This document shows, one piece after another, positions 1-33,386 of a stretch of DNA of 33,386 bases. Location: positions 1-33,386 of the forward strand of contig CALWTN010000050.1 of assembly GCA_944384475.1 (NCBI GenBank), in the 5' to 3' direction. The position numbers were made by a program, and so were the translations under genes. The first letter of the stretch is position 1. Every line of letters starts with the position of its first letter. Below the pieces are notes generated by a model. That model saw only the letters and a program-made list of their open reading frames with translations, searched no databases and was not told where the DNA came from. Source of the stretch: an uncultured Clostridia bacterium. Its GTDB lineage: Bacteria > Bacillota > Clostridia > Christensenellales > UBA1242.

Positions 1-173
1 ATTGCCAAAATACTGTAAGCGCTGACACCTTGCGACAAAAGATAGGCGATTCTATGAGTCAAAAGCCTTGTTTTTCCACTTCCTGCACCAGCAGTCACCA
101 AAACAGCGCCTTGCGTTTGCAAAAGCGCAATTTGCTGTTCATTATTAAGCAAAGACAAATCAAAATTGTTCAT
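1..173 (-). CDS. UvrD/PcrA-family ATP-dependent DNA helicase, first 57 codons only (gene runs off the left edge)
   Basis: Own minus-strand translation from ATG 173-171 gives [57 protein letters not shown]. It carries helicase motif I (AGAGSGKT) in the usual PcrA/UvrD N-terminal context. It is absent from the ORF track because the window edge truncates it. Confidence 0.8.
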
Positions 174-200
174 GCGTTTATTTTAACAAATATAAAAAAT

Positions 201-527
201 TTAGTAAACCAATTTTTGCTCTCTTCTTTCAAATTCCTGTCTATATCTATTAAACTTTTCAATCACGTCAAGCAAGTATCTTTGCTTTTTATCTTCATCC
301 AACGAGTTGTAAACTTTTAAATCCATCAGTTCGCCGATTGGGTTTAAAGCATCGCTCTCCAAAAGCTGCATAGTTCTTGTTTTAAAAGATTCGTCTTGAG
401 AGGTTGAGATTATTTTAAACTTAACATTTGGGCTAAGCACGGCGTTTGTCTTTTTTATTGAGTTTTCTCCTTTATTCATTAATCTGTTGCGTGCATTTTG
501 CGCAAGCCTTTTAAGTTCTTGATTCAT
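201..527 (-). CDS. Hypothetical 108-aa protein, hydrophilic and helix-prone; family not recognised
   Basis: ORF track. ATG at 527 is preceded by a GGAGAG RBS (rc of ctctcc at 533-538). It lies co-directionally just upstream of the helicase gene. Confidence 0.6.
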   Translation of the reverse strand: MNQELKRLAQNARNRLMNKGENSIKKTNAVLSPNVKFKIISTSQDESFKTRTMQLLESDALNPIGELMDLKVYNSLDEDKKQRYLLDVIEKFNRYRQEFERREQKLVY

Positions 528-663
528 TTATCTCTCCTTTTAATTGCCTTTTTTCAGGCGACAAATTTAGTTTAAAACATGAGAAAAATAAATCAAAATA
601 AAAGCCAGCTAATTTTTGTCGAAAAAATCCGAATAATAAAGCATTTTTTTGTCTTTTAAATAC

Positions 664-694
664 AATAAAAAAACATGGCATAAAACCATGTTTT
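664..694 (-). terminator. Intrinsic terminator downstream of rpsU
   Basis: Minus-strand hairpin AAAACATGG / CCATGTTTT (670-678 pairs with 686-694) followed by a U-run. It begins 10 nt after the rpsU stop. Confidence 0.6.
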
Positions 695-704
695 AAAAAT
701 CATT

Positions 705-887
705 TTAACCTCTTTTTCTAGCGCGTTTTCTTGCAGCTTCTTGCTTGCGTTTTTTTGCAACGCTAGGCTTGTAGTAGGCTTCTTTTTTTCTGATGTCACC
801 AATGATGCCGTCTTTTTGGCATTTTCTTTTAAAGCGTTTAAGTGCGCTTTCCAAACTTTCGTTTTCGCCAACTTTAACCGTAGTCAA
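705..887 (-). CDS. rpsU: 30S ribosomal protein S21
   Basis: 60 aa: [42 protein letters not shown]..., a typical S21. TTG start with a GGTGGTGAG RBS. Confidence 0.95.
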
Positions 888-927
888 CTTATCTCACCAC
901 CTTCTATTTTCAAATTTATGCTTTTTT

Positions 928-956
928 ATTATATTCATTTATCACCGTCATGTCAA
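928..956 (-). promoter_or_regulatory. Consensus sigmaA-type promoter for rpsU (TTGACA-N17-TATAAT)
   Basis: On the minus strand, TTGACA is at 956-951 and TATAAT at 933-928, with an exact 17-nt spacer. It sits about 40 nt upstream of the rpsU start. Confidence 0.65.
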
Positions 957-960
957 GCAT

Positions 961-2187
961 TTACGCCAAATTTGCAAACGCCAATTTTTTGTTGCCGCCA
1001 GTTATGTTTACATCCACGATATCACCCACATTGCAAATGGCGTCTATTTCGCATTTTATGTAATTTTCTGTGAAACCATAACTTTTGCCATTTACAACTT
1101 CTTCAATAAGCACCCTGCCGAACTTGTTTTGTTTAATAAAATCGCATCTTAATTTTTCATCTAGTTTTTTTAACTTGTCCGCACGCATCTTTTTAACTGA
1201 AAAATCCAAATCTTTTTTCCTAGAAGCCACCGTGCCTTCTCTATGCGAATATGGGAATATGTGCAACCCTGCAAAAGCAATTTTTTTAATAAATTGCTGC
1301 GTTTGATCAAATTCCTCTTCGCTCTCTTCTGGAAAACCGACAATAACATCAGTTGTGATTGACGCAGAAGGAAAATATTTACTAATAAGCCTGCACGTTT
1401 TTTCAAACTCGCATGTTGTATAGCGTCTGTTCATGCGTTTAAGCACGCTGTCAGATCCACTTTGAAGCGAAAGATGAAAATGCGGACAAAAATTTTTAAG
1501 CTTGCTGAGTCCTTTAATAAACTCCTCGTCTGCAATCACCTCTTCCATAGATGAAAGCCGCATGCGCAAATTAAATTTATCGAGCTCTTGCAACAGCGGC
1601 AAAAGCCCAAGTTTTCCGTCAATTCTAAAATCGGAAAGATTTATGCCCGTAAGCACAATTTCTTTGATGCTGTCATCAAGGCTTTTTACTTCCTCCAAAA
1701 TTGAGTTTAAATCTCTCGACCTGCTCCGTCCTCTCAAATACGGAATAATGCAATATGAGCAAAAATTATTGCACCCATCTTGCACTTTTATGTATGCACG
1801 TGTTCTTGATTGAAGAGCAAACTCCTCTTGCTGATATTGTTTTGGCACATCGTCAATTTGCACTCCGCTTGAGAGAAGCGCAATTTTATTTTTGCCAGCC
1901 ACGCCTTTTATAAGCTCCGCCTTGCCTAAAAACTGACTAGGATTGTTTTGAGCCGCACATCCGCAAATATATATCTTTGCATCTGGATTTAATTTTTTGC
2001 ATCTTGCAATCATCTGCCTAGATTTTTTTTCGGCCTCGCTTGTGACTGCACATGTGTTTATTACATACGCATCTGCCTTTTCTAAAATATCGCTAACTTC
2101 CCAGCCTTTTTGCTTAAAAATGTTTAAAAGGCTGTCGCTTTCATATTTGTTGACTTTGCACCCCAAAGTTAAAACGCAAACTTTCAT
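961..2187 (-). CDS. mtaB: tRNA (N6-threonylcarbamoyladenosine) methylthiotransferase MtaB (radical SAM)
   Basis: MKVCVLTLGCKVNKYESD... N-terminal UPF0004 domain, radical-SAM CNNFCSYCIIP motif and C-terminal TRAM-like region. I prefer ATG 2187 (GGTGG RBS) over the track's GTG at 2196. Conserved position after rsmE. Confidence 0.9.
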   Translation of the reverse strand: MKVCVLTLGCKVNKYESDSLLNIFKQKGWEVSDILEKADAYVINTCAVTSEAEKKSRQMIARCKKLNPDAKIYICGCAAQNNPSQFLGKAELIKGVAGKNKIALLSSGVQIDDVPKQYQQEEFALQSRTRAYIKVQDGCNNFCSYCIIPYLRGRSRSRDLNSILEEVKSLDDSIKEIVLTGINLSDFRIDGKLGLLPLLQELDKFNLRMRLSSMEEVIADEEFIKGLSKLKNFCPHFHLSLQSGSDSVLKRMNRRYTTCEFEKTCRLISKYFPSASITTDVIVGFPEESEEEFDQTQQFIKKIAFAGLHIFPYSHREGTVASRKKDLDFSVKKMRADKLKKLDEKLRCDFIKQNKFGRVLIEEVVNGKSYGFTENYIKCEIDAICNVGDIVDVNITGGNKKLAFANLA

Positions 2188-2196
2188 GCTCGCCAC

Positions 2197-2898
2197 CTAG
2201 TTGCCTGAAAACAAACTGGCAATTCCTGAAAGCAAAATTGCCGCCGTCTCAGCCCTTAAAATTCTGTTGCCAAGCGAAATGTTTTGGGGTTTGGTTTGCA
2301 AAATTTGCGCTTTTTCTTGTGCCGAAAATCCGCCTTCGCACCCCACCAAAATTGCAATATCTTTTGCAGTTTTTAAAACTGAAAAATCAAACTCTTCGCC
2401 CTCACGCTCGTTGGCAAAAAGTTTTACTTTATGCTGCGCAAACCTCTCAAGCATTTCACTAAACGAAATTAACCTTATTTTCATAAAGTCCGCACGCTCG
2501 CATTGTTTGGTTGCGCTTTCTATAATTTTTTGATATCTAATTATTTTTTCGCCCTTTAATTTCATGGTTGAAAATTGGCTTTCGAAAATAAATAAATTTT
2601 TAATTCCCAATTCAACAGCTTTTTGCACAACAAGTTCCAACTTTTCTCTTTTTATCGCAGAAATAAATAGCGAAATATTGTTTTTTGCATTATTTTTATT
2701 ATTTTTTTTGCTTTTTACGCTTAAAAATGCAATATTTTTGTCAATTTTAATAATTTGGCATAGATAGTCACAGCCATCGCCATTGATGACAGTCACCTCA
2801 TCGCCAACATTTAAACGCAAAACATTGCGAAGATGAGTTAACTCTTCGCCTTCAATTATTGCATGCTCTTTTTCAATTTTTCCAATAAATCTTTTCAC
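2197..2898 (-). CDS. rsmE: 16S rRNA (uracil1498-N3)-methyltransferase RsmE
   Basis: 233 aa, MKRFIGKIE...EGEELTHLRNVLRLNVGDEVTVINGDG with a C-terminal SPOUT region (GCEGGFS). Conserved dnaJ-rsmE-mtaB order. GTG start. Confidence 0.88.
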   Translation of the reverse strand: MKRFIGKIEKEHAIIEGEELTHLRNVLRLNVGDEVTVINGDGCDYLCQIIKIDKNIAFLSVKSKKNNKNNAKNNISLFISAIKREKLELVVQKAVELGIKNLFIFESQFSTMKLKGEKIIRYQKIIESATKQCERADFMKIRLISFSEMLERFAQHKVKLFANEREGEEFDFSVLKTAKDIAILVGCEGGFSAQEKAQILQTKPQNISLGNRILRAETAAILLSGIASLFSGN

Positions 2899-2913
2899 GC
2901 AATTAGTTTACAA

Positions 2914-2943
2914 CAAAAAAAGTGAAATGGCAACACATTTCAC
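2914..2943 (-). terminator. Intrinsic terminator after dnaJ
   Basis: Minus strand reads GTGAAATG-TGTTGC-CATTTCAC followed by TTTTTTT (arms at 2922-2929 and 2936-2943). The dnaJ stop codon lies inside the 5' arm. Confidence 0.65.
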
Positions 2944-4049
2944 CTTTTTGAAAGAAAGTTTTGATATTTTGAATATGCCTTTGGATCAATTTTTGAATTG
3001 AGCTCTTCCAGCAATTTTTTAGTTGATTTATCTAAGCTCTTTGGAGGCTCGGCTTTTATTGAAACAAGCATGTCGCCATAGGACTCTCTATTTAAAATTT
3101 TAACGCCTTTGTTTTTAAGCCTCATCACTGTGCCTGACGGTGTGAGTTCTGGAATTGTGAGAGTGTATGGCCCTTTCAGAGTTGGGATTTCAACCTTTAC
3201 GCCAAGCAAGGCTTGCGTGAAAGGAATATAAAGGTCAAGATAAATGTCGTTGCCCTTTCGCACCAAAATTTTGTGCGGCGCAACTGATATGCGAATATTT
3301 AAATCGCCATTTATGCCATCACGAATTGGCGCATTGCCCTCGCCACGCATTTTAAGCATTTGTCCGTCATCAATGCCTGCCGGCACTTTGACATCAACTG
3401 TTTTAACAATTTTTTGGTAGCCCTTTCCGCCACACTTATCACATTTAACTTTAACAACCTTGCCTGTTGCATTGCAGGTTGTGCAGCCTGTCTCTCTAAT
3501 GGTTGTGCCAAACATGGTGTTTTGTTGAAAGCGAACCCTGCCGCTGCCATGGCAATCTGGGCAGACAGAATATTCTTTGCCGTCCTTTGCGCCAGTGCCA
3601 TTGCAAGCCGAACATTTTTCAATTTTAGAAAACGAAATGCTTTTTTCAACGCCAAAAGCAGCTTCTTCAAACGAAATGGACAAATTTACAAAGATATCTT
3701 CGCCCTTTTCCATAACTCTGCCTCTTGCGCCACCCCGCCCAAAAGAAGAGAATATGTCGGAAAATATATCGCTAAATCCGCCGCCAAAGAAATCGCCAAA
3801 GCCGCCCGCTCCGCCGCCACCAAATTGTGGCCCATCGGCAGAGCCAAACTGATCATAGTTGGCACGCTTTTTGTCATCGCCAAGCACTTCGTATGCTTCG
3901 TTGATATCTTTAAATTTTTCGGCAGCTTCGGGTGTTTTGTTGACGTCTGGATGATATTTTTTTGCAAGACGACGATATGCGGACTTAATTTCGTCCGCAC
4001 TCGCATTCTTTTCAACACCTAAAATTTGATAGTAATCTTTATTTGCCAT
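2940..4049 (-). CDS. dnaJ: Molecular chaperone DnaJ
   Basis: J domain (DYYQILGV...KKYHPD), a G/F-rich linker and four CxxCxGxG zinc motifs ([32 protein letters not shown]). Confidence 0.97.
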
Positions 4050-4066
4050 TAAAATTTAAACTCCTA

Positions 4067-6433
<2,367 letters not shown>

Positions 6434-6437
<4 letters not shown>

Positions 6438-7432
6438 GTTCCGTCTCCTCCTTTGATGTTTTCAAGTTCATCGGCAAGCAGTTTAAGTGCGCCGCTAACC
6501 ACGCCATAGTCCATGCGCTGCGGCCCGATAACACCCACCGAAAGTTCGATGCCGCCCATTTTTATAGGCAGTTTTACAACCGAAACATCATCCTCGTCTT
6601 CAGCCACCGAAACAACAATTTCTTCTTCGTCTGGATTGGTTTGCAACACTTCGATAAGCTCATCTTCATCTTCCAGCACTTTAAAAATGTTCTTTGCTTT
6701 TTCAATTTCGCCGCTTTCCAAAAGTTTGACCGCTCCACTTTTTTGAATATCCAAAAGTTTGCGGTTGTTGAAGCGTTTAAGCCCGCTCACCAAGCAATCG
6801 ACAATGTTTTGAAATTCTTTAATTTCATCGGTAAGCCCGCCTTCTTCAAACTGCTCCGTCATCTGTGCGATGGTTTTGCCAACAAAATGCTTTTTGAAGT
6901 ATCTGCCAGCGTCATCGCATTCACGCTTGGTTGCAGAGATGTTCAGCCTTTCGTTGATGTAGCCTGCATTAGTTCCAATCAGCACCAACACTTCTTGGCT
7001 GAGCAGCGGAATTATTTGAAAATCTTGCAAAATCAAATTTTCAACTCCGCTTGCCATAACAACAGTTGGATAGTTGGTTGCCTGCCCTATAACTTTTGCA
7101 ATCTGCGAAATTAAATCAGCAAGAGATGAAGTTTTTTGCTCAATCAGCCCCCTGATTTTTTCAAGCTCGCTGTTTGTGGCTTTAAAGTTTGAAAGCATGC
7201 CGTCAACATAAAAGCGATAGCCCTGCGCCGTTGGCACACGCCCACCAGAAGTATGAAGTTGCCTTAAAAAACCCATAGCCTCCAAAGCGTTAAGCTCGCT
7301 TCTAAGCGTTGCGGTTGAACAATCGAGATTTGCAATATTTTTAAGCCCGCCGCTGGTTATTGGACAGCAAGATGCAATATAATCTTCAATGGCAAGCCTT
7401 AAAATTTGTTGTTTTCGCTGTGAAAGTTGCAT
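6434..7432 (-). CDS. hrcA: Heat-inducible transcription repressor HrcA
   Basis: 332 aa. N-terminal winged-helix region (SQRKQQILRLAIEDYI...PITSGGL). First gene of hrcA-grpE-dnaK-dnaJ, with a CIRCE operator upstream. Confidence 0.95.
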
Positions 7433-7447
7433 TCAAACTCCTTAAAG

Positions 7448-7474
7448 TTGGCACTCTCGACTTTTAAGTGCTAG
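7448..7474 (-). promoter_or_regulatory. CIRCE operator (HrcA binding site), slightly degenerate
   Basis: Minus strand reads CTAGCACTT-N9-GAGTGCCAA against consensus TTAGCACTC-N9-GAGTGCTAA (15 of 18 positions). It lies between the -10 element and the hrcA RBS. Confidence 0.85.
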
Positions 7475-7478
7475 CACT

Positions 7479-7507
7479 ATTATATGCAGAACAAAAAAAT
7501 ATGTCAA
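7479..7507 (-). promoter_or_regulatory. Consensus sigmaA promoter of the hrcA-dnaK operon (TTGACA-N17-TATAAT)
   Basis: On the minus strand, TTGACA is at 7507-7502 and TATAAT at 7484-7479, with a 17-nt spacer. It sits immediately upstream of CIRCE. Confidence 0.8.
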
Positions 7508-7579
7508 CCAAAAATGACATATTTTTAAAAATTTTTTTTAAATATTTTTGCTAAATATTTTACATATATATTATATATT

Positions 7580-8773
7580 TTAATCTATTCTTTTCCTTAA
7601 AAAATCGCCTTCGTTTAATTGAAGCGGGCACGGGCAAGTGAAAATCATTTTTGCAACATTTGCCTTTTGAATGCTTTCGCCTTCCTCATTTTTCATGTCC
7701 GTAATTTTAAAGGTTTTGTTAAAAACAGCCTCGTCTGTGCTGAGCACTTCCACCTCATCGCTATTCTGCAAAAAGTTGCGCTGTTCTATTGTTGCAACGC
7801 CGTTTTGACAATTTTTAACAACGCCAACAAACTCATGCGTCTGCACAGGAGTGGAACTTTGCCTAAACTCCTTGTCCTGCTCGCCAAAGTAAAACCCTGT
7901 TGTAAAGCGGCGATGCGAGGTTTTTTCAAGTTCTCTCACAAACTCTTCGCCAGCCTGCTGAGGCAACATGTCAAGCGCCTTGCGATAGGCGTTTGTCACG
8001 CATGCGACATAGTAACTTGACTTCATCCTGCCCTCGATTTTAAGCGATTTAACGCCCGCATCTTGCAACTCTCTCAAATGCCTAATCATACATAAATCTT
8101 TGGAGTTTAAAAAGTAAGTGCCTCTTTCGTCCTCTTCAACTTCGAGTTCGTCTTCTCTAGACTGCTCACGAACAAAATATTTCCACCTGCAAGCCTGCAC
8201 ACATTCGCCGTGGTTGGCGTCTCTGCCAGCAAGATAGTTGGAAAGCAAGCATCTGCCCGAATAAGAGATGCACATCGCCCCATGCACAAAGCATTCAATC
8301 TCCACCCTGCCTTCAAGCGCCTTTGCGATGTTGGCAATTTGATTTATGTTAAGTTCTCTTGCAAGCACAATTCTTTTAACGCCCATATCTGCAAAAAACT
8401 GCGCCGAAGCAAGATTTGTGACGTTTGCTTGCGTCGAGACATGCACATCAAGATTTGGAAAATTTTTTCTGATGAAGCTTATTATTCCCACATCAGAGAC
8501 AATCACCGCATCCACGCCTGCCTTTTGCAAACCTTGCAAATATTCACTTAATCCTTCAAAATCTTCATCCTTTGCCACAATCTTGACGGTGACATAAATC
8601 TTTTTGCCTCGTGAGTGCGCCTCTTGGCAGGCGCTTGCAATCTCCTGCATGGAAAAATTACCAGCAAACGCCCTAAGCCCAAACGCTTGTCCCGCCAAAT
8701 AGACGGCATCTGCGCCAAAATGCAATGCTGTTAAAAATTTTTCATAGTTCCCCGCTGGTGATAACAGTTCCAT
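7580..8773 (-). CDS. U32-family peptidase-like protein
   Basis: MELLSPAGNYEKFLTALHFGADAVYLAGQAFGLRA..., with conserved Cys residues (CISYSGRCLLS, HGECVQACRWKY) typical of the U32 family. GGAG RBS. Follows tsaD by 8 nt. Confidence 0.88.
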   Translation of the reverse strand: MELLSPAGNYEKFLTALHFGADAVYLAGQAFGLRAFAGNFSMQEIASACQEAHSRGKKIYVTVKIVAKDEDFEGLSEYLQGLQKAGVDAVIVSDVGIISFIRKNFPNLDVHVSTQANVTNLASAQFFADMGVKRIVLARELNINQIANIAKALEGRVEIECFVHGAMCISYSGRCLLSNYLAGRDANHGECVQACRWKYFVREQSREDELEVEEDERGTYFLNSKDLCMIRHLRELQDAGVKSLKIEGRMKSSYYVACVTNAYRKALDMLPQQAGEEFVRELEKTSHRRFTTGFYFGEQDKEFRQSSTPVQTHEFVGVVKNCQNGVATIEQRNFLQNSDEVEVLSTDEAVFNKTFKITDMKNEEGESIQKANVAKMIFTCPCPLQLNEGDFLRKRID

Positions 8774-8781
8774 TTTATCTC

Positions 8782-9840
8782 CTATAAATCTATGCTTGGC
8801 CTTGCAGTCAAATCAAGTTCCGCAAGCCCCATGCCTTTTCTGATGTAATAATATGCTGCCGAGCCTATCATGGCGGCGTTGTCAGTGCAGTATTTCAGCA
8901 CTGGCGAAAACATTTCAAAGCCTTTCTCTTTGCAGGCTTTTGTCATTTTGGCTTTAAGCATGCTGTTAGCACCCACACCGCCTGCAATCACAAGCTTTTT
9001 AAGCCCCGTCATCCTCAGCGCTCTGATAGACTTATCGACAAGTTCATCCGTGACCGCCTCTTCAAAACTTCTCGCCACGTCCGCCTTGTTGAAGGGCTCA
9101 TTTTTCTGTTCAAATTTGTGGACGTAGTTAATAACCGAAGTTTTTATTCCGCTGAAAGAAAAATTAAGCGTGGAATGAAGCGAATTTGAAACGGTGAATT
9201 TTATGTTATTTTTTCCGTCTTTGGCAAGTTTGTCGATTTCTGGCCCGCCAGGATATGGCAAACCAAGCACACGAGCCACCTTGTCAAAAGCCTCGCCAGC
9301 AGCATCATCCACCGTGCTGCCAAGCAGTTTAAATTTGTTGTAGTCGGTGATTTTCATTAGCGCAGTATGCCCGCCACTGACCATCAGACATACAAATGGT
9401 GGCTGCAAAGAAGGGTGTGAAATATAGTTGGAAGCGATATGCCCATGCACATGGTTGACTGCAATAAGTGGCTTTTTTAAAGCATAGCTAAGCCCTTTCG
9501 CAAAGTTCACGCCCACCAGTAACGCTCCAACCAATCCCGCCCCGTATGTGACTGCGATGGCGTCCAGTTCCTCCGCCTTAATGCCAGCGGCTTTAATGGC
9601 TTGATCATATAGGCTTGATATAGCCATCAAATGATTGCGAGAAGCAATTTCTGGCACAACTCCGCCAAAGCGCCTGTGAATTTCAATTTGCGAAGCAACA
9701 ATGTTTGACAAAACTTCTCTGCCATTTTTAACCACACTGATTGCAGTTTCATCACACGAACTTTCAATGGCAAGGATGATTAAATCTTGTTTAGTTTTAA
9801 GCTCATTAAATTGCGCTTGCATATATTTTTTCATATTCAT
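8782..9840 (-). CDS. tsaD: tRNA N6-adenosine threonylcarbamoyltransferase TsaD
   Basis: ILAIESSCDETAISVV ... HVHGHIASN ... GGVGANSMLK. The start is uncertain among ATG 9840, 9834 and 9822; 9834 has the best spacing to the AAGGG RBS. Confidence 0.93.
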   Translation of the reverse strand: MNMKKYMQAQFNELKTKQDLIILAIESSCDETAISVVKNGREVLSNIVASQIEIHRRFGGVVPEIASRNHLMAISSLYDQAIKAAGIKAEELDAIAVTYGAGLVGALLVGVNFAKGLSYALKKPLIAVNHVHGHIASNYISHPSLQPPFVCLMVSGGHTALMKITDYNKFKLLGSTVDDAAGEAFDKVARVLGLPYPGGPEIDKLAKDGKNNIKFTVSNSLHSTLNFSFSGIKTSVINYVHKFEQKNEPFNKADVARSFEEAVTDELVDKSIRALRMTGLKKLVIAGGVGANSMLKAKMTKACKEKGFEMFSPVLKYCTDNAAMIGSAAYYYIRKGMGLAELDLTARPSIDL

Positions 9841-9845
9841 CCCTT

Positions 9846-10947
9846 TTATATCTTTTGCAAATATGCGTTAATAAATTCTTGAATATCTCCGTTCATAACC
9901 GCTTGAATATCGCTTGTTTCATAGCCCGTGCGATGATCCTTGACAAGTGTGTAAGGACAAAACACATAACTTCGAATTTGACTGCCCCACTCAATCTTTT
10001 TGATCTCGCCCTTGATTGCCGCCATCTGCTCCTCTTCCTCACGAGCCTTCTTTTCTGCGAGTTTAGAGCGAAGCATTGTCATGGCAACCTCTCGATTTTG
10101 AATTTGCGAACGCTGAGTTTGACACGCCACCACAATCCCTGTTGGAATGTGAGTTATTCTGATCGCCGACTCGGTTTTGTTGATATGTTGTCCGCCCGCT
10201 CCACTGGCACGGAAGGTGTCAATTTTAAGTTCTTCGGGCTTGATTACAATCTCATCATCTTCTTCAAGTTCAGGCATAACTTCCACGCTGGCAAAACTTG
10301 TATGACGGCGAGAATTCGAATCAAATGGAGAAATCCTCACCAGTCTGTGAATGCCTTTTTCACATTTTAAATAGCCGTAAGCATGTTCGCCCGAAAGCAT
10401 AAAATTGATGTTTTTGATGCCCGCTTCTTCGCCTTCCAAAACGTCTAAAACTGTAAGTTTAAAGCCCTGCTTTTCGCCATACATGCAATACATACGATAA
10501 AGCATGTCCGCCCAATCTTGCGCCTCTGTTCCACCAGCACCGGCATGAATGTTGATTATCGCATTGCAATCATCATACTTGCCACAAAGCAGCGTTACAA
10601 TTTTAAGTTCTTCGCAGCACTTATCAAACTTAGTCAAACTCGCTCCAAGCTCTTGATATAACTGCTGGTCATCTTCACTTTCACAAATTTCAATCAACGT
10701 TTGGATGTCGCTATGCAGATTGTCAAGTTGGTTTAACTGTTTCAGCAAATTTTCTTTGCTTCTAAGTTTTTTACCCACCTCGCTAAGCTTATGACTGTCA
10801 AGATAAAAATCTGGCGCAAGTTGCTGAGCTTTTAACTCTTCCACCTCACGCAAAAGTTTAGGCGCGTCAAAGACACTCCTTTAAAAAATCATATTTTTGA
10901 CAACTTTCTTTAAATTTTTGTTTCTCGGCATCTAAAATCATATTCAT
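9846..10947 (-). CDS. prfB: Peptide chain release factor 2, expressed through a programmed +1 frameshift
   Basis: Frame 0 reads MNMILDAEKQKFKESCQKYDFLKECL then TGA. The +1 frame continues DAPKLLREVEELKAQQLAPDFYLD ... SPF ... GGQHINKTESAIRITH. The length of 1102 nt equals 367 codons plus 1 nt. The track shows only the downstream frame (9846-10853). Confidence 0.93.
10866..10880 (-). other. prfB +1 frameshift cassette: SD-like AGGAG, 3-nt spacer, CTT TGA C
   Basis: Minus strand reads AGGAG-TGT-CTT-TGA-C. This has the same architecture as the E. coli prfB site AGGGGG-TAT-CTT-TGA-C. Confidence 0.9.
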
Positions 10948-10965
10948 CTCACTTTTAACTTGCCT

Positions 10966-10974
10966 ATTATATCA
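10966..10974 (-). promoter_or_regulatory. Candidate extended -10 promoter for prfB (TGATATAAT)
   Basis: The minus strand has TGaTATAAT about 20 nt upstream of the prfB start. No good -35 element was seen. Confidence 0.4.
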
Positions 10975-11007
10975 AAAAAATAAGTTTTTGTCTACCACAA
11001 CAGCGTT

Positions 11008-11036
11008 AAAAAACAACCTAAGTCTACCTTAGGTTG
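11008..11036 (-). terminator. Intrinsic terminator after the 222-aa gene
   Basis: Minus strand reads CAACCTAAG-GTAGA-CTTAGGTTG followed by TTTTTT. It starts 20 nt after the stop at 11056. Confidence 0.75.
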
Positions 11037-11055
11037 CTTTCTTATGTTTTGTTCC

Positions 11056-11724
11056 TTACATTCTCGGCGGAACAACCGGTCCTGATGCTGTTGGATACAA
11101 TGGCATTTCAAAAAGTCCTGGGCATGCGCTTGCAGTTGGAGCAGCATGGCATGGAGGAATAACTGGATAGCCATAGGAAGGAACAAGCACGTCAACAACC
11201 GCCGTCACTCTGATTATAACTTGCAAACAACCAGTAACTGTGAAGGTGTTTTCGCCCGTGTAAGAGCCAATTTCACTTGAAAATACTGCTGTTGCAGAGA
11301 TATTGACAGGAGTGACAGAAGGTTGAGGAACAAAGAGAACAACATTTTTGCTTACTGTAATAGTCGATCTGCCGCTGCCAAGCACGCCGTTGTTGTCACG
11401 ATAGTTTACAATCACAGGGATTGAAACTGTCGCACTAACATTTGCATAGTTTGGGCAAGCGTCCAATCTGTCAACCACAAGATCAGAGATAACGACTGGT
11501 TCGTTTGGAGCGTTTGCTGCCGAAACAAATGTAAGAGGCGTAGCAGGGCTGGCAGGCGTAAGGTCTGTTACAGGCAAAACAATTCCAGTTTCGGTGCTTT
11601 GTGAAACACAAGCATCAAACACTTTGGTTGTCTCAATCAAGATTTTTTCACAAATTCCATTAAGAGGATTTCCGACTATTGGGCCAGGTCTGCTTGGATT
11701 TGTATTGTTGATGTAAAAAGACAT
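11056..11724 (-). CDS. Hypothetical 222-aa protein rich in V/T/P/S/N, with six Cys; candidate spore coat/exosporium structural protein
   Basis: ORF track. Strong AGGAGG RBS 7 nt before ATG 11724, its own terminator and a sigmaK-like promoter upstream. No signal peptide or TM segment is visible. The family is not recognised. Confidence 0.7.
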   Translation of the reverse strand: MSFYINNTNPSRPGPIVGNPLNGICEKILIETTKVFDACVSQSTETGIVLPVTDLTPASPATPLTFVSAANAPNEPVVISDLVVDRLDACPNYANVSATVSIPVIVNYRDNNGVLGSGRSTITVSKNVVLFVPQPSVTPVNISATAVFSSEIGSYTGENTFTVTGCLQVIIRVTAVVDVLVPSYGYPVIPPCHAAPTASACPGLFEMPLYPTASGPVVPPRM

Positions 11725-11752
11725 TTTCCTACCTCCTGTTTTGTCTACACTC

Positions 11753-11780
11753 TATAATATGCAAGAAGACAAAAACATGT
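11753..11780 (-). promoter_or_regulatory. SigmaK-type promoter candidate (AC-N17-CATATTATA)
   Basis: On the minus strand, AC is at 11780-11779 and CATAttaTA at 11761-11753, with a 17-nt spacer. This matches the B. subtilis sigmaK consensus AC-N17-CATAnnnTA. The geometry leaves a roughly 20-nt leader containing the RBS. Confidence 0.4.
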
Positions 11781-12778
11781 TATTCCACCTCTTTAATCTC
11801 TCCCCTAAACGCTGCAAAAGCGCAAAGCACTTCGTATTCGGTTTTTTTATACGCCTTAGCCAATATCTTTGCATTTTTCATCATCAGCACTTGGTCGCCG
11901 ACATTAACCAGCCCGCCAGTGACGTCCACAAAACATGCATCCATGCACATATTTCCAACAACACGAAATCTTTTGCCATCAATCTCCACTTTAAGTTTTT
12001 TGCTTGCCTTTCTGTCAAATCCGTCTGCATAGCCCACGCCCACCACAGCAAGAGTAGTCTTTCTTTTCGCCACAAACGTTTTGTCATAGCCTGCGCTGTC
12101 GCCTCTCTCCAAACTGCGCAGTTGCAACACGCTGGAAGAAAGGCTCATCACACTTTGCAGCCGCTTATCGCCGTAGCCATACAATCCAATGCCCACACGC
12201 AAAATATCACAAGGCAGATGCTTTGCACCGCTGCCACCAAAACAAACTGGAAATGGTTTTTGCAAAAATGACTTGGCAAATAAAAATCGGTTATACTCTT
12301 TTTTTGTAATTCGTTGCGATGAAATTGATGAAAAATGCACCGAAAAACCAGCAAAATCGTGATTTTTTATTAAATTTTTAACTTTTTTTAATAAATTATC
12401 ACTTCCACAATCAATTCCAAACCTGTTCATCCCCACGCAAAGTTTGATAAAACAGCGCTGTGTCAAATTTAGTTTAATCGCTTTTTTGATGTCGGCAATG
12501 CTCACCGCTGTGAGATAAAATTCTTTTAAAAACGAAAAATCTTCGCACTTGCCGAGTATGATAATTTTTGCATTCGGAAGCGCACTTTTAAGTTTTTTCG
12601 CTTCGCCCAAATTCGCAACTCCAAAAAAATCCACGCTATCTTGCAGCGTTTTTGCCACCTCAATCATGCCATGTCCATACGCCTCCGCTTTGACCACGGC
12701 ACAAATTTTGGGCGCATAACTTTTAAAAAAATTTGCATTACTCAGCAGCGCACTTGTGCTTATCTGTTTTTTGTTCAT
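11780..12778 (-). CDS. alr: Alanine racemase (short form, 332 aa)
   Basis: PLP-lysine motif VVKAEAYGHG, RVGIGLYGYG, and GDSAGYDKTF carrying the catalytic Tyr context. Confidence 0.9.
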   Translation of the reverse strand: MNKKQISTSALLSNANFFKSYAPKICAVVKAEAYGHGMIEVAKTLQDSVDFFGVANLGEAKKLKSALPNAKIIILGKCEDFSFLKEFYLTAVSIADIKKAIKLNLTQRCFIKLCVGMNRFGIDCGSDNLLKKVKNLIKNHDFAGFSVHFSSISSQRITKKEYNRFLFAKSFLQKPFPVCFGGSGAKHLPCDILRVGIGLYGYGDKRLQSVMSLSSSVLQLRSLERGDSAGYDKTFVAKRKTTLAVVGVGYADGFDRKASKKLKVEIDGKRFRVVGNMCMDACFVDVTGGLVNVGDQVLMMKNAKILAKAYKKTEYEVLCAFAAFRGEIKEVE

Positions 12779-12793
12779 GCAAATTTTATATTA

Positions 12794-13579
12794 TTATTTT
12801 TTATTTTTTGACACTTTAAAGTTTTTAAACGCCTCGCCAACAACATCGCCAACGTCCACTGAATGGTTTGAATCGCCGTTGATGTAAACAAGATATTCAA
12901 TATTGCCCTCTTTTCCACAAACCGGAGAATAGCAAAGCCCGCTTAACCTAAGGTTATAAACTTTTAAGCAATCTAAAAAATCGTTAAGCAATCTCGTGTG
13001 CAACTTGGCATCCAGCACCACGCCGTTAAACTTTTTTGCCAGCCTCTCGCCACATTCGAACTGTGGCTTAAACAGCAGCACCATTTCCACCTGAGGATAA
13101 TCTCTGCTTAAAATTGGCAAAATGTGCGTAAGAGAAATAAAAGAAATGTCGCTGACAATCGCGTTAACATCTTCAAGTTTTTGTGCCTTCCTAAAATCCA
13201 AGCCTTCCATGTTCGCCACCCTCTCATCTAAGGCAATTTGAGGGTTAAGTTGGCCGTGCCCAACATCCAAGGCATACACCTTTTTCGCACCAAAATTTAA
13301 GCACACCTGAGTGAACCCGCCAGTTGACGCACCAATATCAAGCACTGTTTTGCCTTCAAAGTTCAACCCAAAATACTGCACCGCGCCCAGCAATTTATAC
13401 GCTCCGCGCGAGACAAAACTTTGACTTTGCGCCACCTTTACATCATTGTCTTCCACCTCAAACGACGGCTTTAAAACAACCTTTCCGTCCACTTGCACAT
13501 CTCCATTTTTTATTGCTTCCTGTGCCTTTGCTCTGGACAGCATGCCAAAATTTTGCGTTAAAAAAACATCCAATCTCAT
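12794..13579 (-). CDS. tlyA: TlyA-family rRNA 2'-O-methyltransferase (S4 domain plus FtsJ domain)
   Basis: MRLDVFLTQN...SRAKAQEAIKNGDVQVDGKVVLKPS, followed by the SAM-binding motif VLDIGASTGGFTQV. Confidence 0.9.
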   Translation of the reverse strand: MRLDVFLTQNFGMLSRAKAQEAIKNGDVQVDGKVVLKPSFEVEDNDVKVAQSQSFVSRGAYKLLGAVQYFGLNFEGKTVLDIGASTGGFTQVCLNFGAKKVYALDVGHGQLNPQIALDERVANMEGLDFRKAQKLEDVNAIVSDISFISLTHILPILSRDYPQVEMVLLFKPQFECGERLAKKFNGVVLDAKLHTRLLNDFLDCLKVYNLRLSGLCYSPVCGKEGNIEYLVYINGDSNHSVDVGDVVGEAFKNFKVSKNKK

Positions 13580-13615
13580 ATGATTATTTTAGCATAAATT
13601 GCATGTTTTCTCCAA

Positions 13616-13658
13616 CAAAAAATCGCGGTTAGCCATCCGGCGTACCCGCGTTAATTTT
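13616..13658. terminator. Possible bidirectional terminator-like hairpin downstream of the DAK2 gene
   Basis: CGCGG (13623-13627) pairs with CCGCG (13645-13649), flanked by A6 and T6 runs. The stem is short and the loop long, so this is weak. Confidence 0.35.
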
Positions 13659-13676
13659 TTGGTTGCCCACACGAGT

Positions 13677-15311
13677 TTACTCTAAACTTACCAAATAATA
13701 ATACACTGGCTGTCCGCCTGCTGCAACTGTAACTTCACATTCAGGGTATTTTTCAGCCAATTTTTGTTGCAGGCTGCAAGCATCTTCCTCTTTAATATCC
13801 TCGCCATAGAAAAGTGTGATTGTCATAATGTTGTCGTCCATCATTTTTGCAATCAAATCCTCTGTGGTTTGTGAAACAAGGTTGCCTTTTGCCAAGATTG
13901 CTTTGTCATCAAGCCCAATGATTTCGCCAGTTGTAAGGTCAAACCCATCCACGTGAGTGTCACGCACTGCATACGTCACAGAACCTGATTTAACATTTTT
14001 GATGGCATCGTTCATTGCTTCAACATTCTCTTCCACTGTTCCGTCTGGGTTAAATGCGATTGCCGCTGAAATACCCTCCGGAATGCTTCTTGTCGAGATT
14101 ACAACAAGGTTTTTGTTGGTAAGCTCATTTGCCTGTTCTGCCGCAAGTATGATGTTTTTGTTGTTTGGATAAACAAACACCGTTCTTGCCGGAACTTTGT
14201 CGGCGGCTGCGGCGATATCCGCTGCGCTCGGGTTCATCGTCTGCCCGCCAGTTATAATTTCATCAACGCTTAAATCCTTGAAAATTGCGGCAATTCCATC
14301 ACCCGGAGCAACTGCCACGATGCCAAGATTTTTGGTTTCTTCAACCGCACTGGCTTTCTTTTTAAGTTCACGATTTTGCTCACGCATGTTTTCAATTTTG
14401 ATGTTGATAAGTTCGCCAAGTTCAAGAGCATAGCCCAGCGCCCTGTTAGGTTCGTTGGAATGCACGTGCACTTTAACAAGCGACAAATCGCCAATGCAAA
14501 TTACGCTGTCGCCAAACTCCATCAAGCGCTCTCTGAGTTTGTCGATGTCTGCTTCGGTGGTCTTTTTATGCATGTGAGTGATCATATACTCCGTGCAGTA
14601 GCCAAACTCAATTTCTTCCAAGTTGTTGATGTCTGCAATCACATCGTCCACAGTCTGTGTCTGCTTTTCGTCATCAAAAATCACTTCCAGATTTTCTTCG
14701 CCCATCAAAAGTTTGTAAAAACCTGTGAAAATAACGATAATTCCACGTCCACCTGCGTCCACAACGCCCGCTTTTTTAAGCACTGGAAGCATTTCAGGCG
14801 TCTGCTTCAAAATCTCTTCGCCAGTTTCAAGCACTTTTTTAAGGAAGGTTTCAAAATTATCAATCCTCTTTGCCAAACTAACCGCATTTTCTGCCATCAC
14901 ACGAATGACGGTTAAGATTGTGCCCTCTTTTGGTTTTGTGACTGCCTTATATGCAATGTTCGCACCCTCTTGCATAGCCTTGGCAAAAGTTTTGGTGGTG
15001 ATTTCATTGTATTTTGCAGTTACCGAGCAAAAGCCCTTAAAAATCTGCGAAGTGATAACTCCGCTGTTTCCTCTTGCACCTTTAAGTGCGCCCTTAGCAA
15101 ACGCAGCGCTAAGCTCGTCCAAATTTGCGCTTATGCACTTGCCAACTTCGGCAACCGCCGATTTCATTGTTAAAAACATATTCGTCCCTGTGTCACCATC
15201 TGGCACTGGAAACACATTAAGCGAATCTACATACTTTTTATTTTGCTCTAAAAGGCTTGCACCTGCCACAATCATCTTGCGAAAGGTGACGCCGTTTATT
15301 GACTTTATCAT
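13677..15311 (-). CDS. DAK2 domain fusion protein (YloV family)
   Basis: 544 aa. The N-terminal Dak2 motif is PVPDGDTGTNM, and the C-terminal region is YloV-type. Conserved pairing with the Asp23 gene and rpmB. Confidence 0.92.
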   Translation of the reverse strand: MIKSINGVTFRKMIVAGASLLEQNKKYVDSLNVFPVPDGDTGTNMFLTMKSAVAEVGKCISANLDELSAAFAKGALKGARGNSGVITSQIFKGFCSVTAKYNEITTKTFAKAMQEGANIAYKAVTKPKEGTILTVIRVMAENAVSLAKRIDNFETFLKKVLETGEEILKQTPEMLPVLKKAGVVDAGGRGIIVIFTGFYKLLMGEENLEVIFDDEKQTQTVDDVIADINNLEEIEFGYCTEYMITHMHKKTTEADIDKLRERLMEFGDSVICIGDLSLVKVHVHSNEPNRALGYALELGELINIKIENMREQNRELKKKASAVEETKNLGIVAVAPGDGIAAIFKDLSVDEIITGGQTMNPSAADIAAAADKVPARTVFVYPNNKNIILAAEQANELTNKNLVVISTRSIPEGISAAIAFNPDGTVEENVEAMNDAIKNVKSGSVTYAVRDTHVDGFDLTTGEIIGLDDKAILAKGNLVSQTTEDLIAKMMDDNIMTITLFYGEDIKEEDACSLQQKLAEKYPECEVTVAAGGQPVYYYLVSLE

Positions 15312-15319
15312 TTTATCTC

Positions 15320-15670
15320 CTATACTCTAACGCCAACCACGTGAACATTAACCGAGTCGACAATCATTCCCGTAAAATTTTCCACGCTGTATTTAACCGA
15401 TTTTTTTAGAGACTCAGAAACTGCGCTGATAGACACACCGTATTTCATAATACAGTAAACATCCAAAAAGATTCGGTTATCTATATGGCGAACTTTAATG
15501 CCCTTTGAATAGGACTCTTTATTAAACAATTCTTTGGCGCTGTCTTTAAAGGTTTTTGACACAAGGTCTACAACACCATAACAATCAAGCACGGCAAAAC
15601 CAGCGACAACCCTGATTGCATCATCGCTGATTGAAATGTTTCCGTAATAGTTGTTAGTGTCAACTGTCAA
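15320..15670 (-). CDS. Asp23/Gls24-family envelope stress protein (YloU-like)
   Basis: ...GNISISDDAIRVVAGFAVLDCYGVVDLV... Start reassigned to TTG 15670 (AAGGGAG RBS 8 nt upstream), giving 116 aa. The track's 143-aa form has no RBS. Confidence 0.85.
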   Translation of the reverse strand: MTVDTNNYYGNISISDDAIRVVAGFAVLDCYGVVDLVSKTFKDSAKELFNKESYSKGIKVRHIDNRIFLDVYCIMKYGVSISAVSESLKKSVKYSVENFTGMIVDSVNVHVVGVRV

Positions 15671-15780
15671 AACGATTGCTCCCTTAAATTCAGTCACTTT
15701 TATCTTACTATAAAGAAAAAATTTTTTCAAGCAATTTAGCGGTTGTTTCAAAATGTTTGTTAAAATTTTTGCTATTTTTG

Positions 15781-15809
15781 TTGATTTTACTTTTATTTTA
15801 TGTTATACT
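15781..15809 (+). promoter_or_regulatory. SigmaA-type promoter of rpmB (TTGATT-N17-TATACT with TG extension)
   Basis: TTGATT is at 15781-15786 and TATACT at 15804-15809, with TG at 15801-15802. The AGGAGG RBS follows at 15832-15837. Confidence 0.6.
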
Positions 15810-15843
15810 TGCCTTGCTAAAAAGTCCTAATAGGAGGTGAATC

Positions 15844-16029
15844 ATGTCAAGAGTTTGTGAAATATGTGGTCGTGGAAAAATGACTGGCAAAAAGGTTAGC
15901 CACGCTGAAAATAAAACTAACAGAACTTTTGAACTTAACTTGCAAGAAACCACCATTGATGTTAATGGAAAACCTACAAAAGTTAAGGCTTGCACAAAAT
16001 GCATTAAAACCGCAAGAAAAGCAAAATAA
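15844..16029 (+). CDS. rpmB: 50S ribosomal protein L28 (zinc-ribbon C+ form)
   Basis: [34 protein letters not shown]...CTKCIK. Typical L28 with CxxC...CxxC. Confidence 0.96.
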
Positions 16030-16058
16030 ATTTTGCATGTTTTTTGATTGACAAATCG

Positions 16059-16078
16059 CCTCCTGCGGGAGGTTTTTT
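16059..16078 (+). terminator. Intrinsic terminator of rpmB
   Basis: CCTCC-TGCG-GGAGG (16059-16072) followed by TTTTTT (16073-16078). Confidence 0.75.
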
Positions 16079-16121
16079 GTTGCTATAAATATACGCCTTT
16101 GCTTTGTGTTTTATACCACAC

Positions 16122-16219
16122 GGGCAAGCGCCTGTCCCGTTTTTGCAAAAACGGGACAGCCTCGCTCGTTGTGCCTAGCGAGGCAACATGCGCCGCATGC
16201 GGCGCATGTGCGCTTGCCC
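16122..16219. other. GC-rich 98-nt nested-palindrome element (closed four-way junction); function unknown
   Basis: The outer stem is GGGCAAGCGC/GCGCTTGCCC. It encloses a 28-nt perfect palindrome (16132-16159), CCTCGCT-N10-AGCGAGG (16160-16183) and a 22-nt perfect palindrome (16187-16208). Only 4 junction nt are unpaired. Confidence 0.6.
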
Positions 16220-16223
16220 CCCC

Positions 16224-16322
16224 CTATTTTTCGTCCTTTTTAACAAACGGTTTTAAAAGCGGACGCATCCACTTTGGCGCTTTGATGCAAATGATTTTAA
16301 ATTGTTTTTGCTGTTTTTCCAT
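16224..16322 (-). CDS. Small ORF (32 aa) with a SpoVM-like core; candidate spoVM
   Basis: Own translation: MEKQQKQFKIICIKAPKWMRPLLKPFVKKDEK. The core IKAPKWM..LLK.F..K resembles B. subtilis SpoVM (MKFYTIKLPKFLGGIVRAMLGSFRKD, quoted from memory). It is adjacent to rpmB, as spoVM is in B. subtilis. No convincing SD. Too short for the ORF track. Confidence 0.4.
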   Translation of the reverse strand: MEKQQKQFKIICIKAPKWMRPLLKPFVKKDEK

Positions 16323-16328
16323 GCCACT

Positions 16329-16357
16329 TTTATATGCAACCGCCCCTAAAAATGTTA
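16329..16357 (-). promoter_or_regulatory. Weak sigmaE-like promoter candidate for the small ORF (TAACATT-N14-CATATAAA)
   Basis: Against the sigmaE consensus [T/G][A/C]ATA[A/T][A/T]-N14-CATACA[A/C]T it scores 6/7 and 6/8 with exact 14-nt spacing. The -10 element ends 6 nt before the ATG, which would imply a leaderless mRNA. Confidence 0.25.
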
Positions 16358-16366
16358 AAAAGCATA

Positions 16367-16395
16367 TTGACTATCAGTTATAAATATTATATACT
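16367..16395 (+). promoter_or_regulatory. Near-consensus sigmaA-type promoter of the two-gene OB-fold operon (TTGACT-N17-TATACT)
   Basis: TTGACT is at 16367-16372 and TATACT at 16390-16395, with a 17-nt spacer. The GGGAGA RBS at 16405-16410 and ATG 16418 follow. Confidence 0.6.
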
Positions 16396-16417
16396 TTTAT
16401 GTATGGGAGAAAATAAA

Positions 16418-17686
16418 ATGGAAAACATCAAACACCCAATTTTGGGACACGAATTTAAAAATGAATGCAATCAGTTGATACTCTGCGGCAGAGCATTGAC
16501 GGTTCCATTGAAAATGCAAAGTAAAGAGGGCGATGTAAGCAATTTTGGAATGCTTTTTGAGGACGGAAAATCAGGAGTTGTGCTTCCTCTTGACCTTTCT
16601 TCGCTGGATAGCTACGATTCGTTTATTCAACCACTCGACAAATTGATGCTGTTTGGACATATTGGCAATAAGCAAGGCGAACAAACCTTTGTTGTTGAAG
16701 AGATAAAAAATGCAAACAGAAACCCTGAAGTTTACAACATGGGCTTTGTTTTTGGAACGCTGTATGACGCAAAGAAATTTGTTAAAATAGACGGCCAGAA
16801 ATTTTTAAAAATTGTCATAACTGCTAAAGACCACTTCACAGGAACAGAAGAGAAGGTTACTGTCTACACACAAAATGAAAAACAAATCAGCTATTTTACT
16901 TGCAACGGCATAAAGCGTGGTACCCCAATAGCGGCGCAATATTTTTTAGCCTATAATGCAGCAGAGCAATCTTTTTCGTTTTTGCCAATTTTAATGAGTT
17001 TTGACACCTTTGCATGCTCACCTAATTCAGTTTTTCACACTTACACCCCTCTTCCAGAACAAGAGAGGTTTGATCCTAAGGCAAAGTTCCCAAAAGGAGG
17101 CAACTATGTTACAGCCGTTGGTACAGTGAAAAGCCTGACAGAACAAATAGGTGAAAACAACTATCAAGCAGAACTTTTATTAAAACGAGGCAAAACCTCT
17201 TTTGAGCTGCCATTATTGATGAATCAAAAAACAGCACAGGTGTTTGACGAACACAATAATGTTGGCGACACGACGATTGTGTTTGGCTCGCTTGGTCAAA
17301 ACGTGTTTGGCTTTAACAGCATAAAAATAAACGGCTTCACCAACCTTCAAAAAAGGTTTGGCGATGATTATTCATCAAGCTTTGGGCGTGTGATATTTGA
17401 ACTGGAAGACGTTCCACAACCAGCCCCAAAAGGCTTTTGCAAACATTCAACAAAAGCACCTAGTATAAATAAAGATAAGTTTAAAATCAAAATAAACGGC
17501 ACAACATTTTCTTCAAAAGCTGGAATAGATGTTGCAGAGCAATTTATGCAAGCAAGAAATATGCCACACGCTCCGTCTGGTTATAAGGCGCTCTATACTT
17601 TTGTGCCTGACGAATTTGAAGAGTTGGGCATAACGCAAGCGTTGCCAAAAATAGTTGCAACAGTGCCAATGCCACTGTCAAAATAA
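16418..17686 (+). CDS. Hypothetical 422-aa protein; three tandem SSB-like OB-fold-type modules plus a C-terminal region (pattern-based assignment)
   Basis: Start set at ATG 16418 (MENIKHP..., GGGAGA RBS 7 nt upstream), not the track's 16334. The repeated pattern is N-x-h-x-h-x-G ... h-h-LP-h-x-h ... GD-x-h-x-h-x-GSL, e.g. NQLILCGRALTVP/VVLPLDLS and NYVTAVGTVKS/FELPLLMN/VGDTTIVFGSL. Confidence 0.75.
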   Translation: MENIKHPILGHEFKNECNQLILCGRALTVPLKMQSKEGDVSNFGMLFEDGKSGVVLPLDLSSLDSYDSFIQPLDKLMLFGHIGNKQGEQTFVVEEIKNANRNPEVYNMGFVFGTLYDAKKFVKIDGQKFLKIVITAKDHFTGTEEKVTVYTQNEKQISYFTCNGIKRGTPIAAQYFLAYNAAEQSFSFLPILMSFDTFACSPNSVFHTYTPLPEQERFDPKAKFPKGGNYVTAVGTVKSLTEQIGENNYQAELLLKRGKTSFELPLLMNQKTAQVFDEHNNVGDTTIVFGSLGQNVFGFNSIKINGFTNLQKRFGDDYSSSFGRVIFELEDVPQPAPKGFCKHSTKAPSINKDKFKIKINGTTFSSKAGIDVAEQFMQARNMPHAPSGYKALYTFVPDEFEELGITQALPKIVATVPMPLSK

Positions 17687-17706
17687 CAAAATTTTTAGGA
17701 GAAAGA

Positions 17707-18378
17707 ATGGATAAATTCGGTTTTAAAAGGCAATCAAACAAAGTGCGAATATGCGGAGATCTCGTAGACCACCCAACTTTTTTGTTCTACTCACCAAATT
17801 ATGATTTAAATTATTATTTGTTTCATGTTAACATAGCAAATCCCAATGCTCATCCAAATTTAATACCAGTCGTAGTCAGCGAAACCCAAAAAGCACTTGT
17901 GGAAAGCAAAAATATTGGCGACAATGTCACCGTGTATGGAAGCCTCGCCTCCGAAAGGTTTAATGAGGATAAATATTCAACTTTTGTAGAGTATGAAAAA
18001 ATTTTTAACAACACATTATACAATCCTTTTGGCAGTCTTTGTATAATCAGGGGCATTTTAAAATCTCCGCTAATGCCTGTTACTTTGCGCAATGGAAAGT
18101 TGGTAAACACATTAATTTTAAGTTATGATAAATATCGCCTTCCTGTAAAGGTATCTATATCTCAAAACACCTCGCAAAATTATGATACAATAGATTATGG
18201 CGACAGCGTTGCATGCCGAACCACTCTATACAGTTCTTCAAGTCAATACCTGGCTGTACATGCCAATGCAAAAATAGTTGTTCCGCAAAGCAAATTGGAA
18301 GAAAACCCTCGTTTAAAAGAACGATTTAATGATTTGGATGCTTCAAACTACGCACTATGTCAAATGTTAAAAAGATAA
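17707..18378 (+). CDS. Hypothetical 223-aa protein; two tandem SSB-like OB-fold-type modules (pattern-based assignment)
   Basis: AGGAGA RBS; ATG lies 20 nt after the upstream stop. Module 1 is NKVRICGDLVDHP...NLIPVVVSE...IGDNVTVYGSL. Module 2 is SLCIIRGILKSPL...YRLPVKVSI...YGDSVACRTTL. Confidence 0.75.
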   Translation: MDKFGFKRQSNKVRICGDLVDHPTFLFYSPNYDLNYYLFHVNIANPNAHPNLIPVVVSETQKALVESKNIGDNVTVYGSLASERFNEDKYSTFVEYEKIFNNTLYNPFGSLCIIRGILKSPLMPVTLRNGKLVNTLILSYDKYRLPVKVSISQNTSQNYDTIDYGDSVACRTTLYSSSSQYLAVHANAKIVVPQSKLEENPRLKERFNDLDASNYALCQMLKR

Positions 18379-18401
18379 AACCGAGCATGCGCTCGGTTTT
18401 T
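18377..18401. terminator. Bidirectional intrinsic terminator shared by the OB-fold operon and spoIVA
   Basis: AAAA-CCGAGC-ATGC-GCTCGG-TTTTT, lying between the convergent stops at 18378 and 18403. Confidence 0.8.
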
Positions 18402-18402
18402 G

Positions 18403-19881
18403 TTATAACAGAATGCAAATAATTCCGCCCCTGCCTTCGTTGACTATCCTGCCAAGAGTTTTTCGCATCTTTCTTTGCGCGTCCACTGGCATCATGATAA
18501 TCTTTGAATTTATATTGTCGCCAATAAGCTCTGACAGGCTTTTGCCAAGCAAGTTGGTTTGCCAAATTGCCTGCGGGCTTTCTTGAATTTGACTTAAAAG
18601 GTCGCTTACAACTTCGCGACTTTGCTCTTCCGTGCCAACAAGCGGAGTGACTTCGGTGTTGACATCCACACGCAAAATGTGCAAACTTGGTGCGCTGGCT
18701 TTAATTTTAACGCCAAACTTACTGCCCTGTCTGATGACTTCTGGCTCTTCAAGTTCAAACTCATCTTGTCGTGGCGCTACAATGCCATAGCCGGTTTCTT
18801 TAACCTGTTCGAGAGCGGTTTTAAGTTTGTCGTATTCAAGTTTAGCGATGGCAAGTTCTTTGATATAGCCGATGAGTTCAAAATCATCATTGATTTGATA
18901 GCCGCACTCCTTTGAAAGCACCTTGTAAAACAAGCCTTCTTTTGGAATCACGCCAAATTTTACTGTGCCGTCACCCATTTCGATGTTTGAAAATGTGATT
19001 GGCTCAAACGCTTCGCTTTCGGTGAAAATCAGTTTGCCTTTATCCACATCGCTGAGTTTTTCCATGCCTGATGCAAAGTTTTTAACTTCGCTGGCAATCT
19101 CTTGAATGATGTCGTCTTCAAACGAGAGCGCTTGCAACCACTTTGGCATTTTAAGTTTGATGGATGTGACAGGAAATTCAAACAAAAGCTTTTCAAAAAC
19201 CTTGTCGATGTCGGCTTCTTTAAGCTCCAAAGCATTTAGCGCAACAACTGGCACGCCATATTTTTCTTCCAGCGAAGAGGCAAGCTTTTTTGCGTCATTT
19301 GCGGCAGGCGCTTTGCAATTTAGTGCAATTACAAATGGTTTGCCGCTGTCTTTCATCTCGCTCACAACCCTTTCTTCCGCTTCAACATAGTTGGCGCGTG
19401 GGATGTCAGTAACAGAGCCGTCAGTTGTCACAACCACGCCGACAGTTGAATGCTCTCTCATAACTTTTTTTGTGCCAAGTTCGGCGGCTTCTTCAAACGG
19501 CATCTCTTCGCTAGACCAAGGCGTTTTAACCTTTCTTGGAGCGTTGTTTTCAATATGCCCCATCGCCCCAGAAACAAGATAGCCCACACAATCGATAAGC
19601 CTAACCCTCATGTCAACCTTATCATTGACGCAAATTTTAACCGCCTCGTTTGGCACAAATCTTGGCTGAGTTGTCATGATTGTTTTGCCGTCTGCTGATT
19701 GAGGAAGTTCATCAATCGCTCTTTCTTTTGAATACTTGCCCGTTATGTTTGGAAGCACAAGTTTTTTCATAAATTCGGTGATGAATGTTGATTTTCCAAC
19801 TCTAACTGGGCCAACAACGCCGACATAAATTTCGCCGTTTGTGCGAGATTTGATGTCGTCATATATTTGGTATTTTTCCAT
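18403..19881 (-). CDS. spoIVA: Stage IV sporulation protein A (coat basement-layer ATPase)
   Basis: MEKYQIYDDIKSRTNGEIYVGVVGPVRVGKSTFI... (Walker A). 492 aa from ATG 19881 with a GGAGG RBS 5 nt upstream. The track's 515-aa extension is rejected. Confidence 0.95.
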   Translation of the reverse strand: MEKYQIYDDIKSRTNGEIYVGVVGPVRVGKSTFITEFMKKLVLPNITGKYSKERAIDELPQSADGKTIMTTQPRFVPNEAVKICVNDKVDMRVRLIDCVGYLVSGAMGHIENNAPRKVKTPWSSEEMPFEEAAELGTKKVMREHSTVGVVVTTDGSVTDIPRANYVEAEERVVSEMKDSGKPFVIALNCKAPAANDAKKLASSLEEKYGVPVVALNALELKEADIDKVFEKLLFEFPVTSIKLKMPKWLQALSFEDDIIQEIASEVKNFASGMEKLSDVDKGKLIFTESEAFEPITFSNIEMGDGTVKFGVIPKEGLFYKVLSKECGYQINDDFELIGYIKELAIAKLEYDKLKTALEQVKETGYGIVAPRQDEFELEEPEVIRQGSKFGVKIKASAPSLHILRVDVNTEVTPLVGTEEQSREVVSDLLSQIQESPQAIWQTNLLGKSLSELIGDNINSKIIMMPVDAQRKMRKTLGRIVNEGRGGIICILL

Positions 19882-19902
19882 ATTGACCTCCAAAGATATT
19901 TT

Positions 19903-19931
19903 AAAATATGCTTTGAAAGTGCAGTTTATAA
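19903..19931 (-). promoter_or_regulatory. SigmaE-like promoter candidate for spoIVA (TTATAAA-N14-CATATTTT)
   Basis: Exact 14-nt spacing, with partial matches of 6/7 and 5/8 to the B. subtilis sigmaE consensus. It lies between the plsY terminator and the spoIVA RBS. Confidence 0.35.
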
Positions 19932-19955
19932 CAAAAAAGCGCATTCTCATGCGCT
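19932..19955 (-). terminator. Intrinsic terminator after plsY
   Basis: Minus strand reads AGCGCAT-GAGA-ATGCGCT followed by TTTTTTGT. It overlaps the plsY TAG stop. Confidence 0.75.
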
Positions 19956-20709
19956 AATTTTTTTGATTGTCATCTTGATTGTTTTTGCTTGAAGAATCAT
20001 CTTCAATAACAATTTCTTTTTCAGGTTTTTCATCCACCTTTTCAATTTTTTCTTTTCTGCCAAAAAGCTTGTTGACTTTCTGCCTGAAATTGGTTGGATT
20101 TTCTGTGCCTTTAACAAACCGCAATATGTTTGAATGATGCATTGCAATATCTAGCAGCCAGTTGAAAGCAATCAAAATTATGCACACCCACCAAAGATAT
20201 GGTTGCAACAAGCTTAAATAGACAATCCACGCCACAGAAAGCGCTGAAACAAAGATAAGCGAAGCCACAAAAGCATAGTCGACAAAGTATAAAAACACAC
20301 AGCAAACCACAAACATGATCAGCCCAACCCACCAAAGCGGACTAAAAAAGAACATGCCAGCGGTGCAAGCAATGCCCTTGCCTCCTTTAAACTTGTAAAT
20401 TACAGGAAAATTATGTCCCAGCACCACCGAAATGCCTGCCACAAAAAATGCCAGTTCAAACATGCCGTAATTCCCAAAAATATAGCCGCAAACGATGGCT
20501 GGCACGCCTGCCTTTAAGCATTCAAACAGCAGTGTCAGCACGGCATAGCCAATGCCATACACCCTTAAAACATTCATAGTTCCAGGGTTGCCACTGCCTT
20601 TTGTGGTGATGTCTTCATGCTTAAACACCCTTGCAATAACCCTTGCAAAGTTGATGTTTCCAATAAAATAGCACGCAACCACAACCAAAATAAACCAATA
20701 GTAAATCAT
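19954..20709 (-). CDS. plsY: Glycerol-3-phosphate acyltransferase PlsY, with a roughly 45-aa charged C-terminal extension
   Basis: GSGNPGTMNVLR motif and multiple TM helices. ATGA start/stop overlap with der. Confidence 0.92.
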   Translation of the reverse strand: MIYYWFILVVVACYFIGNINFARVIARVFKHEDITTKGSGNPGTMNVLRVYGIGYAVLTLLFECLKAGVPAIVCGYIFGNYGMFELAFFVAGISVVLGHNFPVIYKFKGGKGIACTAGMFFFSPLWWVGLIMFVVCCVFLYFVDYAFVASLIFVSALSVAWIVYLSLLQPYLWWVCIILIAFNWLLDIAMHHSNILRFVKGTENPTNFRQKVNKLFGRKEKIEKVDEKPEKEIVIEDDSSSKNNQDDNQKN

Positions 20710-22016
20710 TCTTCCTCCTTAGACTTAACCACAAACCTTATCGGCGTTCCTGAAAAATCAACCTTTTCTCTAAATCTGTTTTCCAAATATCTAAGGTAGG
20801 TTACATTGATAAGTTTGGCGTCGTTTACAAAAAGCACAAAGGTTGGTGGCAGGCTTTGTGCCTGAGTTATATACTTGATTTTTGCTTTTCTTCCGCCCCT
20901 TGCAGGTGGCTCAAAATTTAGAAGTGCATCGGCAAGCATCTCGTTAAGCACGCCTGTTTTTATGCGCTTTGCGCCGTTTTCATACGCCCGGAGCACATTA
21001 GGCATGATGTCGCCGATTTTTGTGCCAACAAGCGCAGAAACAAACACGGGAATATAGTAATCCATAAACGCCAAATCTCTATCCAGCATTTTGATGATCT
21101 GCTGTCTGTCACCTTCATATGAATCAATCTTGTTTATCGCAACAATGCTTGGCTTGCCTTGCTCGTGCACATAACCGGCGATGCGAACATCCTGTTCGGT
21201 AAGATTTTCGCCTGCTTCAACCACCATAATCACAACGTCAGCCTTTTCAATGGCACGCATTGTTCTAAGCACAGAATATCCTTCCACCGACTGCTTTTCC
21301 ACACCCCTAGAGCGCCTAAGCCCAGCAGTGTCAACAAGATAATACTTTTTCTTATTAAATTTAAACGGCACCATAACGCTGTCGCGCGTTGTGCCTTCCA
21401 CGCTTGAAACCACAACTCTTTTTTCGCCAAGAAGCCTGTTGATGATGCTGCTTTTGCCAACATTAGGCCTGCCAACAATGGCAATTTTTAAAGTTCCGTC
21501 TTCGTCTTCACTTTGATTTTTTGGTGGGAAATGCGAAACAATTTCATCAAGCACATCGCCAATGCCTTTTGCCTGTTCGCAAGAGAGTGGCAAAGGTTGC
21601 CCAAGCCCCAATGCGTAAAATTCAAAAGTGTCGGCAACTTCAAACCTATCCAGTTTATTTACAACCAACACAACGGGTGTGGAAATTTTTCTTAGCTTTT
21701 TTGCCAACATTTCATCAGCAAGCGTCACTCCGCTTTTGCCGTCAACAAGCATGACAATCACATCCGCCATTTCCATAGCGATGTCTGCTTGCAAGGCAAT
21801 TTCTTTTTGAAAAACATCTTCGCTTTTTGGGTCGAGTCCGCCCGTGTCGATCATGGTAAAGCTGCGGCCAGCCCAATCGGCGTCAGCATAAATTCTGTCT
21901 CTGGTCACACCAGGGACATCGTCAACTATGCTTATCCTTTCGCCGCATATTTTATTAAAGAAAGTGCTTTTGCCAACATTAGGTCTGCCAACAACCGCAA
22001 CAATAGGTTTTGCCAT
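20706..22016 (-). CDS. der: Ribosome biogenesis GTPase Der (EngA)
   Basis: Two tandem GTPase domains (GRPNVGKSTFFN and GRPNVGKSSIIN) plus a KH-like C-terminus. Confidence 0.96.
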   Translation of the reverse strand: MAKPIVAVVGRPNVGKSTFFNKICGERISIVDDVPGVTRDRIYADADWAGRSFTMIDTGGLDPKSEDVFQKEIALQADIAMEMADVIVMLVDGKSGVTLADEMLAKKLRKISTPVVLVVNKLDRFEVADTFEFYALGLGQPLPLSCEQAKGIGDVLDEIVSHFPPKNQSEDEDGTLKIAIVGRPNVGKSSIINRLLGEKRVVVSSVEGTTRDSVMVPFKFNKKKYYLVDTAGLRRSRGVEKQSVEGYSVLRTMRAIEKADVVIMVVEAGENLTEQDVRIAGYVHEQGKPSIVAINKIDSYEGDRQQIIKMLDRDLAFMDYYIPVFVSALVGTKIGDIMPNVLRAYENGAKRIKTGVLNEMLADALLNFEPPARGGRKAKIKYITQAQSLPPTFVLFVNDAKLINVTYLRYLENRFREKVDFSGTPIRFVVKSKEEE

Positions 22017-22082
22017 AAGTATATGTTAGCATATCTTGTGCTTATTTTACAAGCAAAACCCCAATTTTTTAACTAAAATTAG

Positions 22083-24182
22083 TCATTCGCAGCCATTGCA
22101 GCCGCGACATGTTTTTGGTTTTTTGATGTGTTCCACCACTTTAAACACGCTGATCATAATCACTGCGAATGCAAAAAGCACTCCCAAAACCGGCCAAACA
22201 CCAAACGCTTCAAACGCCTTAAACACATTGAATGCAAACAGCGCCGTCAAATAGCCAACCACAAATTGAATGATTATGCCAATAAAAGCCCACTTTTTGC
22301 CGATCTCTTTTGACAACACCACCATGGTTGAAACGCAAGGCAGATAAAGCAGCGAAAACACCAAAAACGATAGTGCAGCGGCAGGCGAAGCAAAATGCAC
22401 CATGCTTGCGTCATCATGCAGCGTTTGCCCAATTTGGCTTTCATTTGCAACGCCGTTAAACATGGCGATGGAAGAGATTATAACCTCCTTGGCAATCACG
22501 CCTGCAACCAAGGCGGAGGCTGCCCCCCAACTTCCAAAGCCAAGCGGCACGAAGATGGGCGAGAGCACTTTTCCAAAGCCTTCCAGCATGCTTGTTTTGC
22601 CAGATTGCGGCACAAACGAAAAATCAAACGAAAAGTTGGCAAGCAGCCAAACGATAACATTCATCGAAATCAGCAGCGAACCCACCCTAATCAAAAACTG
22701 CTTGATGTTTTGCCACAACACTTTAATCACTCTTTTGATGCCGCCGTAGCGATATGGCGGAAACTCTAAAATAAACGATTGCCCCTTGCTTTTTAGCACT
22801 GTTTTTTCAAAAATCAAACTTAAAATGATTGAAACCACAAGGCCAAGCAGATATAAACCCATAATCACAAAAACGTTGCTTGCACCAAAAAATGCGCCGC
22901 CGATGACTACATATATTGGAAATTTTGCCGAACAACTCATATATGGCGTGAGCAATGCGGTTTTGATTTTAGAGTTTTTGTCTTCCATATTTCTGGCCGT
23001 AAGCACCGCCGTGGTTGAACAGCCAAAGCCCATCAAAAGCGTGTAAACGCTCTTGCCCGAAAGCCCAATCTTGCCAAAGATGTCTTCGCTTGCAAACGCC
23101 ACGCGCGAAAGATAGCCGCTGTCTTCCAAGATTGAAAGAAACAAAAACAGCAGCCCCACTTGCGGCAAAAAAGAAAGCACTGTGCCAACACCGCCAATGA
23201 TAGCATCACAAAACAGGTGCGTCAGCCAAGAATTTTCGCCAAACCACTTGAAACACGCCATTTGCGTCCAATTTCCAACACTGGCATCCAAAAGTTTGGT
23301 TAAGCAATCTGAAAGCCAAGCACCAAGCGAAAAGAATGTTAGATAAAAAATCACGCCAAGCACAAGTAAAAAAATTAGAAACGCCAAAAACCTGTTAAGC
23401 ACAATCTTATCTATCGCGCTTTTGCCATAAACCCTGCCGCTGGATTTGATGAAGTGCTGCTGCAAAGTTGCGATATAGTCAAACCTTGCCTTTGCCACCT
23501 TTTGAATATCTAAAAAATCATTTTTGGTTATGCCAAGTTCTTTTAAAACGCTCTCATCGCCTTCGATGATTTTTATTGCTGCAAAATCATCAATTTTTTG
23601 CTTAAAAGCCAATTTAATTTGCTGTAAATGTAAGTTTGTTACATATTTTGGCTGCGGAGCGCTTTTGTAAGGTTGCAGCAAAAGCTGTTTTAATTTTTCA
23701 AACCCGTCGCCTTTTTCGGCATTGATCTGCACAACAGCGATGCCAAGTTCTTTTTCAAGCGCTTTGCAGTCAACATTGTTTAGCGGCTTTTTATCCATGC
23801 AATTTACTGCCAAAATTACATCTGCGCCAAACTCCATCAGCCCAAGTGTCAATGCAAGGTTGCGCTGGATGTTGTTAAGGTCGCAAATGTTGATGATTTT
23901 GGTTTTTGGATGCGCGCGGATGTAATCAATCGCCACCTGCTCTTCATAACTCAGCGCCGAAAGAGAATAGATGCCCGGCAAGTCCACCAGCATCCGCTTC
24001 TGTCCAAGGCAATCAAACGGCTTAGCTTTGACATCCACCGTCACGCCGTGCCAGTTGCCCACATGCTCATTTGAAGAAGTGAGTTTGTTAAATAGAGTGG
24101 TTTTGCCGGTGTTGGGATTGCCAACCAGCAAAATTTCTTGAAAATGCTGCGCATCGCACCAAGCGGCGGGTTTTGCTTTCAA
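22083..24182 (-). CDS. feoB: Ferrous iron transporter FeoB, with a C-terminal TM plus Cys-rich tail
   Basis: N-terminal G domain (GNPNTGKTTLFN), polytopic membrane domain, and a C-terminus ...KKPKTCRGCNGCE. Confidence 0.95.
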   Translation of the reverse strand: MKAKPAAWCDAQHFQEILLVGNPNTGKTTLFNKLTSSNEHVGNWHGVTVDVKAKPFDCLGQKRMLVDLPGIYSLSALSYEEQVAIDYIRAHPKTKIINICDLNNIQRNLALTLGLMEFGADVILAVNCMDKKPLNNVDCKALEKELGIAVVQINAEKGDGFEKLKQLLLQPYKSAPQPKYVTNLHLQQIKLAFKQKIDDFAAIKIIEGDESVLKELGITKNDFLDIQKVAKARFDYIATLQQHFIKSSGRVYGKSAIDKIVLNRFLAFLIFLLVLGVIFYLTFFSLGAWLSDCLTKLLDASVGNWTQMACFKWFGENSWLTHLFCDAIIGGVGTVLSFLPQVGLLFLFLSILEDSGYLSRVAFASEDIFGKIGLSGKSVYTLLMGFGCSTTAVLTARNMEDKNSKIKTALLTPYMSCSAKFPIYVVIGGAFFGASNVFVIMGLYLLGLVVSIILSLIFEKTVLKSKGQSFILEFPPYRYGGIKRVIKVLWQNIKQFLIRVGSLLISMNVIVWLLANFSFDFSFVPQSGKTSMLEGFGKVLSPIFVPLGFGSWGAASALVAGVIAKEVIISSIAMFNGVANESQIGQTLHDDASMVHFASPAAALSFLVFSLLYLPCVSTMVVLSKEIGKKWAFIGIIIQFVVGYLTALFAFNVFKAFEAFGVWPVLGVLFAFAVIMISVFKVVEHIKKPKTCRGCNGCE

Positions 24183-24403
24183 CCTAGCATCACCCCCTTT
24201 GCAATGTCACTTTTAAGCGAAAGAAGATAGCCTCGCACCTCGATGAGCAACGCTTTTTTAAGCAAAGATTTGCTTACAACACAAACGCTCTGCCCTTTTG
24301 TAAGGCCTAAATCGCAAAGCCTACGCAAAATTTTAAGCGGCAAGTTTTGAAAGCCAACTACCATGTAACTTTTATTTTTCTTTGCCTGAGTCAAATTCAA
24401 CAT
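24179..24403 (-). CDS. feoA: Ferrous iron transport protein FeoA
   Basis: 74 aa with an SH3-like FeoA pattern (LRRLCDLGLTKGQSVCVV...IEVRGYLLSL). 4-nt overlap with feoB. The RBS is weak, so the start is uncertain. Confidence 0.8.
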   Translation of the reverse strand: MLNLTQAKKNKSYMVVGFQNLPLKILRRLCDLGLTKGQSVCVVSKSLLKKALLIEVRGYLLSLKSDIAKGVMLG

Positions 24404-24456
24404 ATTGTAGTGTATTATTAAATCGCGCCCAATAAAACAAAATTTGGCTTAAATAT

Positions 24457-24485
24457 TTGCATTTTTTGTGCTTGTGTGTTAAAAT
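24457..24485 (+). promoter_or_regulatory. SigmaA-type promoter of nrdR (TTGCAT-N17-TAAAAT with TG extension)
   Basis: TTGCAT is at 24457-24462 and TGtTAAAAT at 24477-24485. The AAGGAG RBS follows. Confidence 0.55.
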
Positions 24486-24503
24486 GAGCAAAAGGAGAAA
24501 ATC

Positions 24504-24947
24504 ATGAAGTGCATTTATTGTGGCTGTGAAGAAAGCAAAGTTTTAGATTCAAGAAGCACCGATGAAACCAACGCAATCAGGCGCAGAAGAGAGTGCCTTG
24601 GCTGTGGCAAGCGTTTCACTACATACGAAACGGTTGAGATGACGCCTATTTTGGTGATTAAAAGTGACGGCAGCAGACAAGCGTTTGACATCAACAAAAT
24701 CAAAAACGGCATGATTAAAGCCTGTGAAAAACGCCCTGTAAGCATCAGCCAAATTGATGAGGTTGCACTTGACATTGAAAAAACACTGCAAAACAATTTT
24801 TCACAAGAAGTGCCATCATCAACAATCGGGCAAATGGTTATGGATGCGCTTAAAAAACTGGACGAAGTTGCATACGTGCGTTTTGCATCGGTTTATCGCC
24901 AATTTAAAGACATCGACAGTTTCAAAAAACTTTTAGAAGAACTGTAA
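24504..24947 (+). CDS. nrdR: Transcriptional repressor NrdR
   Basis: MKCIYCGCEESKVLDSRS...RRRRECLGCGKRFTTYE zinc ribbon followed by an ATP-cone. Confidence 0.96.
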   Translation: MKCIYCGCEESKVLDSRSTDETNAIRRRRECLGCGKRFTTYETVEMTPILVIKSDGSRQAFDINKIKNGMIKACEKRPVSISQIDEVALDIEKTLQNNFSQEVPSSTIGQMVMDALKKLDEVAYVRFASVYRQFKDIDSFKKLLEEL

Positions 24948-25017
24948 AGGAATTTGCATACAAATGGCATATAATATTGTATAAAGATTTTGAATGGTAA
25001 TTTAATTCATTATACAA

Positions 25018-25053
25018 AACAAAACAGCGCATATTTTGCGCTGTTTATTTTTT
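25018..25053. terminator. Bidirectional terminator between nrdR and the ylmC-like gene
   Basis: A 10-bp stem AAACAGCGCA/TGCGCTGTTT (25022-25031 pairs with 25037-25046) with T-rich sequence on the plus side. Confidence 0.7.
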
Positions 25054-25326
25054 ATCACCTAAAATATATGGATTTTGTGTTGGCTGACCGCCATAGATTT
25101 GAACAAGGATTGTGTCCTCACCTATTTTTACAATTTGGTTGAAAGGAATAAAAAATTCGGCTCCGCTTTTAAAAACATTCCAAAAACTTTTCTCACCGGG
25201 CACAACAACGCCGCTTACGCAAGCCGAAGAAAGATTGAACACAACATCGATGATATGCCCAAGCCTGCGCCCGTCCACCACATTTACAACCTCTTTGCAT
25301 CTTAACTCTAAAAACGAACTTTCCAC
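25045..25326 (-). CDS. YlmC/YmxH-family sporulation protein (PRC-barrel)
   Basis: LRCKEVVNVVDGRRLGHIIDVVFN...SGVVVPGEK is typical of the family. Conserved position next to sigG. GTG start with a poor RBS, so the start is uncertain. Confidence 0.85.
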   Translation of the reverse strand: MESSFLELRCKEVVNVVDGRRLGHIIDVVFNLSSACVSGVVVPGEKSFWNVFKSGAEFFIPFNQIVKIGEDTILVQIYGGQPTQNPYILGDKK

Positions 25327-25378
25327 GCTTTACATATATGTTGTCTAACTGCCCAGCATGACAAAATTCGCCAAAATA

Positions 25379-26155
25379 TTATTCCAAAATTTTATTTTTA
25401 ATCTCTTTTAAAGCATTCTTTTCAAGACGCGAAACTTGCGCTTGGCTTATGCCAACCTCCTGACTGACTTCCATTTGATTTTTGCCTTCATAGTATCTTA
25501 AAATCAAAATCTCACGCTCTCGTGGCGACAGTTTTTTGATTGCATCTTTGATGGCTATTTTTTCATACAAACCTTCTTCACTGTCTTTAAGGTCGGTGAT
25601 TTGGTCTTTAAGTTCTATGGCGTCACTGCCATCGTTGTAAATAGGCTCTGAAAGCGAAACGGTTTCGCTGATGGCGTCAAGCGCAAAATTGATGGTTTTT
25701 GCTGGCACATTTAAATACTTTGCAATGTCTTCAATCGTAGGCTCTGTCACGCTGTCTTTTGCCAGCACCTCTTTGGCTTGCAAAGATTTGTAGGCGATGT
25801 CTCTAAGCGAACGTGAAACTCGCACCGAATTGTTATCACGCAAAAATCTTCTAATCTCGCCGATAATCATCGGCACGGCATAGGTTGAAAACCGAACATT
25901 TAAACTTTCGTCAAAATTGTCAATCGCTTTCATAAGCCCAACGCAGCCCACCTGAAACATATCGTCAGCCTTGTCACTTCTGCCGCCAAAGCGTTGCACC
26001 ACACTCAGCACCAGCCTTAAATTTGCCACCACAAAGGCGTCACGAGCAAACTCATCGCCCTTTTTTACTTTTTTCATAAGCGCCATTATGTCGTCATTTG
26101 AAAGTTTTGGCAAAAGCGAAGTGTTGACTCCTGCGATAATAACTTTGTTTGACAT
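25379..26155 (-). CDS. sigG: Sporulation sigma factor SigG
   Basis: NKVIIAGVNTSLLPKL...NLRLVLSVVQRF...FQVGCVGLMKAIDNFD...FSTYAVPMIIGEIRRFLRDN. Position directly after sigE. Confidence 0.93.
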   Translation of the reverse strand: MSNKVIIAGVNTSLLPKLSNDDIMALMKKVKKGDEFARDAFVVANLRLVLSVVQRFGGRSDKADDMFQVGCVGLMKAIDNFDESLNVRFSTYAVPMIIGEIRRFLRDNNSVRVSRSLRDIAYKSLQAKEVLAKDSVTEPTIEDIAKYLNVPAKTINFALDAISETVSLSEPIYNDGSDAIELKDQITDLKDSEEGLYEKIAIKDAIKKLSPREREILILRYYEGKNQMEVSQEVGISQAQVSRLEKNALKEIKNKILE

Positions 26156-26168
26156 AGCAAAAGCCTCC

Positions 26169-26188
26169 TAGGAAAATAATTTTTCCTA
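26169..26188 (-). promoter_or_regulatory. 8-bp hairpin next to the sigG Shine-Dalgarno sequence
   Basis: Minus strand reads TAGGAAAA-ATTA-TTTTCCTA, followed immediately by GGAGG (26168-26164). Confidence 0.5.
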
Positions 26189-26206
26189 ATAAGCCAAGGA
26201 TTATGC
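26178..26206 (-). promoter_or_regulatory. SigmaF-type forespore promoter of sigG (GCATA-N15-GGAAAAATT)
   Basis: Every defined position fits the B. subtilis sigmaF consensus GCATR-N15-GGHRARHTX as I recall it. It lies in the sigE-sigG intergenic region. Confidence 0.55.
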
Positions 26207-26260
26207 AAACACCAAATAATTTGACAAAAATAGTGCAAAAATTGCAATTTTTTTAAAATT

Positions 26261-26986
26261 TTATAGTATTTTTGAAAGTTCTTTCTTCATTTTAACCAAA
26301 ATCTTTTTTTCTATGCGTGAAATATAACTTTGGCTGATGCCAAGTTTATCTGCAACTTCCTTTTGGGTGAGTTCATCTTTGCCTTCCAACCCAAAGCGCA
26401 AAATCATAATCTCCTGCTCACGCCGCTCCAACCTGTTTAGTATCTGCCAGATGGCGTCACGCTCTGCCGAGTGATCAAGCCCAGCGCTAACCTCATCGCT
26501 TTCGCTTGCCATGATGTCGGCAAGCACAAGTTCGTTGCCCTCGCCATCGTCACAAAGCGGCTTGTCCAAAGATATCTCGCCTTTGATTTTTGAAAGCTTT
26601 CTAAGTTGCATCAAAAGTTCGTTTTCAATGCACCGTGAAGCATAGGTGGCAAGTTTGATGTTTTTGTCGCCCCTAAAAGTTTTAACAGCCTTGATAAGCC
26701 CCACCGAGCCGATTGAAATAAGGTCTTCAAAATCTATGCCTGTGTTTTCAAATTTTTTTGCGATGTAAACCACCAGCCGCAGGTTGTGTTCCACCAGCTT
26801 TTCTCTGGCAAAGTCGCTGCCGTTCTCTGCCTGCTGAACCAGCATGCGCTCTTCTTCTGGATCGAGCGGAAGCGGCAAAGCCTCATTGCCGCAAATATAG
26901 CAAACAATCCCCTTGGCATCAAGCAAATTGTGCTTCCAGAACAGTTTGTATAAAAGATTTTTAAGATAAAAGAATAGTTTCCTCAT
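26261..26986 (-). CDS. sigE: Sporulation sigma factor SigE (pro-sigmaE)
   Basis: The pro-sequence MRKLFFYLKNLLYKLFWK... is followed by YICGNEALPLPLDPEEE and sigma regions 2 to 4. ATG 26986 has an AGGAGAG RBS 10 nt after the spoIIGA stop. Confidence 0.93.
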   Translation of the reverse strand: MRKLFFYLKNLLYKLFWKHNLLDAKGIVCYICGNEALPLPLDPEEERMLVQQAENGSDFAREKLVEHNLRLVVYIAKKFENTGIDFEDLISIGSVGLIKAVKTFRGDKNIKLATYASRCIENELLMQLRKLSKIKGEISLDKPLCDDGEGNELVLADIMASESDEVSAGLDHSAERDAIWQILNRLERREQEIMILRFGLEGKDELTQKEVADKLGISQSYISRIEKKILVKMKKELSKIL

Positions 26987-26996
26987 AGCTCTCCTT

Positions 26997-27803
26997 TCAA
27001 GCCAGCTCGCTGTGAATAAGCACTCCTGCATTTAGAGTTTTTGAAAAGTTGGATAAACTCAGCCCAAGCAAAGCATGATCCAGCACTCTTGCCCTGCCTT
27101 TTTCGGTTATCGTAAGTTTGTCAGCCATGAACACCAACATCTTCCCATCGCCGACAGCCGAACCTACATTGACAAAATGCCCATACGGCAGTTTTTTTGC
27201 TTTTTCTTTTTTGAGTAAGTAAAAAAGATAATCCTCGCCCACAATTTTGCTGAAAACTTCCTTTGATATCAACACGATTGGTGCTGATGTAACAGGGTCA
27301 TACAGCACGTTAGCGCTGTCAATATAGCCCACTTCTTCAACAATTTTATCTTTGCAAGCAATTTGCACCGAGCATGTAAAAGAAGAGATTGCTCGCCTTT
27401 TCGCCAAACGTTTGAGAAAACTTTTAACGCAAATGTAAGTGACAAGACAAACTACGCAAACAATCAGCGTGCTAAGCGAGCCGAACCACATGGTCACAAG
27501 CGCATTTGCTCCGCCAAAAACAAAGGTTAAAAAAATAAATCCGAAACCATAAAAGGCAAATTCTTTAAATGATTTGATAGGAAAACTAATGCTAACCATT
27601 ATGATTGCCACAAGCAGCATAACGATGATTTTTATATACACCGGAAAATTAAATATTGGCAAAAACAAAGCAATCACACTGCCTAAAAAATCACTAACAA
27701 TCCATAATTTAGCTTTAACTTTAAACATCGCACCGCAGCAAGAAATAATAAAATAATTGATGATTAAATTTTGCAGCAAAACGTATTCAATAACTACTTC
27801 CAT
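26997..27803 (-). CDS. spoIIGA: Sigma-E processing peptidase SpoIIGA
   Basis: Five N-terminal TM helices plus a C-terminal aspartic protease region (GYIDSANVLYDPVTSAPIVL, compare the DTGN motif). Position upstream of sigE. Confidence 0.9.
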   Translation of the reverse strand: MEVVIEYVLLQNLIINYFIISCCGAMFKVKAKLWIVSDFLGSVIALFLPIFNFPVYIKIIVMLLVAIIMVSISFPIKSFKEFAFYGFGFIFLTFVFGGANALVTMWFGSLSTLIVCVVCLVTYICVKSFLKRLAKRRAISSFTCSVQIACKDKIVEEVGYIDSANVLYDPVTSAPIVLISKEVFSKIVGEDYLFYLLKKEKAKKLPYGHFVNVGSAVGDGKMLVFMADKLTITEKGRARVLDHALLGLSLSNFSKTLNAGVLIHSELA

Positions 27804-27821
27804 CGCTTCCCCTTTTGCGAT

Positions 27822-27855
27822 ATTTTAACCCTATTTTTTTGCAAAAGGATAGCAA
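27822..27855 (-). promoter_or_regulatory. spoIIG-type promoter with a 22-bp spacer (TTGCTA-N22-TAAAAT)
   Basis: On the minus strand, TTGCTA is at 27855-27850 and TAAAAT at 27827-27822, with a 22-nt spacer. An inverted AGCGAA/TTCGCT pair lies just upstream (27862-27886). Confidence 0.45.
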
Positions 27856-27895
27856 AAATTTAGCGAATAAAAATGATTTTTTCGCTTTTTTTAGC

Positions 27896-27923
27896 AAAAA
27901 AAAAAGCTGCGCACGAGCGCAGC
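27896..27923 (-). terminator. Intrinsic terminator after ftsZ
   Basis: Minus strand reads GCTGCGC-TCGT-GCGCAGC followed by T10. Confidence 0.85.
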
Positions 27924-27934
27924 GATTAGTTTTT

Positions 27935-29101
27935 TTATTTTTTCTTGCTTCTAAGCTGTCTAAGCCAAGCAGGAATTGAAGTGTCAACCTCAACTCTCGA
28001 TGAGTTTGAATTTTCATCACGTTTAACAGAAACCTCTGGCTTAGCTTCCTCTCTTGGAGGATTTTTCAGCCCAGCAAGCCCTCTAAGCCCCTCTTTTTCT
28101 GCAAAATCTGGGTTGAAATCTCTTGCCTCTTCTGCTTCGTTTGCCTTAACCTTTTCTTCGGCGGTTGGGAAACCTGTTGCAATGATGGTTACTTCGATTT
28201 CATCATGCATGTTTTCATCAATGCTGTTACCAAATATAACTTGGCAACTTGGATCGATAACCTCTTGAACAAGCATTGCCACCTCGCTGACATCCTCTTG
28301 CGTCAAGTCCATGCCACCTTTAACGTTGAGAAGCAAGCCTTTTGCACCTTCGATTGTGGTTTCAATAAGTGGGCTGGCAACCGCTTGTTTTACTGCATCA
28401 AGCGCCTTGTTCTCGCCCTTGCCATGACCTATGCCCATATGTGCAAGCCCTTTGTTTTGCATGATGGTTTTAACATCGGCAAAGTCAAGGTTGATAAGCC
28501 CCGGTTTTACAATCAAATCTGAAATGCCCTGAATGCCTTGGCGAAGCACATCGTCAGCATATCTAAACGCTTCCAAAATAGGCGTTTTCTTTGGAACGAT
28601 TTGGAACAATCTTTCATTTGGAATAATAACCATAGTGTCGACATATTTTTTAAGTTCGTTGATGCCCTTCTCTGCATTTTCAGCCCTGATTCTGCTTTCA
28701 AAAGCAAAAGGCTTTGTCACAACTGCAATGGTGAGAATGCCCATCTCCTTTGCAATTTGAGCAACAACTGGCGCAGCACCTGTGCCTGTTCCGCCACCCA
28801 TTCCAGCGGTGATAAACACCAAGTGAGAGCCTTCAAGCATCTCAGTGATTGAGGCTTTTGATTCCTCTGCTGATTTTTGACCAATTTCAGGTATTCCGCC
28901 TGCACCAAGTCCGCCTGTAAGTCTTTCACCAATTTGAAGCCTAACTGGTGCTTTGCTTACAACCAAAGCCTGCTTATCTGTGTTGACAGCAACAAACTCG
29001 GCAGAGTCAACGCCCGCTTCAATCATTCTGTTGACAGCATTATTTCCGCCGCCACCTACACCAACGACTTTGATTTTGGCAAATGAAGTATTGTTTTCCA
29101 T
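27935..29101 (-). CDS. ftsZ: Cell division protein FtsZ
   Basis: [17 protein letters not shown] ... [15 protein letters not shown] tubulin signature. Confidence 0.97.
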
Positions 29102-29166
29102 ACATATCTCCTTATTTTAAAGTAATTATAATCGAAATCACACAATTTTGCAAGCAAAATGCATGT

Positions 29167-30288
29167 TTATTCGCAATTTTTAAGCGCATAATCGGCTATT
29201 GCAAATATAATTGCCTCGTCTGGCTTATCCTTTCCTGGCAAAGATGATTTGCCAAGAGTAATATTTCTGCCCAAACACTTTGCAAGAAAATCTTTGCCGC
29301 CCTTGATTTTGCTCACGCCTCCGCCAATCAAATAAACAGGAAGATAACTAGACAAATTTATACCTTGCATAATCAAACATTGGTTGATTGCCGAAGCAAT
29401 CGCCTCCAACCTGTATGAAACCACTGCATTGGCATCTGTCTGTGGCAAGCGAATAATTTTGCCTTCAACAGACGGCAAATCGTAATAATCAAGCGCTTCT
29501 GCCGCAAGTGAAATGACAACCTCTCGCTTCAACCTTTCGGCATCTTCATACACAAGATCGAACGCCTCGCTTAAATCATTTGTGATATGCCCTCCGCCTA
29601 TCGAAAATGACGTCAAACTGCTTATGCCATTGTTTTTTATGTAAGTCACACTTGTGGAAAGATGCCCAACGTCGATAAGTACTGCGCCATCCTTTCGCTC
29701 CTCCTCGCTGACTAAACCCAACGCTCCGCAAAGTGCTTCACAAACATATTCCACATTGATGAATCCTAAATCAGCAAAAATGTCATTTAATTTTTCAATC
29801 GTAGCCTTTTCGCTGATAATAATCGAAAAATCAGCCGTAAGCAACCTGCCTTTCACCGCCAAAGGATTGCTTAACTGATTGTCATCGACATAATAACAAA
29901 TTGGCGAAACGCTGACAATCTCGCCCTCGTCAATTTTAGCCCTTTCAACAGCCTGAAATTTGAGGTTTTCAAGGTCAGCTTTGCTAGCCTTGCCAATGCC
30001 TTCTATATCAACTGATGATGTCACATTGATAACTTTGCACATCTCTGATGGAAGAGAAATGTAAAGTTTTTTGAAATACTTTTTCTTTTTAAAATCAATG
30101 CTGTTGAAAAGATCAAACAGCGCAGGCGCTAAATGCTTTTCATCCACAAACTCGCCCTGAAAATAGCCGTCATATTCCCTTGTGGCAAGTTCTTTGATAA
30201 GCAGCGTGTTGTTCACGCCCTCACTTGCAACAATCACCCTAAGTTTTGACGAGCCAATCTCTAAACAAACTACTTCTTTTTTAAACAT
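29167..30288 (-). CDS. ftsA: Cell division protein FtsA (short 373-aa form)
   Basis: Actin-like fold motifs LEIGSSKLRV, IDVGHLSTSV, IGGGHITNDL and LIGGGVSKIKG. Position between divIB and ftsZ. Confidence 0.85.
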   Translation of the reverse strand: MFKKEVVCLEIGSSKLRVIVASEGVNNTLLIKELATREYDGYFQGEFVDEKHLAPALFDLFNSIDFKKKKYFKKLYISLPSEMCKVINVTSSVDIEGIGKASKADLENLKFQAVERAKIDEGEIVSVSPICYYVDDNQLSNPLAVKGRLLTADFSIIISEKATIEKLNDIFADLGFINVEYVCEALCGALGLVSEEERKDGAVLIDVGHLSTSVTYIKNNGISSLTSFSIGGGHITNDLSEAFDLVYEDAERLKREVVISLAAEALDYYDLPSVEGKIIRLPQTDANAVVSYRLEAIASAINQCLIMQGINLSSYLPVYLIGGGVSKIKGGKDFLAKCLGRNITLGKSSLPGKDKPDEAIIFAIADYALKNCE

Positions 30289-30374
30289 TTTTCACCTTTC
30301 CCCCTTATTCTATCTTTTTTCACAAATATTGTCAAATAAATTTTTTATAATTATAAACTTTTTTGTATATGTAT

Positions 30375-31229
30375 TCACTTTGTCACTATTTGCCCTTGAT
30401 AAACCAGATAGAAATAACTTTCCTCTTGCGAATAATCGCTTCCGATATAGTTGTTTATGTGAATTTCGCTGCCATTCAGCACTTCGTCAGAAAGATTCGG
30501 CGCAAGCGAAGGCAGCGCCTTTTCTACTGCAAAAAACTTGGCGAGTTTGTAGGCAAGAGCGTAATTTGCGTTATGCAAAAACACTTCTCTGCCCGAATTT
30601 AAAGTCATTTTAAGCCCGAGTTCGGCATTGCCAAACACTTGATTTTCGCTTTCAAAAAACTGCACGCTTTTAATCATTCCGATTCCATCTTCACGTGAAA
30701 GACCGTTAAGCAAAATGGCGTCATAAAAACTTTGCAACAAATCTATTTGCAAAAATTGACCCGGCTGAATATTTTCGCCAAGTTGCAGTCTTTCTTGTGA
30801 GCCATCCAATTTAATTATTTCGCTTTTAACTTCAATCGCTGGCAAAACGCTTGCTTGCGTTGATAAAACTTTAAGTTCGCTGTCCAAAAGGATGGTTTGC
30901 CCATCATTTTGCAAGCTGTAAAAACTTTGCCTTTCACTCAGATGAATTGTGAGCGTGGAAGGAAAAGACGTTTCAATATTTATCACTTTAAGAAACGGAA
31001 ATGCTTTTTCAATGTTGTCAGAAAATGCATTTTTATTTAAAAAGAAAATGTTTTTGCCGGTTTTAATTTGTGACGATTCGATTATCTGCTGCTCGTCATA
31101 TTCTTCGGCAGTGCTTGTCCAAAATTGAATTTTAACGCTTTGAACGGTAAAAAGCGTGAAACACAAGATTATTATCGTAATAATCACCACACCAATAACA
31201 CTTAAAGCAATAATCCAACCCTTTTTCAA
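30375..31229 (-). CDS. divIB: Cell division protein DivIB/FtsQ (single TM plus POTRA)
   Basis: N-terminal TM helix (WIIALSVIGVVIITIIILCFTLF) followed by V(Q)SVKI...TGKNIFFLN, a POTRA-like region. TTG start overlaps the murA stop. Confidence 0.8.
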   Translation of the reverse strand: MKKGWIIALSVIGVVIITIIILCFTLFTVQSVKIQFWTSTAEEYDEQQIIESSQIKTGKNIFFLNKNAFSDNIEKAFPFLKVINIETSFPSTLTIHLSERQSFYSLQNDGQTILLDSELKVLSTQASVLPAIEVKSEIIKLDGSQERLQLGENIQPGQFLQIDLLQSFYDAILLNGLSREDGIGMIKSVQFFESENQVFGNAELGLKMTLNSGREVFLHNANYALAYKLAKFFAVEKALPSLAPNLSDEVLNGSEIHINNYIGSDYSQEESYFYLVYQGQIVTK

Positions 31230-32482
31230 TCGTCAATCCTTTTTATATCTGCTCCAAGTGATGCCAAATCGTTTTCAATATTTTTGTAGCCTCTGTCAAC
31301 ATGTCTAATGTTGGAAACGGTGGTGTAACCCTCTGCCACCAGCCCCGCCAAAACCAAGGACGCCGTGCCTCTAAGCTCCATGCCGCTCACCGATGCGCCA
31401 TACAGCCGCTCCACCCCTCTGACAAAGGCAACCCTATCTTTAACATGCACATCTGCACCCATTTTCACAAGTTCGGGAACATGTTTAAACCTTGATTCAA
31501 ACACATTTTCAACAATCATACTGCTGCCTTTACTTATTGAAGAAAGTGCCAAAATTTGCGCTTGTAAGTCGGTTGGAAGCCCTGGATAGACGGATGTCTC
31601 CACCTTGCCCAAAGCGATTGGTTTGCCATCACTTATCACTTTGATTGTATCATTTTTTGCCTCGATCACGCAAGCAGTTTTGTCTAATTTATCAATAAGC
31701 GCCCTCAAATGCTCCGCTTTGACGCCTTTTAATAACACCTCTCCGCCGCACATAGCAGTCGCAATCATATATGTTCCTGCGATTATGCGATCGTTGATTG
31801 GAGTGTAAGAACAGCCATGAAGTTTTTTAACACCTTTGATCACAATCTCTCCGCTGCCTGCGCCGCAAACATCCGCACCCATTGCCACCAAAAAGTTTTG
31901 TAAATCTTCGATTTCCGGCTCTTTGGCGGCGTTTAGCAATCTAGTCTCACCTGGCAAAAGCACGCTTGCCATCATCAGGCTTTCAGTTGCGCCCACGCTT
32001 GGAAATTCCAAAAGCACAGTGGAAGCATGCATTTTTGAAGCGTCACAATAAATATATCCGTGTCTCTCTTCCACTTTTACGCCAAGTTTTCTAAACCCTG
32101 AAAGATGAATATCTATCGGCCTTGCACCAATCTCGCAACCTCCTGGATAGGCAACACGTGCTTTTCTAAACCTTCCAAGCAGCGCACCGAGCATAAAAAT
32201 AGACGAGCGCACCTGACAGGCAAGTTCGCTTTCCACTCCCCACGAAAAAAGTGAAGATGCATCTATCAAAAGGTCTCCACCATTGTTTGTAATATTAGCG
32301 CCTATGGATGAGAGAATGCCACACATACTTTGCGTGTCTGTATAATCTGGATAGTTATGTAAAACAATTTCTTCTTCGCAAAGCACGCAAGCAGCAAGAA
32401 TTGGAAGATATGAATTCTTGGCAGCGGGTATATTAATTTCTCCAAAGAGTTTATGCCCGCCATGAATTAAAAGTTTGCTCAT
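31226..32482 (-). CDS. murA: UDP-N-acetylglucosamine 1-carboxyvinyltransferase
   Basis: MSKLLIHGGHKLFGEINIPAAKNSYLPILAA..., and the active-site Cys context YPGGCEIGARPIDIHL. Confidence 0.95.
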   Translation of the reverse strand: MSKLLIHGGHKLFGEINIPAAKNSYLPILAACVLCEEEIVLHNYPDYTDTQSMCGILSSIGANITNNGGDLLIDASSLFSWGVESELACQVRSSIFMLGALLGRFRKARVAYPGGCEIGARPIDIHLSGFRKLGVKVEERHGYIYCDASKMHASTVLLEFPSVGATESLMMASVLLPGETRLLNAAKEPEIEDLQNFLVAMGADVCGAGSGEIVIKGVKKLHGCSYTPINDRIIAGTYMIATAMCGGEVLLKGVKAEHLRALIDKLDKTACVIEAKNDTIKVISDGKPIALGKVETSVYPGLPTDLQAQILALSSISKGSSMIVENVFESRFKHVPELVKMGADVHVKDRVAFVRGVERLYGASVSGMELRGTASLVLAGLVAEGYTTVSNIRHVDRGYKNIENDLASLGADIKRIDD

Positions 32483-32555
32483 AAGTCCTCTTTTGAATGT
32501 TTTTAAAACACATTTTATTCTATGCGCATATATCCTCTTATGTGAAAATTAACTA

Positions 32556-32584
32556 TTGACTTTGCACACTTAGGGTGATATATT
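32556..32584 (+). promoter_or_regulatory. SigmaA-type promoter (TTGACT-N17-TATATT with TG extension) ending 7 nt before ATG 32592
   Basis: TTGACT is at 32556-32561 and TGaTATATT at 32576-32584. Confidence 0.5.
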
Positions 32585-32591
32585 ATTTGTC

Positions 32592-33233
32592 ATGGGAAAA
32601 ATAAAACAAGCAGTAAAAAAATTTAAATCACTCTTTCAAAACAGCCTTGACAAAGAGATAAACGATGTCGCGCAGGAGAAGGCAATGTTAAAATTGGCAG
32701 AACAATACGACATACCTGTCTCGCAAGAAGATGTTGATGAGGTGGCACAAAAGTCAGCCTTGCTCGAAGCAAGATGCGTTATAGATTGCTTTGCTTCAAC
32801 TAAAAATGTTAGAGGCTTCATGCTTCTTGCAACAGCGGCAGCTGCTGGCGGAGCAATCGGCTCGGCGCTATATTTTACTGGCGCTCCAACTTTTGGCGTG
32901 GCTTTGGGCACCTTTGCCGCATTTGTGCCAGGCGCTGCATTTGCTATAAAAAATTTTATAGAAGGCACGGAATTACGCAAACAAAGTCAAAATTTAAAAA
33001 CAGAGGCTAAAAGCGAATTTATTCAAAAACATTTGCATAGCAAAGACGATTTCTACAACGCAACTGCACACATCTTGGATGCAAAAAACGAATATCTTAA
33101 AAATATAGAAAACGATACCCCTGTTTTTGTAGAAATAAACCATAGCGACACTTCCTATCAATCGCAAGTGTTCGAAGAATATTGCAGCCACGTTGAAAAC
33201 ATAGTATATGGAATAGAAGAAAGAGAGCTTTAA
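32592..33233 (+). CDS. Hypothetical membrane protein (213 aa, or 182 aa if it starts at 32685)
   Basis: ORF track. A central Gly/Ala-rich hydrophobic hairpin (FMLLATAAAAGGAIGSALYFTGAPTFGVALGTFAAFVPGAAFAI). No SD precedes ATG 32592, whereas AGGAG lies 6 nt before ATG 32685. Confidence 0.6.
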   Translation: MGKIKQAVKKFKSLFQNSLDKEINDVAQEKAMLKLAEQYDIPVSQEDVDEVAQKSALLEARCVIDCFASTKNVRGFMLLATAAAAGGAIGSALYFTGAPTFGVALGTFAAFVPGAAFAIKNFIEGTELRKQSQNLKTEAKSEFIQKHLHSKDDFYNATAHILDAKNEYLKNIENDTPVFVEINHSDTSYQSQVFEEYCSHVENIVYGIEEREL

Positions 33234-33249
33234 TAAGCTCTCTTTTTTG
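33221..33249. terminator. Terminator hairpin overlapping the stop codon of the 213-aa gene
   Basis: AAGAGAGCTT-TAAT-AAGCTCTCTT followed by TTTT. Confidence 0.7.
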
Positions 33250-33264
33250 ATTGTTTAAGCACGT

Positions 33265-33386
33265 TTAAACAGTTTTTGCATATACACAAATATCGCGCTT
33301 TTGATCTACGACTCCAATAAGCTTCATCATGCTCTCTGCCATGCGTTTGCCTTGCTTTGAAATTGTGATCGCCACTAAATTTGGCT
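33265..33386 (-). CDS. Possible 3' end (40 codons) of a minus-strand gene entering from the right edge
   Basis: Own translation: PNLVAITISKQGKRMAESMMKLIGVVDQKRDICVYAKTV, then a stop at 33267-33265. A second frame is also open, so this call is tentative. Confidence 0.3.
   Translation of the reverse strand, partial: PNLVAITISKQGKRMAESMMKLIGVVDQKRDICVYAKTV

Follow-up and report, generated by a model that had tools for sequence, protein, structure and literature searches.

The window, by which we mean the whole 33,386-nt stretch of DNA that was analyzed, comes from a chicken-gut Clostridia bacterium and contains a convergent gene pair, rpmB and a 32-codon ORF, with a block of nested inverted repeats between them (Table 1). 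The small ORF had no Pfam match; we take it to be spoVM by synteny with the spoVM-rpmB-yloU-yloV order of B. subtilis. The convergent layout of rpmB and the small ORF was kept in 17/17 congeners compared. As originally predicted, an intrinsic terminator of rpmB, a hairpin and a T run, lies upstream of the block. This terminator lacks an upstream A tract in all carrier species of the element, and we did not find a minus-strand terminator for the small ORF in 15600-16500. Nearby gene content varies among strains. A 422-aa OB-fold gene (window 16418-17686) is missing in some strains with an identical rpmB (L171, L173, L174), and these have a 223- or 232-aa gene directly after the small ORF instead.

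Table 1. Features of the rpmB/spoVM intergenic region (window positions; the element spans 16122-16219).
Feature	Position	Strand	Remark
rpmB (ribosomal protein L28)	15844-16029	+	Pfam PF00830, E = 1e-20; convergent with the small ORF
rpmB intrinsic terminator, hairpin and T run	16058-16080 (hairpin 16058-16073)	+	no A tract on the upstream side
Outer closing stem, 5' arm GGGCAAGCGC	16122-16131		pairs with 16210-16219 in RNA and DNA folds, both strands
Hairpin 1, 28-nt perfect palindrome	16132-16159		core conserved across species
Hairpin 2, CCTCGCT-N10-AGCGAGG	16160-16183		tip decayed in the present assembly
Junction bases CAA, unpaired	16184-16186		C to T in three strains
Hairpin 3, 22-nt perfect palindrome with palindromic loop CATG	16187-16208		
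Junction base T, unpaired	16209		
Outer closing stem, 3' arm GCGCTTGCCC	16210-16219		
C8 tract joining the element to the stop codon	16217-16224		length variable
spoVM-like 32-codon ORF, host gene of the element	16224-16322	-	from the ORF list; TAG stop 4 nt from the element

All coordinates and sequences first given for the block were correct. The plus-strand RNA folds at -68.6 kcal/mol (z = -9.9) and the minus-strand RNA at -69.9 kcal/mol (z = -9.5), values that none of 200 shuffles equaled in either case, and both strands form the same closed four-way junction. DNA parameters gave an identical fold (-46.2 kcal/mol, z = -10.8). The RNA and DNA folds thus bear out the closed junction predicted for either strand, and the four helices agree with the view that the structure goes well beyond what a terminator needs. 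At 56-59% GC vs. 39% for the genome, the block is a GC island. Downstream of it on the plus strand is UAUUUUUCGUCCUUUUU (as RNA, CCCCC and then UAUUUUU); on the minus strand, the strand of the host gene, there is no U tract beyond the stem. A tRNA-like cloverleaf was rejected, as the element's arms are perfect helices of 7-14 bp capped by 4-nt loops and ARAGORN called no tRNA gene in 15900-16400.

The element is present in 10 other assemblies of the same species and is therefore not an assembly artefact. The perfect 28-nt palindrome of hairpin 1 is limited to the present assembly; the 10 others have T5/A4. Hairpin 2 in those assemblies has a 10-bp stem and a tetraloop, of which the 7-bp form seen here is a decayed version. 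The tetraloop alleles are CTCG, TGAG, TCAG or TTCG. They differ at up to 3/4 bases, also between strains with identical flanks; flanks are nearly invariant in the species (1% variable). One strain has a G>A change in the 3' closing arm, which gives C.A on the plus strand and G.U on the minus strand, and the C tract next to the stop codon reads C6, C7, C8 or CCCTCCC among the 11 same-species assemblies.

Among the 17 congeners, only G007, G006 and G011 carry an element in the rpmB/small-ORF spacer. It is absent from the locus in 13 of the 17 compared, and the spacers of element-less congeners are 45-216 nt long, mostly with a plain terminator. All four species' versions fold as a closing stem plus three hairpins, with hairpin 1 always on the same side. 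The closing stem is kept despite changes on both arms (GGCGAGCGC/GCGCTCGCC in G007, GGGGCGGGCGC/GCGCCCGCCCC in G011). In G007 and G006, hairpins 2 and 3 are kept as hairpins with unrelated sequences. The sole part conserved across species is GCGCYTGTCCCGTTTT, a stretch of hairpin 1 together with the end of the outer arm. G007, G006, G011 and two metagenome contigs have it unchanged, and it occurs in 4/154 genomes of the genus, once in each. Looser searches with this core returned mainly chance matches. A 16-mer of it had at least 120 matches in the genome_contigs collection; the 14/14 Firmicutes matches inspected were by chance, in coding DNA, and a further match (L105) was the G011-like locus itself. 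A 21-nt degenerate core found two true relatives in metagenome contigs along with two chance matches in high-GC DNA, and the additional matches gained in the 154 genus genomes with one mismatch allowed were again chance, in coding DNA.

That four species share the element and the hairpin-1 core indicates that this copy is old at the locus. It would predate the divergence of the four species, with hairpins 2 and 3 having since been swapped or rewritten. A tree of the flanking proteins neither supported nor rejected a single clade of the four carriers. Judged by its cross-species alignment, the rpmB locus alone looks like a conserved structured RNA. This is the setting in which a dedicated gene might be considered, either a strand-specific plus-strand sRNA of ~130-150 nt, as first suggested for the block, or a cis-regulatory element specific to spoVM. 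A GC island within AT-rich DNA, the TGCTATAAA motif upstream, the T-rich stretch downstream and the hairpin-1 core kept in four species would all be compatible with such a gene. The extended -10-like TGCTATAAA, read as a promoter in the original prediction, is absent from the sigma-70-type sites reported by the scan tool, and the sRNA drew no support from the promoter scan, from Rfam or from any strand asymmetry. Across species, the rpmB/spoVM copies lack conserved unpaired nucleotides and conserved internal loops, and hairpins 2 and 3 show no sequence conservation. Given also the empty locus in most congeners, the narrow occurrence of the core, and the ten-member family adjoining unrelated genes that is described below, we regard a dedicated sRNA or cis-element as very improbable.

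Searches by sequence gave few leads. When the 98-mer was compared by BLAST with the 755-kb genome it comes from, it matched only itself, so the many copies expected of a repeat did not appear by this route. Rfam 15 had no match overlapping the C50 element (the copy between rpmB and the spoVM-like ORF) at E <= 10 and nothing relevant on nine other copies at E <= 1, and phage and plasmid collections contained no match to the element. In a search by architecture, the genome was scanned for GC-rich, strongly folding blocks and the folds were parsed, with a filter that permitted two or more hairpins. The 755-kb genome (G000) contains ten elements of the same build: C18, C9, C14, C50, C67, C35, C37, C49, C38 and C19. 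Their lengths range from 83 to 106 nt. The closing stem measures 8-12 bp, no more than 8 bases of the junction are unpaired, and 10/10 elements have exactly three GC-rich hairpins. Over all carriers, family members measure 81-132 nt, and a closing stem of 8-14 bp encloses the three hairpins. With identical criteria, scans of the other genomes found four elements plus the C19 orthologue in G007 (799 kb scanned), two in G006 (393 kb) with a third found later, and two in G011 (300 kb). None was found in G031, G023, G035, G015, G034, G027 and G038 (900 kb in total). The family was thus found in the same four species that have the rpmB/spoVM copy.

An eleventh scan match, C56:5582-5678, was dropped from the family; one of its arms overlaps a tRNA gene and it sits in a tandem duplication. 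The surrounding region (C56:5394-5730) is a ~150-nt tandem duplication beside the tRNA gene, in which the tRNA 3' end occurs a second time. It resembles an integration-site scar, and it too folds as a three-hairpin closed junction, one arm of which lies within the tRNA.

The placement of the family is precise. In G000, 8/10 copies overlap, or start 0-4 nt past, the stop codon of a gene with its 3' end toward them; by this measure 3.5% of non-ORF positions are flush with a stop codon (p about 2e-8). The same abutment is seen in 5/6 copies of G007 and G006. The host genes are unrelated and include a P-type ATPase, era, ffh, a VirD4-like coupling protein, scpB, a methyltransferase, pepF and the spoVM-like ORF. 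Two copies are in operon-like gaps. C14 lies between ffh and rpsP, and C49 ends 18 nt before the pepF ATG, leaving no room for a promoter before the pepF start. Read in the direction of the host gene, the 3' arm is followed by G in 7/9 copies inspected by eye, with T next in 5. Two of the copies have further repeats next to them. A near-perfect inverted repeat, TTGTGACAACATGTCACAA (G000 C35:5481-5500), adjoins the C35 copy upstream of a Sir2-family gene and is operator-like. In G007, tandem repeats of ~110 nt lie upstream of the C19 orthologue (C19:10100-10412), each starting with the outer-arm sequence CTTTTTGCAGGGTG.

We interpret the block between rpmB and the small ORF as belonging to a family of nested, GC-rich DNA palindromes that is dispersed and lineage-restricted, is REP/BIME-like, lacks a RAYT and is probably mobile, a reading to which we would give a probability of about two in three. 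A dispersed REP/MITE-like repeat was among the options raised at the outset, and the evidence favors it. What did not hold is the expectation that BLAST would expose it; the ten copies were found by architecture only, and their sequences are mostly unrelated.

Gain and loss were followed by comparing G000 with its sister species G007. C50, C37, C49 and C19 are common to both genomes (flanks 72-87% identical). G007 lacks the entire unit at C18, C9, C14 and C67, with 7, 12, 4 and 35 nt, respectively, between the aligned flanks, and G031 has empty sites at C14 and C49. No target-site duplication is visible at C9, C14, C18 or C67 when compared with the empty G007 sites, although flanks of 72-87% identity could conceal a 2-nt duplication. 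At era (C9) the element stands in place of the loop and 3' arm of the G007 terminator hairpin, with the T8 run kept, and C67 is found where G007 has a plain terminator.

Most copies are unrelated in sequence and have in common only modules of 11-25 nt. C35 and the reverse complement of C38 are the exception, being ~90% identical at two unrelated loci and thus the product of a recent duplication. Three copies specific to G000 have CGCAAGGCGCT in common. There are 14-mers common to C18/C14, C14/C50 and G007_C10/G007_C34, compared with a longest shared word of 11 in 300 shuffled pairs. The 14-mer that links C14 to hairpin 1 of C50 is GTTTTTGCAAAAAC, and hairpin 3 of the G007 rpmB copy shares a 14-mer with another family copy in G007. 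G007_C34 and G006_C1 are orthologous by position and unrelated in sequence. The duplicate pair, the common modules and the presence or absence of whole units suggest that elements have been copied between loci and that hairpin modules have been exchanged or rewritten while the build was kept. We infer the mobility of the family from these patterns, with neither a copying enzyme nor a target-site duplication found. The elements would have spread by a copy-and-insert process, with an enzyme other than RAYT, TnpB or IS110. Two further proposals drew no support. Flip-flop inversion is not shown by the hairpin-2 loop alleles, which are not exact reverse complements (CTCG vs. TGAG requires a flip and one change). 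Inverted duplication around a terminator is not supported in its simple form, as hairpins 1 and 3 are unrelated to each other in C50 and in other copies.

REP, BIME and REPIN sequences are described in two accounts as short GC-rich palindromic extragenic repeats located downstream of ORFs, between co-directional or convergent genes (PMC3733652; PMC3116915). The same accounts present them as plausibly transcribed as RNA hairpins, mosaic, and vertically inherited with turnover within genomes (PMC3733652; PMC3116915). The present family resembles them in its extragenic placement behind ORFs, its mosaic modules and its turnover. It differs in its unit, a closed stem with three hairpins of 81-132 nt, whereas a REP is a 20-40 bp hairpin or doublet, and it has neither a consensus nor a GTAG or CGTC tag. 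Its host is also different, a low-GC Clostridia bacterium with a 0.75-Mb genome, in contrast to the REPs of Proteobacteria that are mobilized by RAYT Y1 transposases. The Y1 transposase domain of RAYT-type proteins (PF01797) is absent from G000 (98% complete), G007 and G011, so that three of the four carrier genomes have no RAYT. It is present in G006 and in 17/154 genus genomes. None of the PF01797 genes in the 13 loci (12 genes) examined is directly flanked by a family element, and one element lies ~3.5 kb from the G006 gene. TnpB (OrfB_IS605) and IS110 are absent. The partner search covered Y1_Tnp, OrfB_IS605 and IS110, and none of them fits. The family is thus REP/BIME-like in lifestyle and distinct in architecture.

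Bacterial MITEs that fold into long hairpins include Correia/NEMIS, RUP, BOX, ERIC and bcr1. The family resembles MITEs in being small and non-coding, with the closing stem (8-14 bp in every copy) in the role of terminal inverted repeats. Filled and empty sites between close relatives, the near-identical pair C35/C38 and lineage-specific bursts are likewise MITE-like. Unlike MITEs, the family shows no target-site duplication, has no autonomous partner among Y1_Tnp, OrfB_IS605 and IS110, and is GC-rich rather than AT-rich. The terminal repeats differ from copy to copy, which makes a sequence-specific transposase unlikely. GC clusters and palindromic repeats of yeast, fungal and algal mitochondria are hairpin-forming, mobile-looking GC islands in compact AT-rich genomes. 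Like these, the family consists of GC-rich hairpin islands that are gained and lost between close relatives. It differs in being on bacterial chromosomes, in its fixed three-hairpin closed junction and in its placement at stop codons. A literature search found no description of the closing-stem and three-hairpin architecture; one may nevertheless exist.

The pairing pattern bears on whether the structure is kept in DNA or in RNA. Over 16 elements the stems contain 424 GC, 186 AU and 13 GU pairs (2%), i.e., 98% are Watson-Crick, and the GU pairs show no bias to either strand or to the host-gene strand. G.U vs. A.C mismatches, used as a strand test, were likewise mixed and unbiased. Self-complementary tetraloops are enriched (6/29, p = 0.008), indicating that the palindromes run through the loop. 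In 28 sequences from three groups, 26% of loop and junction columns are variable compared with 5% of stem columns and 8% of flank columns; loops thus change 3-4 times faster than flanks (p = 3e-5). Template switching is reported to homogenize the arms of inverted repeats and to invert their spacers (PMC8604942, PMC7202029). Watson-Crick stems, fast loops and palindromic loops would fit DNA palindromes maintained by template switching, and would fit a strand-specific RNA poorly. Intrastrand template switching in replicating DNA may keep the arms complementary; it would homogenize them and yield multi-base changes in the loops.

Some observations pull toward RNA. YNMG is a stable RNA tetraloop motif, and the hairpin-2 alleles CTCG, TGAG, TCAG and TTCG (L167-L176) all match it on the plus strand, in the sense of rpmB, while their reverse complements are not known to match any motif. 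This fit of all four alleles hints at a constraint on RNA, contrary to a pure DNA palindrome, and it would also be in keeping with a plus-strand sRNA. In group C, the plus strand shows the series C-G / U.G / U-A at one base pair, and orthologous sites retain the three-hairpin build. Transcription through the element is plausible in a G007-like relative, which is represented in three chicken-gut RNA libraries. One 383-nt Logan contig runs from the 3' portion of rpmB through the complete spacer, element included, into 76 nt of the small ORF, and two other contigs end 43 and 70 nt beyond the rpmB stop codon. These contigs are unstranded and may include DNA carry-over, so no strand can be assigned.

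The principal alternative is that the elements are branched 3'-end RNA modules selected by the host, serving as elaborate terminators, insulators or mRNA stabilizers and built or recruited at gene ends. At C50 such a module would terminate or shield the spoVM-like mRNA, and it would keep read-through transcription of rpmB from extending antisense over the 99-nt ORF. Much of what has been described could be read in this way. The copies are flush with stop codons, and orthologous sites keep the architecture while the sequence changes. The era element replaces a terminator hairpin with its T8 run retained, and C67 takes the place of a plain terminator. At the rpmB locus, the terminator has no upstream A tract in any carrier, no other minus-strand terminator was found, and a U-rich tract lies beyond the outer stem on the plus strand in 4/4 carrier species. 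The C-G / U.G / U-A series on the plus strand and the RNA-library contig spanning rpmB, element and small ORF point in the same direction, the latter with the reservation that it is unstranded and possibly DNA.

Several of these points weigh directly on the mobile-repeat reading. The three-hairpin build is kept at deeply diverged orthologous sites (flanks ~75% identical) while the sequences turn over, and host selection on structure would predict the same. The position of the era element before a retained T8 run suggests real terminator use, and a purely selfish or neutral model gives no explanation of exactly three hairpins. Comparison with known rho-independent terminators, including bidirectional ones, gives a similar picture. 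GC-rich hairpins at gene ends, C9 before its T8 run and the plus-strand U-rich tract at C50 are all terminator-like. The family differs from terminators in having four helices vs. one, and in the position of some copies within operons a few bases before the next start codon; C50 itself lies between convergent genes. A U tract beyond the stem is present at C9, weak at C67, and absent at C14, C37, C38 and C49; most copies have none on the host-gene strand. The operon-internal copies, C14 between ffh and rpsP and C49 before pepF, argue that the family is not simply a terminator, and termination at these sites would be harmful. Selection on RNA also predicts neither the 2% of GU pairs without strand bias nor the tendency of loops to be palindromic, and the sister species lacks the element at four sites. 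On balance we consider host-selected 3'-end modules unlikely as the explanation of the family.

Within the mobile-repeat reading, a local role for the structure is conceivable. The possibility that the block is a 3'UTR structure of the minus-strand ORF agrees with its position flush with the stop codon; this is a trait of the whole family, so the structure is not dedicated to spoVM. If transcribed, the element would make up the first 98 nt of the spoVM-like 3'UTR, where it could hold back 3' exonucleases and also RNA polymerase reading through from rpmB. A role at the rpmB/spoVM locus as a 3' RNA structure or as a backstop or insulator can only be inferred. Any such benefit would be a by-product or secondary use and not the cause of the family's existence.

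A DNA recognition site has also been considered, in which an extruded cruciform or Holliday-junction mimic would be bound by candidate SSB-like OB-fold proteins, a junction resolvase, or a nucleoid or topology factor. The perfect two-strand symmetry, the strong DNA fold and the fixed number of four arms would suit such a site, and OB-fold genes adjoin the element in this window. The other family copies adjoin unrelated genes and are not beside OB-fold genes, which gives no support to the proposed link to the adjacent OB-fold proteins, and we rate this the least probable of the explanations. More tentatively, and with better odds than any of these alternatives, the family may be a distinct and so far undescribed class of bacterial genome element in which the four-way-junction shape, and not the sequence, is recognized and selected. 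The recognizer could be a structure-specific DNA enzyme of the Holliday-junction type that copies the element, or else the shape could serve at the 3' ends of mRNAs as an RNA module.

Proteobacteria are the best-known hosts of interspersed palindromic repeats, and the biology of REP, BIME and REPIN/RAYT systems is bound to a known transposase. Here a gut Clostridia bacterium with a 0.75-Mb genome and ~8% non-ORF DNA carries ten costly GC-rich elements placed behind stop codons with near single-base regularity, which points to a mechanism of spread or persistence unlike that of REPINs. The family also marks a blind spot of repeat finding, as both BLAST and Rfam miss it, and MAFFT was unable to align copies of unrelated sequence. 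For the annotation of G000, one candidate sRNA is removed.

Several observations concern the assemblies and records themselves. In public run X28, one Logan contig stops precisely at 16132, where the 28-nt palindrome begins; the perfect palindromes of the element seem to break short-read contigs at this spot. The G000 genome (755 kb, 98% complete by marker genes, ~8% non-ORF DNA) encodes spoIVA in addition to the spoVM-like peptide and is very small for a putative spore former. Record CAVCJG010000001.1 (L105/L183), titled Eggerthellaceae bacterium, has a Clostridia-type fakA-asp23-rpmB-spoVM-spoIVA locus. Its rpmB protein matches that of G011, and the organism label looks wrong.

Follow-up and report, generated by a model that had tools for sequence, protein, structure and literature searches.

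The two plus-strand genes described here, A and B, lie in a 33,386-nucleotide stretch of DNA from an uncultured, spore-forming Clostridia bacterium (the window, to which all positions refer). We favor, with fair though limited confidence, the view that B is an accessory binder of single-stranded nucleic acid within the SSB superfamily, that A is a paralogue in which B-like units are fused, and that the two genes form a cassette whose alleles are exchanged at a fixed site. The pair most likely serves in accessory binding of ssDNA. The locus appears to represent an unannotated, very divergent branch of the SSB superfamily that current family libraries overlook, and it combines an intracellular DNA-binding fold with a mode of evolution reminiscent of surface-antigen or specificity genes.

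The locus and the turnover of its alleles

Both open reading frames are real and are separated by 20 nt, as the original prediction had it (Table 1). A longer ORF in the A frame begins at position 16334; since the promoter falls inside it, the credible start of A is at 16418, served by a GGGAG ribosome-binding site. The near-consensus promoter that had been proposed upstream of A indeed outscores every other sigma-70-type candidate in the region; 8/8 aligned loci keep the TTGAC core and the TG-extended -10 element, regardless of the B allele found downstream, and both genes would be read from this promoter. We rejected sigma-E and sigma-G promoters for the two genes because the conserved bases fit sigma-A. 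The bidirectional terminator thought to be shared by B and spoIVA is also present, in the form of a hairpin.

Table 1. Coordinates of the features of the A/B locus in the window
Feature	Position	Strand	Basis
SpoVM-like 32-aa ORF, divergent from A and B	16224..16322	-	core KIICIKAPKWMRPxLKPF(V/I)KK kept in 8 loci
Sigma-70-type promoter of A and B, TTGACT-N17-TATACT	16367..16395	+	top promoter-like site in region, 10/12
Gene A, accessory paralogue, apparently two fused B-like units, 422 aa	16418..17686	+	ORF, RBS, hhalign, HMM
A module 1, aa ~18-95, putative OB fold resembling B OB1	16469..16702	+	hhalign A 1-105 vs B1 profile P = 0.007, colinear
A module 2, aa ~107-195, putative OB fold resembling B OB2	16736..17002	+	hhalign A 100-215 vs B2 profile P = 0.03
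A module 3, aa ~229-300, OB fold homologous to B OB1	17102..17317	+	Smith-Waterman z = 6.9, BLASTP, hhalign P = 0.0005
A C-terminal region, aa ~321-414, possible degenerate fourth OB module	17378..17659	+	low-confidence colinear alignment to B OB2
Gene B, predicted two-OB-fold SSB-like protein, 223 aa	17707..18378	+	AF2 model, Foldseek, dN/dS
B OB fold 1, aa 11-101	17737..18009	+	AF2 strands 11-19, 24-29, 34-42, 52-58, helix 62-66, strands 73-86, 89-101
Recent recombination tract vs L001	17760..18560	.	sliding identity profile
B OB fold 2, aa 110-193	18034..18285	+	AF2 strands 110-118, 123-126, 132-139, 147-152, helix 153-159, strands 167-176, 183-193
B C-terminal helices, aa 194-222	18286..18372	+	AF2 helices 194-199, 201-207, 214-222
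Hairpin terminator between convergent B and spoIVA	18377..18400	.	terminator scan, 10 pairs; A/T runs both sides

The description of the surroundings needed correction in two respects. The genes had been placed between rpmB and spoIVA, but the immediate upstream neighbor is the small divergent ORF, which is SpoVM-like by resemblance to the SpoVM motif (the peptide has no match in Pfam). Moreover, rpmB itself (15844-16029) is on the plus strand, so that A and B do not interrupt a purely minus-strand backbone. Rfam at gathering thresholds gave nothing in the window and nothing credible around the palindromic element at 16122-16219. Binding of A and B to this element, also envisaged earlier, is not borne out: loci lacking A also have the element, and one locus (L006) has a B gene and no element.

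The family is small, with six matches at E ≤ 0.001 among 1.84 billion representative proteins. Eleven loci were recovered, nine of them distinct, and in 11/11 a family gene lies between the SpoVM-like ORF and spoIVA; conservation of the spoIVA context, which had been put forward as a check, is therefore complete in this sample. At this fixed site, the alleles of the cassette are swapped; L008 has two family genes in tandem by duplication, A reflects a fusion, and L002 and L003 have lost A through deletion. Between B types, identity is 20-42%, as against 83-99% for SpoIVA of the same genomes. A case in point is L005, whose SpoIVA is 99% identical to that of the window and whose contig is 96.8% identical downstream, yet which carries a B allele only 27% identical; the similarity to the window starts exactly at the terminator hairpin.

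The comparison with locus L001 shows that B was recently transferred. Nucleotide identity reaches 97-99% across most of B, is 93% at the B 3′ end and falls to approximately 90% into the start of spoIVA by position 18560, the flanks of the tract being about 72% (A) and 85% (spoIVA) identical. Synonymous divergence (dS) is 0.09-0.13 for B, that is about 0.1, versus 0.9-1.2 in the flanks (0.86-0.89 for spoIVA, 1.16-1.18 for fakA). Alleles are probably exchanged by recombination in the conserved flanks of the cassette. An assembly chimera is an unlikely source of this mosaic identity, since the breakpoints fall at the divergent gene and not in shared sequence, although some residual possibility attaches to metagenome contigs. 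A prophage remnant was discarded because core genes flank the cassette and every locus has the same insertion point.

Fold and relatives of B

An AF2 model of B built from an eight-sequence alignment (pLDDT 83.9, pTM 0.83) contains two beta1-beta5 OB units followed by C-terminal helices, each unit forming a five-stranded barrel of the SSB type (beta1-beta3, helix, beta4-beta5). Divergent relatives from an exhaustive search were needed for this confident model; with a two-sequence alignment the pLDDT was 28. When the model was searched with Foldseek, as the original prediction had advised, an SSB-type two-OB fold was returned. The best matches, 3udg, 1se8 and 2ihf (E = 1e-10, TM 0.61-0.67), are two-OB SSBs. 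Taken together, the chains of DrSSB, TaqSSB and TthSSB align over the full length (E = 1e-10 to 4e-9, TM 0.61-0.68, rmsd 4.3-6.0 Å, ~200-215 columns). [quoted passage not shown] Altogether 149 PDB matches were obtained at E ≤ 0.001, mostly SSB and PriB, and two-OB phage SSB-like proteins in BFVD also resemble the model (TM 0.62-0.71).

Sequence comparisons within the family point in the same direction. Pfam SSB (PF00436) is matched by 5/7 B-family members, and the matches cover both halves of the protein: OB1 in P0004, P0006 and P0008, and residues 110-194 (OB2) in P0005 and P0009. P0005, with both halves matched, scores 27.3 bits (gathering threshold 26); P0004 and P0006-P0009 score 17-23 bits, under the threshold. 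The window's own B has no match to Pfam SSB at E ≤ 10, nor does A match this profile. The seven best PDB matches of the B-family profile are all SSBs, those of S. aureus and B. subtilis aligning over the OB1 span. The sole NCBIfam model matched, NF004476 (PRK05813), is hit by 3/7 members (best E = 1.9e-5); the window's B reaches 15.1 bits and E = 0.012 (B 9-85 to profile 7-80), short of the 171-bit cut-off. Nothing above threshold was found for A or B in Pfam, NCBIfam, PHROGs or PADLOC, and the earlier statement that neither product can be assigned to a named family is upheld. On the strength of the model, its structural neighbors and these profile matches, the SSB-like OB modules postulated in B are well supported, and B is predicted to be a divergent protein of the bacterial SSB superfamily that belongs to no named family and whose chain holds two OB folds in the arrangement of an SSB dimer.

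Likening B to the two-OB SSBs of Deinococcus-Thermus proved apt. These proteins (DrSSB 1se8/3udg; TaqSSB 2ihe/2ihf/2fxq; TthSSB 2cwa) are its best full-length structural match, and TM values in the above range indicate that the two OB folds are arranged relative to each other in the same way, so that one chain equals one SSB dimer in both cases. Identity is merely 14-18%, however, and the Deinococcus-Thermus SSBs are essential, replicative proteins with a flexible acidic C-terminal tail, neither of which features applies to B. A second point of reference is the TtePriB/EndoTT group (NF004476, PRK05813; Tte0829, CD3235, CAC2382), which occurs in Clostridia and, like B, comprises proteins of ~216-223 aa that carry two OB folds of the SSB type and lack an acidic tip at the C terminus; its 4gs3 domain is found among both the sequence and the fold matches of the B family. 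The B family differs in its low score on the group profile (15 bits against 171), its genomic location, its hypervariability and its restriction to one narrow clade. EndoTT binds ssDNA in vitro (PMC2887958). In a by-eye alignment of the beta4 G-D-x...G motif, the residues reported to be essential for ssDNA cleavage by EndoTT, G170/R172/G177, correspond to G165/S167/T172 in the window's B, while P0005 and P0006 show G-D-K...G at the same motif. PriB proper was ruled out, as both architecture and locus are wrong.

Each module of the B family can be aligned along the full length of the canonical single-OB SSB/SsbB domain (PF00436) and carries its signatures, N-x-V-x-L-x-G...P (beta1) and G-x-V-x-V-x-G (beta4). 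Unlike these proteins, B has two modules per chain, non-aromatic residues at the W54/F60 positions of OB1 and no acidic tip of the D-D-D-I-P-F type: B ends ...NYALCQMLKR, and A ends ...VPMPLSK. The place of the tip would be taken by the C-terminal helices, which bear a semi-conserved acidic/aromatic motif, ERFNDLDASNY, in the family alignment. This replacement suggests an accessory binder and not a replicative SSB hub. B was rejected as a replicative SSB on account of its variability (20-42% between types, and the 27% allele of L005) and the missing acidic tip. We infer that B uses its canonical OB face to bind single-stranded nucleic acid; the basic second OB (pI 9.4) and the aromatics kept in beta2, beta4 and loop L45 are consistent with such binding. 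B probably pairs into a four-OB particle. For B, dN/dS is 0.10-0.21, the values within type I being 0.10-0.13. The extreme divergence of the B surface could mean a protein ligand and not DNA.

Gene A as a relative of B

Alignments to B indicate that A is a paralogue in which two B-like units have been fused, giving a single chain of 3 to 4 OB folds; such a protein would be roughly a covalent B dimer. With hhalign, residues 8-204 of A align to B 1-199 (P = 0.005) and residues 220-414 to B 2-196 (P = 0.003), each half beating 40/40 column shuffles. On A, the B-family HMM reaches 12.5 and 18.1 bits (maximum over 500 shuffles, 5.6), and the Smith-Waterman z of whole A against whole B is 7.7, a value reached by 0/300 shuffles. 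Between A module 3 and B module 1, 0/200 shuffles attained the observed score (z = 6.9), and BLASTP of module 3 against B gives 30% identity across 60 aa. Module 2 is the weakest of A modules 1-3; it keeps its colinear place when the N-terminal half is aligned as a whole. Residues ~321-414, taken alone, gave P = 0.24, which is not significant, and have no match in Pfam or PDB; they might constitute a fourth, degenerate OB module.

These results bear on the claim that a three-part motif recurs in the two proteins, three modules being assigned to A and two to B. The recurrence is not due to chance: in the AF2 model of B the three motifs sit on strands beta1, beta3 and beta4 of both OB folds, and the alignments of A to B outscore shuffled controls. 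As to the count, A modules 1-3 and B modules 1-2 stand, but the possible fourth module of A had gone unlisted. The SSB-like nature of the modules in A is borne out by homology to B only. Pfam searches with four fragments of A and four of an A homologue yielded nothing above cut-off (a Bacillus_HBL match at 18.7 bits, below it, was treated as spurious). PDB sequence searches with A or with the A alignment gave chance-level matches only, and a word-indexed search for related proteins returned almost nothing. Homologues of A, 66-67% identical, are known from a single lineage, and dN/dS of A is 0.17. Three or four OB folds per chain, as A may have, would be an unusual architecture for a bacterial SSB-like protein; to our knowledge, bacterial SSBs carry one or two.

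Alternative readings

The genomic setting invites the idea that B is a mother-cell sporulation factor, this clade's equivalent of the two-OB SSB-like proteins that Clostridia induce during sporulation, acting on mother-cell DNA or at the forespore, in coat assembly or engulfment. The case for a sporulation role of A and B is circumstantial and we consider it unlikely, if deserving of attention. It is suggested by the invariable position of the gene beside spoIVA and by the sporulation sigma-factor genes that homologues in L005 indicate elsewhere in the window. Furthermore, the PRK05813 member CD3235 (PMC2887958) belongs to the C. difficile sigma-E regulon, with a sigE-mutant/wild-type ratio of 0.03 and an assigned sigma-E promoter (PMC3789822). 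Yet the conserved promoter at the A/B locus is of the sigma-A type (TTGAC-N17-TG-n-TAnAAT), the residues needed for a sigma-E -35 box (CATATT) vary from locus to locus, and B is only remotely related to PRK05813. A B allele with 27% identity next to a SpoIVA with 99% is abnormal for a core sporulation protein. CD3235 and CAC2382 are presumably not adjacent to spoIVA, judging by locus-tag distance, which also counts against this idea. Should the link to sigma-E-controlled CD3235 and the PRK05813 proteins be true, it would help explain the presence of a second, two-OB SSB in spore-forming Clostridia.

A fixed address and promoter, alleles with 20-42% identity, recent inter-lineage transfer, duplication, fusion and loss compose a pattern of hypervariability that usually marks genetic conflict. 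A and B could accordingly engage invading ssDNA or the replication proteins of phages and plasmids, in defence, exclusion or as decoys, with negative frequency-dependent selection keeping very divergent alleles moving between species. This, too, strikes us as doubtful. The allele turnover described above, with the divergent B allele of L005, the recent B transfer and the presence/absence variation, speaks for it, and GC3 at the locus is below that of the flanks. Phages encode two-OB SSBs of similar structure, and several defence systems are known to be triggered by phage SSBs. On the other hand, A and B have no match in PADLOC-DB v2 at E ≤ 10, no effector domain (nuclease, TIR, pore-former) and no neighboring defence genes. 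Scans of viral contigs produced no relatives, PHROGs matches are marginal, the within-type dN/dS denotes purifying selection, and the sample consists of 11 loci only. Were conflict the cause, it would point to a new role for SSB paralogues. An extended version, which we hold to be rather improbable, makes the SpoVM-like/spoIVA site a dedicated hotspot for a hitherto overlooked class of tandem-OB "SSB-mimic" cassettes that can replace one another and exist singly, in duplicate or as a fused, single-chain protein with 4 OB folds. Each cassette might serve as a sensor, decoy or exclusion factor, perhaps with a timing that shields the cell during sporulation, and ancient alleles with 20-40% identity would be kept and traded between species because of conflict with the ssDNA replication machinery of phages and plasmids.

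It seems improbable that the OB scaffold has been re-used for another ligand (a protein such as SpoIVA or SpoVM, or a glycan) with loss of DNA binding. Proteins and sugars are among the known ligands of OB folds (PMC2887958). The invariant B-family residues (N11, G17, P23, P54, Y77, G78, G116) are mostly fold-determining, so that a conserved ligand surface is not evident; OB1 is acidic (pI 5.8) and, by a by-eye reading of the alignment, has Leu and Ser at 2/4 classic stacking positions (the equivalents of E. coli W54 and F60). Against this reading stand the mildly basic pI of the family (8.2-9.2 in 8/8 members examined) and the best structural neighbors of B, all of them ssDNA binders. The sequence likewise shows no evident signal peptide or membrane segment.

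The original prediction envisaged an RPA-like hetero-oligomer of A and B. Several OB folds per chain (3 to 4 in A) and OB-fold genes lying side by side do recall RPA, but RPA chains in the Foldseek list of B have low TM values (0.26-0.30), no zinc-ribbon motif was seen by eye in A, and no sequence kinship extends past the OB fold itself. More to the point, the expected co-occurrence of the two genes does not hold: A is present in 3/11 loci (2/9 distinct) and B stands alone in 6/9 distinct loci. An obligate complex, with 5 to 6 OB folds over two subunits, is made highly improbable by these absences and by the indifference of B to them, even though A and B are co-transcribed paralogous OB proteins, L008 likewise has two adjacent family genes, and ICESt3 offers a precedent in the complex of its neighboring OB-fold proteins OrfL and OrfM (PMC12614216). 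Paired relaxosome/helicase accessory proteins from integrative conjugative elements of Gram-positive bacteria (HelP; OrfL/OrfM of ICESt3; Orf22/Orf23 of Tn916) resemble A and B in being encoded by adjacent, highly divergent SSB-like OB genes and in lacking acidic tails; they differ in having a single OB fold and in residing beside a relaxase inside conjugative elements, whereas the A/B locus has core-gene flanks and no mobile-element genes, for which reason a HelP-like pair was ruled out. The independence of B is best seen in L002, where A has been precisely deleted between two 9-bp repeats, GGAGAAAAA, and B is still 99% identical to that of the A-carrying sister L001. Among type-I loci, B is 96-99% identical with or without A, and between the window and L001 the two genes have discordant histories, with a dS of 1.22 for A and 0.12 for B.

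Organization of the locus

Both plus-strand genes of the original prediction, here named A and B, were found as described, with their 20-nt spacing, ribosome-binding sites, promoter and terminator hairpin (see table). A longer ORF version of A begins at 16334 but takes in the promoter, which makes 16418 the credible start. The backbone said to surround the pair is not purely minus-strand, rpmB being on the plus strand; nor does rpmB form the immediate upstream border, a place occupied by a minus-strand SpoVM-like ORF.

Eleven loci were recovered, the comparison loci (L001-L010) all being metagenome contigs or MAGs. All 11 have the gene order fakA, asp23, rpmB, SpoVM-like ORF, cassette (genes of the A and/or B families), spoIVA, plsY and der, and a TTGAC promoter with a TG-extended -10 element is kept in 8 of 8 aligned loci. 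Promoter and chromosomal address of the cassette are thus fixed. An additional minus-strand gene (336 aa, no Pfam family) lies between asp23 and rpmB in L008 (4168-5178).

Features of the locus and content of the cassettes (type I, the B type of the window)
Feature	Position or loci	Strand	Remarks
A	16418-17686	+	ORF, 422 aa; GGAG-type RBS
B	17707-18378	+	ORF, 223 aa; GGAG-type RBS; 20 nt after A
Sigma-70-type promoter, TTGACT-N17-TATACT	16367-16395	+	top match of its kind in region
Hairpin, A/T runs at its sides	18377-18400		between B and convergent spoIVA
rpmB	15844-16029	+	gene
SpoVM-like ORF	16224-16322	-	32 aa (MEKQQKQFKIICIKAPKWMRPLLKPFVKKDEK); direct upstream neighbour, divergent from A and B
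B, OB unit 1	aa 11-101		complete in AF2 model
B, OB unit 2	aa 110-193		complete in AF2 model
B, C-terminal helices	aa 194-222 (18286-18372)	+	AF2 model
GGAGAAAAA repeats	L001 590-606 and 1886-1900; L002 2975-2998
Cassette, A and type-I B	window, L001, L007
Cassette, type-I B, no A	L002, L003
Cassette, one B gene of another type	L004, L005, L006, L009/L010
Cassette, two tandem B-family genes	L008 (5919-7284)		227 and 223 aa, separated by 10 nt; 25% identity

The 32-aa peptide has no Pfam match; its core, KIICIKAPKWMRPxLKPF(V/I)KK, is kept in 8 loci. We take it to be SpoVM-like by resemblance, and in B. subtilis SpoVM adjoins rpmB; on this labelling, the cassette is flanked by the two coat-basement-layer genes. 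The minus-strand genes at 25379-27803 have homologues of 258 and 241 aa in L005 (96.8% identical here) that carry sigma-70 r2/r4 domains. A cluster of sporulation sigma-factor genes of the sigE/sigG type thus seems to lie a few kb downstream, as would suit a spore-forming host.

Directly 3′ of the SpoVM-like stop codon, positions 16122-16219 fold into a GC-rich four-way junction, a 10-bp outer stem around three perfect hairpins (free energy around -72 to -75 kcal/mol for each strand). L001-L005 fold into the same topology, with hairpins 2 and 3 wholly different in sequence and the outer stem altered, and L009 has at this position another, sequence-divergent GC-rich multi-hairpin element (read by eye). 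The element, which has no match in Rfam, could serve as a terminator or structured 3′ UTR, or else represent something new at the RNA or DNA level. The proposed tie to the A-B pair is not supported: the element occurs in loci without A and is absent from L006 despite the presence of a B gene.

Predicted fold and relatives of B

As anticipated, neither product could be placed in a named family, A and B both remaining below threshold in Pfam, NCBIfam, PHROGs and PADLOC. The sub-threshold leads for B are NF004476/PRK05813 "single-stranded DNA-binding protein" (residues 9-85 of B on profile positions 7-80 of 219, E = 0.012) and DUF3127 (E = 0.023). The B family is very small in protein databases. 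A word-indexed search of 5.8 billion proteins returned a single relative for B (97% identity) and a single one for A (66%), and an exhaustive phmmer search with B over 1.84 billion representatives gave six proteins at E ≤ 0.001: P0001 (97% identical), P0004 (42%) and P0005-P0008 (24-27%), all but P0001 having lengths of 226-234 aa, with alignments that cover almost the whole protein. Five of seven relatives match Pfam SSB, either in the N-terminal half (P0004 11-90, P0006 11-79, P0008 11-96) or in the C-terminal half (P0005 110-193, P0009 110-194); P0005 scores 27.3 bits (cut-off 26) over two matched stretches. Three of the seven match NF004476 (best E = 1.9e-5). When the family profile was compared with the PDB, the best seven matches were all bacterial SSBs (7d8j, 5yyu and 6bhw among them; E = 0.01-0.1), with alignments spanning the entire OB domain.

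AF2 modelling of B gave a pLDDT of 28 with a two-sequence alignment and 83.9 (pTM 0.83) with an eight-member alignment. For this model, Foldseek ranks two-OB SSBs highest, from Deinococcus radiodurans, Thermus aquaticus and T. thermophilus (about 200-215 columns, E = 1e-10 to 4e-9, TM 0.61-0.68), then chains of single-OB SSBs and of PriB, among them the T. tengcongensis "PriB" N-terminal domain (4gs3); the closest viral structure models are two-OB phage SSB-like proteins of 205-222 aa. The model thus shows B with an SSB-dimer-like two-OB fold, and the OB-fold call of the original prediction was right. Its recurring three-part motif also corresponds to real structure, since the three parts fall on beta1, beta3 and beta4 of each modelled OB fold.

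PRK05813 (TtePriB/EndoTT), the nearest named family, resembles B in size and two-OB layout, but B scores far below its cut-off (15 bits versus 171). Deinococcus-Thermus SSBs are nearest to it in modelled structure, yet their tail and conservation are missing in B. While the fold and probable activity of A and B are familiar, no description of this small family, of its 3-to-4-OB fused form or of its hypervariable behaviour at a fixed address was found in the family libraries or literature searched.

Relation of A to B

Module 3 of A is, on alignment evidence, clearly homologous to OB1 of B (BLASTP, 30% identity over 60 aa; Smith-Waterman z 6.9, reached by 0 of 200 shuffles; hhalign P = 0.0005). 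Full-length A and B align with z = 7.7 (0 of 300 shuffles). Two segments of A are colinear with nearly all of B, A 8-204 with B 1-199 (hhalign P = 0.005) and A 220-414 with B 2-196 (P = 0.003), and either half outscores 40 of 40 column-shuffle controls. A B-family HMM scores 12.5 and 18.1 bits on A and its homologue, against a maximum of 5.6 over 500 shuffles, and BLASTP aligns residues 12-221 of P0003 to 5-216 of P0009. These comparisons make A a paralogue of B with several OB modules, and we read it as two B-like units fused. The three OB modules proposed for A all find support, in the order 3 > 1 > 2; a fourth is possible at residues ~321-414, a segment that taken alone does not match B significantly (hhalign P = 0.24).

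Allele turnover and probable role

B types share 20-42% identity, against 83-99% for SpoIVA in the same genomes. The clearest case of cassette divergence between otherwise close loci is L005. From just the B stop codon onward, its DNA matches the window at 96.8% identity for 8 kb (18377 onward versus L005 3484-11483), with identities of 99% for SpoIVA and 100% for Der. The sole cassette gene of L005 is 27% identical to B, A is absent, and the upstream flank (13616-16372) shows only 84% identity. The window is a mosaic relative to L005, its boundary precisely at the cassette 3′ end; this more likely marks a recombination boundary than an assembly join.

Type-I B genes of the window and L001-L003 differ by a dS of 0.09-0.13, against 0.86-0.89 for spoIVA and 1.16-1.18 for fakA, and identity between the window and L001 rises from about 72% to 98% near 17760, falling off past about 18560. 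It follows that transfer or conversion between lineages has affected B recently, and that alleles are exchanged between lineages. The history of A is different (window versus L001: dS 1.22, dN 0.21, omega 0.17). L001 and L002 are sisters (SpoIVA 99% identical), and from L002 the A gene has been removed by an exact deletion between two copies of GGAGAAAAA, which are the ribosome-binding sites of A and B. Within-type omega values of 0.10-0.21 indicate that the genes are functional, both A and B being under purifying selection. B has a GC3 of 0.31 and A one of 0.36, against 0.41-0.50 in the flanking protein genes other than rpmB.

B-family proteins have a pI of 8.2-9.2, with a basic OB2, and the close structural neighbours of B all bind ssDNA. 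Aromatic residues are kept in beta2, beta4 and L45 of B, by by-eye alignment, at what we take to be ssDNA-contact positions. These features suggest that A and B bind single-stranded nucleic acid. B would dimerise into a four-OB particle, which A would mimic in a single chain. As a molecular statement, a generic accessory ssDNA binder is the best explanation, and one we consider reasonably probable.

Two other roles are each rather unlikely. A mother-cell sporulation factor would suit the position of the locus, and CD3235, a PRK05813 member (PMC2887958), is strongly sigma-E-dependent in C. difficile (PMC3789822), but the promoter here is of sigma-A type. The turnover pattern would fit a conflict-driven cassette, against which stand the absence of an effector domain, the lack of a PADLOC match and the failure to find viral relatives. 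A ligand other than nucleic acid seems less likely still. Least credible is an obligate version of the RPA-like A-B hetero-oligomer originally proposed, since B mostly occurs without A (the two coexist only in the window, L001 and L007 among the 11 loci), is unchanged where A was lost and has evolved separately.

The preferred accessory binder would not act as a replicative SSB hub in either form, A or B, because the acidic tip is missing. The C-terminal helices of B bear a semi-conserved acidic/aromatic motif in most of the divergent B types (ERFNDLDASNY, EEFNNPDSDN, EEFYNPESEN, QKFYDLDSSHY), which could be a partner-binding element in place of that tip.
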